DNA from: Desulfosudis oleivorans | Lineage (GTDB): Bacteria > Desulfobacterota > Desulfobacteria > Desulfobacterales > SURF-7 | Assembly (NCBI GenBank): GCA_020723305.1 | Contig: DYJC01000005.1 | Span: 221,724 to 285,723 of the forward strand | Length of the DNA: 64,000 nt | Reading direction: 5' to 3' | Shown: positions 1 through 64,000 of the stretch, piece by piece | Numbering within the stretch: the first letter of the stretch is position 1 | Layout of the letters: each line of letters opens with the position of its first letter | Notes under the pieces: model-generated | The model's input: the letters and a program-made list of their open reading frames with translations, nothing else | Database searches by the model: none | Told to the model about the DNA's origin: nothing | Position numbers and translations under genes: made by a program

Positions 1-175
1 TAACACGAATCGTTTTATTAGCATTTAGATAATTTCAGGTCAATCTTTTTTGTACAAGAACCCCCTTTTTCAAGCAGTATCAATCTAAAGATTTTCGAAT
101 TACTATTGCAAAAATTATTAAACTCCTTATAATGGTGCGCTCGAATGTAAATTTTTTTAATCCAGAGGATAAATC

Positions 176-664
176 ATGAAACAAAAATATAGTATCTTGC
201 TTGGTGAAAATGATAATGAGCTTATCATAAAAGAATCCGGAGAGTTGGATAAAGGTATATTTTCAATTGTATTTGAAGAAAAATATAACCGAGAGACAAT
301 AAAGGCTGCTTGTGAAAAAGATAACGCCACTTTAATTTCAACATTTAGAACATCTGGATTCTATCCGGTCAATGCCTGTGCTGAATTAATTGCAGATGGG
401 ATCAGGGATTTTTTTAATTCGGGTTGCATCGAAACCAAAGAAATCTCTTTTAATGACGTTAGTATGCTAAAAGATGTTTTTCCTGAAAGTCTTTTGGATG
501 ACGTTGATGCCAATCCAGTGGAACTTGACAAACTGCTAGAAGATGAAACCAGTATCGAGGATGACAGCATACTCGAAGATGATGAAATAAATCCTATTGC
601 ATCTTCGCCTTCTTCAATTAAAATTGCAGATGACGATGGTATACAGGCTGACGATGACCTTTAG
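176..664 (+). CDS. hypothetical protein with strongly acidic C-terminal tail
   Basis: 162-aa ORF. The last ~60 aa are D/E/S-rich. A hairpin plus T-tract follows at 731-762. No family recognised. Confidence 0.5.
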   Translation: MKQKYSILLGENDNELIIKESGELDKGIFSIVFEEKYNRETIKAACEKDNATLISTFRTSGFYPVNACAELIADGIRDFFNSGCIETKEISFNDVSMLKDVFPESLLDDVDANPVELDKLLEDETSIEDDSILEDDEINPIASSPSSIKIADDDGIQADDDL

Positions 665-730
665 GATGTTGAAATGTTTTTAACAACCCTTTATTTTTCT
701 TAATTTCAAGAAATGACTTGTGTCCCTATA

Positions 731-762
731 AAACCACCCGAAAGCTGGGTGGTTTTGTTTTG
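731..762 (+). terminator. rho-independent terminator
   Basis: Stem AAACCACCC (731-739) pairs with GGGTGGTTT (747-755) and is followed by TTTTGTTTTG. Confidence 0.6.
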
Positions 763-864
763 TATGTATGTAAAGCTGACTTGAAAATTATAAATCGCTA
801 TGAATGATAGCTTAATAAAAAGTGTTAACCTTTTTTTCTCCGATAAACAAAAAAACGAAACTGT

Positions 865-2532
865 ATGAAAAACAAAATTCAAAATCTGACTCAAAAGGCA
901 ACAGAAAATGCATATAAAAAAGGTTTATTGCCATTTTCTGATTTTCCAGAGATTGAGGTCGAGGAACCAAAAAATGAGGTCCAAGGAGACTATTCTACAA
1001 ATATTGCGATGAAGATGGCCAAGATTCAAAAAATGGCTCCTCGCAAAATTGCGGAAACCATTGTCTCTGCCATGGATGATCCGGAAAAAATTCTGGAAAA
1101 ATGTGAAATCGCAGGACCAGGCTTCATCAATTTTTTTATCCGTAACGAATCCTGGTATCCGTTTTTAAAAAATATCCATGAAAAAGGAAAAACCTATGGC
1201 TCATCCAACATCGGTCAAGGCAGAAAACTTCAGGTCGAATTTGTTAGCGCTAATCCCACAGGCCCTCTCCATGTAGGGCATGGCCGAGGTGCAGCGGTTG
1301 GTGATAGTGTGGCAAACATCCTTTCCTTCTCTGGATATGACGTACAAAGAGAGTACTATATCAACGATTCAGGTCGTCAAATTCGAACCTTGGGCCTTTC
1401 CGTATTTCTTCGATATCAAGAGCTTTTTGGTGAACGAGTGGCCTTCCCGGATGATTGCTATCAGGGTGACTATATCAGAGATATTGCCGGCGAGTTGCAG
1501 AAAAAATATGGTCGTGAACTGCTGGATCAAAAAAAAGAAGAGGCTATTGACCGTTGTGCGAAATATGCAGCGGAAATCATACTGGATGGAATCAAAACGG
1601 ATTTGATCGATTTTCATGTTATCTTCGATAAATGGTATAGTGAACAAAGCTTGTTTGATTCCGGAAAAGTGGACTCCATTATAAGAGAATTTAAAGAAAA
1701 ACAAATCATTTATGAAAAAGATGGGGCAAATTGGTTCAAAACCAGCAACTATGGTGATGAAAAAGATCGTGTTGTCATTCGGGAAAATGGCCTGACAACC
1801 TATTTTGCCGCTGATATCGCTTATCATAAACATAAATTTTTAAGAGATTTTAACCGGGTAATCGATGTCTGGGGTGCAGATCATCACGGTTATATTCCAA
1901 GGATAGCTGCCTCTGTTGAGGCTTCCGGCTACAATAGAGATCAATTTCATGTGATCCTTGTGCAACTTGTCAATCTCCTCAGAGGAGGGGAACCGGTTGC
2001 CATGTCCACACGATCCGGAGAATTCGTTACATTAAAAGAGGTTGTTGATGAGGTCGGGAGTGATGCCGCCCGCTTTATCTTTCTTACCCGGCATTATGAA
2101 AGTCCTCTGGATTTCGATCTGGAGCTGGCTGCAAAAAAAACAAACGAAAACCCGGTTTATTATGTTCAATATGTGCATGCCCGTATTTCAAGCATCGTAA
2201 GAAAGGCATCAGAGGAAACAATGATCAACGTTATGGATTGGGATGAAAACGTCATTCATTTGCTTCAGGTACCGGAAGAGATTCAACTGATCCGACAAAT
2301 GGTCAAATATCCGGAGACGATAAACTCAAGCGCAGAAACGCTGGAGCCCCACCGAATCACATTTTATTTAATGAATCTTGCATCTTCATTTCATGCATAC
2401 TACAACAAGCACAAGGTGCTATCGGAAAATAAAGATCTGACAAAGGCCAGACTATATCTTATTGTTGCAGTAAAAATTGTGATCCAAAGCGGGTTAGCAC
2501 TTCTTGGCGTTTCCGCACCGGACAAAATGTGA
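865..2532 (+). CDS. argS: arginyl-tRNA synthetase
   Basis: 555 aa. Class-I HIGH-type motif ([12 protein letters not shown]) and a full-length ArgRS layout with a C-terminal anticodon-binding region. Confidence 0.95.
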
Positions 2533-2542
2533 TCGACAGCTC

Positions 2543-3259
2543 ATGGAAAAAAACGATTCAACATCTCAGGAAACACCATGTAAGGATGAGCAACTGGTTC
2601 AATTACCCAGAAAACGCGCCATGGGATGGGTTGTAATATTTTGCTTCACTTCTGCATGGATTTTTTTATTGGGTATCCTGGTCGGAAGGGGGATGTCTCC
2701 CGTTAAATTTGACATGGATAATCTTCAGAAAGAGTTAACCGCCCTGAAAATTGCTCTGATAAAAAAAGAGCAGCAATTGACAAAAAAAGATACCAATACC
2801 CTGGCTGAAAAACCTGATTTTGAATTTCATGAGAAACTAAAACAACCAAAGCCGGATACAACACTGAACTTTCAGAATGTAGCCACAGAGCCGATCGAAC
2901 CTACCCAGAAAAGCATACCTTCCCATAAAACACAAAATGTTACCAAAAAAAAACAGCTTTTAGAAAAACCGGAGAAGCCTCCCTTCAACAAACCGATTGC
3001 AACTCCGGAAGACACTGATTCAGCGGAAAAACAATTCACAATTCAGGTCTCCTCTTTGAAAGATCCCAAAGTGGCTGACCAGATGGTAACCTCATTGCGA
3101 AAACAAGGCTTCCCAGCCTATCAAACTGCGGTGACAATATCGAAAAATAACATCTGGTATCGGGTTCGAGCCGGACGCTTTAGCAGCAAGGAAGAGTCAC
3201 AGACCATGATGACAAAACTAAAACAAGAATATAAAGATGTAATTCTGATAAAAAATTAA
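2543..3259 (+). CDS. SPOR domain-containing membrane protein
   Basis: The track ORF starts at 2504 and overlaps argS. The ATG at 2543 is more plausible. One TM segment (WVVIFCFTSAWIFLLGILVG) and a C-terminal SPOR-like repeat (FTIQVSSLKD...WYRVRAGRFSSKEES). Confidence 0.75.
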   Translation: MEKNDSTSQETPCKDEQLVQLPRKRAMGWVVIFCFTSAWIFLLGILVGRGMSPVKFDMDNLQKELTALKIALIKKEQQLTKKDTNTLAEKPDFEFHEKLKQPKPDTTLNFQNVATEPIEPTQKSIPSHKTQNVTKKKQLLEKPEKPPFNKPIATPEDTDSAEKQFTIQVSSLKDPKVADQMVTSLRKQGFPAYQTAVTISKNNIWYRVRAGRFSSKEESQTMMTKLKQEYKDVILIKN

Positions 3260-3340
3260 TTTTTATTTTGAGTTGTATCGATCAAAGCAAACGAAAAAAC
3301 CTATCAGAAAAATCAAACATGTACCAGGATAGGAGTTGGT

Positions 3341-3631
3341 ATGAAAATTACAAAAAATGAAATTATTCATGTGGCCAATCTTGCAAGACTTGAAATTGAT
3401 GAGGCCTCTCTGGATAAAGTTACGGAACAGATCAGTCGAATTCTTGAATACGTTGATACACTGAACCAGATTGACACAAAAAATATTCAAGGAACCTCTC
3501 ATGCGATTACCCTGACCAATGCATTCCGAGAGGATATTGTCAAAGAAGATCTTACAAATAATCAGGCGCTTTTCAATGCGCCTGAAAAAGAAAATGGTGC
3601 TTTTGTTGTACCAAAAATTGTCGGGCGATGA
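3341..3631 (+). CDS. gatC: Asp/Glu-tRNA amidotransferase subunit C
   Basis: 96 aa with a GatC-type N-terminus (EIIHVANLARLEI). It lies directly upstream of gatA. Confidence 0.9.
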   Translation: MKITKNEIIHVANLARLEIDEASLDKVTEQISRILEYVDTLNQIDTKNIQGTSHAITLTNAFREDIVKEDLTNNQALFNAPEKENGAFVVPKIVGR

Positions 3632-3643
3632 AAAGAGAAAAAA

Positions 3644-5104
3644 ATGAAACTGTATGAATTAACCATTCACGAAGCACATGATCTGTTAAAGTCCAGACAG
3701 ATATCTTCAACCGAACTGACCAGGGCTGTATTAGATCATATTGAAAAAAAAGATGACAAAATCGGTGCGTATCTATCGGTTTTTGAAGAAAATGCCATGA
3801 TTCAGGCCCGGGAAGCGGATCAGATGATCGCCAGAAATGAGATCCAACCCCTCACCGGCATCCCACTGTCGATTAAAGACCTGATCTGTACCAAGGGACT
3901 ACCGACAACATGTGCCTCAAAAATTCTTGAAAAGTTCATTCCGCCTTATGATGCAACCGTAATGACAAAACTAAAAAATGCCGGCGCTGTTACCGTTGGC
4001 AAGACAAACATGGACGAGTTTGCCATGGGCTCATCTACTGAAAATTCCAGGATGCACATTACCCGAAATCCATGGGATATAACAAGAATTCCAGGTGGAT
4101 CTAGTGGTGGTTCAGCTGCATCTGTAGCTGCTGATATGTGTATCGGTTCCCTCGGATCCGATACAGGCGGATCAATAAGGCAGCCCGCATCCCATTGCAG
4201 TGTTGTCGGAATGAAACCCACTTACGGCAGAGTATCCCGGTATGGTCTTGTGGCATTTGCATCCTCTCTTGATCAGATCGGTCCGATTACCAAGGATGTG
4301 ACGGATTGCGCCCTTCTCATGAATGTGATTTCAGGGTATGATCCACAAGACTCAACCTCTGTACCAAAAGATGTCCCTGACTTTCAAAAATCATTAGAAG
4401 AAGGATTAAAAGGTCTGAAAATCGGATTGCCGAAAGAGTATTATATCACAGAGGGTCTGGATCCGGATGTTTCTGCTGCCATTGACAATGCAGTCAATAC
4501 AATGAAAGATCTTGGAGCGGAATTTGTTGAGGTTTCTCTTCCTCATACGAAATATGCCGTAGCTGTCTATTATGTAATTGCCCCATGTGAAGCCAGTTCC
4601 AACCTGGCAAGGTATGATGGGGTTCGATACGGATTTCGGGATAAGGATCCGAAAGATTTACTGCAGATGTATCGCAGCACCAAATCAAAAGGGTTTGGCC
4701 CGGAAGTCCAGCGGCGGATTATTATCGGGACCTATGCTCTTTCCGCAGGATATTATGATGCGTATTATGGAAAAGCCTCCCAGGTCAGAACACTGATGAT
4801 AGAAGATTTCAAAAGTGCATTTCAAAAATGCGATGTACTTCTTTCTCCGGTTACTCCGAGCCCAGCCTTTACAATCGGAGAAAAAACAGATGACCCGTTA
4901 AATATGTATTTATCTGATATTTTTACATTATCTGCAAATCTTGCCGGTGTGCCAGGGATTTCCATACCTTGTGGTTTTTCCAAAAATAATTTGCCTATTG
5001 GTCTGCAACTGATGGGCAGCCATTTTAATGAAGAGATGCTTATCAAGGTTGCATATAATTTTGAACAAGCCACTATGTTTCATAAGAAAAAACCGACCCT
5101 ATAA
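3644..5104 (+). CDS. gatA: Asp/Glu-tRNA amidotransferase subunit A
   Basis: 486 aa with the amidase signature [13 protein letters not shown] and the [12 protein letters not shown] motif. Confidence 0.95.
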
Positions 5105-5119
5105 GTAAGGATATATTTT

Positions 5120-5311
5120 ATGAGTATTGTACCTGAAGGAGAAGCATTGCGTAATGCAATTAAATGGATCTCGGAAGAACATGAATGTCGCCCGGATGAA
5201 AAAATGAATACACTAATTAATAAAGCGTGCATTCGATTTGACCTGTCTCCCAGTGATAGTGAGTTCATCATCCGTTTTTATAAAAAGGGAAGTGCTTCTC
5301 AAGAAGAATAA
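5120..5311 (+). CDS. small hypothetical protein (63 aa)
   Basis: The ORF sits tightly between gatA and mutL and has a weak SD (TAAGG). No family recognised. Confidence 0.4.
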   Translation: MSIVPEGEALRNAIKWISEEHECRPDEKMNTLINKACIRFDLSPSDSEFIIRFYKKGSASQEE

Positions 5312-5323
5312 AAGAATAAAACT

Positions 5324-7204
5324 GTGTCCAGAATTATAATATTACCGGATATTCTGTCCAACAAAATTGCTGCCGGGGAAGTTGTTGAACGTCCTTCATC
5401 TGTCGTGAAAGAACTTCTTGAAAATTCAATTGATGCCAATAGTTCTCGAATCATCATTGATATTGAAAACGGAGGCCGTTCCTTAATCCGTATTTCAGAC
5501 AACGGATCTGGAATGAATCGGGATGATGCAATGCTCTCCATTGAACGATATGCAACCAGCAAAATCCGTACGGACGCAGACCTGTTTTCCATCAAAACAC
5601 TTGGTTTTCGTGGTGAGGCTCTCCCCAGCATTGCATCTGTTTCTCACTTTTCACTCATTACAAGAGACGAATCTTCAGAAACCGGCACACAAATTCTGGT
5701 CGATGGTGGAAAAATCAAAAGCGTTACAGAAGTAGGCGCTCCTGTTGGGACGATGATCGATGTGAAAAACCTGTTTTACAACACTCCTGCCAGACGAAAA
5801 TTCTTAAAATCAACCAATGCGGAAATGGGACATATCGCAGATATACTATCCGGAATTGCTCTGGGTCGTCCGGAAATCGGATTTCAGCTTGTACACAACG
5901 GAAAAATGGTTAAAAAATGGCCTGTTTCAAGCAATCCTCTTGATCGGATTTCAGCTGTGTTTGGACAGGATATCCGAAGGGAACTTCACAAAATTGAGTT
6001 GGAAACCGAAAACGCCTCTGTTTTTGGATGGATATCATCTCCTTCCATAACGCAAAGCACATCGCAAAAAATCTATCTATATGTAAATGGTCGTTTCATA
6101 CGAGACAGGGGTCTGCAACATGCCTTGTTTGAGGGCTATCAGGGAAGACTCATGAAGGGACGTTTTCCGATTGCGGTCCTTTTTATCAAGGTTCCATTTG
6201 AACAGCTTGATGTAAATGTTCATCCTGCAAAGCATGAAATCCGATTCGCGGGTTATCGTTATGTATATGATACTCTCAAGGCAGCGGTTTTTAAAGCATG
6301 GAATATAACTGACCCAAATAAGCCTAAACCAGTTTCGATTGAATTGCCAACACACAGCTACATCTCCCGAATCGATCGATCGTCGGCAGCAATCTCTTTT
6401 TCTCAGAATCGACATGAAGCAAAAGAATTTCCTTTTCAAACCCCTTCTCAAAAAACAACCTTTACGTATGATGAGTCATCTGAAAAAGAAACCATATCTG
6501 AAAAACAGGCGCTATACAGCGCCTCCATATATTCCACTATTCAGAATAAGAGCCTTCTCCAACAAGGAAATTATACTGATCATCCTGAAGCCCAAAAGGG
6601 CCATTATCGGTCAACCGGAATTCAAATTCCCTTCCGGGTTATCGGCCAGTTTCATAATACCTACATTGTCTGCGAATCTGAAAATGAATTCATCTTATTG
6701 GACCAGCATGCGGCCCATGAACGAATCGTGTTTGAACAACTAAAAAGAAAAGCCCACAAAGCCGGCTCGCCGGCCCAGAAATTACTGATACCTGAAATCA
6801 TCGATTTTGGATATTCGGAAAGTGCAATACTGGAGAAGCTTTTGCCCGGACTTTTGGAATTCGGTCTTGAAATTGAACCGTTTGGTGGTAATACTTTTGC
6901 TGTCAAAGCGATTCCAGCTTTGATATCGGACAGGGAGATCAAACCATTGATTGTAGAAATGGTAGAAAAAATCAGTGATATTGGTTTTGCCGACGGTATT
7001 GAAAAAACGATAGATGATTGTTTAATCATGATGTCTTGTCATGGTGCAATCCGGGCAAATCAGGCGCTGTCTGAAAAAGAGATGAAGGGGATTATTGATC
7101 AACTTGCTCTGTGTGAGAATCCTTCACACTGTCCCCATGGTCGACCCATCCGAATCCGTTGGTCTCTATCTGAACTTGAAAAAAAATTTAAACGGATTCC
7201 GTAG
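5324..7204 (+). CDS. mutL: DNA mismatch repair protein MutL
   Basis: 626 aa with a GTG start. GHKL ATPase motifs (IAAGEVVERP, DNGSGM) and a C-terminal dimerisation/endonuclease region. Confidence 0.95.
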   Translation: MSRIIILPDILSNKIAAGEVVERPSSVVKELLENSIDANSSRIIIDIENGGRSLIRISDNGSGMNRDDAMLSIERYATSKIRTDADLFSIKTLGFRGEALPSIASVSHFSLITRDESSETGTQILVDGGKIKSVTEVGAPVGTMIDVKNLFYNTPARRKFLKSTNAEMGHIADILSGIALGRPEIGFQLVHNGKMVKKWPVSSNPLDRISAVFGQDIRRELHKIELETENASVFGWISSPSITQSTSQKIYLYVNGRFIRDRGLQHALFEGYQGRLMKGRFPIAVLFIKVPFEQLDVNVHPAKHEIRFAGYRYVYDTLKAAVFKAWNITDPNKPKPVSIELPTHSYISRIDRSSAAISFSQNRHEAKEFPFQTPSQKTTFTYDESSEKETISEKQALYSASIYSTIQNKSLLQQGNYTDHPEAQKGHYRSTGIQIPFRVIGQFHNTYIVCESENEFILLDQHAAHERIVFEQLKRKAHKAGSPAQKLLIPEIIDFGYSESAILEKLLPGLLEFGLEIEPFGGNTFAVKAIPALISDREIKPLIVEMVEKISDIGFADGIEKTIDDCLIMMSCHGAIRANQALSEKEMKGIIDQLALCENPSHCPHGRPIRIRWSLSELEKKFKRIP

Positions 7205-7403
7205 ACAGAGACAGCATTCCATTTTAGTAATAAAATTGCTTCCCAAAAAATAGAAAAAATAAATGAATACATTATTGGCATTGACCTGAATCGGCTGCCA
7301 TACTATTATAACTCAATTTGATCAGGGATACTTTTTCATCCATGTTTTTCGGTTACCCCAGAATATATCTGAATTCTATCACGAATAGTAAAGGCAGAAT
7401 GTT

Positions 7404-7715
7404 ATGGAAATTTTCAGCAGAGATGGGATTGATTACAATATTGAAGACTGCTCGGTCATTGATATCTTTAATTATAACGAATTGATGGTGCTTAAAGTAA
7501 TCCGAGAAATTTTACACGAAGATCGTTCATTATGCAGATGTCCCATTTGCCTTGAAGATCTTTTTGCATTGTCAATGAATTCCATTCCCCCGAGATATAT
7601 TCAGATTACCAGCATTAAAAAATATATGAACAGCGCCAGTTTTATTGACGAAAAAACAATTCGAAAAAAAGTGCTGGAAGCATGGGAAAAAATCAAGGCA
7701 AAGCCCGGGCATTGA
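7404..7715 (+). CDS. ComFB-like (late competence development family) protein
   Basis: 103 aa. The Cys motif CRCPICLEDLFALSMNSIPPRY resembles the ComFB family. Assigned by motif only. Confidence 0.55.
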   Translation: MEIFSRDGIDYNIEDCSVIDIFNYNELMVLKVIREILHEDRSLCRCPICLEDLFALSMNSIPPRYIQITSIKKYMNSASFIDEKTIRKKVLEAWEKIKAKPGH

Positions 7716-7760
7716 ATACCCGTAACAATCCAATAAAATTTTAAAAAATGCTGCTTGATA

Positions 7761-8615
7761 TTATCTGCCTGAAACCAACGAAACCAGCTTTTCAGCGATT
7801 TTAGAAAAAGATTCTGTCACTGCCGAATTTGCATTCCTCTCTTGAAATGAAACGCCTTGATCTCCACAGGAAACCATTTCCATGTCAAAAGGTATCCTGC
7901 CCAGAAAAGCAATGCCCGAATCCTTGGCTGTTTTTTCTCCACCACCAGTGCCAAAAAGATTAACGGTTTCATTGCAGTGGGGACAGATAAATCCGCTCAT
8001 ATTTTCGATCAGTCCAAACATCTCCATTTTAACCGTCCTGCAAAAACTAATGGACTTTCTCACATCTGCTAAGGATACCTCCTGAGGAGTTGTCACAATA
8101 ATTGCTTTTGTGTTTGGTATGAGCTGAGCAATTGTCAATGGTTCATCGCCTGTTCCCGGAGGAGCGTCTATTAATAGAAAATCCAGATCTCCCCAAGCCA
8201 CATCAGAAATAAATTGCCGGATTGCTGAATATTTCATCGGTCCACGCCATATAATGGCATCATCCCTGTTTATACTCAAAGATTCTACGGATATGACTTT
8301 TAAATTCTCTGAATAGGCTGCCGGCACCAGTTTCTGATCTGAATTTAAATCCAGCATTTCAGAAAGACCAAGCATTCTGGGAATATCCGGACCATGGATA
8401 TCCACATCCATAAGACCGACTTTAAACCCTCTGTTCGCAAGAGCAATGGCAAGATTTACGGAGACACTGCTTTTTCCAACTCCCCCTTTCCCGCTCATAA
8501 TAATGAAGATATTTTTTATTTTTTGTAAAGAATAAGTCAACCCTGCATCTTTATCAGGATTCTTTGCTTTATTTGGACTTGAGGCGATACTAATGCCATC
8601 TTGACGGGATTTCAT
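7761..8615 (-). CDS. mrp: Mrp/ApbC/NBP35-family Fe-S cluster carrier ATPase
   Basis: 284 aa with the deviant P-loop SGKGGVGKS and the CPHC motif (FICPHCNE). Confidence 0.9.
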   Translation of the reverse strand: MKSRQDGISIASSPNKAKNPDKDAGLTYSLQKIKNIFIIMSGKGGVGKSSVSVNLAIALANRGFKVGLMDVDIHGPDIPRMLGLSEMLDLNSDQKLVPAAYSENLKVISVESLSINRDDAIIWRGPMKYSAIRQFISDVAWGDLDFLLIDAPPGTGDEPLTIAQLIPNTKAIIVTTPQEVSLADVRKSISFCRTVKMEMFGLIENMSGFICPHCNETVNLFGTGGGEKTAKDSGIAFLGRIPFDMEMVSCGDQGVSFQERNANSAVTESFSKIAEKLVSLVSGR

Positions 8616-8921
8616 TGTAATATTCCTTTTTTTTCAACAAGTAAGGGGGTCACCAACAATAATCATTCCATAGATCATCATTACCTGAATGATGGACATC
8701 ATCGTTGTTCCTTTCCATCAGACGAATTACCATATGCCATATCTGCTGCAAAGCGAAAAATCAACTCCGCACACTGAATATCTTTTCATTTGACACTTGC
8801 TTGTCAAGTGGAGTAACTTTTCTGAAATCCAGATGCAAATAAAAATGGCAGCTCTCGGTGCCGGAATCATCATCCAGAGATGGTCATCCAGACAATTCCA
8901 AATGATTATCAGGAGATTACA

Positions 8922-9347
8922 ATGTGTAATTTACAAAAATCTTTGATTTTCTTCATCCTGGTTGGTTTTTTTATTACAGGATGCACCTCTCACCTGAAAC
9001 TGATCAACCTGGATTCCGGAAAAACATTGGAAGGCCGATATGATTCAATTTACTCAGAAGTAACAGTTACCATGCCAAATGGAGACATTTTAAAAGGCAA
9101 GTATCGCCCGGCAAAGGACACTCCCTTTCCCTCCAGAGAAGAATACGAACAAACAGATCCCCCCCCAAAATCTGGCTTTGGCTCAGGAATACCTCATGGA
9201 ATCCGGGCAGATGTTTATGCTCTTCTGAAATCAGAAAAAACCGATCTGATGATGGAGGTATTTCTAGGATATGATTCTTTTAAAGGCGGAGACGGCTTTG
9301 GTTTTGCACGAACCAATGATAAAAGATCCTATAAAATTAAATATTGA
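8922..9347 (+). CDS. putative lipoprotein
   Basis: The internal ATG at 8922 is preceded by AGGAG. Signal peptide with the lipobox FITGC. No family recognised. Confidence 0.55.
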   Translation: MCNLQKSLIFFILVGFFITGCTSHLKLINLDSGKTLEGRYDSIYSEVTVTMPNGDILKGKYRPAKDTPFPSREEYEQTDPPPKSGFGSGIPHGIRADVYALLKSEKTDLMMEVFLGYDSFKGGDGFGFARTNDKRSYKIKY

Positions 9348-9432
9348 TTACAAAATCAGATGCGTAAAAAAGAAAAGCCTTGGGTTATCCGACATACCAT
9401 AATGGCCCAATTCGAGTACTGATGCTGAATCC

Positions 9433-10200
9433 ATGTATAAAAACAAAAAAGTTATCGTTGTCATGCCGGCCTATAATGCCGAAAAAACCTTGAAAAAAAC
9501 TCATGATGAGGTTCTGGCTCAAGAAATCGTCGATCTGATCATTATCGTTGACGACAGCAGCAGCGATCAAACCGTTACGATCGCCAATAAACTCCCCCAT
9601 ACAATTGTTCATCAGCATCCGTCCAATCTCGGATATGGAGGAAATCAAAAATCGTGTTATCGATTAGCCCTTGACCATGGTGGCGACATCATCATCATGA
9701 TCCATCCAGACTATCAATATACCCCCCAACTGATCCCTGCCATGGCATCCTTGATCGGAAACGGATTATATCACTGTGTGCTAGGTTCAAGAATACTGGG
9801 AGGATATGCCCTGAAAGGCGGTATGCCGATCTGGAAATATATTGCCAATCGATTTTTGACTTTTACGGAAAATTTATTAACCGGTGCCAAGCTTTCAGAA
9901 TATCATACCGGTTATCGAGCGTTCTCCGGACAACTGATCAAAAAGCTTCCTCTTGAAAGGAATTCAGACGATTTTCTTTTTGACAATCAAATTCTGGCAC
10001 AAATTTTATGGCTCGGATACACAATCGCTGAAGTTAGCTGCCCGACAAACTATTTTCCAGAAGCATCTTCCATTAATCTTTTAAGAAGTATTAGTTATGG
10101 AATCGGATGTCTGGTCACTTCTTTTCGGTTTCGTCTTGCAAAAATAGGGATACTGAAATCAAACCTGTTTCCAATGCAACCGCATAGAGAGGCAGAATGA
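9433..10200 (+). CDS. family-2 glycosyltransferase (Dpm1/DPG-synthase-like)
   Basis: 255 aa with the GT-A N-terminus VVMPAYNAEKT...VDDSSSDQT. Its stop overlaps the next gene's start (ATGA at 10197-10200). Confidence 0.85.
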   Translation: MYKNKKVIVVMPAYNAEKTLKKTHDEVLAQEIVDLIIIVDDSSSDQTVTIANKLPHTIVHQHPSNLGYGGNQKSCYRLALDHGGDIIIMIHPDYQYTPQLIPAMASLIGNGLYHCVLGSRILGGYALKGGMPIWKYIANRFLTFTENLLTGAKLSEYHTGYRAFSGQLIKKLPLERNSDDFLFDNQILAQILWLGYTIAEVSCPTNYFPEASSINLLRSISYGIGCLVTSFRFRLAKIGILKSNLFPMQPHREAE

Positions 10201-11126
10201 ATAAGGATGAGCCCGTCCATTTTTTTAATGATAACACCGTCATTTTCGATATTCAGAGATTTTCGCTTCATGATGGTCCAGGAATCAGAACGACCGTTTT
10301 TTTCAAGGGGTGCCCTTTATCCTGTGCCTGGTGTCAAAATCCGGAATCACAAAATGTCCGGCCGGAACTGATATTTTACAAAGAAAGCTGTATCCAGTGC
10401 TTTGACTGCAGAAAACACTGCCCGGAAAATGCAATATCCGATCATTCGATGCTCCGGTTTGATCCAAAGCGATGTACACTCTGCGGTCAATGTGTTACAC
10501 AATGTTTAACAAACAGCCTCCGAATGATCGGTAAAAAATGGAGTGCTGCAGATCTTCTGGGAGAAATTTATAAAGATATTGATTTTTTTATAGATTCAGG
10601 TGGGGGAATTACTCTGTCCGGTGGAGAACCATTGCTCCAGGCAAATTTTTTATTTCAATGGCTTCCTATGGTAAAAGAAAAAAAAATTCATACGACACTT
10701 GAAACCTGCGGCCTGGCCAATTGGATGCAGATTGAAAAACTGCTGCCCTGGATTGATATTGTCTTCTATGATCTGAAACATATGAATGACTCCATTCATA
10801 AAAAATTTACAGGTTGTGGAAATGCCGGAATTCTGGAAAACTTTTCCAGACTGTCCAGGAGCAAATCCGGACTGCAGGCAAGAATGCCGGTTATCCCGGG
10901 TATCAACAACTCCGTTGAGAACATTCAGGCCACTGCTAATTTTCTGAAATCCAATCATCACTTTTCCATCCATTTGCTTCCTTATCATAATCTGGGAGAA
11001 GCAAAACTGAAAAGAATGTATTCTCAACAGCATCCCATGAACATTGCACCACAAAATTCCGAACAGTTGAAACAAACCCAAGAACTGTTTGAAAAGGAGA
11101 AAATCCATGCTGTTCTATACGACTGA
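10197..11126 (+). CDS. glycyl-radical enzyme activating protein (radical SAM)
   Basis: 309 aa. CX3CX2C motif (CPLSCAWC) plus two ferredoxin-like clusters (CIQCFDCRKHCP, CTLCGQCVTQC), as in activases of eliminase-type GREs. Confidence 0.9.
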   Translation: MNKDEPVHFFNDNTVIFDIQRFSLHDGPGIRTTVFFKGCPLSCAWCQNPESQNVRPELIFYKESCIQCFDCRKHCPENAISDHSMLRFDPKRCTLCGQCVTQCLTNSLRMIGKKWSAADLLGEIYKDIDFFIDSGGGITLSGGEPLLQANFLFQWLPMVKEKKIHTTLETCGLANWMQIEKLLPWIDIVFYDLKHMNDSIHKKFTGCGNAGILENFSRLSRSKSGLQARMPVIPGINNSVENIQATANFLKSNHHFSIHLLPYHNLGEAKLKRMYSQQHPMNIAPQNSEQLKQTQELFEKEKIHAVLYD

Positions 11127-13506
11127 CCACCTGGGAAGGCCTGTGGCAGAGAAAAAAAATCTCTCTCGAATTTTTCGTCTCAAAGAAGCTGTACAAAAAG
11201 CCAATCCTGGAATCTGTACGGACCGGTCTGACATCTGGACATCCTATCACAAGATACCGGACAACCGAAAAAAATCCCCTCACATCCGGATAGCGGAAGC
11301 CTTACGCGAAGTGTTGATGTATAAAAAGATTCACATCTATCCGGATGAATTGATTGTTGGAAATTATTCTTCCAAAAGAGTCGGAGGATCTATTTTTCCA
11401 GAGCTTCATGGCGTTCCTGTATTGCTGGATATTTTCAAGTTTTCAAAACGGAAGGTCAATCCGCTTCAAGTCTCTGGAAAGGAAACCTGGAAACTGCTGA
11501 AAATCATTCCATTCTGGAGTTTCCGATTTCTTGCATTAAAAGCCTACCGATCTCCGTTTCAACTTATCCGGCTGCTGATTCATCAACTCAAAGGACATTT
11601 TTATATTATCAATGAGTCTGGCGGAATCTCCCATATTGCCCCGGATTATGCAAAACTGATTACCGTGGGTACCGATGGCATCGTGGCGGAAGCGACCAGA
11701 TTTCAGGAGAAATCGGGCAAGGACACGGAAAAATGGTATTTTTATGAAGCGGTAAAAATCATCGCCAATGCACTTGCAAAATTTGGAGACCGCTATGCAG
11801 ATCTTGCTCAGAAAATGGCTGAGTCGGAATCCGATTCCAATCGAAAGCAGGAGTTGCTGGAAATCGCTCAAATCTGCAGAAATATTCCCAGAAAAGGAGC
11901 CTCGTCATTTCAGGAAGCAGTTCAATCTCTGTTTTTTGCCCAGATTGCCATCAACCTGGAAAGCCTGGATAACTCTGTCTGCCCCGGGCGGATGGATCAA
12001 TATCTGTATCCTTTCTATTTAAAAGATATTCAACATCATAAACTGACCAGGGACAAGGCCAAAGAAATCCTGTCTGCTTTTTCAATCAAAACATCAGAAA
12101 TCATACCTGTTTTTTCAGAATATTTGACAAAAATTCATGGCGGCATGTTCAATGGCCAGGTGGTTACCGTGGGTGGATTACAGCCGGATGGAACAGACGG
12201 AACCAATGATCTGACCTATATTTTCCTGGAAATCATGGATGAACTGCGTATGCGTCAACCCAATTATCATGCACGAATATCCAATCATTCTCCTCAAAAA
12301 TATATGGATCAAATCAATCAGATGCTATCCGGAGGAAGCAATTCTCCAGCGTTATATAACGACACGGTTATTGTGGATACGATGGTTCAACACGGATACT
12401 CGATCGAAGATGCTAGGGATTATACCGGAGTCGGATGCGTTGAGCCGGTGGCACAGGGAAAAAGCTTTTCATCAACCGATGCAGCGCTTGTGAATGTCCC
12501 ATTAATTCTGGAACTGGCGCTCAATCAGGGCAAAAGGTTTGGTTCCTGGTTCAGGTCTGGGGCGAAAAGTATGCCGGTTGAAAAAATGCAGTCCATGGAT
12601 GATATGAAAACAGCTTTTGAGGTTCAGCTTGCCGACCAGTTATCCCGTTTGATGAAAGATCTACAGGCCATTGAAATAGCAAACCGAAAATACCATCCGA
12701 CCCCTCTTTCAAGCTGTCTCCTCGATGGATGTCTTGAGAGCGGCACCTGCTCCACAGCAGGAGGTGCTCGCTACAATTTTTCCGGTATCCAGTGTGTGGC
12801 CCCCGCAGATACGGGCGATTCCCTTTATGCCATTGAAAAATCCGTATTTATAGATAAAAAAATTACACTCCCCGCTTTGGTGGAACAACTCATCCAGAAT
12901 CTGTCTGACAAGCAACTCCGGTCATATTTAAAAGGGATAGAAAAATTCGGCAATGATCACTCAGATGCTGATAAATGGACGGTTTATGTGATCAATAAAT
13001 TTACCGATGAATTGAACAGATATCAAAATACTCGCGGTGGCCGTTATGTTACGGGCCTCTACTCGGTTACTTTACATGAATACTACGGAAGAATTACAGG
13101 TGCTCTTCCAAACGGCAGGAAAATGGGAGAAAGCTTTTCTTCCGGCATTTCTCCCTCCAATGGAATGGACAGACTTGGACCGACAGCGCTCATCAATTCG
13201 ATCAATCGGATTGATTTTACAAAAACCGCCAATGGAATCAACTTTAACCTGAAATTTGACAGCCGGACACTCCGGGGATCGACCGGCAAGCTTGCATTAA
13301 AAAATCTGTTGTCCACCTATTTCAGAAAAGGAGGCATGCAGGCCCAGGTGAATGTCCTGGACCCAGCCATATTGCTCGCTGCAAAGGAAAATCCGGATCT
13401 GTATCCCAATCTTCTTGTTCGGGTTTCCGGATATTCGGCCTATTTCAACGATCTTTCATTGGAAATGAAGGATGAAATTATCCGGAGAAGCAGTCTTACA
13501 AACTAA
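11107..13506 (+). CDS. glycyl-radical enzyme, PFL2/eliminase class, substrate unknown
   Basis: About 800 aa. Thiyl loop GVGCVEP and glycyl-radical motif LVRVSGYSAYFNDL. The likely start is ATG 11107, 7 nt after AAGGAG (11094-11099). The track ORF begins at 11089. Confidence 0.9.
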   Translation: MLFYTTDHLGRPVAEKKNLSRIFRLKEAVQKANPGICTDRSDIWTSYHKIPDNRKKSPHIRIAEALREVLMYKKIHIYPDELIVGNYSSKRVGGSIFPELHGVPVLLDIFKFSKRKVNPLQVSGKETWKLLKIIPFWSFRFLALKAYRSPFQLIRLLIHQLKGHFYIINESGGISHIAPDYAKLITVGTDGIVAEATRFQEKSGKDTEKWYFYEAVKIIANALAKFGDRYADLAQKMAESESDSNRKQELLEIAQICRNIPRKGASSFQEAVQSLFFAQIAINLESLDNSVCPGRMDQYLYPFYLKDIQHHKLTRDKAKEILSAFSIKTSEIIPVFSEYLTKIHGGMFNGQVVTVGGLQPDGTDGTNDLTYIFLEIMDELRMRQPNYHARISNHSPQKYMDQINQMLSGGSNSPALYNDTVIVDTMVQHGYSIEDARDYTGVGCVEPVAQGKSFSSTDAALVNVPLILELALNQGKRFGSWFRSGAKSMPVEKMQSMDDMKTAFEVQLADQLSRLMKDLQAIEIANRKYHPTPLSSCLLDGCLESGTCSTAGGARYNFSGIQCVAPADTGDSLYAIEKSVFIDKKITLPALVEQLIQNLSDKQLRSYLKGIEKFGNDHSDADKWTVYVINKFTDELNRYQNTRGGRYVTGLYSVTLHEYYGRITGALPNGRKMGESFSSGISPSNGMDRLGPTALINSINRIDFTKTANGINFNLKFDSRTLRGSTGKLALKNLLSTYFRKGGMQAQVNVLDPAILLAAKENPDLYPNLLVRVSGYSAYFNDLSLEMKDEIIRRSSLTN

Positions 13507-14602
13507 CCGGTGAATGTTTCATCCCAAAAGCACTGGCAACCTCTTCGCAGGTTAATTGCCCCTTGTAAACATTCAGGCCCTGTTCCAAAGCTGAATTTTC
13601 CTTAAGGGCTTTTTTCAAACCTTTATTGGCCAATTCAAGAACATAAGAGAGCGTTGCATTGGTCAATGCATAGGTTGATGTACGCGGTACAGCACCCGGC
13701 ATATTGGCAACACAATAATGCACGATGTTATCAACAATATACATCGGATTATCATGGGTTGTTGGTTTGCTCGTTTCTGCGCATCCTCCCTGATCAATAG
13801 CTATATCAACCAGTGCCGAACCTGGTTCCATGCCTTTAAGATAGTCTTTTTTAATCAGTTTGGGCGCTTTTGCTCCGGGTATCAAAACCGCCCCGATCAC
13901 CAAATCTGCACTGAGAATACTTCGCTCCAGATTAACGGGATTTGACATCAATGTCACTGCTTGTGAATAAAAAAGATGGTCTAGATAACGAAGTCTTTCC
14001 TGATTGATATCGAGAATGGTAACCCTGGCACCCATGCCAATGGCAACCTGTGCTGCATTAATCCCGGATATCCCTCCTCCGACAATGGTTACACGCGCAG
14101 GCGCAACACCCGGAACACCGGATACAAGAAGTCCCTTTCCTCCGTTTTTTGCCTCCAGACAGGCACAACCCATTTGAACAGAAAGCCTTCCGGCTACCGC
14201 ACTCATAGGCGCTAGCAAAGGAAGAGATCCATTTTCAAGCTGAATGGTTTCATAGGCGACTCCGATCACTTTACGATCCAGCAATACCTGGGTCAATTTC
14301 TGATCCGCTGCAAGATGCAGAAATGTAAATAGAATCTGGCCTTCCTTCATTAAACCGAATTCCGGTTCAAGCGGTTCTTTCACCTTAACAATCAAGTCCG
14401 CTTCAGCCCAAACAGCATCCGGAGTATTTACAATTCGAGCTCCGGTTCGTACGTACTCCTTATCGATAATTCCAGAACCGTCTCCCGCCCCTTTTTCCAC
14501 ATAAACCTGATGCCCGCTCTCTACAAGAGCCGCAACACCGGCTGGTGTTACTGAAACCCTATTCTCTTTGACTTTTATCTCTTTTGGAACCCCGATTTTC
14601 AT
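13496..14602 (-). CDS. ald: alanine dehydrogenase
   Basis: 368 aa with the N-terminus [22 protein letters not shown] and the Rossmann motif [14 protein letters not shown]. Its 3' end overlaps the GRE 3' end by 11 nt. Confidence 0.9.
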
Positions 14603-14648
14603 GGCAAAATACCTCCTGAATTAAAAATGTGATAATGTCTGCTTGTTT

Positions 14649-15356
14649 CTATTTCCCCGCCTTTGGATGTGAAGAAAGTGCATTTCTAATAAAATGCATC
14701 ATTCCCTGAATGATTTTTTCATCATAGTCATCAACTTCTTCACCGACGAATATCTTCATTCTCTCCCGAAAATAATCGGTTGTATAAGAATACTGTAATA
14801 AAAGGATCAAGTTATCCAAACAAAAGGAGGCAATGTACTCATCTATTTCAGGATCAACGATTCCTGATTTTTTTGATTCTGAGAGCATGGAACGATAAAA
14901 CAGTGCAGAGATCGTTTCCATCTTGCGGGAAAGCAATATTGAAAGATGTGATAGCCCTTGGGAGGTAATATCAAGATAGATCTGATTTAACTCCGGATAT
15001 TCCTTTGTGTACTTCTGGGCAGCCCGTAAGAGTCTCTCAATTTTATCAAAAATATCCCCTTTTTCAAGATCAATTTCAGAAATAACCTGTTCAAGAACCT
15101 GATAACCGTAATCCATAACCGTCAAAAACAGGTCTTCCTTGGAATTGAAATAGTTGTACATGGACCCGATACTGACACCTGCCTTTTTTGCAATAACATT
15201 GATATTCGCAGCTTTCAGTCCATGCTTTGCAAATTCCGAAACAGCCACGGTTTGAATTTTCTCCCGCTTTTCCGGAGAGATCTTTTGAAAAGCCTCTTTA
15301 TAGTGTTTCAGCCGTGTATATCCATTTTTTGGATCTATCTCATATCTATTTTTCAT
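14649..15356 (-). CDS. TetR/AcrR-family transcriptional regulator
   Basis: 235 aa with an N-terminal HTH (AVSEFAKHGLKAANINVIAKKAGVSIGSMYNYFNSKEDLF). Divergent from the 15478-20282 operon. Confidence 0.85.
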   Translation of the reverse strand: MKNRYEIDPKNGYTRLKHYKEAFQKISPEKREKIQTVAVSEFAKHGLKAANINVIAKKAGVSIGSMYNYFNSKEDLFLTVMDYGYQVLEQVISEIDLEKGDIFDKIERLLRAAQKYTKEYPELNQIYLDITSQGLSHLSILLSRKMETISALFYRSMLSESKKSGIVDPEIDEYIASFCLDNLILLLQYSYTTDYFRERMKIFVGEEVDDYDEKIIQGMMHFIRNALSSHPKAGK

Positions 15357-15410
15357 AATACAAATTCCACTTGACTTTTATACTCTGTTTTGATTTATAA
15401 AAAAATACTA

Positions 15411-15426
15411 GAGTGAGTTATCACTC
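15411..15426. promoter_or_regulatory. candidate TetR operator palindrome
   Basis: GAGTGA-gtta-TCACTC (6-4-6) lies in the 121-bp divergent intergenic region. A TTGACT box sits at 15371-15376. Confidence 0.3.
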
Positions 15427-15477
15427 ATTATCCAAGATAGCATATTTTTTTCCCCCAGACAATAGGAGGATTTTTTC

Positions 15478-16239
15478 ATGGGTCATGAACTGATTAAAGC
15501 CCGACTCAACCTCTATGCTGTAATGAAAAACCTTGAAAATCTCGTTCAGTTTGATCCGGAAATGGCCGCTCTGTCCAAAACGTGGAATGTTTCCATACAA
15601 TTTTCCGTACTATTCGGGCCAAAGGCATTTATCGAATTTAAAAACGGAAGATGCCGGGTAGAAAAAGGCAAGCTTCCCAGACCCACCATCAGGCTGTTCT
15701 TTATCTCTTCCGCACATTTAAACTGGATGATGGATGGCAAAGGATTCCCCATTCCTTTAAAAGGATTTACAAAAATATCATTCCTGAACGGCGATTTTCA
15801 AAAATTGACGAAGAAACTGGAATACTACCTTAAGCCGACGGATGATCTCCTGAGAGATGAAAAATTCGCTGAACTCAATACCCGATTCACATTGAACACG
15901 GCCGCCCATGCCATTCCGGAAATTGGGAACCTGGATCGGGTTGGCAAACATGCTGTCTCTCATATCCAAACCGGTGATATTCTCATGAAGATCTTGCCCG
16001 ATGGGCCGGCCGTAACCTTACGGGTTCAAAACGGAATCATAACCCCCCTTTCCGAAGAGACAGACAGGCCCATGGCGTGCCTGTATATGAAAAATATTCG
16101 GGTTGCTAACGATTTCCTGAATGCAAAACTGGATGCATTCACGGCGATCGCATCCGGCGATGTGATGATCAAAGGTCAAACCCCCATGCTGGATTCCATG
16201 GGTCTGATATTAGATAGAATCCCGGCCTATCTGGGATAA
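15478..16239 (+). CDS. SCP2 (sterol-carrier-protein-2)-like protein, tandem-domain
   Basis: 253 aa. The C-terminal segment (FLNAKLDAFTAIASGDVMIKGQTPMLDSMGLIL) looks like an SCP2-fold helix/strand motif. Paralogous to 19506-20282. Confidence 0.5.
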   Translation: MGHELIKARLNLYAVMKNLENLVQFDPEMAALSKTWNVSIQFSVLFGPKAFIEFKNGRCRVEKGKLPRPTIRLFFISSAHLNWMMDGKGFPIPLKGFTKISFLNGDFQKLTKKLEYYLKPTDDLLRDEKFAELNTRFTLNTAAHAIPEIGNLDRVGKHAVSHIQTGDILMKILPDGPAVTLRVQNGIITPLSEETDRPMACLYMKNIRVANDFLNAKLDAFTAIASGDVMIKGQTPMLDSMGLILDRIPAYLG

Positions 16240-16276
16240 GCATTGAACAGATAATCAGGGCTGTCTATCCGTAACA

Positions 16277-17542
16277 ATGAAGGAATTGCATATGAAATCA
16301 TACCAATATTCAAAATCACAGGAACTGTTTAAGCGGGCCGCAAAGGTGATTCCTTGCGGTATTTACGGGCATTTCAGTCCTGCCCCTCTTGTGCCCGCAA
16401 CATCCTATCCATTTTATACAGCAAGATCTGCTGGTGCCAGGTTCTGGGATGTGGATGGAAATGAGTTTATTGATTACATGTGTGCTTACGGCCCCATGAT
16501 TTTGGGATATAATCATCCGCTTGTTGATCAAGCTGCAGCCAATCAAATCAAGTTATCCAATTGCACTACCGGTGCTCCCAGTGTCATGGTTGAACTGGCT
16601 GAGTTTATGGTAGATCTGATTCCGGCAGCCGACTGGGTGTTTTTTGCAAAAAATGGTGCAGATGTAACCAACTATTCGACCATGATTGCTCGGGATGCGA
16701 CTGGAAGGAAAAAAATTGTTATGATCAAAGGCGCCTACCATGGAGCTTCCTCATGGATGCAGTCGCCTGGTCACCATGGGACGATAGAAGAAGATTCGGA
16801 GAATATCATCCGTGTGCCCTGGAATGATGTTTCTGCATTTGAAAAAGCAATAGAGGAAAATCCAGGTAACATTGCTGGGTTTATCGCTACTCCTTATCAT
16901 GTCCCGGTTTTTGCGGACAATGATCTCCCGAATGAAGGGTATTGGAATAAAATTGAATCCCTTTGCAGAAAAAATGGAATTGTTCTCATTGTCGATGATA
17001 TCCGGCACGGCTTCCGTATGGATATGGGAGGATCAAATGAGTATTACGGTTTCAAACCTGATCTGATATGCTTTTGCAAGGCGCTGGCAAACGGATATCC
17101 TATCTCTGCTCTTGTGGGGAATCAGGCACTGAAAGATGTCACGGCGAGGGTTTTTTATACCGGAAGCTATTGGTTCCAGGCAGAACCCATGGCCGCTGCT
17201 CTTGAAACCCTGAAAGAGCTGAAACAGTTGGATGGCCCAAAAAAAATATTATGCATTGGTAAAAAACTGATGGATGGTCTGGTTAATTTGGCCAAAACAT
17301 ACGGGTATAATTTGAAGGTTACAGGAGCTCCCTCTATGCCTTATCTGCGTATTACCAATGATGAAAGCCTGATGCTTCACCAGGACTGGTGTGCGGAATG
17401 TACCCGACGGGGGGCCTACTTTACATCTCATCACAACTGGTTTGTTTCAACAGCTCATACAGATGAAGATATTCAGCAAACACTTACCATTGCAGATGAT
17501 GCATTTCACTCCATCAAAAAACAATATGGTGATCGATTTTAG
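16277..17542 (+). CDS. class-III (HemL-like) PLP-dependent aminotransferase/aminomutase
   Basis: About 416-421 aa; an alternative start at ATG 16292 has the SD GAAGGA. Motifs: GAYHGAS, IVDDIRHGFRM, and Lys in CFCKALANGYP. It lacks the canonical HemL IPGGVNSPVR motif. Confidence 0.85.
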   Translation: MKELHMKSYQYSKSQELFKRAAKVIPCGIYGHFSPAPLVPATSYPFYTARSAGARFWDVDGNEFIDYMCAYGPMILGYNHPLVDQAAANQIKLSNCTTGAPSVMVELAEFMVDLIPAADWVFFAKNGADVTNYSTMIARDATGRKKIVMIKGAYHGASSWMQSPGHHGTIEEDSENIIRVPWNDVSAFEKAIEENPGNIAGFIATPYHVPVFADNDLPNEGYWNKIESLCRKNGIVLIVDDIRHGFRMDMGGSNEYYGFKPDLICFCKALANGYPISALVGNQALKDVTARVFYTGSYWFQAEPMAAALETLKELKQLDGPKKILCIGKKLMDGLVNLAKTYGYNLKVTGAPSMPYLRITNDESLMLHQDWCAECTRRGAYFTSHHNWFVSTAHTDEDIQQTLTIADDAFHSIKKQYGDRF

Positions 17543-17602
17543 CAGGACGGAAAAGAAAAAAACTATAAGCACGATAAAAATCCAGCACAACAGGAGGAGA
17601 AA

Positions 17603-18460
17603 ATGCCGGTTACAGATCAGGAAATAAAACTATTACAAGAAAAGGCTTGCCAGTTACGGAAGGATATTATCGATATCACCTACTGGGCCGGGGGGGCCCA
17701 TATCGGTGGCGCCATGAGCATGGTTGAAATACTGATCCTTCTCTACTACAAATATATGAAAATTGACCCAAAAGATCCAACCTGGAAGGAGAGAGACCGG
17801 ATGGTTCTGAGTAAAGGCCATGGCGGTGTTGGATTTGCCCCGCTGCTGGCCCGAAAAGGATATTTCGATTTCCAGGATCTGAAAGAATTCAACAAATTCA
17901 AATCTCCCTTTGGAATGCACCTGGACAGCCTGAAGGTGAAAGGCGTGGATGTTTCCACCGGCTCCCTGGGTCATGGCCTTCCCATGGCTGTCGGAATGTC
18001 ACTAGGGGCCAGGGTACAAAAACAATCCTGGCGCACCTACTGTATTTTAGGAGATGGAGAATGCAATGAGGGCTCGATCTGGGAAGCGGCCATGGCCGCC
18101 GCTCAATTTAAACTGACCAACCTGATCACCTTTGTGGACCGGAATAAGCTGATGATCGACGGTACGACAGAAGAGATCATGGGGCTTGAACCTTTTGCTG
18201 ATAAATGGAAAGCATTTGGCTTTATTGTAAAAGAAGTGGATGGCCACAATTTCAATGCTCTCGCCGATGCAATCGAATCCGCCCAAAAAGAAACAAAAGC
18301 TCCGGTTGTCATCATCGCAAACACTTTTAAAGGCAAGGGCGTTGATTTCATGGAAAACAATGTAAAGTGGCATTATGGAGGTCTGGATACAGATCTGGTA
18401 GAAAAAGCAAAGGCATCTGTAGACCGAATGTATGAACAGGCGATTAACCTCAAAAATTAG
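17603..18460 (+). CDS. transketolase, N-terminal (ThDP pyrophosphate-binding) subunit
   Basis: 285 aa with the motifs GGAHIGGAMSMVEIL, SKGHG and GDGECNEGSIWEA. Confidence 0.9.
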   Translation: MPVTDQEIKLLQEKACQLRKDIIDITYWAGGAHIGGAMSMVEILILLYYKYMKIDPKDPTWKERDRMVLSKGHGGVGFAPLLARKGYFDFQDLKEFNKFKSPFGMHLDSLKVKGVDVSTGSLGHGLPMAVGMSLGARVQKQSWRTYCILGDGECNEGSIWEAAMAAAQFKLTNLITFVDRNKLMIDGTTEEIMGLEPFADKWKAFGFIVKEVDGHNFNALADAIESAQKETKAPVVIIANTFKGKGVDFMENNVKWHYGGLDTDLVEKAKASVDRMYEQAINLKN

Positions 18461-18493
18461 TGACCCGTTTGAAAAAATAAAGAGGAGGACGCA

Positions 18494-19504
18494 ATGACAG
18501 AAGGCTTAACATGGACAGTCTATGATGCCGATACAATGACCCAGGCAGAAATATATGGAGAAGTGCTTTGCCGGTTAGGAGAAGAAAATCCAAAAATCGT
18601 TGGTCTGTCGGCGGATCTGGCCAACTCCACAAAGATCGGAAAATTCGGTAAAAAATTCCCGGATCGTTTTTTTAATGTTGGCATTGCCGAACAAAACCTT
18701 TTTGGTGTAGCCGCAGGTCTTGCCAAAACAGGTCTGATTCCCTTTGTCTCAACCATGGCAGCATTCACAGCTATGCGGGGAGTGGAACAGGTAAGAACAG
18801 ACATCTGTTACCAGAATCTGAACTGTAAAATCATCGCCACCCATGCAGGTACTTCATTTGGTTCCGCCGGCACAACCCACCATTGCACGGAAGATCTTGC
18901 CATCATGAGGTCTTTTGCCAATATGACAGTGATTGCTCCGGCAGATGGAATTGAAACCGCAAAGGCAGTCAAGGCATGTGTGGACTATCCTGGACCGGTG
19001 TATATTCGCATCGGAAGGGGATTTGAGCCCAAATTTTATGAAAATGAGGAGTATGATTTTCAAATCGGAAAAGCAATTGAGGTGAACCCGGGCACGGATA
19101 TCACCCTGATCTGCTGTGGCGTCACTGTACTACAAGCTGCTGAGGCGTCAAAATTTCTCAAGGAAAATGACGACCTGAGTGTACGGGTGCTGAACATGCA
19201 TACCATTAAACCTTTGGATGAAGAGGCAGTCCTTTCCGCTGTAAAAGACACCCGGAGAATTATCACCTTTGAAGATCATACGGTTCTTGGTGGGCTTGGA
19301 AGCGCGGTTGCTGATGTAATCGCAGCAAGCGGCAAAGGCTGTGCCTTTTCCAAGGTTGGTATTCCAGACTGCTATTGCATTGTAGGTTATCCGGAAGATC
19401 TCTGCAGCTACTACAAACTGGATACGGATGGAATCATTGATAAGGTTCGGGAAGTCATGAGCATGGATTTTGAAGAGGATGATGACTGGGAAGATGAGGT
19501 ATAA
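18494..19504 (+). CDS. transketolase, C-terminal (pyrimidine-binding) subunit
   Basis: 336 aa with the motif FFNVGIAEQNLFGVAAGLA and a C-terminal TK domain. Confidence 0.9.
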   Translation: MTEGLTWTVYDADTMTQAEIYGEVLCRLGEENPKIVGLSADLANSTKIGKFGKKFPDRFFNVGIAEQNLFGVAAGLAKTGLIPFVSTMAAFTAMRGVEQVRTDICYQNLNCKIIATHAGTSFGSAGTTHHCTEDLAIMRSFANMTVIAPADGIETAKAVKACVDYPGPVYIRIGRGFEPKFYENEEYDFQIGKAIEVNPGTDITLICCGVTVLQAAEASKFLKENDDLSVRVLNMHTIKPLDEEAVLSAVKDTRRIITFEDHTVLGGLGSAVADVIAASGKGCAFSKVGIPDCYCIVGYPEDLCSYYKLDTDGIIDKVREVMSMDFEEDDDWEDEV

Positions 19505-19505
19505 C

Positions 19506-20282
19506 ATGGCAACTGAAAGAGATCTGCTGACTGCACGATTGTTTTTACGGGCGCTGTTTCCGGTGATGAAGGTGGTTCTTTCTGATGTTCCGAAAATGAA
19601 AAACCGCTTTAAAGACGTTACCGCAAAAGTCCAGTTTGCGGCTCAAAACAATGCAGGAGAAGTGGGTGCATATCTTGATTTTCAACAGGGAAACCTCGAA
19701 ATCGTTCAGGGGATCTGCCCAAATCCGGATATCTGTTTCGGGTTCGGCAGTGTAAAAAAAATGAACGATATGCTGGCTGGAAAACCGGTAATACCCAAGA
19801 TTAAAGGCTTTCTGAAGCTCGGGCTTTTAATCAAAATGTTCAGCCTTCTCCTGAGTTTGAAAATCCTGATGCCCAATGTAAGACCAACTGCCGAAGATAA
19901 AAAACGGCTGAAGATCAAAATGACCATTTACATGATTACAACTGCTCTCAGCCAGTATAATAAAGGAGGTGATCCGGAAATGGTGCGCTGGACATCCAAA
20001 CAGCCGGAGCGGATTTATCAGATGTCTGTCGATCATGAAGAAATCGCAGCGTATCTCCGGGTAAAAGCAGGTAAAACAAAGGCTGGAAGAGGGTTTTACA
20101 AACGACGGCGTCCCTTTGTTCATATGAGGTTCAATGGGATTGACGGCGCGCTTCCGGTTATCCTGAATGAAGTGGACATGGTGACCGCAGTGAAAAACGA
20201 ATATCTCCTTGTAGAGGGATCACCGGAATATGGACGCGATATCGGGGATTTCATGATGCGGATTCAGAATATGATTACGTGA
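19506..20282 (+). CDS. SCP2-like protein, paralogue of 15478-16239
   Basis: The start is taken at ATG 19506, 1 nt after the transketolase stop. The track ORF starts at 19470. Collinear similarity to the 15478 protein (ARL.L, ...DGK/AGK..IP.KGF.K, C-terminal SCP2-like segment). Confidence 0.5.
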   Translation: MATERDLLTARLFLRALFPVMKVVLSDVPKMKNRFKDVTAKVQFAAQNNAGEVGAYLDFQQGNLEIVQGICPNPDICFGFGSVKKMNDMLAGKPVIPKIKGFLKLGLLIKMFSLLLSLKILMPNVRPTAEDKKRLKIKMTIYMITTALSQYNKGGDPEMVRWTSKQPERIYQMSVDHEEIAAYLRVKAGKTKAGRGFYKRRRPFVHMRFNGIDGALPVILNEVDMVTAVKNEYLLVEGSPEYGRDIGDFMMRIQNMIT

Positions 20283-20313
20283 GAAAAAAGACGATTACGG
20301 CCATTCCTTAATA

Positions 20314-20333
20314 CCCCCCCCCCCCCCCCCCCC
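20314..20333. repeat. C20 homopolymer tract
   Basis: I counted 20 consecutive C residues directly in the sequence. Confidence 0.95.
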
Positions 20334-20367
20334 GATAATTGTGCCATATGGCACAATTATCGGGGGG
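20328..20367. terminator. 40-bp perfect palindrome, probably a bidirectional terminator hairpin
   Basis: CCCCCCGATAATTGTGCCAT|ATGGCACAATTATCGGGGGG lies between the convergent genes ending at 20282 (+) and 20402 (-). Confidence 0.55.
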
Positions 20368-20401
20368 CATAATTTTTGACAAAACGCTTCGAAAGCTTCG
20401 G

Positions 20402-21931
20402 CTAGAATGTCATAGTCAGCCGGCTGAAGATGCAATAGATATCCTCCAGATCTGTTGTTGCATTTCCTTGCTTCCAGTAATCTCCTGCGGAAAGGTAAGC
20501 AAAAGTTGCCTTATATTCAAGGTTATCCATGAGCTGCCAGGTAAACTTGGCATCCACTTCTACACCCTGATCATCATCCCAGCCTGTGACTGTATCGTCT
20601 GCAGTTGACATGGCAGCCAGAAGACCGATGGTGATGTCATCCCGTACCGAATAATCTGCTCCTATGTACGGCATCTGAAAGCCATCCAGCAACGGTCTTG
20701 AAAAGGTGATAAATCCATTACCGACATGGTTTCCAATCCCGGCCAGGGATGTATTCAGGCCATGGTAATCGGTCGAAAGGATAAACATCTTTTCCCAGTC
20801 AATACCCGGTGCGAAATATCCCATGCCATTTTCATCCGTATCGGTTTCATCCGCATCGCCGGACCGGTGTGCCCAGCCTGCCTGAACAGTTACCGGCCCT
20901 ACATCATAGGTGCCTTCCATAAAATAGGAGAATGCATTCACGTCATGATCCGGCACTGCATATCCATCATCTGAATATTCCACTGTTCCAAAGCAGTAAT
21001 CCAGTTCTGTCTGAATACCGAATTTGTCAAATTTTCCCTTGAAATAAGGAGATAACAGATATACCTGTGCCTCACCAACACCTCCTCTAGTCATCAAAAC
21101 ATTCATCGGAGTGCCTGCTGATGTTGGAGAACCCAGTGTAAGAATTTCCGGGTGTGCGGCAAGATATGCTAGTGTGTTTGCTCCTGCTGTACCACCATCT
21201 GCTACAACTGCTGCTGCATAACCCGTAAGCACTGCCCCATAAGCAGTAAGCCCGGTCGCATCTGCCGTATATCCGGCATCTACAAATTGGTCGATTGACT
21301 TGCGCTGTCCGGGATCCGGAACACGATTAAAATCATACAATCCCAGCAGCAGGCCGCCGTCAAAATTTTCCCGTTTATAAATTGTCCCAAGGTAATACTT
21401 GTCATTGTCCTTTCCTGTGGTGATATCCGGATTCGTATCGTTTTCCGTTGTTTTTTCCGCAATCAGGGCAAAGATCAATTTGCCTTTGGCTACATCCAGT
21501 GGAAGTACCCACTTGAAGCGGTCTGTATCATCCTCATCATCTGCCCAGGTCGTACCCCAGGTGACCCCTTCCTGTCGGCCCAGCATGAACATACCGACTT
21601 TACTGATAATAGTCATGTATGCCCGGTCAAAATCGATATTTTCAGCATCCACTTCATTCGTAAAGGCTGAATCATCTGAATTCCATACTTTTTCAAGCGC
21701 ATCAAACCGGGTCGTGAGTTTCAAATCTTCGGTCACCTTGAAATCAGTCTGAACCCGGAGTCTCATCTGACGGTAATACCTTGCCAAATCTGTATCTGAC
21801 AAGTTTGGATTGGAGTTATAGATTCCCTCAATATAATATTGACCAGTGAAATCCACATCCGCAGCCAAACCTGTGCTGACGGCCATCAATGCAACACAGA
21901 TTGCAAACAATAAAATGGTTGGTTTTTTCAT
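20402..21931 (-). CDS. outer-membrane beta-barrel (porin-like) protein
   Basis: 509 aa. Signal peptide MKKPTILLFAICVALMAVSTGLA/AD, Gly/Tyr/Asp-rich alternating sequence, and a C-terminal ...LTMTF ending in Phe. Confidence 0.6.
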   Translation of the reverse strand: MKKPTILLFAICVALMAVSTGLAADVDFTGQYYIEGIYNSNPNLSDTDLARYYRQMRLRVQTDFKVTEDLKLTTRFDALEKVWNSDDSAFTNEVDAENIDFDRAYMTIISKVGMFMLGRQEGVTWGTTWADDEDDTDRFKWVLPLDVAKGKLIFALIAEKTTENDTNPDITTGKDNDKYYLGTIYKRENFDGGLLLGLYDFNRVPDPGQRKSIDQFVDAGYTADATGLTAYGAVLTGYAAAVVADGGTAGANTLAYLAAHPEILTLGSPTSAGTPMNVLMTRGGVGEAQVYLLSPYFKGKFDKFGIQTELDYCFGTVEYSDDGYAVPDHDVNAFSYFMEGTYDVGPVTVQAGWAHRSGDADETDTDENGMGYFAPGIDWEKMFILSTDYHGLNTSLAGIGNHVGNGFITFSRPLLDGFQMPYIGADYSVRDDITIGLLAAMSTADDTVTGWDDDQGVEVDAKFTWQLMDNLEYKATFAYLSAGDYWKQGNATTDLEDIYCIFSRLTMTF

Positions 21932-22264
21932 TACTTATCTCCTTAAGTATCTGTTATTCAAAAAAAGAAACAAAACAAATCTGTTTATTGTATCAGATGT
22001 AACCTTTCCAGCATCCCTCCTTTCATAATATCAGGTCGTTGATCGTAATTTAGAAGTAAAAAAAATACGTTACGCTGATTGTAAATAGACTTATTTTCTT
22101 AAATTTAGTCTCGGAATTCAATATGTTAATGATTTTTTATTATGGCTTTTGGTTATTCGTTACTGGTGTTTGGGACAGGATAGTTACGATTTTCATTAAA
22201 TCCAAAATAGTGTTGATACTTATTATCTACCCGATGAAGCCGAATGTCAAGTAGTTATATAAAA

Positions 22265-23839
22265 TCATGGATGTTGAATGATTAACTCAGACAAATTCTC
22301 GGTTGCGATATAGCTTTTCCCATTACGAAAAGCACTCTCTCTATCTGTAACAAGAGCATAGATCAGCTCTTTCCTATCATCGTTGTTTACATCTGCGACA
22401 CAAAAATCACTTATATATCCGGACAGATCTTGAGATCTTCGGCTCATTGAGAGGCCCATGCCATCCCAAGCAAATAATAGAAACCTTGAATTGCTGTAGC
22501 TTCGAAATTTTTGGAAAAAACGACCGGAAGAAGAATCATTGAATGGAACAATCACGATCGGTTTTTCCTCAATCTCTATCAAAAATGTTCTTTGTGGTAG
22601 ATAAAAACGCTCGCCTTCGTTCTTCTGATTATCCTCAACGGTCTTGACAAATCTTTCTCTGCCGCCATAGGGGACATCACTTTTCCAGGCCACGCTGCCC
22701 GTTTCCCTGATCATAATCAGTCGATCACTTGAATCAAAAGCTGCGACAAAATCCTTATTCTGTCCGGTAAATCCATTTGAAACGCTAAAAACCATTATAT
22801 CACCCGGCAAGGACTTTTTGCTACCCATCACCAAAGTGGTATCTTTCCACGCAAGTTCATAAATTTCATTCATATATGCATCAGAAACTCCCTTTTTCTG
22901 CCCCAGAAGCTGATTACCCTTTTCCGTGCGAACCACCTGGAAATACCAGTTTTGATCCTGGATGATCGGAGAGAACTGTTTGCCATCCCACTCTATTACA
23001 AATGACGATAAAGAACCGGATATAGAGTTCTCACATGAAATATAGATTTCTGCTGTTCCATTCTTGTTGACATCCGCAACATCGATTGAAAGATAGGAGT
23101 GATATTTTTCTCCCTTGATCTCCCCGTGATGAACAACCTCATTCCCTTGAATATGAAAAATATGGATATCATGACCCGTTGCTGCAACCATTTCCATCTT
23201 TCCGTTTGCATCGATATCACCTGCGCCAATAGCAAAGATCTGAAACGGGAGTTCACTGCTTTTCCAGAGGCCGGCATTTTCATTTTGCTTCCTCTGAGGT
23301 GTCAGATGATCATTTTCTGCTGAGGAAGAAATTGCTTTGCCAGGAACAGTTGGTTTGAAAACCTCATTCCCGATATCATTTGCAATATCTTCTGTTGCTG
23401 GAATGAGATCATCCATGGTATTTATTTTCCTGAAAAAAGACCAGGGACCTTGATCTCCGGACATATTCACTACCTTTACATCAAGACTCGCATGTTTTCC
23501 TACGATGGTAATACTCCCATAAACAATATAATCGGTATTCCATTCTTTATAAGTGTTGCGGAGCTCATCCAGACGGGAAGCGCTTTTTTCAAAGGTTTCA
23601 AAATCCGCCTTTGCTACCGGACTGACAATCACAATCTCCCTTATACCGGCAAGACGGGATTCCAGTATTTCGGAAACACCCTTCTGTAAATATTCCATTT
23701 TCTTTTCTGCATTGATTTGAAACGGCAGAACAGAGATACGCTTTCGATCTGCTGCCATTACATAGAAATCCAATATCCAACCATGAAAAAATATAACCAT
23801 AAAAATTAATATAAAATCAAGAATATAGAATCTTTTCAC
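22265..23839 (-). CDS. LpoB/TolB-N-like domain + FG-GAP/VCBS beta-propeller repeat protein
   Basis: 524 aa with an N-terminal hydrophobic segment. ISVLPFQINAEK...DYIVYGSITIVG pattern, and Ca-binding-like FG-GAP motifs (GDIDANGKME, DVADVNKNGTAE, VADVNNDDRKE). Confidence 0.7.
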   Translation of the reverse strand: MKRFYILDFILIFMVIFFHGWILDFYVMAADRKRISVLPFQINAEKKMEYLQKGVSEILESRLAGIREIVIVSPVAKADFETFEKSASRLDELRNTYKEWNTDYIVYGSITIVGKHASLDVKVVNMSGDQGPWSFFRKINTMDDLIPATEDIANDIGNEVFKPTVPGKAISSSAENDHLTPQRKQNENAGLWKSSELPFQIFAIGAGDIDANGKMEMVAATGHDIHIFHIQGNEVVHHGEIKGEKYHSYLSIDVADVNKNGTAEIYISCENSISGSLSSFVIEWDGKQFSPIIQDQNWYFQVVRTEKGNQLLGQKKGVSDAYMNEIYELAWKDTTLVMGSKKSLPGDIMVFSVSNGFTGQNKDFVAAFDSSDRLIMIRETGSVAWKSDVPYGGRERFVKTVEDNQKNEGERFYLPQRTFLIEIEEKPIVIVPFNDSSSGRFFQKFRSYSNSRFLLFAWDGMGLSMSRRSQDLSGYISDFCVADVNNDDRKELIYALVTDRESAFRNGKSYIATENLSELIIQHP

Positions 23840-24369
23840 TCCCGTAGCTCCCGATCTTTTTCAGCTTTTTCCAAGTTATTTGTTTCCAACAGATATGCTT
23901 TTTGTTCAATAAAACAATTATATTATGACTGAGATACCATATTGCTTGGTATTATGAAAGAGGGTAAGAATAACTTTCTGCATTTATTGCCAAAATGTCT
24001 TGACTTTTCCATGTCTGCTTGATAGAACTACGGCAAATTTTATTTTTTATCTATAAAAAATCGGTTTGATTTTAATCTGTTATAGAAATGAAAAGTCAAA
24101 AAATATTTCCTCTTTTTAAATTAAAAACGTTGAATAATCGGTTTTAAACAAAAAACGAAAACAGTCAAACATTATTAAAGTTAAAGACTAAGGCAATCCA
24201 TATCCATTACTGACCATTTGCTACTATTATGAGTTTTATCGCGAATTCTTTTAAGGAGGTGGTGCTGAAGCGAAGTAATTGTCTGCAAAACGTTTATTGA
24301 ATTTTAATTCTGTATAAAAAGGAAAACACAAGCTTTTATTTCTATTAATACAAATTTAGGAGGAAACAG

Positions 24370-25470
24370 ATGATGAAAAAACTTGTTATTTTATTTGCAG
24401 TCTTTACACTGGTTGGTAGTTTTGCCCTATCTGCTACAGCGGCAGATTGGAGTTTTTATGGTTCAGCTCGAATGAAAACATTTCATGAAATAGATGATAA
24501 AATCACTACTCAGACCGATCCAGATGACGGGGATACGACCTGGGATCTCCAGGGCAATGCCAGACTTGGTGCTACCGTGAAGAATGGTGATATCGGAGGT
24601 TGTTTCGAGTACGGTTCAACGCCTAACCTGAGAAAACTGTATGGAACCTATGCATTTGGCAATAATGAACTACTTGTTGGACAGACCTACACTCCTGTCA
24701 GCAACTATTTTTACGCCAACCAGGTTTGGGGTGATGACAATGACCTGCTTGGTTTAGGTCAAGCCTATGCTGGACGCTTGCCCATGATTCAGCTGACCTT
24801 CAACAAAATGGTTAAAGTTGCTCTTGTGAGACCTTCAAGTACAATAACTATTACCGGTACTGATTTCGATGCCGATGGAACAGTAGAAACTTCGGAAAAC
24901 CCGGATACGGATGTGATGCTACCAAAACTGGAAGTTTCTTTTAACATGGCCAAAGAAAAATTTTTCGTAGATGTTTTTATGGGAGCCCAAACCTTTGGTG
25001 TTGAAAACATCGGAACTGCGGGTCGAGATGATGTAGATGTTACTTCTTATGTCGTTGGTGCCGGCGGTGGGGTAACCCTCGGCAAGGCTTTTGTCAATGC
25101 TGGACTGAGCTATGCACTCAACGGTGGTAACTACGGACTTGCCTCAACAGGCAGCAACAACAGAGGAACATACAATGCGACCGCTGTTGATATAAATGAC
25201 AACACAACCTTATCCGGACTTCTTGTTGCCGGCTTGAAACCCAATGAAACTGTTACGGTTGAAGTAGGTGTTGGATATGATACTCAGGATCTGGATGGGG
25301 CTGCAGAAAAAGATGACACCATGTGTTACTATGTGAATACAACTTACAACTTTACCAAAGGTGTGTTTATCGTTCCGGAAATTGGGTACTTTGATTATAT
25401 GGACAACAATGCAGGCGCTGATCAGGGATCAATGATGTACTTTGGCGCCAAAACCCAGATCAATTTCTAA
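24370..25470 (+). CDS. outer-membrane beta-barrel (porin-like) protein
   Basis: 366 aa. SD AGGAGG, signal peptide ending in SATA/AD, and a C-terminal ...KTQINF. Confidence 0.6.
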   Translation: MMKKLVILFAVFTLVGSFALSATAADWSFYGSARMKTFHEIDDKITTQTDPDDGDTTWDLQGNARLGATVKNGDIGGCFEYGSTPNLRKLYGTYAFGNNELLVGQTYTPVSNYFYANQVWGDDNDLLGLGQAYAGRLPMIQLTFNKMVKVALVRPSSTITITGTDFDADGTVETSENPDTDVMLPKLEVSFNMAKEKFFVDVFMGAQTFGVENIGTAGRDDVDVTSYVVGAGGGVTLGKAFVNAGLSYALNGGNYGLASTGSNNRGTYNATAVDINDNTTLSGLLVAGLKPNETVTVEVGVGYDTQDLDGAAEKDDTMCYYVNTTYNFTKGVFIVPEIGYFDYMDNNAGADQGSMMYFGAKTQINF

Positions 25471-25505
25471 GTCAATTGTTTTATAAAAATAGCAATTAAT
25501 CATTG

Positions 25506-25538
25506 AAAACCCGGATATGAACATTGTATCCGGGTTTT
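25506..25538. terminator. bidirectional rho-independent terminator
   Basis: AAAACCCGGATA (25506-25517) pairs with TATCCGGGTTTT (25527-25538). It lies between convergent genes. Confidence 0.7.
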
Positions 25539-25556
25539 CTCTACAATAACAGACTT

Positions 25557-27167
25557 TTATTCTTTGATCTGCTTTAAATCATATGAAACCAGAACGCTTT
25601 TCGGATGACCTCCCAGAACAGATTCTGTTTCCAAAATCAGACTGGCAACCAGTTCTTTTTCCCCATCCTGATCAATATCATCGATTACAAAGCCGGTAAT
25701 GTTTCCGGATAAATTTCGCGTTTCCCAGCTTGGCGCAAAGCCAATCCCATCCCAGGAAAGACCCTTGATATGTGCTTGATCGTTTGAACTGAAAAAACTC
25801 AATAACGATCCAGAATTGTTTGGATTATTAATAACGATAAGTTGATTTTTCCCATCTTCGGTATTATTGATCCCAACCCGCATGGGATAATACTGCCGGT
25901 TTTCAACACCCGGTTCCTCTTTTTGCAGCAGGAAATAAAATGGAAGCGGTGCATATGGCCCTTTTCCAGACCAGCATCGATTACCCGAAGAATCGATAGC
26001 TATCAGTGAACCATCCCTGGTCACAGAAACACATATATCTTCGGCAGTATTCAAAAGTCTTCCAAAGGCCAAACCCAATGCATTGGCCGTATTTTCAGGC
26101 AAAACCGGATCAGTCGGTTCATACTGGCTGTTCTTCCAGACCATCCGGACAATTGCACCGCTGAAAATATCGGCACGACCTGTTCTCTGCATCTGACCCA
26201 ATAATTGTTTTCCCAGGGTCGGATGTTCAACCACCTTAAAATACAAGGAGGAATCTTCGATTATTTTGGAATAAACCCCCTGGTTATATTCAATTACAAA
26301 GGAAGAAACCGTATTTTTAAGCGCATTCAGACTGGTAACAAATATTTCTGCAAAACCGTTCCCATTGATATCAGCGATATCGATACTTATCAGGTTCAGG
26401 TCATCATCGGAAAAAATCGTTTGTTTTATTACAAGCCTTGATTGGTGAATTTGATAAAGATCAACTGCATGGGGTGAGAGGATCACAATCTCTTTGATAC
26501 CGTCATTGTCCGTATCACCAACAGCCAGACTATGGATTATTGTATCAATAGGTTCACTTTTCCAAAAACCAATCATAGCTTTTTCCTCTGAACCATGATG
26601 TGTGATAATGTATGATGAATCTGTGCTCTTGCTTTTTTCGGATTCCATTGCACCTTTTGTATGTTCTTGTTGAGCAGCGGTGATAAAAAATGTTTTTTTA
26701 ATTTCTCCTGCAAAACCATTTATCTCCGGAATGATTCCATCCACAGAAGACAATTCTTTGGATAAGTGTACCGGTAATTTCGATCCTCTCAAATCAAGCG
26801 CTTTTCCCTGGACAATCACTTGATTGCCAAAAACGGAAACGCTGCCATATACAATATAATCCGCCTTTAAATCCCGGCCCAGCTTTTCTGCTTTTTCATA
26901 GGTCAGTGTCCCCTTAATATCTTTCATTGCTTCAGCGATATGTTCCTGATCTATCACTTTTGTTTTTCCTTGCGTTGACAAATGAAAAGTCAGCATCTCC
27001 GTAATCCCGTTTTGCATATATGAATAATCCTTCTCCGCATTGACTGTAAATGGGATGACAGCCACTTGTGGCAGGGAATTCGCCAATGCCTTCAATGGAG
27101 CAACCGGAATTAAAAAAAAGATCACATAAAAGAAAAATATACGATTCTTTAAAATCAAAATTTTCAC
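25557..27167 (-). CDS. LpoB/TolB-N-like domain + FG-GAP/VCBS beta-propeller repeat protein (paralogue of 22265-23839)
   Basis: 536 aa with a GTG start 6 nt after GGAGGA. Signal peptide ...LKALA/NS, VAVIPFTVNAEK...DYIVYGSVSVFG, and FG-GAP motifs (GDTDNDGIKE, DIADINGNGFAE, IDDIDQDGEKE). Collinear with the 524-aa protein over its full length. Confidence 0.7.
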   Translation of the reverse strand: MKILILKNRIFFFYVIFFLIPVAPLKALANSLPQVAVIPFTVNAEKDYSYMQNGITEMLTFHLSTQGKTKVIDQEHIAEAMKDIKGTLTYEKAEKLGRDLKADYIVYGSVSVFGNQVIVQGKALDLRGSKLPVHLSKELSSVDGIIPEINGFAGEIKKTFFITAAQQEHTKGAMESEKSKSTDSSYIITHHGSEEKAMIGFWKSEPIDTIIHSLAVGDTDNDGIKEIVILSPHAVDLYQIHQSRLVIKQTIFSDDDLNLISIDIADINGNGFAEIFVTSLNALKNTVSSFVIEYNQGVYSKIIEDSSLYFKVVEHPTLGKQLLGQMQRTGRADIFSGAIVRMVWKNSQYEPTDPVLPENTANALGLAFGRLLNTAEDICVSVTRDGSLIAIDSSGNRCWSGKGPYAPLPFYFLLQKEEPGVENRQYYPMRVGINNTEDGKNQLIVINNPNNSGSLLSFFSSNDQAHIKGLSWDGIGFAPSWETRNLSGNITGFVIDDIDQDGEKELVASLILETESVLGGHPKSVLVSYDLKQIKE

Positions 27168-27170
27168 AGA

Positions 27171-28601
27171 TTATCCTCCCAATTTGTCCTGCAGGATCTT
27201 GTTCACTATTCCGGGATTTGCCTTGCCACTTGTTTCCTTCATAACCTGACCCACAAAAAATCCTATCAATTTTCTTTTACCGCCCTTATAGGCTGACACT
27301 TCATCAGGAGAAGCATCAATCACTTTTTGCACAACCGCCATAATGGCAGAACTATCCGTTACCTGAACCAGTCCTTTTTCAACCACAATCTGTCTGGCAG
27401 ACTTCCCGGTTTCGGCCATTTCATCAAAAACAGTTTTGGCAATCTTTGCACTGAGCACATCTTCTGAAACCAGTTGTAACAATCCTGCCAAGTTTTCAGC
27501 AGTCACCGGCGATTCCGCTATGGTCTTGCCCTGTGCATTCAAAAGTCCCAGAAGGTTGCCTGTAATCCAGTTGCAGACCGCTTTCGAATCAGAAAAAATG
27601 GTCACACATGCCTCAAAATAATCCGCCAGCTCTCTGCTCGAGGTAAGCCGTTCGGCATCCTGGACTGGAAGTGAATATTGATGGATAAACCGGCCGGTTT
27701 TCTTATCCGGCAGCTCCGGCAGCTCATTTCTTACCTGATCAATCCATATCTGATCAATCACCAGTGGAAGCAGGTCTGGATCTGGAAAATACCGGTAATC
27801 ATGAGCTTCCTCTTTGTCGCGCATGGAATATGTTTTCTGGGAATCCGGATTCCACAGGCGTGTTTCCTGAATTACCTGCCCACCCTCCTCAAGAATCGCC
27901 TGCTGACGCCGAATCTCATAATGAATTGCCTTTTCCACATGTTTAAAGGAGTTTAAATTTTTCAACTCTGTACGTGTCCCAAATTTTTCAACACCTTTTG
28001 GACGAAGCGAAATATTCGCATCACAACGAAAACTTCCTTCTTCCATATTTCCATCACAAATTTCAATATACCTCGATATTGAACGCAATTTTCTCAAATA
28101 AGCGCCAGCCTCTTCCGGAGATCGGATATCTGGTTCACTTACAATTTCAATCAATGGAACGCCGGTTCGATTCAGATCAACATGGCTCATTGGGCGATGA
28201 GGGTCATGATTCAACTTTCCGGCATCCTCTTCCATATGTATTCTGGTGATCCCGATTTTTTTTATAGTTCCATTCACCTCAATCTCCACCTCCCCGAACG
28301 CAGCAATGGGAAGTTCATACTGGGAAATCTGATATCCTTTGGGGAGATCCGGATAAAAATAATTTTTCCGTGCAAATCGACTGATTTCAGCAACTTGGCA
28401 ACCCGTTGCCATTGCCATTCGCAAAGCATATTCCACTACCATCTTGTTAAGCACGGGAAGAACACCGGGCATTCCAAGACACACCGGGCATACATGTGTA
28501 TTGGGTGGTGCGCCGAATGCTGTTGAACAGGAACAAAAAATTTTTGATTGGGTCTTAAGTTGGGCATGAACCTCAAGCCCGATAACTGGTTCAAATTCCA
28601 T
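27171..28601 (-). CDS. gatB: Asp/Glu-tRNA amidotransferase subunit B
   Basis: 476 aa with the N-terminus [14 protein letters not shown] and a C-terminal GatB/YqeY domain. Confidence 0.95.
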
Positions 28602-28873
28602 GTTAATTCCTTTGTTGCAAATTCATCCTGTCGATTGAATCTTATCATTGCCCTCAATAAATAAAATTAGGTAGAAGCAAAAACCTAATTTACGATAATC
28701 GCATAAGAAAATCACCCTACTAAAATCACTCAACCCTGTCAATTTGATTGATTTCGACAGATATTTCATACTTGCCGCTATTTTTTTTTCATGATAGTGG
28801 CCTTTGTTGACTGTCGGATTGAACTATTTCCGGTGAATTCAATCTCAATAAACCTGCTTACAATGAAGATCAG

Positions 28874-29086
28874 ATGAGATCTCGGAAGGTTATTATGACT
28901 TTTTTTCTATGTGTTATTGGGATGGTAATGATTCTAGAAGGATTTCCATATTTTGCATTTCCGGAAAAAATTAAATCTTTTATTTTAAAAATTTCGGATA
29001 CCCCAGACCAAACGCTGAGAGTGGTCGGTTTTTTATTGATGCTCTCCGGACTTGGTCTTGTGTACCTTGGGAAGAAAATTAGGTAA
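28874..29086 (+). CDS. small membrane protein (DUF2065-like)
   Basis: Two hydrophobic helices and the motif LEGFPYFAFPEK. The true start may be ATG 28895. Confidence 0.5.
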   Translation: MRSRKVIMTFFLCVIGMVMILEGFPYFAFPEKIKSFILKISDTPDQTLRVVGFLLMLSGLGLVYLGKKIR

Positions 29087-29093
29087 ATAAATC

Positions 29094-30155
29094 ATGTATC
29101 AGTTGTTAGACTACGACTTTACACTTCCGGAAATGCTGATTGCACAGAAACCAAAGATCAACAGAGATCAATCCAAACTACTTGTCCTTGACAAAAACTC
29201 AGGAAAAATTACTCATCAATCTTTTTTTGAAATTGTTGAGTTATTATCACCATCAGACCTCCTGGTAGTAAACAATACAAAGGTAATCCCTGGCCGACTC
29301 TTCGGGCACAAGGAAACCGGAGGTCAGGTTGAACTTTTATTGTTGGACTATATGGAAGGCATGCAGAATCTCGAGAATAAAGGAAAATTTGAATGTCCTT
29401 GCCTGATTAAAGCATCCAAACATCCCCAAAAAGGATCCTGGTTATATTTTGATATGGATCTAAAAGCAGAAATAATTGAATTCCATGAAGGAATACACCG
29501 GGTTCGTTTTTGGTCCGCCGGGCACTTTGAAACCATTTTAGAAGCTATCGGCAGGGTTCCGCTTCCTCCTTATATTAAACGGGACAACGATTTGAATGCG
29601 ATTGATGATCGAAACACCTATCAAACAGTATATGCAGAAAAAAAAGGAGCAATTGCCGCTCCAACTGCAGGACTTCATTTTTCTCCACAGCTTATTGAAA
29701 AAATACAATCTGATGGCACCCCGATCGTTGAAATCACTTTGCATGTAGGATATGGAACATTTCTTCCAATCCGAGTAAATGATATCCGAAACCATAAAAT
29801 GCATTCGGAAAGATTTTATATTTCCAAAAATGCTGCTGACATGATCAACCAAAAAAAGAAGGAGAATGGCCGAATCATTGCTGTAGGAACCACATCGGTC
29901 CGGGCACTTGAGTATGCGACCAACAAAGACGGAATTGTTTCAGACGGTCCAGGAACATGCGATCTGTTCATCTATCCGGGATATCAATTTCAAACTGTAA
30001 GCGGTATGATCACCAATTTTCATCTTCCCAAATCATCTTTGATCATGCTGGTATCTGCCTTTGCCGGCCGTTCAACGATTCTCTCTGCCTATCAGGAGGC
30101 AATACAAAAAAATTACCGTTTTTTCAGTTATGGTGATGCAATGTTCATAAAATGA
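29094..30155 (+). CDS. queA: S-adenosylmethionine:tRNA ribosyltransferase-isomerase
   Basis: 353 aa with QueA-type sequence (YDFTLPEMLIAQKP, AVGTTSVRALE). Confidence 0.95.
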   Translation: MYQLLDYDFTLPEMLIAQKPKINRDQSKLLVLDKNSGKITHQSFFEIVELLSPSDLLVVNNTKVIPGRLFGHKETGGQVELLLLDYMEGMQNLENKGKFECPCLIKASKHPQKGSWLYFDMDLKAEIIEFHEGIHRVRFWSAGHFETILEAIGRVPLPPYIKRDNDLNAIDDRNTYQTVYAEKKGAIAAPTAGLHFSPQLIEKIQSDGTPIVEITLHVGYGTFLPIRVNDIRNHKMHSERFYISKNAADMINQKKKENGRIIAVGTTSVRALEYATNKDGIVSDGPGTCDLFIYPGYQFQTVSGMITNFHLPKSSLIMLVSAFAGRSTILSAYQEAIQKNYRFFSYGDAMFIK

Positions 30156-30180
30156 TCGCAGGGATACCCAAATTCAAAAT

Positions 30181-31299
30181 ATGTTACGCTTCACCACAAT
30201 AGCCAAATCAAATGAAACGAATGCCCGAGCCGGAATTATCGAGACCCTGCATGGCAATATCGAAACTCCCATATTCATGCCAGTGGGTACGCTGGCAACG
30301 GTAAAATCTTTAACAACAGCCGATCTGGAGGCCTGCGGCGCACAAATTCTTTTGGGGAATACCTACCATCTTTATTTGCGACCGGGTTGTGACGTAATCG
30401 AAAAATTTTCCGGCCTGCACCAATTTATGAACTGGAACCATCCCATCCTCACCGACAGCGGAGGTTTTCAGGTTTTTTCTCTTGCAAAACTGTCTAAAAT
30501 TTCAGAACAAGGGTATTCATTCCAATCCCATATCGATGGATCAAAACATATGCTGACCCCTGAAAAAGCGGTCGAGATCCAAACCAGCCTCAACTCCGAC
30601 ATCCTGATGTGCCTGGATCAGTGTATTGCTTATCCTGCGACAAAAAACGAAGCAGAAAATGCACTCGAATTGACAACAAGATGGGCCCAGCGATGCAAAC
30701 AGGCCTGGATGAAAACCCATCTAAACAATTCTCTGTTTGGCATTATTCAGGGCGGAATGTTTCCGGAGCTGCGAAAAAAATCTGCAGAAAATCTGATCCA
30801 TCTGGATTTACCTGGATATGCCATTGGTGGCCTCAGTGTCGGCGAACCCAAAAATCTGATGCTCGAAATCGCAGAGGAAACCCTTCCATTATTACCTTAC
30901 GACAAACCTCGCTATATCATGGGTGTTGGAACACCTGAAGACCTGGTGGAGATGGTTTCCCTTGGGGTGGACATGTTTGACTGCGTAATGCCCACCCGTA
31001 ATGCCAGGAATGGCCAGCTTTTTACCAGCAGAGGCACCATCAATATTACCAACGCCCAATTTCGAACAGAAACCAAACCTGCCGATCCGGATTGTGAATG
31101 CCATACATGCCGGAATTACTCTTTGGCTTATCTCCGGCATCTGTATATGAACAGAGAACTTCTTGCATATCACTTAAATACGATTCATAATATACACTAT
31201 TATATCCATCTGGTTCAAGAGATGCGCCAGGCGATTACCCAAAATAAGTTTCAGGAATTTAAAATTAATTTTTATAGTAAACAAAATCGAGTCCGTTGA
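30181..31299 (+). CDS. tgt: queuine tRNA-ribosyltransferase
   Basis: 372 aa with the motif LTDSGGFQV and a Zn site (CxCxxC...H: CECHTCRNYS...H). Confidence 0.95.
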   Translation: MLRFTTIAKSNETNARAGIIETLHGNIETPIFMPVGTLATVKSLTTADLEACGAQILLGNTYHLYLRPGCDVIEKFSGLHQFMNWNHPILTDSGGFQVFSLAKLSKISEQGYSFQSHIDGSKHMLTPEKAVEIQTSLNSDILMCLDQCIAYPATKNEAENALELTTRWAQRCKQAWMKTHLNNSLFGIIQGGMFPELRKKSAENLIHLDLPGYAIGGLSVGEPKNLMLEIAEETLPLLPYDKPRYIMGVGTPEDLVEMVSLGVDMFDCVMPTRNARNGQLFTSRGTINITNAQFRTETKPADPDCECHTCRNYSLAYLRHLYMNRELLAYHLNTIHNIHYYIHLVQEMRQAITQNKFQEFKINFYSKQNRVR

Positions 31300-31373
31300 A
31301 AACATAGGGTAACTACCTTTTTTTCAGCGCTTTTAAAACAACAACGCTATTATTTATTTTACCGGAGGTTTGT

Positions 31374-32555
31374 ATGACAATTGCCGGAAAAATCGAAAAC
31401 TTTATTTCCAAATCATCCTGGATCAGAAAAATGTTTGAAGAGGGGGCCAGGCTCAAAAAACAGCACGGTGCAGAAAATGTGTTTGATTTCAGTTTAGGCA
31501 ACCCATACCTTCAGCCACCGGATAAATTCAGGGCTGTGCTTCAGAATCTGGTCAACAACCCGGGCCCTTGTGACCATTCCTATATGCCCAATGCCGGATA
31601 TCCATATGTTTGTAAAAATGTGGCTGATTACGTTTCTGCAGAACAAGGTGTGCAGATTTCAGACAGTGAGATCATCATGACCTGCGGTGCAGCCGGTGGT
31701 TTGAATGTAATCCTAAAAACCCTGCTCAATCCGGATGAAGAGGTTATCACACCCGCTCCGTTTTTTGTGGAGTATGGCTTTTATGCAGACAACCATGGGG
31801 GAAAGCTGATAACAGTTCCAACAAATGAAGATTTTACACTCGATCTGCAAAAAATCTCCTCTGCCATTACCATTAAAACCCGTGTGGTTTTGATCAATTC
31901 ACCCAACAATCCGACCGGACAGGTTTACAATCGAGAAAGTCTTGAGCTTTTAGGTTCCTTGCTCAGAAAAAAAAGTCAAGAACAGGGGAAAACAATCTAT
32001 CTGGTTTCCGATGAACCCTATCGAAAAATTGTGTATGACGGGATTATAGTACCCAGCCTGTTCACCTGTTACGATGACAGCATTATCGTTACCTCATTTT
32101 CAAAGGATATTTCCATCCCTGGAGAAAGAATCGGTTTCATTGCCGTAAACCCAAAAGCAGAACACAAGAAAAAACTGACTGCTGGGATGGCCCTGGCCAA
32201 TAGAATCCTTGGTTTTGTCAATGCCCCGGCTCTCATGCAACGAGTAGTAGGCGAACTTCAGGGTGAAAGTGCGGATATGAGCTTGTATGCAAAAAAACGG
32301 GAAATTTTGTGCAATTCACTTTCCGATTTTGGATATGAATTTAAAAAACCAGCAGGTGCTTTTTATCTATTTTGCAAATCACCCATTCCGGATGATGTTG
32401 CATTTGTAAAATCCTTGCAGGAAGAACTGATTCTCACGGTTCCTGGAAGCGGATTTGGAGGGCCTGGTCATTTCCGGATTGCCTTTTGTGTTGACAATGA
32501 TACAATTATCAGAGCATTACCAGGCTTTAAAAAAACCATTGAAAAAATACGTTGA
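31374..32555 (+). CDS. class-I/II PLP-dependent aminotransferase (AspC/AlaT-like)
   Basis: 393 aa with the motifs NSPNNPTG and SFSKDISIPGERIGF (PLP Lys). Confidence 0.85.
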   Translation: MTIAGKIENFISKSSWIRKMFEEGARLKKQHGAENVFDFSLGNPYLQPPDKFRAVLQNLVNNPGPCDHSYMPNAGYPYVCKNVADYVSAEQGVQISDSEIIMTCGAAGGLNVILKTLLNPDEEVITPAPFFVEYGFYADNHGGKLITVPTNEDFTLDLQKISSAITIKTRVVLINSPNNPTGQVYNRESLELLGSLLRKKSQEQGKTIYLVSDEPYRKIVYDGIIVPSLFTCYDDSIIVTSFSKDISIPGERIGFIAVNPKAEHKKKLTAGMALANRILGFVNAPALMQRVVGELQGESADMSLYAKKREILCNSLSDFGYEFKKPAGAFYLFCKSPIPDDVAFVKSLQEELILTVPGSGFGGPGHFRIAFCVDNDTIIRALPGFKKTIEKIR

Positions 32556-32701
32556 TCGTCAGAATCGTGTAACCAGAGTAACACCTGATCGAGATACGAA
32601 TTTTGAAAGCTGTTTGGCTTTGTTAACCATTTAACCATAATAAATGTGTGCAACTGCGCTTTGTGCAGTCGATGTCAGCGAGTACTAAAAAGGAGCGTCA
32701 T

Positions 32702-33103
32702 ATGAAAATACTAAAAATCGATCATCTTGGAATCGCGGTAAACAGCATCAATGAAGGAAAATCTTTTTGGACCGATGTTCTTGGCCTTTCGTTTGAAGGA
32801 TCTGAAACAGTTGCTGAGCAGAAAGTAACAACCGCATTCTTTCCAGTCGGTGAAAGTGAAGTCGAACTTTTGGAATCAACCGCACCAGATGGGCCGATTG
32901 CCAAATTCATTGAGAAAAAAGGCCAAGGAATTCAACATATCGCATTTAGAGTTGAAAACATAGAAGCTGCTTTGGCAGAACTGAAGGAAAAAGGAATTCA
33001 ACTGATTGATCAAAAACCCAGAATAGGCGCCGGCGGAGCAAAAATAGCCTTTCTGCACCCCAAAGCAACCAGTGGTGTTCTTGTAGAGTTGTGTGAACGG
33101 TAA
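32702..33103 (+). CDS. mce: methylmalonyl-CoA epimerase (VOC/glyoxalase fold)
   Basis: The start is taken at ATG 32702, after AAGGAG. Motifs: [17 protein letters not shown], and a C-terminal FLHPK...GVLVEL. Confidence 0.8.
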
Positions 33104-33130
33104 CACATCAAAGAAGTAGCCTTTTAGAAT

Positions 33131-33168
33131 TTGTGCCGATTATTCATGTTTGAAAATAATCGGCACAA
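33131..33168. terminator. 14-bp stem hairpin between convergent genes
   Basis: TTGTGCCGATTATT (33131-33144) pairs with AATAATCGGCACAA (33155-33168) around a 10-nt loop. There is no clear T-tract. Confidence 0.45.
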
Positions 33169-33273
33169 TAACTCACTTCTGCGAACATAATAGTTTTTTT
33201 TGATATGAAGTTCCCTGCATGGACGCAACCTGATCACCTGTTTCATCGAAAATATCAATCTGGAAACATCCGA

Positions 33274-33729
33274 TTATGCATTTCCAATGGGTTCTAGATA
33301 GACAAGAGTGTTTTCCCTATCCTGATCTTGCAGAGTAAAATCATTTTTTAAACGATTTTTCAGTACTTCAAGCATATATGTAACCTTTGAAATAATAAGC
33401 CCTTTTATCATGTAACCAATTGTAAATCGCTGAGAGGCTGTATGGCAGTCCATATTCAGTTTATCAAATATTTCATGAATCATGGGTGTAACTTTCTGGT
33501 AGATCTCCTCCTGAACCGTGTCCATTTTGCCCTTTTCCTTGGCTCCCCAGATTGCCGGAACAATATAGGTTACTGACTCATTCAACAATTTGCTCTTATA
33601 TGCATCTACAATATCTAATGCTGCCTTATTCAACAAAGGTTCAATCAACCGGGGTACCCTCATGATATCCTCAGAAATCTCAACATCCTTTTTTTTCTCT
33701 CGCCTACCTAATCGCCATATAAATTTCAC
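33274..33729 (-). CDS. hypothetical protein
   Basis: 151-aa ORF. No family recognised. Confidence 0.45.
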   Translation of the reverse strand: MKFIWRLGRREKKKDVEISEDIMRVPRLIEPLLNKAALDIVDAYKSKLLNESVTYIVPAIWGAKEKGKMDTVQEEIYQKVTPMIHEIFDKLNMDCHTASQRFTIGYMIKGLIISKVTYMLEVLKNRLKNDFTLQDQDRENTLVYLEPIGNA

Positions 33730-33936
33730 GGTATCAATACCCCCAGTATATTTGACTTCTTTAAAAGCTTTGTTTGTGTTAATCTTAAAATGTCAATTTT
33801 GGAATCAAAAAAATGTATTGTGCCCAAATATCAATTTGTTGATAAACACAGTGAAACCTCGTTCACATATTATACCAAAAGACATAATTACAAACCTCGG
33901 TACCTGTCAAGAAAAAGTTCAATTTTAATATTTTTC

Positions 33937-33964
33937 TTGACAAAATAAATTATAATAATACAAT
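33937..33964 (+). promoter_or_regulatory. candidate sigma70 promoter of the rplU operon
   Basis: TTGACA (33937-33942), a 16-nt spacer, then TACAAT (33959-33964), 54 nt upstream of the rplU ATG. Confidence 0.4.
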
Positions 33965-34017
33965 GCTTTGGTTTTAAACCTTGTTAAAAAAATTTTGTCA
34001 TAAGGAGGTACTGAATC

Positions 34018-34329
34018 ATGTATGCGGTCATCGCCACAGGAGGGAAACAATATAAAGTTGAAAAAGGTGAAATCCTGAGAGTTGAAAAACTTCCTGGTGA
34101 AATTGGAGAAGAGGTGTCCTTTGACAATGTTCTCATGTTTTCGGATGGTGAAAAAGTTAGAATTGGTCAACCTGCTGTGGAAGATATAGCTGTTCGGGGG
34201 CATATTGTAGAGCAGGGAAAAGCCAAAAAAATAATTGTATTTAAATACAAACGCCGTAAAAAATTTCGTAAAACCCAGGGGCATCGTCAGCAGTTCACTG
34301 CAGTAAAAATTGATAGTATAGGATCATAA
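34018..34329 (+). CDS. rplU: 50S ribosomal protein L21
   Basis: 103 aa with the N-terminus MYAVIATGGKQYKV. Confidence 0.95.
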   Translation: MYAVIATGGKQYKVEKGEILRVEKLPGEIGEEVSFDNVLMFSDGEKVRIGQPAVEDIAVRGHIVEQGKAKKIIVFKYKRRKKFRKTQGHRQQFTAVKIDSIGS

Positions 34330-34362
34330 TACAATTGCTTACGTGATAAAGAGGAAACTGAA

Positions 34363-34617
34363 ATGGCACATAAAAAAGCAGGTGGTAGCACTCGAAATGG
34401 ACGCGACAGTAATGGTCAGCGTCGCGGAGTTAAAGTATACGGCGGACAAAACGTCAAGGCCGGCAATATTATAATACGCCAGGTAGGGACAAAAATTCAC
34501 GCTGGTGAAAATGTGGGTACTGGAAATGATTATACTCTTTTTGCTAAAATAGATGGCAAAGTTACCTATGAACGGATGGGAAAAGATCGGAAAAAAGTCA
34601 GCGTTTATTCCACGTGA
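34363..34617 (+). CDS. rpmA: 50S ribosomal protein L27
   Basis: 84 aa with the N-terminus [16 protein letters not shown]. Confidence 0.95.
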
Positions 34618-35618
34618 AATTTATTGATGAAGCGATTATTACTGTCCAATCCGGCAATGGTGGCCGAGGTTGTGTCAGTTTCAGACGTGAAAAATTTATT
34701 CCCCGCGGCGGCCCTGACGGTGGAGACGGTGGGAACGGCGGGGATGTAATATTTATAACTTCATCAAAAAAAAGGACTCTTTACCAATTTCGTTATCAGA
34801 AATTGCTACGCGCCAAAAATGGAGGTCCTGGTCTGGGCCAGCAAAAATCCGGGAAAAGTGCACAGCATCTGGTTATTGAAATCCCCCCTGGAACCATCAT
34901 CAGCGACCCTGAAACCCAGGAAGTTATCCATGACTTTATCAGCCTGAATGACGAATACATTGTGGCCAAAGGCGGAAGAGGAGGTCAAGGAAACAAACGA
35001 TTTGCAACATCCACCAATCGAGCGCCAAGATTTGCACAGCCCGGAGAACCAGGACAGACCATCAGACTGAAACTGGAACTCAAGCTCCTTGCTGATGTTG
35101 GAATCATTGGCTTTCCGAATGCAGGCAAATCTACACTCGTCAGTGTCCTTTCTTCTGCACGTCCGAAAATCGGAAACTACCCATTTACTACACTAACCCC
35201 CACACTTGGGATCGTTTATACGGACAGAGGAGAACCTTTTGCGGTTGCGGATATACCCGGATTGATTGAAGGCGCACATTCCGGGGCAGGTCTGGGCATA
35301 AAATTTCTTCGACATATCGAGAGAACCAAAATTCTGGTCCATCTCATTGATGCATCAGCAATAAATCCAGAAAAACCGCTTGATTTATATAATATCATCA
35401 ACAGGGAACTATCTCTATATAGCAGCAAACTTGCTGAGAAGCGCCAGATCATTGCTTTAAACAAATTGGATATCACTGAAGCCCAAAAAAATGCAGCCGC
35501 TTTTCAATCGAGCATAAAAAATAAAAAAGTCATTTTCATTTCTGCAGCAACCGGCAAAAATATCTCAAACTTAAAACTAGAAATTATCAATCAATTAGAA
35601 CAATTGTATGACGAATAA
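34614..35618 (+). CDS. obg: GTPase Obg/CgtA
   Basis: 334 aa. The GTG start overlaps the rpmA stop. Gly-rich Obg fold (GGDGGNGG) and G-domain motifs ([22 protein letters not shown]). Confidence 0.95.
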
Positions 35619-36744
35619 TCAACAAAAAAATTTTTCCAATGCAAAACGGGTTGTTATCAAAGTAGGGAGTAATGTACTTACCGCAGACCATGGACTCAAC
35701 ACGCATACAATCCAGATCATCAGCGAACAGCTCAAACGACTGTTTGATAAAGGTATCGAAGTTGTATTGGTGTCTTCCGGTTCGATGGCTGCTGGTTTTA
35801 AAAAAATAGGCCTTCCAAGCAGACCTACCGACATTCCCGGCAGGCAGGCAACCGCAGCGGTCGGCCAAGCTGGACTGATTCTTGAATATGAGAAGGCGTT
35901 TGCAAAATATGATAAAAAGGTAGCCCAGATCTTACTCACACAAAGTGATTTGAATCATCGAAAACGGTATTTAAATGCCCGGAATACCATTAATACACTC
36001 CTTTCGTGGGAAATTCTTCCCATCATCAATGAAAATGATACCGTGGCCACAGAAGAGATTAAATTCGGAGATAATGATAATTTATCCGCCATGATTGCTC
36101 TTCTTATCGATGCGGATATTCTGGTTAATCTGACGGATATTGATGGGTTATATACAAAAGACCCCAGAACCAACCCAGATGCGAAACTGATTCCGGTAAT
36201 TGATCATATTGATCTCAAAATAAAAAAAATGGCCAGCGGCATCCCCGGGGCCTTAGGAACCGGAGGCATGCTGAGTAAAATTCATGCGGCTGAAAAAGTT
36301 ACGTCTGCCGGGATCCCTATGGTGATTGCCAATGGAAAAAATCCAAATACCCTTTTGGATCTTTTTTCCGGAAAAAAATTGGGCACCTGTTTTCTTGCCA
36401 AAACCAATAAGCTTTCAAGGCGAAAGTGCTGGATTGCTTTTTCTCGAAAACCAAAAGGAAAAATTCAAATCGACAGCGGGGCAGCAAAAGCGCTGCTTCA
36501 TAATGGGAAAAGCCTGCTGCCTATTGGAATTATCGGTGTTGAAGGCTCATTTATGATCGGGGATTGTGTCGAATTCTTTTCAGATACCGGCCAGACACTT
36601 GGAATCGGACTCGTAAATTACAGTTCTGCTGATATTTTAAAAATCATGGGTCGCCGATCCAGCCAGATTGAATCTGTTTTAGGACACAAACCCTATGATG
36701 AGGTGATACATAGAGATAATCTTGCGATTAGAAGAGAAAAATAG
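35608..36744 (+). CDS. proB: glutamate 5-kinase
   Basis: 378 aa with an amino-acid kinase domain (VIKVGSNVLT) and a C-terminal PUA domain. Confidence 0.95.
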   Translation: MTNNQQKNFSNAKRVVIKVGSNVLTADHGLNTHTIQIISEQLKRLFDKGIEVVLVSSGSMAAGFKKIGLPSRPTDIPGRQATAAVGQAGLILEYEKAFAKYDKKVAQILLTQSDLNHRKRYLNARNTINTLLSWEILPIINENDTVATEEIKFGDNDNLSAMIALLIDADILVNLTDIDGLYTKDPRTNPDAKLIPVIDHIDLKIKKMASGIPGALGTGGMLSKIHAAEKVTSAGIPMVIANGKNPNTLLDLFSGKKLGTCFLAKTNKLSRRKCWIAFSRKPKGKIQIDSGAAKALLHNGKSLLPIGIIGVEGSFMIGDCVEFFSDTGQTLGIGLVNYSSADILKIMGRRSSQIESVLGHKPYDEVIHRDNLAIRREK

Positions 36745-36829
36745 TATTCAAATAAAACCTGCTTCGAAACAGACAGCAGTTGAAAGCAAGATCCAGAAAA
36801 CACAGAGATAAAAAATTGAAGGAGAAATA

Positions 36830-38086
36830 ATGTCCATTCAATCCACCATTATGGAAATGGCGTACAACGCGAGAACAGTGTCCAAACAAATCGCAACCTG
36901 CTCTTCCGATCAAAAAAATGCCGCTTTATTCAAAATTGCTGAAAAATTAAAACAAAACGCTTCATTGATTCAAAATGAAAATAAAAACGATGTACATTTG
37001 GCAAAAGAAAAAGGGCTTTCCAACGCCATGATCGACAGACTGACGATTACAGATGCAACCATCGCATCGATGATTCAAGGGTTACAGGAAGTTGTTCAGC
37101 TTCCCGATCCAATCGGCACGACATCCGCTTCCTGGACAAGGCCCAATCAATTGCATGTTTCCCGAATGCGTATCCCATTAGGGGTTATCGGCATCATTTA
37201 TGAGTCAAGGCCCAATGTCACTGTTGATGCTGCCGGACTTTGCTTAAAGGCTGGAAACGCAGTTATCTTGCGAGGAGGATCAGAGGCAATTCATTCAAAC
37301 CAGGCGCTTGCAAAAACAATACATGAAGCGCTCGCTGAAACCGGTCTTCCAGAAGAAATCGTACAGGTTGTTCCGATTCCAGATCGTGAAGCCATAACCT
37401 GGCTATTACATCAGGAAGAGTATATTGACCTGATCATTCCTAGAGGCGGAGAAAGTCTGATCCGCTTTGTTGTGGAAAACTCCAAAATTCCGGTATTAAA
37501 ACATTATAAAGGTGTTTGTCATGTTTACGTGGATGATGGGGCTGATCTGGAAATGGCTGAAAAAATCTGTTTCAATTCAAAGGTGCATCGTCCTGGAGTA
37601 TGTAATGCCATGGAAACCATGTTGGTTCATGAAAACATCGCGAAACGCTTTTTGCCTGTAATGGGAAAACGATTTTCTGATGCAGGCGTTGAAATCAGGG
37701 GTTGCGCTGAAACCTGCCGTATTCTGCCAAAGTCAAAACCAGCGAAGGAAGAAGACTGGCCAGAGGAATATCTTGATCTGATTCTTTCGGTTAAAGTTGT
37801 TGAAGATATGAATTTCGCTCTTGAACACATCCGAAAATATGGTTCCAATCATACAGAGGCGATTGTCACACAAGATTACAGTCGGGCACAAAAATTCTTA
37901 AAAGAGGTGGATTCCTCGGTTGTTCTTGTCAACGCCTCCACCAGATTTAATGATGGTGGGCAATTGGGCCTTGGAGCGGAAATTGGTATCAGTACTTCCA
38001 AGCTCCATGCTTTTGGACCAATGGGTGTGGAAGAACTCACAACAACAAAATTTATCGTCCTTGGAGAAGGTCAGATTAGAGAGTAA
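36830..38086 (+). CDS. proA: gamma-glutamyl phosphate reductase
   Basis: 418 aa with the aldehyde dehydrogenase fold and a catalytic Cys in [13 protein letters not shown]. Confidence 0.95.
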
Positions 38087-38118
38087 ATTCCCAAAAATCT
38101 TTTTGTATAGGATTATTC

Positions 38119-38772
38119 ATGCGAATTGGCCTGTTTGGGGGAACGTTTAATCCAATCCATTTTGGTCATATCAATGTCTCTAAGGAGATTAAAAAAAAAT
38201 TTGATCTGGATACGATCTATATGATTCCTTCAGCAATACCGCCCCATAAAAGGAGACAGGAAGTAGCTGATGCTCAAGATCGCATGAATATGACCCGGCT
38301 TGCCGTATCCGGTCTGGATGGCTATCTTGTATCTGATGTTGAACTCATCCGGTCCGGACCTTCTTACACAATAGATACCATAAATTATTTCAGTAAAGTA
38401 CTTCCTGAAAATACAAAAATGTATCTCATTCTTGGAATGGATGCATTTCTTGAAATCGATACATGGATGTCCTATAAAGAACTGTTTACCAAACTGCCTT
38501 TGATCATCATGTCAAGGCCGGGAACCGAATCCTTGAAATTTCAGCAACTCAAAACATATATTCAGGATAAGATTGCTGATAATTACTGCTTCGAGGAGGA
38601 GAAAAACTGTTTTATGCATCAAACAAAGCAATCAATATATGTTGTTACAGTTACACCTTATGACATTTCCTCTACTGAAATTCGAAAATTAATTCGTCAA
38701 CAAAAACCCCTGCAAAATTTGATTCCAGATCAAGTTGAGCAGTATATCAGAAGTGAAGGGCTATATATATGA
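38119..38772 (+). CDS. nadD: nicotinate-nucleotide adenylyltransferase
   Basis: 217 aa with the motifs GGTFNPIHFGH and ISSTEIR. Confidence 0.9.
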   Translation: MRIGLFGGTFNPIHFGHINVSKEIKKKFDLDTIYMIPSAIPPHKRRQEVADAQDRMNMTRLAVSGLDGYLVSDVELIRSGPSYTIDTINYFSKVLPENTKMYLILGMDAFLEIDTWMSYKELFTKLPLIIMSRPGTESLKFQQLKTYIQDKIADNYCFEEEKNCFMHQTKQSIYVVTVTPYDISSTEIRKLIRQQKPLQNLIPDQVEQYIRSEGLYI

Positions 38773-39149
38773 CGTCCGATTTTGATTTATCCTTAGAACC
38801 TTATATCACGGCTGTATATGGAAAAAAAATAAAAGGTCTGACGATTCTGGATGTTCGCAAATTAACCTCCATTGCGGATGCATTTATAATTTGCAGTGGT
38901 AACTCAAACAGACAGGTTACTTCCATTGCTGAACACATAAAAAAAGAACTGAAAAAAAAGGGAATAAAACCATTACATATGGAAGGAATCAAGGAAGGAC
39001 AATGGGCTCTTTTAGACTATGGCCATGTAATCATACATATTTTTTATGAGCCAGTGAGGATTTTTTATAACCTTGACGGTCTTTGGGAAGATGCCGGAAA
39101 AATAGATGCGAATCCAGATATGAATCCTGTTTCTGCCAACCATTCATAG
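38769..39149 (+). CDS. rsfS: ribosomal silencing factor RsfS
   Basis: 126 aa with the motifs ADAFIICSGNSNRQV and LDYGHVIIHIF. Confidence 0.85.
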   Translation: MTSDFDLSLEPYITAVYGKKIKGLTILDVRKLTSIADAFIICSGNSNRQVTSIAEHIKKELKKKGIKPLHMEGIKEGQWALLDYGHVIIHIFYEPVRIFYNLDGLWEDAGKIDANPDMNPVSANHS

Positions 39150-39168
39150 ACCATAGCGGAGCAATCGA

Positions 39169-40695
39169 ATGAAAATAACAAAACCCTGTATACTCATCAT
39201 TCTGGATGGGTGGGGCCTCAATCCTTCAATTATAGGGAATGCCGTTGCCCAGGCAAACCTGCCTTTTTTATCCAAACTCACTGAAACATATCCACATACC
39301 CAGCTTCAATGTTCCGGTGAAGCTGTTGGGCTTCCGGATGGAGTTATGGGAAATTCAGAGGTCGGGCATTTGAATATTGGTGCCGGACGAGTGGTATACC
39401 AGGATCTTCTCCGAATCGATAAAGCGATTCAGGACAAATCCTTCTTTAAAAATAAAGAATTAACAAATGCCATCTCAAAAGCAAAAGAGAATAAATCCAA
39501 TCTTCATATCATGGGACTGGTATCGGATGGAGGAGTGCACAGTCAGATGACCCATCTGTTTGCCCTTCTCGAACTTGCAAAACAAAAAAAGCATAACAAA
39601 ATCCATATCCATGCAATTTTAGATGGTCGGGATACCCCACCAGATAGTGGAGTAAACTTTATTAAGCAATTACAAGATATTATCAACAAACTTAATGTCG
39701 GGTCTATTTCCAGTATTTGCGGGAGGTTCTTCGCAATGGATCGCGATACAAGATGGGATCGAACCCAGAAAGCGTATCAATTATACACTCAATCACAAGG
39801 CTTGAAAGAATCAGATCCGATTCAGGCTGTAAAAAATGCCTATGCAAGAGGAGAAACAGATGAATTTGTTCAACCGATCATCATCAACCCAGATGGAACA
39901 ATTACGGATGATGATTGTATTATTTTTTTTAATTTTCGTGCAGATCGGGCAAGACAGATCACACGAGCCTTTACAGATCCTGAATTCAATAGCTTTAACA
40001 GAGATCTTTGTCCCCGAATCGCAAACTATGTTTGTATGACCTTGTATGATGAAAATTTTAAACTTCCGCTTGCCTTTCCGCCACAACATCTGGAAGGACT
40101 CCTTGGTGAGGTTATCAGCAAACAGGGACTATCGCAGCTACGTATTGCAGAAACCGAAAAATATGCTCATGTGACCTACTTTTTCAATGGTGGAGAAGAA
40201 AAACCGTTCCCCGGCGAAGACAGATGTTTAATTCCGTCACCAAGAGAGGTTGAAACCTATGATCAAAAACCGGAAATGAGTGCATCACCCGTAGGTAATG
40301 AGGTTGTGTCCCGCATCCAATCGGGTCGCTATGATTTGATCGTTTTGAACTTTGCCAATATGGACATGGTCGGTCATACCGGAGTAATTCCTGCTGCTAT
40401 TAAGGCCTGTGAGGCAGTTGATGAGAATCTAAAAAAAGTGGTCACAGCTATTCAAGCTTTTGGAGGGACAGCCCTGATCACCGCAGACCACGGGAATGCT
40501 GAAAAAATGCTTGATGATAATGGTCATCCACACACCGCCCATACGGTCAATCCCGTTCTATTGATTGTGGTGAACGAAGAAATGAAAAATATCAAACTCC
40601 GCCCAGGGATACTCGGAGACATCGCTCCAACTATCCTGGATATTATGGGAATTGCCAAACCCAAACAAATGACAGGGAAGTCATTGATTTTATGA
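39169..40695 (+). CDS. gpmI: 2,3-bisphosphoglycerate-independent phosphoglycerate mutase
   Basis: 508 aa with the motifs ILDGWG, MGNSEVGHLNIGAGR and ITADHGNAE. Confidence 0.95.
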   Translation: MKITKPCILIILDGWGLNPSIIGNAVAQANLPFLSKLTETYPHTQLQCSGEAVGLPDGVMGNSEVGHLNIGAGRVVYQDLLRIDKAIQDKSFFKNKELTNAISKAKENKSNLHIMGLVSDGGVHSQMTHLFALLELAKQKKHNKIHIHAILDGRDTPPDSGVNFIKQLQDIINKLNVGSISSICGRFFAMDRDTRWDRTQKAYQLYTQSQGLKESDPIQAVKNAYARGETDEFVQPIIINPDGTITDDDCIIFFNFRADRARQITRAFTDPEFNSFNRDLCPRIANYVCMTLYDENFKLPLAFPPQHLEGLLGEVISKQGLSQLRIAETEKYAHVTYFFNGGEEKPFPGEDRCLIPSPREVETYDQKPEMSASPVGNEVVSRIQSGRYDLIVLNFANMDMVGHTGVIPAAIKACEAVDENLKKVVTAIQAFGGTALITADHGNAEKMLDDNGHPHTAHTVNPVLLIVVNEEMKNIKLRPGILGDIAPTILDIMGIAKPKQMTGKSLIL

Positions 40696-40800
40696 AACAC
40701 ATAAGGATATAAACACCCCCCTTAAAAAAAAGGAGCGAAAAAAATTGATTTTCCACTCCTGTACTATCAAGATGATTCATGTACCGAATCCAAACGGAAT

Positions 40801-41478
40801 TTAAACCCCGGCAACATCCTTTCCGCAATGCTTACATGTCGTTGCTCTCTTTTTAATGATTTCTGCACAAAACGGACATTCCCTGGTAAAAAAACGGTTA
40901 TGAATTTTTTGAATCGATTCCTGAACAGCCTCGGTTAGCTTGACATTCCCGAAACGTGAACTCTGTAGGGTTTCAATCACTTCTGTATCACCAAAATCTC
41001 CTATCATTTGAGCTGCTTTTAACCTTACGCGGTTGGGTTCTGTAGCATCCACCAACAGCTTGAGCATTTCCACCCAATCCTTTGAAACATAACAATCCGC
41101 AAGGATTGAGAATCCCCGCTTTGTTGCTTCTTTTATTCTTTCCTGTTCAGCAAGAACTTCATCATCAATAATCTGTCCCCTTGCGCCATCAGGACTAAAC
41201 ACCGGAATGCATTCAAATTGATCTGTTCCAGGATAATTCATACAGCGGTGGGATGCATTATGAGAATAATTCTCTCTGATATTCTCCCATCCCCTCTTAT
41301 ACAAAGAGCAATTATCATTAAAACAAATATACAGATAAGGTGTTCCCCAACCCAACCCATCGCCTAATGAAATATCAGGTACATCCCATAAACTCATCAC
41401 CATATCACAATAAGGACAGTTAGGCTTGTTCTGGGAAAGAATTTGTTCAAGTACCTGCTCTTTTGTCTCAAATGCCAT
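40801..41478 (-). CDS. hypothetical protein with N- and C-terminal zinc-ribbon-like motifs and a HEAT-like segment
   Basis: 225 aa with CPYCD near the N-terminus and CPFCAEIIKKRATTCKHCG at the C-terminus. The central LKAAQMIGDFGDTEVIETL resembles a HEAT/PBS-lyase repeat. Confidence 0.5.
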   Translation of the reverse strand: MAFETKEQVLEQILSQNKPNCPYCDMVMSLWDVPDISLGDGLGWGTPYLYICFNDNCSLYKRGWENIRENYSHNASHRCMNYPGTDQFECIPVFSPDGARGQIIDDEVLAEQERIKEATKRGFSILADCYVSKDWVEMLKLLVDATEPNRVRLKAAQMIGDFGDTEVIETLQSSRFGNVKLTEAVQESIQKIHNRFFTRECPFCAEIIKKRATTCKHCGKDVAGV

Positions 41479-41698
41479 CCATTTATCTCCCTAATTCGTT
41501 TTATATAAAACCCGGCCTGTAAGGAACAGGTCTTACTAATTAATAACAAATCACAATTTACATTCGATACTATCGTAGCCCAAACATAAGTCCCTTTTTT
41601 GATTTGTCAAATCTTGGATATACTGCACTTCTGTTTTTTGAAATTGGAAAGCATCTTCACATATCTTGTTTTTTAAAAAACTAATACCAAATTCATAT

Positions 41699-41727
41699 TT
41701 GACAAACCTTATCTTTCACTTTATACT
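41699..41727 (+). promoter_or_regulatory. near-consensus sigma70 promoter upstream of the cheD cluster
   Basis: TTGACA (41699-41704), a 17-nt spacer, then TATACT (41722-41727). Confidence 0.45.
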
Positions 41728-41888
41728 CAGAATGTTATCGAAATCTTGGTTTTCCTGCTTATGAATTCAAATCATTAAAAAATATCCATCATCACAAATT
41801 TCTTGCCATATAAAGAGTAAGCTTATTGGCTTGTACAAACTGACCGTTTTGCAGGATATCATACAGTACTTCTCTGCCCCATACCATA

Positions 41889-42386
41889 TTGGAAAGGAAT
41901 ATTTTTGTGAAAATAATTATCGGCGTTTCCGATATGAAAATGAGTAATGATTTAGAGACAACCTTAATTACCTATTCCCTTGGATCATGTATAGGCGTTT
42001 CCATTTATGACCCCGTTGTCAAGGCAGGAGGTATTCTTCACTATATGCTTCCTGAATCCAGTATTGATGTGGTCAAAGCAAAAAACAACCCATTCATGTT
42101 CGCGGATACGGGTATTCCAAAACTTTTTAAAGCAACCTATGATCTTGGAGCAAAAAAACAAAGAATGAAGATCATCGTTGCCGGAGGAGCTCAGATTTTA
42201 GACCAGAAAGGTTTTTTTAATATCGGAAAAAGAAATCATTTAGCCCTCAGAAAAATATTTTTTAAAAACAATGTGATCATCAATCACGAAGAAGTTGGTG
42301 GAAACTGCAACCGAACCGTTCGATTGGATATTAAAACCGGTGAAACTTTTATTAAAATATCTGGAAAAGGGGAAATTAGGGTATGA
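41889..42386 (+). CDS. cheD: chemoreceptor glutamine deamidase CheD
   Basis: CheD motifs TYSLGSCIGVSIYD and GILHYMLP. The track start is TTG 41889. GTG 41907, after GAAAGGA, is a plausible alternative. Confidence 0.8.
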   Translation: MERNIFVKIIIGVSDMKMSNDLETTLITYSLGSCIGVSIYDPVVKAGGILHYMLPESSIDVVKAKNNPFMFADTGIPKLFKATYDLGAKKQRMKIIVAGGAQILDQKGFFNIGKRNHLALRKIFFKNNVIINHEEVGGNCNRTVRLDIKTGETFIKISGKGEIRV

Positions 42387-43234
42387 CTACAATAGAAGAA
42401 CTAATAAAAAAGATAAAAGTGTTGAAGCCCATACCCCAGATTGCCAATCAAATTCTAACTATCGTTGAGAATCCGAATAGTTCCATTACCGATATTGCCG
42501 ATATTATTCTCTATGACCCCTCCACCACGGCAAACCTTTTAAAAATTTGCAATTCTGCATATTTTGGTCAATTTAGAGAAATTGACTCTGTACGCGATGC
42601 AATTTCATTTCTCGGCATCGATCATATAATTGACCTGATTTTATTGAATGGCGGAGCTGAAAATCTAACAAAACGCCAGGAAGGGTATGGACTTCACGAA
42701 GGTGATTTGTGGCGACAGGCTGTTGCTTCAGCTCTTATTGCAAAGGATTTAGCTGAAAATAAAGGAATCGGCCCAAAAAAACATATTCTTTTCACTGCTG
42801 CCCTATTAAAAGATATTGGAAAGGTAATACTGGATCAGTTTGTATCGGATTCTTTCGAAAAAATATCGTACCAGGTAGAAAGCAAGGGGCTGAGCTTTCG
42901 AGAAGCTGAAAAAAAAGTCATAGGAATTGATCACGCTGAATTGGGCGGCCTTGTAGCCAAAATGTGGAAATTCAGCCCCAAAATGATATTTATTATTTCC
43001 AATCACCATCTATCCAGTCCAAAGGCGCAAGAGGATATTGAAACATCAATAGTCTATCTTGCAGATACGATCTGTATGATGATGGGTATTGGCGGAGGAT
43101 CTGATGGACTTGCCTATCGGTTTCACAAAGATGTTCTCGACAGACTTGGGATAAATCACTACAGCCTTCAGGAAATTATTATGAGATTTGGAGAACGCAT
43201 GCAAAAGGTAGAAGAATTGATAAAAGCGGTATAG
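42383..43234 (+). CDS. HDOD domain signalling protein
   Basis: 283 aa with HDOD-type sequence (LKPIPQIANQIL...DIADIILYDPSTTANLLKICNSAYFG, HAELGG). Its start overlaps the cheD stop. Confidence 0.8.
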   Translation: MTTIEELIKKIKVLKPIPQIANQILTIVENPNSSITDIADIILYDPSTTANLLKICNSAYFGQFREIDSVRDAISFLGIDHIIDLILLNGGAENLTKRQEGYGLHEGDLWRQAVASALIAKDLAENKGIGPKKHILFTAALLKDIGKVILDQFVSDSFEKISYQVESKGLSFREAEKKVIGIDHAELGGLVAKMWKFSPKMIFIISNHHLSSPKAQEDIETSIVYLADTICMMMGIGGGSDGLAYRFHKDVLDRLGINHYSLQEIIMRFGERMQKVEELIKAV

Positions 43235-43265
43235 ATAATTGGGTTATTCTTGAAAGGAGCTTAAT

Positions 43266-43688
43266 ATGACCATAAAAATCCTCATCGTGGACGATTCTTT
43301 GCCTATGAGAAGGGTTATTAAAAAAACAATCAAGGCTTCTGGCTATTCTTCAGCCGAATTTTTTGAAGCGGAAAATGGAAAAATCGCCTTGGATATTTTA
43401 AAAAACACATGGCTCGATATAGTAATTACCGATTATAATATGCCTGAAATGAATGGAATAGAACTAATTGAGGCGATGAAGCAGAATGATGCTTTTCAAT
43501 CCATTCCAGTCTTGGTTGTGACAACAGATGGAAGCAATCAAAAAGTGAGCGAGTTTCTTGAGAAAGGAGCAGCTGCTTATATCAAGAAACCCTTTACTCC
43601 TGAGGCAATACGAAACAAATTAAACAACATATTAGGAGCTACGGGAAATGAAAAATCTGAAAGCAGCGATGATGGCCTCGATTTCTGA
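43266..43688 (+). CDS. CheY-like single-domain response regulator
   Basis: 140 aa with the receiver motifs ILIVDDS, ITDYNMPEMNG and YIKKPF. Confidence 0.85.
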   Translation: MTIKILIVDDSLPMRRVIKKTIKASGYSSAEFFEAENGKIALDILKNTWLDIVITDYNMPEMNGIELIEAMKQNDAFQSIPVLVVTTDGSNQKVSEFLEKGAAAYIKKPFTPEAIRNKLNNILGATGNEKSESSDDGLDF

Positions 43689-44124
43689 AGTTCTTGAAAC
43701 CATGTTCTTTATGTCGGTTGATTTTGACATGCATAAGACCATAAAAAAAAATATCGATATTTTTCAAAATGGAATAACCATGGTATGCCGCCTTGACTTT
43801 GCAGGACCATTCTCAGGCTGTTTTCTCCTTATTATACCTGAAAAGCTGCTTGCCGATATGTCTCAAAATTTCATGGGTATGGAACAAATTAAAATCAAAC
43901 AGCAACATTTAGAGGGAACCATAAAAGAATTAACCAATATGATTGCTGGAAACACTTTCAGTACCCTGAACGATCAAATTGAATTTACCCTTTCAATTCC
44001 TGAGCTGATTGATACCCGGACTCTAACCTCCAACTACATGGGAAATCACGAAAAAGGAGTAGAAATCATAACAGAAACCACCGGTGGCTTTCTGGCTGTC
44101 AAGATAATCCTGCATGATACATGA
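43648..44124 (+). CDS. CheX-like chemotaxis phosphatase family protein
   Basis: About 150 aa with the N-terminus SISEVLETMFFMS and ELTNMIAGN, typical of the CheX/CheC-like fold. The start is uncertain (43648 or 43669). Confidence 0.6.
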   Translation: MKNLKAAMMASISEVLETMFFMSVDFDMHKTIKKNIDIFQNGITMVCRLDFAGPFSGCFLLIIPEKLLADMSQNFMGMEQIKIKQQHLEGTIKELTNMIAGNTFSTLNDQIEFTLSIPELIDTRTLTSNYMGNHEKGVEIITETTGGFLAVKIILHDT

Positions 44125-44206
44125 TACGTAACTCAAATGGTGCATAAGCGATTTCACAATGCTGAAACATATGTTATTGATGAAAGAAGTTTTACTGATT
44201 CATGAT

Positions 44207-44887
44207 TTAAACTCGAATACCCTGTATGGAACGTAAAATCGGTTTAACCATTTCCCGATGTTCCGGTGGAATCATCAGGCAAGACAAAGCAAGATTTGAA
44301 ATCAGATTTATCCCTGCCTTCACCTCATTCCGTTGATAATCTTGTCTAAATTCTTCGGACTTCAAATGTCTCAAAATATCGACAACATTTCCGGTTGCGC
44401 CTTGTGAATCAATATGCTCGATATATTGTTGGAAAATCGTATTTACTGTCAAGATATACGGATCGATCTGGGCAAAACCCGTTTCTCCACATTGTACAGC
44501 GGAAACAAGACAGCGGCAACCAAATGGTCGAAAAAGATATACCGGACATTCTTTGCCTTGTAACAAAGAACAAGGAGTCCAGTTCGGATCATTTTCTTCT
44601 TCAGGCGGAGTACCGCCATTTCTGCAAAAATCCGCAAGCCGGTTAATCGTCATTTTTGGAATAAATCGATCTTTGGACAGATCCAGATCCAAATAACCAA
44701 AAAAATCGTCCTTTTCTTTGGCAGGCATTTGACTGACAATATAGAACCCTTCAAGGGTTGTGATGGTCACGTTTCTGGTACAACAGAAAGCGCAAAATCT
44801 TTTACAGCAAACTTCTTGAGTATTTATAAACTCACTGTAAAGCTTGTATAGCTGCTCCAGAACAGCCAGTTTCATGCGAATATCCAA
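44207..44887 (-). CDS. YkgJ-family (CxxCxxCC) cysteine-cluster protein
   Basis: 226 aa with the motifs CCKRFCAFCC and CPVYLFRPFGCR. Confidence 0.65.
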   Translation of the reverse strand: MDIRMKLAVLEQLYKLYSEFINTQEVCCKRFCAFCCTRNVTITTLEGFYIVSQMPAKEKDDFFGYLDLDLSKDRFIPKMTINRLADFCRNGGTPPEEENDPNWTPCSLLQGKECPVYLFRPFGCRCLVSAVQCGETGFAQIDPYILTVNTIFQQYIEHIDSQGATGNVVDILRHLKSEEFRQDYQRNEVKAGINLISNLALSCLMIPPEHREMVKPILRSIQGIRV

Positions 44888-44971
44888 ATCATTTCCTTTT
44901 CATTAATCGTAAATTATTGGACACTGTAACATAGACTTCCAATATACACAAAAGAGTGCTATAAAAATTTC

Positions 44972-45433
44972 ATGATCCGAAAAGCAACGACAAAAGATAT
45001 CCAGGTAATTCATAAAATTTTGAGTGAATATGGCAATAAAGGTGACCTGCTCCCACGACCGCTGAGTCAGCTTTATGATCATGTCAGAGATTTTTTTGTT
45101 TTTGAAGATATGGATACAAAATCAATTACCGGATGCTGTGCACTCCAGTTTTGCTGGGAAGATTTGGCAGAAATTCGATCCCTTGCTGTATCTGCTGAAT
45201 ATGGGAGACAAAAAATCGGGACAAGACTGATTGAAGCAACTCTTATGGAAGCCCGGTCTTTTAAAATCAAAAATGTATTTGCACTTACCTATAAACCAGA
45301 TTTTTTTAGAAAATTTGATTTTCAAATCATTGACAAGGCAACCCTGCCCCATAAAATCTGGGCAGACTGCCTTTTATGTGTAAAATTTCCTGGCTGTGAT
45401 GAAATCGCCATGATGAAGAAACTCGATGAATAA
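44972..45433 (+). CDS. GNAT-family N-acetyltransferase (short ArgA-like)
   Basis: 153 aa with the acetyl-CoA binding motif (RQKIGTRLIEA) and the GNAT core LAVSAEYG. Confidence 0.8.
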   Translation: MIRKATTKDIQVIHKILSEYGNKGDLLPRPLSQLYDHVRDFFVFEDMDTKSITGCCALQFCWEDLAEIRSLAVSAEYGRQKIGTRLIEATLMEARSFKIKNVFALTYKPDFFRKFDFQIIDKATLPHKIWADCLLCVKFPGCDEIAMMKKLDE

Positions 45434-45440
45434 TAACGAT

Positions 45441-46517
45441 TCAAGAGTATATTACATTCATGGGAATAGGCGGATACTTCCAAACACCCGGTTTTGGAAG
45501 AACATGCTGTGATCCGACAATCAACCAGTATGGATCTGGATTAATCTCCCTCAGCTTCCCATCATCCGGAGGCCGAGCATGGTCTGTATATGCATAGGTT
45601 GCCTGAAACAAACAAACCGCCTCCTTGTTGTGTTTATTTTTATCTTCATATGCAATCACATAGTTTTTTGAAAAAGCCCTTGGAGAGATGTTATTACTCG
45701 CAGCTATCTGATCAACCTCCTCTTTTGAAAATTTAATTAATATTGCTTTCGAAACCCCTCTTTCAGAGATCCGAATTAATGATCTAGACTCACTGCTCCC
45801 GGCATACACGGTTGAGATGCACCCCAACTGTTTGATGTATTGAGCGGCCACAATAGCCGCTGTTCTTCGTCCACCTACCATAACCGGAAGGCCATAGTAC
45901 TCAAACAATTTCTTCTGAACATCCTCTGCGTACTTATCCCCTTTTTCATAAATGTCTTTTGAAATATACCGCAGGCTTCGGGCAAGATTTTCAGCAGCAT
46001 CTGCAATAGGCCAATCAATGCGAACATGGAAATGGGACATGGAGTATCTGTTTTTACTATGACTTGTGGGATCTCTCTGTATAAGAAGCGCATAATCAAC
46101 CGGTAGAAGTTCTCTCAGGAAATCAAAAAAATGTGCAGAGTCCAGAAATTTTTGATTTCTGTCAAATTTATTTTCCAGAGACAACGCTTTTGTTTGAATC
46201 AGATTATTCTTTGTTGTTTTATTTGCATCAAAAAATCGAATATATTTTTTATGGACATCGGTGATGGTATCTTCCAGAAAAATTACCAGAAAAGAGTTTT
46301 GTAATTCATATTCCAGATTGGGTATTCGTGCTCTAGGCTTCAATTCACGTCGCTCTACAAAAGGATAGGGAATATTTCGATTGTTAAAATTTTGATAAGA
46401 ATCTGTGAGTGAATACTGAAGAATAAACTGATCCAGTTCATCCCGCAACAACTCATAATAAGATCTTCTCAGCCGGTTTGCATTGCTCAATTCTTCTCTA
46501 TATGCCCAGAAACCCAA
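45441..46517 (-). CDS. hypothetical protein (358 aa)
   Basis: Long uninterrupted ORF with no recognisable family, TM segment or signal peptide. Confidence 0.5.
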   Translation of the reverse strand: MGFWAYREELSNANRLRRSYYELLRDELDQFILQYSLTDSYQNFNNRNIPYPFVERRELKPRARIPNLEYELQNSFLVIFLEDTITDVHKKYIRFFDANKTTKNNLIQTKALSLENKFDRNQKFLDSAHFFDFLRELLPVDYALLIQRDPTSHSKNRYSMSHFHVRIDWPIADAAENLARSLRYISKDIYEKGDKYAEDVQKKLFEYYGLPVMVGGRRTAAIVAAQYIKQLGCISTVYAGSSESRSLIRISERGVSKAILIKFSKEEVDQIAASNNISPRAFSKNYVIAYEDKNKHNKEAVCLFQATYAYTDHARPPDDGKLREINPDPYWLIVGSQHVLPKPGVWKYPPIPMNVIYS

Positions 46518-46664
46518 TTATCTTCTCCTGTATAGCTCATCACGGGTTTATCCAAATGTAAGTCCGATGGATGGTCCAAAAAACTTCCTATCTGGAATGC
46601 CGCCTCGTTTGAAGTCTGTTGACTGGACGAAATACTTAATTAATACCACTGTTTTGACGAATCG

Positions 46665-47447
46665 TCAATATGGAGATTTCTGATTCGGTCTTTCCATATA
46701 GTTGTACAAATTTTTTCGAAATCGATAGGTCAACAAAACAACTACCATGCTGATGCCAAAAATAATCATAAAGAGTCCATACAGCTGATCAAAGACATAA
46801 GACCCTTGTAAACTCAACATCAACGTCCCCGGCATTCGACCGACAGTTGAAATAATCATGAACACCTTTATGGGAAGCGACGTCATTCCCAATAATAAAC
46901 AGAGGTAATCCTTGGGAAAGCCGGGAAAAATAAATAGTATTAATAAAACAAGAATCCCCTGTCGCTTTAAGAGAGGCTCAAACCTGTTCAGAAACCTCTG
47001 AGAGATCCATTTACGAATATATTTTTTCCCAAAAAAACGGCCGATCATAAAATTGATCCAGGAACCAATCGTTAAACCAATGCATGAATAACAAAATCCC
47101 TGAAAAGCGCCGAATAGATACCCACCGATAAAACCGGTTGCCTCGCCGGGAACCGGTGCAAATAAAACCTGAAGGAATTGAAAAAAAATAAAAATTACAG
47201 GTGCCCATCCATGGAATGATGAAATAAAATTTTGAATCTTATCTCTGTTCGAAAAAAAATCATAGCAAATCAGAATGGATTCCCAAATCTCCATTCGATA
47301 ATGAATAGATAAGAATACTGCTATAAGCAGGAAACCACACAAAGCCATCACAGCAAAAAGAGAAGAAAAAATTAATTTTTTCAAGCTGATCTTTTCCTGC
47401 TCTCCCGAATATCCGGGAAACAAATACGAATCACCATAGAGCAACAT
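46665..47447 (-). CDS. TVP38/TMEM64 (DedA-related) family membrane protein
   Basis: 260 aa, polytopic, with [18 protein letters not shown] and [16 protein letters not shown] motifs typical of SNARE-associated/DedA-like proteins. Confidence 0.7.
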
Positions 47448-47462
47448 TCACCGAAAAAAAAT

Positions 47463-48659
47463 CTACTTATCAGTCAACGCAGCAACACCAGGAAGTATCT
47501 TTCCTTCTAAAAATTCAAGAGTAGCACCGCCGCCTGTCGAAACATGCGATACTTGATCGGAAACCCCCGACTGCTTGACTGCTGATGCAGAATCGCCACC
47601 GCCCACTACGGTAATGGCGCCTTTTGAAGTCGATTCTGCTAAAAGTCTGGCAATGGCATATGTTCCTTTTGCAGTTTCCGGGATCTCAAACACTCCCATG
47701 GGTCCGTTCCAAACAATCGTTTTGGCATCTTTCAATACTTTTCCAAAAATTTCGATTGACCCTTGTCCAATATCAAGACCAAACGACTCCCTCGGAATGT
47801 CTCTGCTTTTTACCTGTTTCAACGCACCGACCGTTCTTTTCTCAAAATCAAATTGATCTGAAACCATACAATCTTCCGGCAGTAATATCTTATCACCTGC
47901 ATTTGCAAGAATCTCTTCTGCCAGTTTGACCTTATCTTCCTCCAAAAGAGAGTTTCCGATTTCATAACCCATAGCCTTATAAAATGTATAGGCCATACCT
48001 CCTCCAACAATCAGGCGATCGACTTTGGGGAGAAGATTGGAAATCACATCGATTTTACCGGAAATTTTGGCTCCTCCAAGAATAGCCACAAAAGGCTTTT
48101 CCGGGTTCTCATCAATGCGACCAAGATAGTCTAATTCTTTCATTAAAAGATACCCTGCAGCACACTGATCTATATATCTTGTTACGCCGTCTGTTGAAGC
48201 ATGGGCTCGATGGGCTGTACCAAAGGCGTCATTGATATAAACATCTCCCAATCCTGCAAGCTTTTTGGCAAATCCCTGTTCATTTTTTGTTTCCTCTTCA
48301 TAATAGCGCAAATTTTCAAGGAGGAGAACCTGACCCTCCATAAGATTTTTCACAGCATTGTTCACTGTCTCCCCAATACAATCATTCACAAAAGCAACGT
48401 CTTTTCCCAAAAGCTCTTTAAGAACCTTAGCACATGGGGCCAAGGACATTTCCGGAATCCGCTTTCCTTTTGGTCGTCCCAAATGGGACATGAGTATAAG
48501 CTTGCCATGTTGTTCAAGTACATATCGAATCGTAGGAAGCGCGGCATGAATTCGTTTATTGTTTGTAACTTTACCATTTTCAAGGGGAACATTAAAATCA
48601 ACGCGCATTAAAACACGCTTGCCGGTAAGTTCAAGATCCTCAACAGTCAATTTTTTCAT
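47463..48659 (-). CDS. pgk: phosphoglycerate kinase
   Basis: 398 aa with the motifs [15 protein letters not shown] and GGGDSA. Confidence 0.95.
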
Positions 48660-48702
48660 GTTACCTCCATATTTAAGCTTATTTTTTAAAAGATTAAAAT
48701 GC

Positions 48703-48987
48703 CTACATGCCTTCTTTTATCTTGATCCGGATTTTGCGGTTAATGTCTTTTTTTCTGGACCATCTTTCGAAAAACCCGATCAGTCCGGATTCATAGGCTC
48801 TGTCAGCTTGCTCTTCTTTTACCTGTAAGCCATCCAATTCACCCATTGCAGACTGAATGCACCTTTTTTTTAAAAAACATGGCATACAGGATTCTGGACT
48901 ATGCCGCAGCCCATTTTCACCTTTTGGAAATACAATCGCGAGTTTTCCAAAACATGCTGGTATTTCTTTGTTTGAATTGTCTTTCAT
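48703..48987 (-). CDS. small Cys-containing hypothetical protein
   Basis: 94-aa ORF between radC and pgk on the same strand. No family recognised. Confidence 0.4.
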   Translation of the reverse strand: MKDNSNKEIPACFGKLAIVFPKGENGLRHSPESCMPCFLKKRCIQSAMGELDGLQVKEEQADRAYESGLIGFFERWSRKKDINRKIRIKIKEGM

Positions 48988-49010
48988 TTTAATTGTTTTT
49001 TACAGCGAAA

Positions 49011-49730
49011 CTACAGTTTGCTTTCATACTCATCATTCATGCGGTGAATATGGCCCTGATCTGCAAAACTGAAATACCGGTTATCACCAATAATGATATG
49101 TTCATGAACCGTTATTCCCACTACCTTACACGCGAACAGCAACCTTTTGGTGATATGAACATCGACCTTCGAAGGTTCCGGATCACCGGATGGATGATTG
49201 TGAGCAAAAATAAGTGCGGCAGCCCTTTGTTCAAGGGCAACTTTCACCACTTCACGGGAGTAGACAGCGCTCTCGGTCAATGTGCCTTTGAAAAGAATCT
49301 TTGAATCAATCACCTTGTTTTTCGCATCCAGAAAAATAACCGAAAAACACTCCTGTGTTTTATCTCGTAATGTTTGATACAGATAATTGTAAAGATCTTG
49401 TGAGTTTTGAATAAGTTCCTTTCCCAGCAATTTTTTTTCAAGAAATCTATCTGAGACCGCCTTTATCAGTTTGATACCGAACATGTTTTTCGGTCCAATC
49501 CCCTCAACAGATAAAAGCTCATCTTTTGAAGCTTCCAAAACGCCTGGCAAGGTTTTAAATTTTTCTAGCACCTTTTTGGCTGCATTCTTACAGTCTTTTC
49601 GCGGTGTGGCAAGTGTGAGAAGCAGTTCGATAATTTCATAATCGTGAAAACCGGACAAACCGGATTCAATAAATTTCTCTCTGAGTCGGTTCCGGTGACC
49701 ATCACCTTTATGCGTTTGATTTTTTCCCAT
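49011..49730 (-). CDS. radC: RadC-family JAMM/MPN domain protein
   Basis: 239 aa with an HhH region and the JAMM motif HNHPSGDPEPS. Confidence 0.9.
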   Translation of the reverse strand: MGKNQTHKGDGHRNRLREKFIESGLSGFHDYEIIELLLTLATPRKDCKNAAKKVLEKFKTLPGVLEASKDELLSVEGIGPKNMFGIKLIKAVSDRFLEKKLLGKELIQNSQDLYNYLYQTLRDKTQECFSVIFLDAKNKVIDSKILFKGTLTESAVYSREVVKVALEQRAAALIFAHNHPSGDPEPSKVDVHITKRLLFACKVVGITVHEHIIIGDNRYFSFADQGHIHRMNDEYESKL

Positions 49731-49745
49731 GATGCAAAAACATAA

Positions 49746-50783
49746 TCAGACTTCATCAAATTCATTTTTCAGACTTCTTGTCATTAAACGATACACTGCA
49801 TCTGCTGGAGATCGATCCTCATACAGAACCCGGTACACTTCATGGGATATCGGCATTTCAACCGCCAGCTTTCTGGATAGATTATAAACAGATTTTGCGG
49901 TCTTAATGCCTTCGGCTATCATCTTCATTTCACCCAAGATTTCCTGCAATTGTTTTCCCTGTCCAATCTGTTTTCCCACGAAATGATTGCGGCTTAAATC
50001 TCCTGTACAGGTAAGCATCAAATCTCCAACCCCGGCAAGGCCCGAAAATGTCTCAGCTCTGGCACCAAGCCGCAAACCGAGTCGCCGTATTTCCGTCAAG
50101 CCCCTGGTAATCAAAGCAGCACGGGTATTTAGTCCCAGTCCCAATCCATCCACAATACCGGATGCGATTGCAATCACATTTTTTACGGCTCCACCCAGTT
50201 CAACACCAATCATATCATCAATAGTATATACACGAAAGGTTGGTGTTGCAAAAACATGCTGAACAAATTCAGCAACTGTCTGCTCCTTTGCCGCTACAGT
50301 TACAAGAGTTGGAACACCACAGGCAACTTCCCGTGCAAAGCTGGGACCAGAAAGCACGGCAAATTTTTCTTCAGATCGGTCTGAAAAAACCTCTTTTAAC
50401 ACACCAGACATCGTCAGGTGTGTCTTGTTTTCAATACCCTTTGAAGCAGATACAAAAATAGTTTTGTCCGGCACCCGATCCACCAGTTTTTTCATCGTCT
50501 CTCTCATGAGGTGAGAAGGCACAACAACCAAAAGGAGATCCTTCCCGTATGCAACCGGATCAAAATCATTCGATACGGAAATGTTTTTTGAAAGCGTAAT
50601 GTTGGGAAGAAAAACCTTGTTCTCGCGATTTTCCTGAATCTGATCTTTCACCTGGGTCTCATAAACCCAGAGGTCAATGATATATCCTTTTCCAGCCAGA
50701 TGATTGGCAAGGGCTGTTCCCCATGACCCCCCACCGACAACACCAATTTTTATATTTTGAAAATCAACATCCATATGATCCAT
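49746..50783 (-). CDS. gpsA: NAD(P)H-dependent glycerol-3-phosphate dehydrogenase
   Basis: 345 aa with the motifs GGGSWGTALA and GAVKNVIAIASG. Confidence 0.95.
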   Translation of the reverse strand: MDHMDVDFQNIKIGVVGGGSWGTALANHLAGKGYIIDLWVYETQVKDQIQENRENKVFLPNITLSKNISVSNDFDPVAYGKDLLLVVVPSHLMRETMKKLVDRVPDKTIFVSASKGIENKTHLTMSGVLKEVFSDRSEEKFAVLSGPSFAREVACGVPTLVTVAAKEQTVAEFVQHVFATPTFRVYTIDDMIGVELGGAVKNVIAIASGIVDGLGLGLNTRAALITRGLTEIRRLGLRLGARAETFSGLAGVGDLMLTCTGDLSRNHFVGKQIGQGKQLQEILGEMKMIAEGIKTAKSVYNLSRKLAVEMPISHEVYRVLYEDRSPADAVYRLMTRSLKNEFDEV

Positions 50784-53233
50784 TATTCATCTTCTTCCTT
50801 CTCAGCAAGCCTTGCAGCGCCGGCAACCTTTTCATGAGTTTCCATTCCGATCAACTTTACACCTTGCGTATTGCGACTGATCACTGAAATTCCTCTTACA
50901 GCCATCCGGATCAATTTGCCGCTATCTGCCATCAGCATAATATCATCATCCTCATCAACCAGAAGAATTGCGACAACCTCTCCATTACGAACACTGGTTT
51001 TAATCGTTATAACGCCTTGACCACCTCTTTTCTGAACCGGATACTCATCAATCGATGTTCGTTTTCCAAACCCGTTTTCTGTTACCGCAAAAAGGGTCTG
51101 GCCATGACTCAACACTTCCATACCAATGAGCCGATCATTCTGACCCAGCCGAATCCCTCTGACCCCCCTGGCATTCCTTCCGGAAGGCCGGATATCCGAT
51201 TCCAGAAACCGAATCGATTTCCCATTGGCCGTGCAAAGGAAAACATTCATGGTTCCATCCGTGACCCTGGCGGAGATCAGCTCATCTCCTTCGGCAAGAT
51301 TCAAGGCAATGATTCCGCCCGTTCTTGGTCTGCTGTATGACATGAGATCGGTTTTTTTCACCGTACCATTTCTTGTCGCCATCATGATATGAAATCCAGG
51401 CTCAAATTTTGATACAGCCAAAACCGTTGTCAGTTTTTCATTTTGATCAAAATCAAGCAGATTGACAATCGCCTTCCCCCTGGTGGAACGACCGGCTTGC
51501 GGAATATCATAAACCTTGCACCAATAAACTTTGCCGTTATTGGTAAAAAACAGGAAATTATGATGTGTCGAAGCAACAAACAAATGCTCGACAAAATCCT
51601 CATCTTTCGTGCTCATTGCAGTTTTTCCCTTGCCACCGCGATTTTGCTGTTGATAAAGGGTAATAGGATTTCTTTTGATATAACCGCTCTTTGTAATGGT
51701 AACAACCATATCCTCTTCGGCAATCATATCTGCCAAAGTAATCTCTTTTGTAGACTCTGTAATCTCCGTCCTTCTGGCATCTCCAAAATCATCTTTAATT
51801 TGAGAAAGTTCAGACTTAACAATATCCAGAACCAACTGATCACTGGCAAGGATCTCTTTGTAACGTTGAATATCCCTGAGTACAGCCTTGTATTCTTCTA
51901 AAATTTTCTCCTGCTCAAGACCGGTCAGCCGCTGGAGACGCATCTCCAGTATCGCCTGCGCCTGAATTTCAGAAAGGGCAAACCGTTGCATTAGACCGGT
52001 TTTCGCCTCCTGAGGCGATTTTGATCCCCGGATTAACGCAACCACATCATCCAGATTATCAAGCGCAATCTTTAAACCTTCCAATATGTGTGCTCTTGCT
52101 TCTGCTTTGGCCAGTTCAAACCGGGTTCTTTTTAGTATGATTTCCTTGCGATGCAGAATAAAATGCTGGAGGACCTCTTTCAATGAAAGAATTTCGGGAC
52201 GATTGTTCACAACTGCAAGAAAAATAATTCCAAAGCTGGTTTCAAGCCGTGTGTGTTTATAGAGCTTATTGATGATTACTTCTGCAAATTGATCTTTCTT
52301 CAGACCGATTGCAATCCGCATCCCATGGCGGTCTGACTCATCCCGTACATATCTTATCCCCTCAATCTGTTTATCTCGTATCAATAGTGCTATTGTTTCA
52401 ATAAGCTTGGCTTTGTTTACCTGGTAAGGCAGCTCTGTTATCACGATCGTCTCTGATTCGGTCTGACGTTCTTTCTCAACCTCCACCTTGGCCCGGATAC
52501 GGATAATTCCACGTCCGGTCTTATATGCTTCATGAATGCCCCTGGTGCCATAAATGATTCCTGCTGTAGGAAAATCCGGACCGGGAATGTATTCAAGTAA
52601 CTCCTGCCATGTGATATCCGGTTTATCGATAAGAACGGTTATGGCATTGATGACTTCAGTCAGATTGTGAGGTGGAATGTTGGTTGCCATACCAACAGCA
52701 ATTCCAGATGAACCATTTACCAAAAGAGCTGGAATCTTGGCTGGAAGAACGGCTGGTTCTGTCAGGGATTCATCATAGTTTGAAATAAAGGGTACTGTTT
52801 CCTTATCCAGATCCTCCAGCATTTCATGAGCCAGCCGCATCATACGAATTTCTGTATATCGCATTGCAGCCGCCGAATCCCCATCAACAGAACCAAAATT
52901 ACCCTGTCCATCGACAAACGGATACCGGAGAGAAAAATCCTGCGCCATTCGAACGATAGTATCATAGACCGCCGTATCTCCATGTGGATGATATTTACCG
53001 ATAACATCACCAACAATACGAGCGGACTTTTTATATGGTTTGTTCCAATCGTTTTTCAGTTCCCGCATGGCATAGAGAACCCTTCGGTGAACCGGTTTCA
53101 GACCATCGCGTACATCCGGCAGTGCCCGACCGATAATAACACTCATCGCATATTCGAGATAGGACTTCTTCATCTCGCTTTCAATACTGACCTTCGTTTC
53201 AGTCTCTATCACTTGTTTGTCTTGCATATTCAT
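50783..53233 (-). CDS. gyrA: DNA gyrase subunit A
   Basis: 816 aa with the active-site region [10 protein letters not shown], the QRDR-type motif [10 protein letters not shown], and a C-terminal beta-pinwheel. Confidence 0.97.
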
Positions 53234-53323
53234 TCTCTTTCAACCATAAAAAAGTAATTTTAAAAATCGATAGGTAACATCTCCTTATGTTACACCGAAG
53301 TAAAAACCTCAAACACTCTTTAT

Positions 53324-54466
53324 CTAACCTGAAAAAACACTATCAACCGGTTCCACCATCTTTTGATAGTTTTCATGATATATATCAACCAGTGTTAAAA
53401 AACAGGTGACAATCAAAGGTCCATAAATGATCCCTAAGATTCCGAATAATTGCATCCCACCAATAATAGCCAGAAAAACCAGCAATGTATGCATTTTTAC
53501 CCGGTTCCCCACAATTTTTGGTTTTAAAATGTTCTCCACTCCAAAAGATACTACCAGATAAAAAACAATAAAAAAGCATCCGGCAAACAGACGTTCCTGT
53601 ATAAACATAAACACAGCCGCAGGAATAATTACCACACCGATTCCGATAATGGGGAGAAAGGCCAGAAGTGCCATCAAAATACCCCATAAAAAGGGGGCAT
53701 TTAACCCAAAAGCTGCAAACACAACCCCACCGAGGGTTCCCTGTACAATGCCGGCAAAACCATAACCAATCAGAATTGCTCCAGCCATGTCCTTGAACTT
53801 CTGAATCAGCTTCTCATCCTGATCCTTGGGAAGAGGGGACAGATCGATTATAAAATCAACCAATTTTCCACTATCCATAAAAAGAAAGAATACAATCATT
53901 AGCATAAAAAAGAAATTTATGACAAAACTGAATATATTTGAAGTGATCAATTTGGCCTGATCAAACAGAAACAAGCCCAATGCCTTTCCCACTTCAGATA
54001 GGGAACGGTTCATATCTTCTATGGATACGTTCATGTTGATATTTGAAAGCATTAGGTTAATTTTTTCGATTACATGATAGCTTTCCAAAAATTTTTTAAC
54101 CTGACCATCCAAAACAGCCGTTTTACCCATCAGATACAAATCATACGCCTCTTTTGATAAAATGCCTGTGAAAAAAAGTATTGGTACAAACAGAATAAAA
54201 AAGATAAGCACGCAGGTAATCAGCGCTGAAAATGTTTGACGGATCCCAAGCTTTTTATATATACAAAGATATACTGGGTTAAAGACTCCCGTGACAACCG
54301 CAGCAAGTACGATCGTCGATAAAAACGGAAGCATCAACCATCCGATCAAAAAAAATGAGATCAGGAATAACCCCAAAAAAAACCAAAAAATCAGATCGCT
54401 CATTGTTCGATCCTGCATATCTTTCCCTGACAAATTCATCTCGATTTTAATAAAAATCAAAAACAA
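53324..54466 (-). CDS. AI-2E family transporter (PerM/YhhT-like)
   Basis: Polytopic membrane protein of ~360-380 aa with typical AI-2E topology. The start is uncertain because there are several in-frame Met codons. Confidence 0.8.
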   Translation of the reverse strand: MFLIFIKIEMNLSGKDMQDRTMSDLIFWFFLGLFLISFFLIGWLMLPFLSTIVLAAVVTGVFNPVYLCIYKKLGIRQTFSALITCVLIFFILFVPILFFTGILSKEAYDLYLMGKTAVLDGQVKKFLESYHVIEKINLMLSNINMNVSIEDMNRSLSEVGKALGLFLFDQAKLITSNIFSFVINFFFMLMIVFFLFMDSGKLVDFIIDLSPLPKDQDEKLIQKFKDMAGAILIGYGFAGIVQGTLGGVVFAAFGLNAPFLWGILMALLAFLPIIGIGVVIIPAAVFMFIQERLFAGCFFIVFYLVVSFGVENILKPKIVGNRVKMHTLLVFLAIIGGMQLFGILGIIYGPLIVTCFLTLVDIYHENYQKMVEPVDSVFSG

Positions 54467-54723
54467 TCATATCTTATGCTGCGAATTACAAATGGCTTGA
54501 CGAAGGTTCTGAAAACCATTTCAATCTTTATGATCTCAGATATCATAACAGGCAGGGTAGTGGTTGGCAGGAAACAAGATAATGTACCTGAACAGGCAAC
54601 TTGTCATTTACCGGCCAACTAATGGGTTGTTGTGGATTATGATATTCCACCCTGTTCACCAGGCTCTCTCCTAAAACGCTTCCCAACAAGACCGGTCTGT
54701 TTTTAATCGAAAAGAATGAGCTC

Positions 54724-54879
54724 CTATCTGCTGAGAAATCCACCTGCGATCAAATAAAGAACCAGTTCATATACAACAACCGGTGTATAAGCATGAAAAG
54801 CGTGGTAGACAATACCTCCGCCGATTATGGCTGGTGCCATAAAAAAAACCAAAATTCCAAATTTTCTGGCAATGCTCAT
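54724..54879 (-). CDS. possible small membrane protein (51 aa), absent from the ORF track
   Basis: My hand translation of the minus strand gives MSIARKFGILVFFMAPAIIGGGIVYHAFHAYTPVVVYELVLYLIAGGFLSR*, with two hydrophobic segments. It is below the track length cut-off. Confidence 0.3.
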   Translation of the reverse strand: MSIARKFGILVFFMAPAIIGGGIVYHAFHAYTPVVVYELVLYLIAGGFLSR

Positions 54880-55190
54880 TTGTTACTTATCTCTTTTCGT
54901 CCTTTTCTTCATGATGGCATTCCACTTGACACATTATTTTTTCCAAAAAAACTGCATTGGTTTTAGCAATTCGATCTGGTTTAGTAAAGAAAAAAATTTC
55001 AAGATTGATTTCTTTTTTCAGACTGTTTTTATTCGATTTTTTTAAAAAAAATAAAGGATAATTGGTATCAACAATAGGCGATCATCCGATTTCAACGGTA
55101 GCATAGCTCATCATCATTTTCTGATTTAATAGGAATAAGCTGAATATACGCTTTCGAACTCATAAAAACGGCCTGGTCTGCAACCAGGCC

Positions 55191-55312
55191 GAGCCAATTT
55201 CATAGCTATTGAAAAGCGTCACACCAGCGAAAGTCAGTGCCCGGAAAAATGCCGAAAACACTGGATTCTGATTTTCGCCGGAACTACAAGGACAGACTTT
55301 TGAAATTGGCTC
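55191..55312 (-). mobile_element. 122-bp MITE-like element, copy B (inverted relative to copy A)
   Basis: Terminal inverted repeats GAGCCAATTTCA / TGAAATTGGCTC. By ungapped hand alignment, 105 of 122 positions are identical to the reverse complement of copy A. Flanked by the direct repeat AGGCC. Confidence 0.75.
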
Positions 55313-55352
55313 AGGCCGTTTTTATTTCATCTTCCGAATCAGAGATTTTGAC

Positions 55353-56642
55353 CTACGCCTGTTCAACAATCATGGCCAGACCCATACCACCACCAATGCA
55401 CATGGTAATCAAGCCGGTCTGATAACCCTTACGTTTCATTTGATAAATACCGGACACCATTTGACGCGCTCCGGTAGCACCAATCGGATGCCCCAGAGAA
55501 ATACCGCTGCCAAGTTCATTTGGTTTTTCAACATCTATTTTGAGCTCACGCATACATCCGATTGCCTGTGCCGCAAACGCTTCATTCAGTTCAATCATCT
55601 CAATATCATGGATTGCCATTCCACAAGAATGTAACACTTTTCGCACGGCAGGAACCGGACCAAGCCCCATGTAAGCAGGATCCAGTCCTCCGGCAGCAAA
55701 CCCCTTGATCCGAACGATTGGATTCAATCCAAGCTCCCTTGCTTTTTCCGCACTCATCATTAAAACCGCTGCTGCTGCATCATTAATTCCTGAGGCATTT
55801 CCAGCGGTTACACTGCCATCTTTTTTAAATGCCGGCTTCAATCTTGCCATCTTTTCGAGATCGGTTTCCATAGGCCGCTCATCGGTATCAAAAACGGTTT
55901 CCCCTTTATGAGACTTGATAATCACCGGAACGATCTCCTGAGCAAAAAGACCATTACGGATCGCACTCAAAGCCCGCTGGTGACTCAATACAGAAAGCTC
56001 ATCCTGTTCCTGCCGGCTGATTCCATAAAGAGCAACGATGTTTTCGGCAGTTAACCCCATATGATACCCATAAAAAATTTCAAACAGTCCATCAAAAACC
56101 ATCAAGTCATAGATATCTCCTGTGCCGGTTAGCTCCATCCGATGTCCCCAGCGAGCTTTGGGCAAGGCCATCGGGGCAAGGCTCATGTTTTCCTGACCAC
56201 CTGCAAGCACGACATCTGCTTGTCCGGCCATAATTTGGGTTGCTCCAAGAGCAATCGCCTTTAATCCGGAACCACAGATTTTATTCGCTGTAAAAGCTGA
56301 GGTCTCCTTTGGTATACCGGCTCGAACCATTGCCTGCCTTGCTGTATTTTGTCCTTGAGCTGCCTGGAGAACATTTCCCATAATCACTTCGTCAATCACA
56401 ACCGGAGCTAGATTGTCATCCCATTGATATGCATTTTTCTCCAGATCGATTATCCCCTGTTTTGTTAATTTATCCGGTGCCATATTTTTCATCACATCAC
56501 TCACCACCGGCCTGAGTCCTGTTTTTTTTAAAACATCGATCATTACAATTGAACCAAGCTCAACAACAGGTACTGTTTTCAAAGAACCGCCAAATGCAGC
56601 AATGGCTGTTCGTGAACCACCGACAATAACCACATCCTTCAT
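55353..56642 (-). CDS. acetyl-CoA C-acetyltransferase (thiolase II)
   Basis: The start is taken at ATG 56642, after AGGAGG. Active-site motifs: NKICGSGLKA (Cys), GHPIGATG and CIGGGMG. Confidence 0.92.
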   Translation of the reverse strand: MKDVVIVGGSRTAIAAFGGSLKTVPVVELGSIVMIDVLKKTGLRPVVSDVMKNMAPDKLTKQGIIDLEKNAYQWDDNLAPVVIDEVIMGNVLQAAQGQNTARQAMVRAGIPKETSAFTANKICGSGLKAIALGATQIMAGQADVVLAGGQENMSLAPMALPKARWGHRMELTGTGDIYDLMVFDGLFEIFYGYHMGLTAENIVALYGISRQEQDELSVLSHQRALSAIRNGLFAQEIVPVIIKSHKGETVFDTDERPMETDLEKMARLKPAFKKDGSVTAGNASGINDAAAAVLMMSAEKARELGLNPIVRIKGFAAGGLDPAYMGLGPVPAVRKVLHSCGMAIHDIEMIELNEAFAAQAIGCMRELKIDVEKPNELGSGISLGHPIGATGARQMVSGIYQMKRKGYQTGLITMCIGGGMGLAMIVEQA

Positions 56643-56814
56643 AATCGTATCCTCCTGCCTTGTATTATTGAAAAACATTTAGTATTTTAGTGTTGTAACA
56701 AAAAAACTTCTGGCCGGTTGAACCATATTTTATCTCTTTCTTCCGGGCAGATATAAATATTTGAATAAAATTAAAAAGTATCACAAAATACAACCCAAGG
56801 TCAACAATGAGAGT

Positions 56815-57588
56815 ATGTGCCTTATTCTTTTTTCCTTTAATGAGCACCCTGATTATACACTGATCCTGGCGGCAAACCGGGATGAATATTTTAGCCGCCC
56901 TGCAAAACCGCTTGAATTCTGGGAGGATGAACCTTCCGTCCTGGCAGGAAAAGATCTGGTTGGTGGCGGCACATGGCTTGGGGTTACACGATCAATAAGG
57001 TTTGCTGCGATCACCAATTTTCGAGATCCTTACGAATTAAAAAATGATTCCCCCACCCGAGGAAAACTTGTACGAAATTTTCTTTGCAGCCAGGTATCTC
57101 CAGAGGAATATGTTAAACAAATTCAAGATACTGGACATAAATATCATGGGTTTAATCTCCTGGTAGGCGAAAGGGATCAAATTTGGTATTATTCAAATCG
57201 TTCTTCCACGATTTTTCATGTTCCAAAAGGTTTTCATGGCCTGAGCAACCATCTGCTAAACACTCCATGGCCAAAAATCACAACTGGTAAAGCAAAGCTA
57301 ATACCTATTTTTTCTCAGACCAAAATAGATATTGAAGCCGCCTTTCAAGTGCTTGGAGACTGCTCCAATCCACCTCCTGAACATCTTCCGGACACCGGTG
57401 TCGGACCGGAATGGGAACGAATTCTTGCGCCATTGTTTATCCACAGTGCTTTTTATGGAACCCGTTGTTCCTCTCTGCTTACCATCAAGCGAACCGGAGA
57501 GGTTTTGTTTATCGAGCGCACATTCTCTTCGAAAAAAAAAATGTTATTTGAAAAAAAATTTGCCTTTTTTACAGCGAATCTTGTTTGA
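56815..57588 (+). CDS. NRDE-family (TANGO2/DUF833-like) protein
   Basis: The start is taken at MCLILF (ATG 56815). ANRDE motif and GGTWLG. Confidence 0.75.
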   Translation: MCLILFSFNEHPDYTLILAANRDEYFSRPAKPLEFWEDEPSVLAGKDLVGGGTWLGVTRSIRFAAITNFRDPYELKNDSPTRGKLVRNFLCSQVSPEEYVKQIQDTGHKYHGFNLLVGERDQIWYYSNRSSTIFHVPKGFHGLSNHLLNTPWPKITTGKAKLIPIFSQTKIDIEAAFQVLGDCSNPPPEHLPDTGVGPEWERILAPLFIHSAFYGTRCSSLLTIKRTGEVLFIERTFSSKKKMLFEKKFAFFTANLV

Positions 57589-57821
57589 TCTAACTGAACT
57601 AATATATTCAACATCTGAAGCTTTCGCCTAAAGCATGAACTGGCTTCACGGAAACTTGGCCCTTGCATGTTATCCGCTATCATAGTATAGTAATCACACA
57701 ATAATGAGTGAGCATCTTTTCCATATCTGTCACACATAGACACCTGAAATTTACCAACAGAATATTACACAGCTTACAACTGAACAGGTTTTGCATCGCA
57801 TTAACCAGCTTAGGACTACGG

Positions 57822-58208
57822 ATGATTGAAAAAAAAATTTTGTTTGTTGATGATGAAGAAGCCCAGAGAGATATTATGCACCGTGTATTAAATAAGTTGG
57901 GTTATTCTGTTACACTCTCCTCCAGTTCTCAAGAGGCATTGGAAATTCTTAAAAAAGAATGTTTCCCTCTTATTATAACCGATTTAAATATGCCCGGCAT
58001 GGATGGCACAAAGTTATGTAAACAGATTCGCGCTAACAATTCCAAATCTATTATTTACGCTTTATCTGGATTCATTGAATCCTATCAAGCGCAAAGACTT
58101 GAGGATATTGGATTTGACGGATATCTCAGAAAGCCGGCAACTTCAGCCATGATTAAAAAGGCTGTTGATGGTGCTTTTGATAAACTGAAACAGCTCTCTA
58201 TAACCTGA
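57822..58208 (+). CDS. single-domain response regulator (receiver)
   Basis: The start is taken at ATG 57822. Motifs: ILFVDDEE, ITDLNMPGMDG and YLRKP. Confidence 0.8.
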   Translation: MIEKKILFVDDEEAQRDIMHRVLNKLGYSVTLSSSSQEALEILKKECFPLIITDLNMPGMDGTKLCKQIRANNSKSIIYALSGFIESYQAQRLEDIGFDGYLRKPATSAMIKKAVDGAFDKLKQLSIT

Positions 58209-58240
58209 AATTGCATTGAAACCGATATGTGTTTTTTGTT

Positions 58241-58298
58241 GAGCCAATTTCAAAAGTCTGCAGTTGTAGTTCCAGCGAAAACTATTTCAGTATTTCGC
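58241..58298 (+). repeat. partial (left-half) copy C of the MITE-like element
   Basis: GAGCCAATTTCAAAAGTCTgcaGTTGTAGTTCCaGCGAAAACTA... matches the first ~57 nt of copy A. It overlaps the last codons and the stop of pepA. Confidence 0.65.
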
Positions 58299-59775
58299 AA
58301 AGCAACCGTACCCCAAATCCAGTCCCACCTTTCGGACAATATGCAGTTCCTTTTTGGGTAAATGCAGGCCCGGCAATATCGATATGAGCCCATTTTGAAA
58401 CTTCTGCAAATTCTGAAAGAAATAAAGCGGCCGTGATTGCCCCGCCCATTCTTGAGCTTGCGAGGTTCTTTATATCTGCCCAATCACTTTTAATCAGTTC
58501 TTTGTAGTCTTCCGGTAACGGCAGACGCCAGCACCGCTCAAAAGTTTTTTCACCAGCAGAAATCAGAATATTGGCCAACTCATCATCTGGGGAGAACACC
58601 CCCGCAATTTTTTCACCAAGAGCCATTACACAAGCGCCAGTCAAGGTTGCAAGATCAATCACGGTTTCCGGCTTATATTTTTTTATGGCATATGAAATTG
58701 CATCGATTAAAATCAGTCTTCCTTCTGCATCTGTATTGCCGATTTCAACAGTTTTACCTGCATAACTTGTAACAATATCTCCCGGACGAGTGGCATTTCC
58801 GGACGGCATATTTTCCACAATCGGAATAACACCGATCACCTTATCTTTTATTCCTAACTTTGCAATGGTTATCAAGGTTGCCGCCACTGCTGCTGCTCCA
58901 GCCATATCCATCTTCATATCTTCAAGTGATCCGGATGGCTTTAGATTGATACCTCCGGAATCAAAGGTAACCCCTTTTCCCACCAAAACGATCGTTTTTT
59001 TTGCACCAATCGGTGCATGTTCCATAATCACAAGTCGTGCACTGCTTTCACTTCCAGCAGCAACTGCGAGCATCGCATTCATCTTCAGCTTTTTCAGTTC
59101 ACTTTCCTGAATCACACGTACCTTGAGTTTTTTCTTTCTGGCCAGATCGGCAATCTCACAGGAAAACTGCTCTGGTCTTTTCTCATTCGGAGGGGTTGAA
59201 ACCCAATTTCTTGCCAAAAGCGTTCCCTCACAGATTGTTTTAATACGAGCCGGAAGGAATCGATATTTTGTTACCAGATCAGGAGCTGTCAATACACTTA
59301 TTTTTTGCAACGGTTTATGCTTTTTTTCTTTTTTATAGCGATCAAAAATATGGTTACCAAGGCAGCCCCCCTCAAGCATGGCTTCAAGAATCAGTCCGAT
59401 CGGATGGTTCAAAATGTTTTCATCCGGTGCAACAAACAGAATATTTGAAAAACCTTTTTGAATACACCTCTGGATACTACTACCGATCAAGCTTCGAAAG
59501 GTTTCCGGATTGATTTCCGCAAATTTACCCAAACCCAAAAAAACAACCCGTTTTGGCCTGACCTCAGGTAAGTTGTAAAGTATTACCTCATCTGACTTAC
59601 ATCCTTTAAACTCTTTCAGCTCCTTCGCCTCCTGAATCAAGGAGATAAACTCTTTTTTTGAATAAATCATTTTATCTTCACATACAGGCAGAAAAATCGC
59701 ATCCGCTTTTACCTTGCTGAGTCCAACTGAAATCAAGTGCAACACAATTTTTCTCCTTTCTGATTTATATAGCAA
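58282..59775 (-). CDS. pepA: leucyl aminopeptidase (M17)
   Basis: 497 aa with the motif NTDAEGRL and M17 metal ligands (VGKGVTFDSGG). Confidence 0.95.
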   Translation of the reverse strand: MLYKSERRKIVLHLISVGLSKVKADAIFLPVCEDKMIYSKKEFISLIQEAKELKEFKGCKSDEVILYNLPEVRPKRVVFLGLGKFAEINPETFRSLIGSSIQRCIQKGFSNILFVAPDENILNHPIGLILEAMLEGGCLGNHIFDRYKKEKKHKPLQKISVLTAPDLVTKYRFLPARIKTICEGTLLARNWVSTPPNEKRPEQFSCEIADLARKKKLKVRVIQESELKKLKMNAMLAVAAGSESSARLVIMEHAPIGAKKTIVLVGKGVTFDSGGINLKPSGSLEDMKMDMAGAAAVAATLITIAKLGIKDKVIGVIPIVENMPSGNATRPGDIVTSYAGKTVEIGNTDAEGRLILIDAISYAIKKYKPETVIDLATLTGACVMALGEKIAGVFSPDDELANILISAGEKTFERCWRLPLPEDYKELIKSDWADIKNLASSRMGGAITAALFLSEFAEVSKWAHIDIAGPAFTQKGTAYCPKGGTGFGVRLLCEILK

Positions 59776-59802
59776 ACGTTACGGTCAAATTTTTAAATAT
59801 CC

Positions 59803-59924
59803 GAGCCAATTTCAAAAGTCTCTTGTTGTAGTTCCGGCGAAAACTAAAATCCAGTATTTTCGGCTCTTTTCTGAGCACTGACTTTCGCCGGTGTGACGCT
59901 TTATAATCGTTTTGAAATTGGCTC
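59803..59924 (+). mobile_element. 122-bp MITE-like element, copy A
   Basis: Perfect 15-bp terminal inverted repeats GAGCCAATTTCAAAA / TTTTGAAATTGGCTC. Internal inverted repeat CCGGCGAAA / TTTCGCCGG. Flanked by ATCC on both sides. It lies 28 nt upstream of the pepA start. Confidence 0.75.
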
Positions 59925-60187
59925 ATCCGGTTGATTTATTTTTTTACCGGAATTATACGGCCATCTTCATGTTGTGTCAAATAAACGATTTCAGATACCC
60001 GGCATATAAATCAGAATGAATTTCCCGGTTTTAAGATTCCTGTCTTGACGGACAGAGAAGACTATCTTAATGTGAAAAAAACAAGTAGCTGACGAAAACT
60101 TCAACTTTTTGTATCCCGGATATAAGAATCTAATATAAACCAAAGCGCCCCCGGAAAGGAGGTTTCGGCTGCTGCCGATCAACAGTT

Positions 60188-60865
60188 ATGACGATAAATA
60201 TTGTAAATAAAATCGACAATCTGGTAAAGGTTCAACATGTTCTGGTGAGCGTGTCTGATAAAACCAATCTGGAAAAGCTTATTCCAGGGCTCCTTGACAT
60301 CAACCCTCGGATTCATTTCTTTTCAACCGGCGGTACGTTTTCAAAAATAAAAGAAATATTGAGAAATAATTGGGAATACTCTTTAACACCAGTATCTGAA
60401 TATACAGGCCAGCCGGAAACGCAAGGAGGCCTGGTGAAGACCCTTGATTTCAAAATCTATCTCGGACTGCTCACCGAAACCTACAACAATTCTCACTATG
60501 AGGATTTACAACGAACCAATTCCGTTCCCATTGACATGGTTGTTGTAAATCTCTATCCCTTTCAGCAGACCATTTCAAAACCGGATGTTACACCTGAGAT
60601 GGCCCGCGGAAATATCGATATCGGGGGCCCGTGTATGATTCGAGCCTCAGCCAAAAACTTTTTGAGGGTTGCGTCAGTGGTAGATCCTTCTGATTATCTG
60701 CAGATACTTTCATGGATGAAAGAAAATAATGGGTGCACCTCTCTGGACATACGCTATAAGCTTGCCTGCAAAGCTTTTGGACATACAGCAGAATACGATG
60801 CGACCATTACAGAATTTTTCAAGTCCATATCGTTTGATGAGGTTCGCAACTGTTACCGCTTTTAA
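60188..60865 (+). CDS. purH: IMP cyclohydrolase domain protein (PurH N-terminal, MGS-like half)
   Basis: 225 aa with the motifs VLVSVSDKT, STGGT, LVKTLDFKIYLGLL and VVVNLYPF. Confidence 0.8.
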   Translation: MTINIVNKIDNLVKVQHVLVSVSDKTNLEKLIPGLLDINPRIHFFSTGGTFSKIKEILRNNWEYSLTPVSEYTGQPETQGGLVKTLDFKIYLGLLTETYNNSHYEDLQRTNSVPIDMVVVNLYPFQQTISKPDVTPEMARGNIDIGGPCMIRASAKNFLRVASVVDPSDYLQILSWMKENNGCTSLDIRYKLACKAFGHTAEYDATITEFFKSISFDEVRNCYRF

Positions 60866-60905
60866 CGCTGTAGACCGAATTCTTGTATACCCAAAGGAGA
60901 CCGAA

Positions 60906-62156
60906 ATGACCGAAGATCTGAAACAGATGTACAAAACCATTATGGATGACCATTTCACTCCGGAAATGGAAATCAGCTTTATAGAAAATGGGTCAAGACA
61001 AACACTTTTCTACGAAAAGGTTGCCTGGACCATCGATAATGTCAAAAAAGGACTCCGTTATGGTGAAAACCCAGGACAGGAAGCCGCATTATACAAACTG
61101 GTGAATGGCAACCTGGTGTTGGGGAAGACAGAGACCATTTCTCCGGGTCAATATCTGGCTTCGGATATTGAATTGCTTCAATCCGGGAAACATCCTGGAA
61201 AAACGAATCTGACAGATACGGACAATGCATTGAATATTTTAAGATATTTCAAGGACAATCCCACTGTGGTAATCGTAAAGCATAACAATCCCTGTGGTGT
61301 TGCCAGATCAAGCTCACTGGCAGATGCCTATCAAAAAGCCTATATGGCCGACAGGGTAGCTGCTTTTGGAGGCTGTATTGCATTAAATCGAGCCGTTGAT
61401 AAAGAGACCGCCACTGGTATTGCTTCCCAGTATGCAGAAGTCGTTGTCGCTCCAGATTTTGAAGATGGCGTGCTTTCAATTCTGGGCCAAAGAAAAAATC
61501 TCCGGGTTATTCGCATTGGGAACATCCACAGACTTCATGATTTTATTGGTAAACGCTTCGTTGAATTCAAAAGTCTGATTGACGGAGGCCTGATTGCTCA
61601 ATGGTCCTATGTTCCAAATGCCAAAACAAAAAAAGATGTTCAATTGGCTGAGTGTGAATATCAAGGTAAGATTTTTAAAATCAATCGAGTACCAAGCGAT
61701 CAGGAGTATAATGATTTATTGTTCGGGTGGCTTGTTGAATCCGGAATTACATCCAACTCTGTAATCTATGTAAAAAATGGTGTTACCGTTGGTATCGGGA
61801 CCGGAGAGCAGGACCGGGTTGGTGTTGCGGAAATCGCCAGAGATAAGGCATACCGAAAACTGGCTGATCGATATTCCTGGGAAACGTTCAAAATAGCTTA
61901 CAGCAACCTTACAGACCCCGATCAACGAAAAGAAATCGATGACAAAGTTGCTAATGAAAAAGGAGGACTCATTGGAGCAAGTATGGTCAGCGATGCTTTT
62001 TTTCCATTTCGGGACGGAATTGATATTGGTTTGAGGGAAGGCGTTCTTTCTGTAATCCAGCCTGGAGGCTCTTTAAATGACTATCAATCCATCGAGGCAT
62101 GCAACGAGGTAGGAGCAACAATGGTGTTGACCGGACAAAGAAGTTTTAAACATTAA
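60906..62156 (+). CDS. purH: AICAR formyltransferase domain protein (PurH C-terminal half)
   Basis: The start is taken at ATG 60906, 6 nt after AAGGAG. The track ORF starts at 60729 and overlaps the previous gene. Motifs: YGENPGQ, KHNNPCGVA and IQPGGSLND...TGQRSFKH. Confidence 0.85.
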   Translation: MTEDLKQMYKTIMDDHFTPEMEISFIENGSRQTLFYEKVAWTIDNVKKGLRYGENPGQEAALYKLVNGNLVLGKTETISPGQYLASDIELLQSGKHPGKTNLTDTDNALNILRYFKDNPTVVIVKHNNPCGVARSSSLADAYQKAYMADRVAAFGGCIALNRAVDKETATGIASQYAEVVVAPDFEDGVLSILGQRKNLRVIRIGNIHRLHDFIGKRFVEFKSLIDGGLIAQWSYVPNAKTKKDVQLAECEYQGKIFKINRVPSDQEYNDLLFGWLVESGITSNSVIYVKNGVTVGIGTGEQDRVGVAEIARDKAYRKLADRYSWETFKIAYSNLTDPDQRKEIDDKVANEKGGLIGASMVSDAFFPFRDGIDIGLREGVLSVIQPGGSLNDYQSIEACNEVGATMVLTGQRSFKH

Positions 62157-62547
62157 ATCGGAACAGATAACTCCATAAAAGTAATTCCAAAGCATATTGA
62201 ATTTATTTTAGAAACATAAAAGGCTTCGCTCATAACCTTATTCGGGCAGAATCACCTATCTAAAAGAAAAATATGAAATCAGGAAGAAACATGAAAAATT
62301 GCGTGATGAAACTAAAATTTTATGATATTATCTGAATGGTAGCAGAATGTAACCACAAATATGTTGATAAATTCTTACCTTTGATCTGAATTCGGCATAA
62401 AATATCAAACAAATAGCTTTACTGTCTCCTTTTTTACAATACAATATTGAAAAAAGAGCGCTTTGGAATCATTACCACCTGGTTTTCAATTCTTAACTAT
62501 TAATTTTAAATTCAAAATATCTGTTTAAACTATCCTTCTGAGGATTC

Positions 62548-64000
62548 ATGAATAGAGATAGAAAAACCAATCTGGGACAAAATATCAATGGCCATATTTT
62601 GTTTGTGGATGATGAGGAGAATATTCTTGAAATTGCCGTCGAATTTTTTCAACACAAAGGGTACAATATTATTACAGCAAATAATGGTGTTGAAGCCCTG
62701 AATTTATTGAGTACGGAAAAAATAGTATGTTGTTTTACAGATATAAACATGCCTGAAATGGATGGTTTACAACTGGCAGAGGAAATCAGGAAAATTGATA
62801 ATACAATACCTGTTATTGTCATGACCGGATATCCATCACTTGAAAACTCTATCCGGACCCTGAAAAATGGAGTTGTTGACTTTTTGATCAAGCCTGTAAA
62901 CCTAAACCAGATGGAAGTATGTGTTCAACGCGTTCTTCGGGAAAGACAACTTTTCATTAAAAATATCCTTTTATCCAAAGAAGTCGAGGGAAAAGAACGG
63001 CTTGAAAAACTCAATAAAGAACTCGTATATAAGCTTGAAGAGCTTCAAAATTTAAATAAAATCATGACAGACCTGTCGATGATAAATAATACAACAGATA
63101 TCTTCAAGCTTATTGTTGAAATGACGATAGTACTTACAAAAGCAGATGAGTCCAAATTTTTTGTCATCAATGAGTCTGAAAATCTCCCCTTTGAAGTAAG
63201 TTCTTCTTTTTCCGATTCCTATCTCAAATTATTATCCCAAAATCAGATGGAGATACCTCGGAAAGAAGGCAACCGTTTTCAGCAGGTGATCATTGAGACC
63301 GTTGCTGATGAAATCCCGCTTCTTGTTTCTGAAAATAAAAATATGGATGCCGGTTTTGATGACCATCTTTCCTTTATGATTGTTCCATTAAAAATACAGG
63401 AAAAGGTTTTTGGCGTTCTTACCGCTTCCATAAAAAATGGAAATAAGCGTTTTACGGAAAAAGAACTGTATTATCTGTCTTTTATGACTCAAAGAGCGGC
63501 ATCTGCCATTGAGAATCTTGCGTTGTATGAGCATATCAATCGTGGCTTGATGACGACTTTAAAAGCCTTTGTAAAAGCAATTGAGGCAAGAGACCCCTAT
63601 ACAAAGGAACATTCAAACCGGGTAACGGAAATTGCAATTGCTATCGGAAAAAAAGTAGGTTGCAGTGATGAAGAAATTGACATTCTAAAAATTTCCGGTC
63701 CACTGCATGACATTGGGAAAATTGGAATTCGTGATGAAATACTGTTAAAACCCGGAAGACTCACAGAAGACGAATTTAAAAAAATTATGGAACATCCGGA
63801 TATCGGGGCTGATATTATCGGTCAGCTGGGAATGTGGGATGAACATCAAGAGATTATTCGTCATCATCATGAACGGTATGACGGAACAGGATATCCCTCA
63901 AAATTAAAAAAAGAAGAGATCCCCCGTTTGGCACGAATCGTTACGGTTGCCGATTCATACGATGCAATGGCATCTGATCGTGCGTATCGGAAAAAAATGG
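62548..64000 (+). CDS. response regulator with receiver, GAF-like and HD-GYP domains (partial, runs off the window)
   Basis: It is absent from the ORF track because no stop falls inside the window. My hand translation from ATG 62548 gives ILFVDDEE...TDINMPEMDG (REC), a GAF-like middle region, then HDIGKIG...HHERYDGTGYP (HD-GYP). Confidence 0.85.
   Translation, partial: MNRDRKTNLGQNINGHILFVDDEENILEIAVEFFQHKGYNIITANNGVEALNLLSTEKIVCCFTDINMPEMDGLQLAEEIRKIDNTIPVIVMTGYPSLENSIRTLKNGVVDFLIKPVNLNQMEVCVQRVLRERQLFIKNILLSKEVEGKERLEKLNKELVYKLEELQNLNKIMTDLSMINNTTDIFKLIVEMTIVLTKADESKFFVINESENLPFEVSSSFSDSYLKLLSQNQMEIPRKEGNRFQQVIIETVADEIPLLVSENKNMDAGFDDHLSFMIVPLKIQEKVFGVLTASIKNGNKRFTEKELYYLSFMTQRAASAIENLALYEHINRGLMTTLKAFVKAIEARDPYTKEHSNRVTEIAIAIGKKVGCSDEEIDILKISGPLHDIGKIGIRDEILLKPGRLTEDEFKKIMEHPDIGADIIGQLGMWDEHQEIIRHHHERYDGTGYPSKLKKEEIPRLARIVTVADSYDAMASDRAYRKKM

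Follow-up and report, generated by a model that had tools for sequence, protein, structure and literature searches.

Locus layout and operon boundaries

What is the function of an operon in which a class-III aminotransferase and a split transketolase are enclosed by two SCP2-like proteins, with a divergent TetR gene and genes for alanine dehydrogenase (ald) and a GRE close by? The question is raised by the 64-kb stretch of DNA analysed in the present study (hereafter the window). Seven genes of the locus were confirmed at the coordinates of the initial annotation, with ald and the TetR gene on the minus strand, followed on the plus strand by S1, the aminotransferase, the two transketolase subunits (TK-N and TK-C), and S2:

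13496..14602, minus strand: ald, alanine dehydrogenase (TIGR00518, 526 bits, cut-off 392)
14649..15356, minus strand: TetR-family regulator (Pfam TetR_N, 47.6 bits)
15411..15426, no strand: putative TetR operator GAGTGAgttaTCACTC, a palindrome with conserved arms
15478..16239, plus strand: S1, 253-aa protein with predicted tandem SCP2 folds (Pfam SCP2, 22.7 bits, cut-off 21.3)
16277..17542, plus strand: FumI-like class-III (fold type I) aminotransferase (best solved relative 6hbs)
17603..18460, plus strand: transketolase N (ThDP-binding) subunit, TK-N (Transketolase_N, 161.6 bits)
18494..19504, plus strand: transketolase C (pyrimidine-binding plus C-terminal) subunit, TK-C (residue comparison, 48 cassette copies)
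19506..20282, plus strand: S2, 258-aa protein with predicted tandem SCP2 folds (BLASTP match to S1; AF2 model)
20328..20367, plus strand: intrinsic terminator (18-bp stem, then T-rich tail)

Spacing within the operon measured 37, 60, 33, and 1 nt, matching the tight gaps of 1–60 nt noted initially, with S2 beginning 1 nt after TK-C. The start of S2 was corrected to the ATG at 19506 from the TTG at 19470, and the aminotransferase probably begins at Met6 (16292), as indicated by the 416-aa length of its homologues and the invariance of this residue. The operon had been thought to end at the C20 run and palindrome, and a terminator hairpin (folding energy -37.1 kcal/mol, z = -5.8) was indeed found there; it closes the operon, and its 5' arm begins within the C20 run. 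A different hairpin occupies the equivalent place in the orthologous locus L003.

Conservation and regulation of the cassette

S1, the aminotransferase, TK-N, TK-C, and S2 constitute a conserved cassette with a dedicated repressor, which occurs in many anaerobic bacteria. Of 64 related loci with room to show all five genes, 46 had the complete set, and cassette loci came from about nine phyla (Desulfobacterota, Spirochaetota, Myxococcota, Nitrospirota, Hydrogenedentota, Actinomycetota, Bacteroidota, Chloroflexota, and Bacillota), with cassette proteins 65–90% identical across phyla. A relative of the aminotransferase was encoded in at least 567 candidate genome stretches that were checked. Throughout the 64 loci examined, the transketolase genes and S2 were either both present or both absent, and S1 accompanied the aminotransferase even in loci without a transketolase; we propose S1 as the partner of the aminotransferase and S2 as that of the transketolase. 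The initial annotation had regarded the operon as a coherent, undescribed module and not as housekeeping genes, a view borne out by these loci, and no published description of the cassette was found in the literature. The core cassette contained no transporter, ceramidase, or other sphingolipid-specific gene.

In 29 loci an orthologue of the TetR regulator (43–88% identity) was found beside the cassette, positioned downstream of it or divergently upstream. The putative operator, GAGTGA-N4-TCACTC, lies 68 nt before the start of S1 and is unique in the window at up to one mismatch. Moreover, its arms (at most 2 mismatches over 12 positions) were found again in 27 of 53 loci, likewise upstream of S1, these loci belonging to Desulfobacterota, Spirochaetota, Chloroflexota, and Bacillota, against a chance expectation that we estimate at ~0.01 per locus. 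As first suggested in the initial annotation, the TetR protein and the palindrome belong with the operon, the former as a dedicated regulator and the latter as its putative operator.

Aminotransferase and SCP2-fold proteins

Among solved structures, the closest relative of the aminotransferase was FumI (6hbs; 328 bits, 39% identity, full length), whereas HemL reached at most 177 bits. NCBIfam HemL models gave 215–224 bits against cut-offs of 398–527, and all HemL and GntE scores were below cut-off, GntE being the best NCBIfam match. The PLP-Lys context CFCKALANG was confirmed, with Lys268 invariant in 27 homologues, and the position of the HemL motif IPGGVNSPVR reads IPCGIYGHFSP, resembling IPGGMYGHEST of FumI. 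The earlier exclusion of HemL therefore stands, and the protein is likely, from its sequence, to be an amine:pyruvate aminotransferase of the fumonisin-deaminase type. FumI of Sphingopyxis sp. MTA144 (6hbs; aminopentol, i.e., hydrolysed fumonisin B1), with which it shares the N-terminal GxYGH motif and the PLP lysine, deaminates a long-chain, sphinganine-like 2-amino-3-ol, with pyruvate as the preferred acceptor and alanine as the product (PMC3136697). FumI differs in its context, an aerobic fumonisin-degradation cluster with esterase and tricarballylate genes and with neither an SCP2 partner nor a transketolase, and its substrate lacks the C1 hydroxyl needed for transketolase-type cleavage.

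The AlphaFold (AF2) model of S1 (pLDDT 91.8) comprised two alpha/beta modules, and its Foldseek matches were the SCP2 domains of alkylsulfatases, UbiJ, and SCP2. S2 is paralogous to S1 (BLASTP, E 1e-8); a Pfam search with S2 gave no match, and its model (pLDDT 93.2) matched SCP2 folds in Foldseek. Both proteins are confidently predicted to be tandem SCP2 folds, in line with the SCP2-like character that the initial annotation gave to the two ends of the operon. The resemblance to UbiJ/UbiT and to the SCP2 domain of the alkylsulfatase SdsA1 (Foldseek probability 1.0, target-normalised TM-score 0.55–0.69) extends to the predicted fold, and in those systems the SCP2 domain offers a hydrophobic substrate to an enzyme. 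Unlike them, S1 and S2 are stand-alone two-domain tandem proteins. They form a small family by themselves, with 175 representatives among 1.84 billion, and neither has an NCBIfam model. Profile searches and structure prediction, envisaged in the initial annotation, hence upheld both the separation from HemL and the SCP2 folds, and added the kinship with FumI that it had missed.

A split transketolase with a modified substrate pocket

The closest structure to TK-N was the split transketolase of Carboxydothermus hydrogenoformans (6yak), and the cassette enzyme has its fold in common with E. coli TktA and its split architecture with the C. hydrogenoformans enzyme (6yaj/6yak; 263–271 bits). It carries the same ThDP/Mg motifs, cofactor Glu, and full set of catalytic His residues as canonical transketolases; the His residues and the GDG/E/N ThDP cofactor motif were intact in 49 of 49 cassettes. 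Unlike canonical or other split transketolases, it is always co-encoded with an SCP2 paralogue (S2). In TK-C, the equivalent of E. coli D469 was Ala and that of L466 was Phe in all 48 cassette copies, the equivalent of the phosphate-binding Arg358 was replaced in 46 of 48 (Ala in 40), and GEDG had become G(Q/A/S)AG, whereas the equivalents of E411, S385, H461, H473, and R520 were kept. The loss of the invariant Asp469 from every copy, together with Ala for Arg358 in 40 of 48, marks the enzyme, on residue comparison, as a specialised subfamily with an altered substrate pocket and not a housekeeping transketolase. Engineered D469 substitutions in E. coli transketolase favour non-polar aldehydes (PMC5073344). 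S385, H461, and R520 bind phosphate in ordinary transketolases, so their retention makes a phosphorylated or otherwise anionic substrate possible.

Neighbouring genes

The co-occurrence posited by the initial annotation held for the five-gene core and, to a lesser extent, for ald, which adjoined 9 of the 59 cassettes outside the window, spanning two phyla and four different layouts, and lies within the operon itself in Desulfatibacillum AK-01 and Desulfosudis Hxd3. The functional tie suspected for ald is thereby strengthened, and we propose that ald is an accessory gene recycling pyruvate/alanine for the aminotransferase. In taurine catabolism, the amine:pyruvate aminotransferase Tpa is likewise co-encoded with Ald, which recycles pyruvate. 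The cassette resembles that system in its repeated recruitment of Ald and differs from it in the aminotransferase subfamily and in having no sulfoacetaldehyde-processing genes and no co-conserved GRE. The window and L003, its nearest relative, were alone in having the GRE next to the cassette (1 of 59 outside loci); contrary to the initial annotation, the GRE is therefore not counted in the module. Its best scores were to PFL2 (516 bits) and glycerol dehydratase (471 bits), against 295 bits for isethionate lyase.

Other neighbours occurred in a minority of loci. A class-3-like ALDH, non-acylating and best matched to the MdlD type, immediately follows S2 in L028, L053, L055, and L071; in L059 it lies opposite. 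In 9–10 loci, S2 is followed by a VOC protein, in some of them together with an OYE/FAD enoate reductase. In L087, the cassette is preceded by acyl-CoA dehydrogenase and FadB-like genes, and in L086 a quinohemoprotein amine dehydrogenase operon follows downstream in the same direction, together with a second aminotransferase (class-IV).

Possible function and alternative explanations

The reading that we tentatively favour, and would rate as somewhat short of probable, is that of a TetR-repressed, inducible catabolic module whose substrate would be a lipophilic amino alcohol, with a long-chain 2-amino-1,3-diol of the sphingoid-base type the likeliest. In its favour count the conservation of the cassette, the recurrent recruitment of Ald, the transketolase pocket substitutions beside intact catalytic residues, the two SCP2 folds, the catabolic neighbours, and the conserved TetR and operator. 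Lipid amino alcohols are indicated by the kinship with FumI together with the precedent, likewise absent from the initial annotation, of a split transketolase and an aminotransferase for a 2-amino-1,3-diol (azinomycin DADH), in which AziC5/AziC6 and an aminotransferase convert an aldehyde via a 1,3-dihydroxy-2-ketone to the 2-amino-1,3-diol (PMC9570651). AziC5/AziC6 with AziC1/C7 (azinomycin, ficellomycin, and vazabitide DADH) represent the same reaction pair as proposed here, likened by chemistry and not by sequence. Their setting is a biosynthetic secondary-metabolite cluster acting on the polar glutamate semialdehyde, N-acetylated or carrier-protein-bound, and, unlike the cassette, it has no SCP2 proteins, Ald, or TetR operator.

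From the observed gene content, conservation, families, substitutions, and operator, we draw a scheme of which the step order, direction, substrate identity, and C2 acceptor are inferred. S1, as a tandem SCP2 lipid carrier, would hand the amine to the FumI-like aminotransferase, which would transfer the C2 amino group to pyruvate, yielding a 1,3-dihydroxy-2-ketone and alanine; where encoded, Ald would regenerate pyruvate with release of NH4+ and NADH. Aided by S2, the split transketolase would then cut the C2–C3 bond of the ketol, so that an acceptor receives the two-carbon glycolaldehyde unit and a fatty aldehyde or 2-enal is freed; this aldehyde may enter beta-oxidation through the ALDH/OYE enzymes beside some cassettes or through general enzymes.

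Several observations count against long-chain amino alcohol breakdown, among them the retained S385, H461, and R520 equivalents, the absence of a transporter, ceramidase, or other sphingolipid-specific gene from the core, and the restriction of the ALDH, OYE, and VOC neighbours to a minority of loci. Ordinary transketolases use (3S)-ketols, and D-erythro-sphinganine would yield the 3R ketol; the stereochemistry would demand an epimerase (possibly the VOC protein) or a different transketolase stereopreference. Furthermore, the amine dehydrogenase of L086 acts on primary amines to give aldehydes, which are transketolase acceptors and not donors, and, with regard to the catabolic direction, the only known transketolase plus aminotransferase pair (azinomycin) runs biosynthetically.

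The reverse direction, a serine palmitoyltransferase-independent route to sphingoid-type bases, is a rather unlikely alternative. Here the transketolase would add a C2 ketol unit to a fatty aldehyde, the aminotransferase would aminate the resulting 1,3-dihydroxy-2-ketone with Ald-supplied alanine, and S1 and S2 would act as UbiJ-like lipid chaperones. AziC5/C6 transketolase followed by aminotransferase leads to DADH in exactly this direction (PMC9570651), SCP2 proteins such as UbiJ work in lipid biosynthesis, and Ald can equally drive amination; the absence of an uptake system from the core and the very strong protein conservation across phyla also agree with biosynthesis. However, the MdlD-type ALDH right after S2 would consume the aldehyde substrate, for which no acyl-CoA/acyl-ACP reductase is present as a source, and the closest characterised aminotransferase, FumI, is catabolic, as are the neighbouring genes for amine dehydrogenase and beta-oxidation. 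TetR-type repression and the patchy phyletic spread are likewise more typical of inducible catabolism.

Less probable again is a module that degrades or detoxifies hydrophobic primary amines, either alkylamines or arylethylamines, in which the aminotransferase or an amine dehydrogenase would generate an aldehyde that the transketolase captures by C2 extension. GntE, the best though sub-cut-off NCBIfam match, turns an aldehyde into a primary amine and vice versa in the guanitoxin pathway, the D469A replacement suits aldehydes without an alpha-hydroxyl, and the ALDH resembles benzaldehyde dehydrogenase. The genuine amine dehydrogenase operon and class-IV aminotransferase after the L086 cassette fit as well, but this link is confined to one locus. 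With no enzyme in the conserved core to process it further, the ketol would be a dead-end product, and the co-inheritance of the transketolase is left unexplained, since an ALDH by itself would be enough for aldehyde removal.

The GRE-coupled organosulfonate or small-molecule pathway (taurine, isethionate, or sulfo-transketolase-like) considered in the initial annotation is very improbable. Taurine catabolism does pair Ald with an amine:pyruvate aminotransferase, split transketolases serve the sulfo-transketolase pathway, the retained S385, H461, and R520 equivalents could bind an anionic group, and the GRE adjoins the cassette in the window and L003. Yet the GRE is neither co-conserved nor isethionate lyase-like, a sulfonate transporter, a reductase, and Xsc are all missing, and hydrophobic substrates are indicated by the likeness to FumI as well as by the SCP2 proteins. 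A chance juxtaposition of a housekeeping HemL and a pentose-phosphate transketolase is scarcely credible, although the JGI automatic annotation of the aminotransferase is glutamate-1-semialdehyde 2,1-aminomutase and the transketolase halves together score ~520 bits against a model cut-off of 488, given the sub-cut-off HemL scores, the missing HemL N-terminal motif, the replaced Asp469 and Arg358 equivalents in the window's own transketolase, and a dedicated repressor alongside a gene order that stays the same in about nine phyla.

A conserved five-gene cassette

Every gene named in the initial annotation, which had been made from sequence alone, was found by ORF listing and HMM scans in the window, as follows.

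Genes of the locus in the window
13496-14602, minus strand: ald, alanine dehydrogenase (TIGR00518, 526 bits; cut-off 392)
14649-15356, minus strand: TetR-family regulator (TetR_N domain, 47.6 bits)
15478-16239, plus strand: S1, SCP2-fold protein (Pfam SCP2, 22.7 against a cut-off of 21.3)
16277-17542, plus strand: AT, class-III aminotransferase (Aminotran_3)
17603-18460, plus strand: TK-N, transketolase subunit (Transketolase_N)
18494-19504, plus strand: TK-C, transketolase subunit (Transket_pyr, Transketolase_C)
19506-20282, plus strand: S2, no match in Pfam or NCBIfam

The five plus-strand genes are separated by 37, 60, 33, and 1 nt, and the operon is closed by a terminator at 20328-20367 with an 18-bp stem (folding energy -37 kcal/mol, z = -5.8). 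S2 starts at the ATG at 19506, 1 nt past the TK-C stop, and not at the upstream TTG (19470), while the true start of AT is probably Met6 (16292) in place of 16277, since its homologues are 416 aa long and that Met is invariant. The closest genome, the Desulfobacteraceae MAG SURF_7 (locus L003), shares 82-97% protein identity. A run of 20 C residues directly precedes and partly builds the 5' arm of the terminator (20313-20367); L003 has a different hairpin without the run at the same position, so the run either is peculiar to this genome or arose in sequencing or assembly. The genes downstream of the cassette (FG-GAP proteins, GatB, QueA) are unrelated to it, and the remaining genes of the window are housekeeping ones (ArgS, GatA/B, MutL, QueA, Tgt, ProBA, Pgk, GyrA, and others), with no lipid genes among them except one thiolase. 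No second tkt or hemL was present elsewhere in the 64-kb window.

A genome scan with the AT alignment covered 600 candidate stretches, of which at least 567 encode a relative of AT; tblastn and clustering of the neighbor genes were then applied to the retrieved loci. Gene content was counted at 64 loci with room for all genes: the complete S1-AT-TKN-TKC-S2 cassette, in identical order and spacing, occurred at 46, S1 and AT only at seven, AT only at ten, and S1 was missing at one at the thresholds used; the transketolase never occurred without S2, nor S2 without the transketolase (0/64). Hosts include Desulfobacterota, Spirochaetota/Leptospirales, Myxococcota, Nitrospirota, Hydrogenedentota, Thermoleophilia, Draconibacterium, Anaerolineaceae, and many Clostridia, gut Acutalibacteraceae among them. 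The cassette is also carried by three cultured Desulfobacterota (Desulfosarcina widdelii, Desulfatibacillum alkenivorans AK-01, and Desulfosudis oleivorans Hxd3), as well as by cultured Lutispora and Draconibacterium. The initial interpretation was partly supported: the module proposed in the initial annotation is a real and undescribed unit linked to ald, but a glycyl-radical enzyme (GRE) and sulfonate framing found no support.

Shorter versions were also observed. An S1-AT pair without transketolase or S2 was found at L010, L011, L015, L024, L075, L077, L078, and L082, and the neighbors of such loci (GlmS, NamZ, GalT, and similar) gave no functional clue; in the Paenibacillus locus L078, two APC-family permeases precede the pair and a TetR gene follows it. 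In Leptospirales loci, an uncharacterized protein of ~475 aa follows AT. Lone AT genes (51-58% identity) of Pseudomonadales and other Gammaproteobacteria (L039, L049, L050, L060, L062, L066, L081) sit behind a POT-family (peptide/H+ symporter-like) transporter, and the enzyme may serve a distinct, FumI-like role there.

A TetR regulator with a predicted operator

TetR orthologs lie beside 29 cassettes, some upstream in divergent orientation and others downstream. The palindrome GAGTGA-N4-TCACTC, which occurs only once in the 64-kb window (putative TetR target sequence GAGTGAGTTATCACTC), recurs 5' of S1 in 27 of 53 loci from four phyla, against a chance expectation that we estimate at ~0.01 per locus. 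This recurrence amounts to phylogenetic footprinting for a predicted dedicated operator, and the N-terminal HTH together with a palindromic predicted operator near the promoter marks the regulator as a putative TetR repressor. In AK-01 (L083) and Hxd3 (L084), the operon's TetR bears a TetR_C_6 domain and the palindrome was absent at up to one mismatch; the cassette may be under another TetR lineage there. A PDB sequence search for a clue to the TetR ligand returned generic HTH matches only.

The aminotransferase and its link to alanine dehydrogenase

The best solved relative of AT is FumI (PDB 6hbs), the aminopentol aminotransferase of Sphingopyxis sp. MTA144 (328 bits, E = 8e-97, 39% identity), and the next-best solved structures, HemL included, scored at most 177 bits. 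Since FumI is the nearest solved class-III aminotransferase and the PLP lysine (K268) is invariant, AT is of FumI type by sequence. A HemL identity was rejected, as the HemL model scores lay far below their cut-offs (TIGR00713, 215 of 527 bits; NF000818, 224 of 398; NF009055, 185 of 637) and the N-terminus reads IPCGIYGHFSP, aligning with IPGGMYGHEST of FumI, without the IPGGVNSPVR that we take to be the HemL-defining substrate-binding motif.

An ald gene adjoins nine of the 59 outside cassettes, in four layouts: divergent behind TetR (the window, L003, and L004); TetR-Ald-S1... in one direction (AK-01, Hxd3, and L085); Ald-S1... (three Bacillota MAGs); and AT-Ald-AT(IV)-TK (L086). The ald link suspected at the outset is thus supported, and we take such repeated, independent recruitment as a sign that Ald is functionally linked to the cassette. 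FumI prefers pyruvate as acceptor and yields alanine (PMC3136697), which would explain the link, and the repeated co-encoding of Ald in turn lends indirect support to a predicted use of pyruvate and alanine by AT.

A distinct transketolase subfamily

The structure closest to the cassette transketolase (TK) is the split transketolase of Carboxydothermus hydrogenoformans. The GDG, E, and N motifs of the ThDP/Mg2+ cofactor site and the His at human positions 37, 77, 110, and 258 were present in all 49 cassettes compared, and the equivalents of E411, H461, and H473 were kept in 48/48; the retained catalytic His include those that in transketolases contact the donor C1-OH. The equivalents of S385, H461, and R520 were also retained. 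By contrast, the equivalent of E. coli D469, which reads the aldose C2-OH and is invariant in transketolases, was Ala in 48/48; that of the phosphate ligand R358 was Ala in 40/48 and Arg in only two; and that of L466 was Phe in 48/48. At the D469 and R358 positions, Asp and Arg are found both in human TK and in the split enzyme of C. hydrogenoformans. The cassette enzyme has the cofactor-binding, cofactor-activating, and catalytic residues of EC 2.2.1.1 but lacks its invariant Asp and, in all but two copies, Arg358. Replacing D469 in E. coli TK shifts the enzyme away from phosphorylated sugars and toward non-polar aldehydes, both aliphatic and aromatic (PMC5073344). Given this precedent and the intact catalytic core, the D469 and R358 changes define a distinct natural subfamily, which from its residues is predicted to be competent for ketol transfer and not built for ordinary pentose-phosphate substrates.

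Other assignments of the TK fared less well. DXS-like use of pyruvate is less likely, in view of the same His retention and of the TK-N scores (260 bits, compared with 48 for DXS models). A PigD-type enzyme was set aside because the protein is a TK-family ThDP enzyme that keeps the His for the donor C1-OH, and a housekeeping transketolase was judged very unlikely, given the altered active site and a gene order that does not vary.

Tandem SCP2-fold proteins and accessory genes

The AlphaFold models of S1 and S2 (pLDDT 91.8 and 93.2) each consist of two tandem alpha/beta modules, and their top Foldseek matches were SCP2 domains (E = 4e-5 to 1e-3), the best structural matches being the alkyl-chain-binding domain of alkylsulfatase, UbiJ, and SCP2 itself. 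Both proteins are thus predicted to have the SCP2 fold, although S1 lies just over the Pfam cut-off and S2, a paralog of S1, has no Pfam match. A search of 1.84 billion proteins gave 175 representatives, which makes this a small, specific family.

At other loci, a non-acylating class-3-like aldehyde dehydrogenase (ALDH) lies directly 3' of S2 (Draconibacterium L028; Bacillota L053, L055, and L071) or downstream on the opposite strand (L059). A VOC/glyoxalase-fold protein lies 3' of S2 at 9-10 loci, and is followed at L044, L047, L061, and L074 by an OYE-FAD enoate reductase of the BaiCD/FadH family, which L070 has without the VOC protein. Small OYE proteins, MFS transporters, and beta-oxidation genes are scattered among the neighbors. 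The locus L086 (1786-13400) carries the variant TetR-AT-Ald-class IV aminotransferase-TKN-TKC-S2 without S1; a genuine operon for quinohemoprotein amine dehydrogenase comes after it in the same orientation, with genes for the alpha subunit, a radical-SAM maturase, the gamma subunit, and a beta-propeller. Judged by their families, these neighbors are jointly catabolic, with predicted roles in the metabolism of amines, aldehydes, and lipids.

A possible route for sphingoid bases

The best hypothesis for the cassette, held with low-to-moderate confidence, is the metabolism of lipid amino alcohols (sphingoid bases). AT would convert a long-chain 2-amino-1,3-diol and pyruvate to a 1,3-dihydroxy-2-ketone and alanine, with Ald recycling the pyruvate; TK would then cut the ketol between C2 and C3 to release a fatty aldehyde or 2-enal and transfer the glycolaldehyde unit; ALDH or enoate reductase would handle the hexadecanal or 2-hexadecenal; and the SCP2 proteins would hold the lipids in solution. 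We infer this AT-then-TK sequence as the least complicated chemistry in which both core enzymes act in turn. The loss of D469 would fit a ketol without a C4 hydroxyl, and, with the phosphate-binding residues kept, the partner could be phosphorylated or anionic. The stereochemistry at C3 may not match that of D-erythro sphingoid bases. Primary amines could be the target instead, to which the quinohemoprotein amine dehydrogenase beside the L086 cassette may point.

The proposed chemistry is precedented and might run in either direction. In the synthesis of azinomycin DADH, the split TK AziC5/C6 acts first and an aminotransferase second (PMC9570651), which is the reverse of the two cassette reactions proposed. 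Catabolism is favored, being about twice as probable as synthesis, on account of the TetR control, the FumI-like character of AT, and the neighbors encoding ALDH, OYE, and amine dehydrogenase. The setting also differs from the azinomycin/vazabitide type, in that the cassette's neighbors in the window are housekeeping genes, and no ArgB/C-like or carrier-protein genes of a secondary-metabolite cluster were found among the 87 related loci.

The fullest version of the proposal is tentative and on balance doubtful, namely an oxygen-independent interconversion of a sphingoid base with a fatty aldehyde and a C2 ketol via the 1,3-dihydroxy-2-ketone, by a lipid-adapted TK subfamily and new tandem-SCP2 carriers. 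If true, it would be widespread in sediment sulfate reducers, spirochaetes, and gut Clostridia; in the degradative direction it would be the first anaerobic sphingoid-base breakdown needing neither S1P lyase nor phosphorylation, and in the biosynthetic direction a sphingoid-base synthesis without serine palmitoyltransferase. Either would explain for the first time, in terms of enzymes, how strict anaerobes such as gut Clostridia and marine sulfate reducers use or make sphingoid-type lipids; the literature searched yielded no such route. It would also reveal a natural TK clade with the engineers' change at 469 (Asp to a non-acidic residue) for non-polar aldehydes, and this clade with its matched aminotransferase would be of direct interest for biocatalytic amino-diol synthesis.

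Every component has a known fold; neither the cassette, the TK subfamily, nor the tandem-SCP2 family has been characterized. In the source records the proteins are labeled 'aminotransferase class III', 'hypothetical protein', or 'SCP2 domain-containing protein', none of the five has an NCBIfam equivalog model, and full-text literature searches on such a gene cluster (TK, aminotransferase, SCP2, sphingoid bases, Desulfatibacillum, Hxd3) found nothing relevant. Whatever the substrate, an unannotated multi-phylum operon with a predicted operator, present in cultured strains, is a well-defined study target.

The glycyl-radical enzyme and other neighbors

The initial annotation had coupled the cassette to the neighboring GRE and weighed organosulfonate schemes. 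A GRE and its activase adjoin the cassette in only one of the 59 outside loci, the nearest relative L003, and the GRE scored 516 bits to A. fulgidus PFL2 and 471 to glycerol dehydratase, against 295 to the isethionate lyase IslA, while falling under the PFL2-3 subfamily cut-off (647 against 678). The GRE was therefore not counted in the module, and the organosulfonate schemes were rejected on the same two grounds, lack of co-conservation and a GRE of PFL2/glycerol-dehydratase type; no sulfoacetaldehyde reductase, which the anaerobic taurine/isethionate pathway (Tpa-Ald-SarD-IslAB) would call for, was present in the window's locus.

The GRE lies with a GT2 glycosyltransferase and the GRE activase at 9433-13506, where overlapping frames (10197-10200 and 11089-11126) suggest a single GT2-activase-GRE operon; the 3' end of the GRE gene overlaps that of ald by 11 nt. 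Beyond the cassette, two FG-GAP-repeat paralogs of ~530 aa lie on the minus strand (22265-23839 and 25557-27167) with a 366-aa ORF of no family match between them, and this layout is kept in L003.
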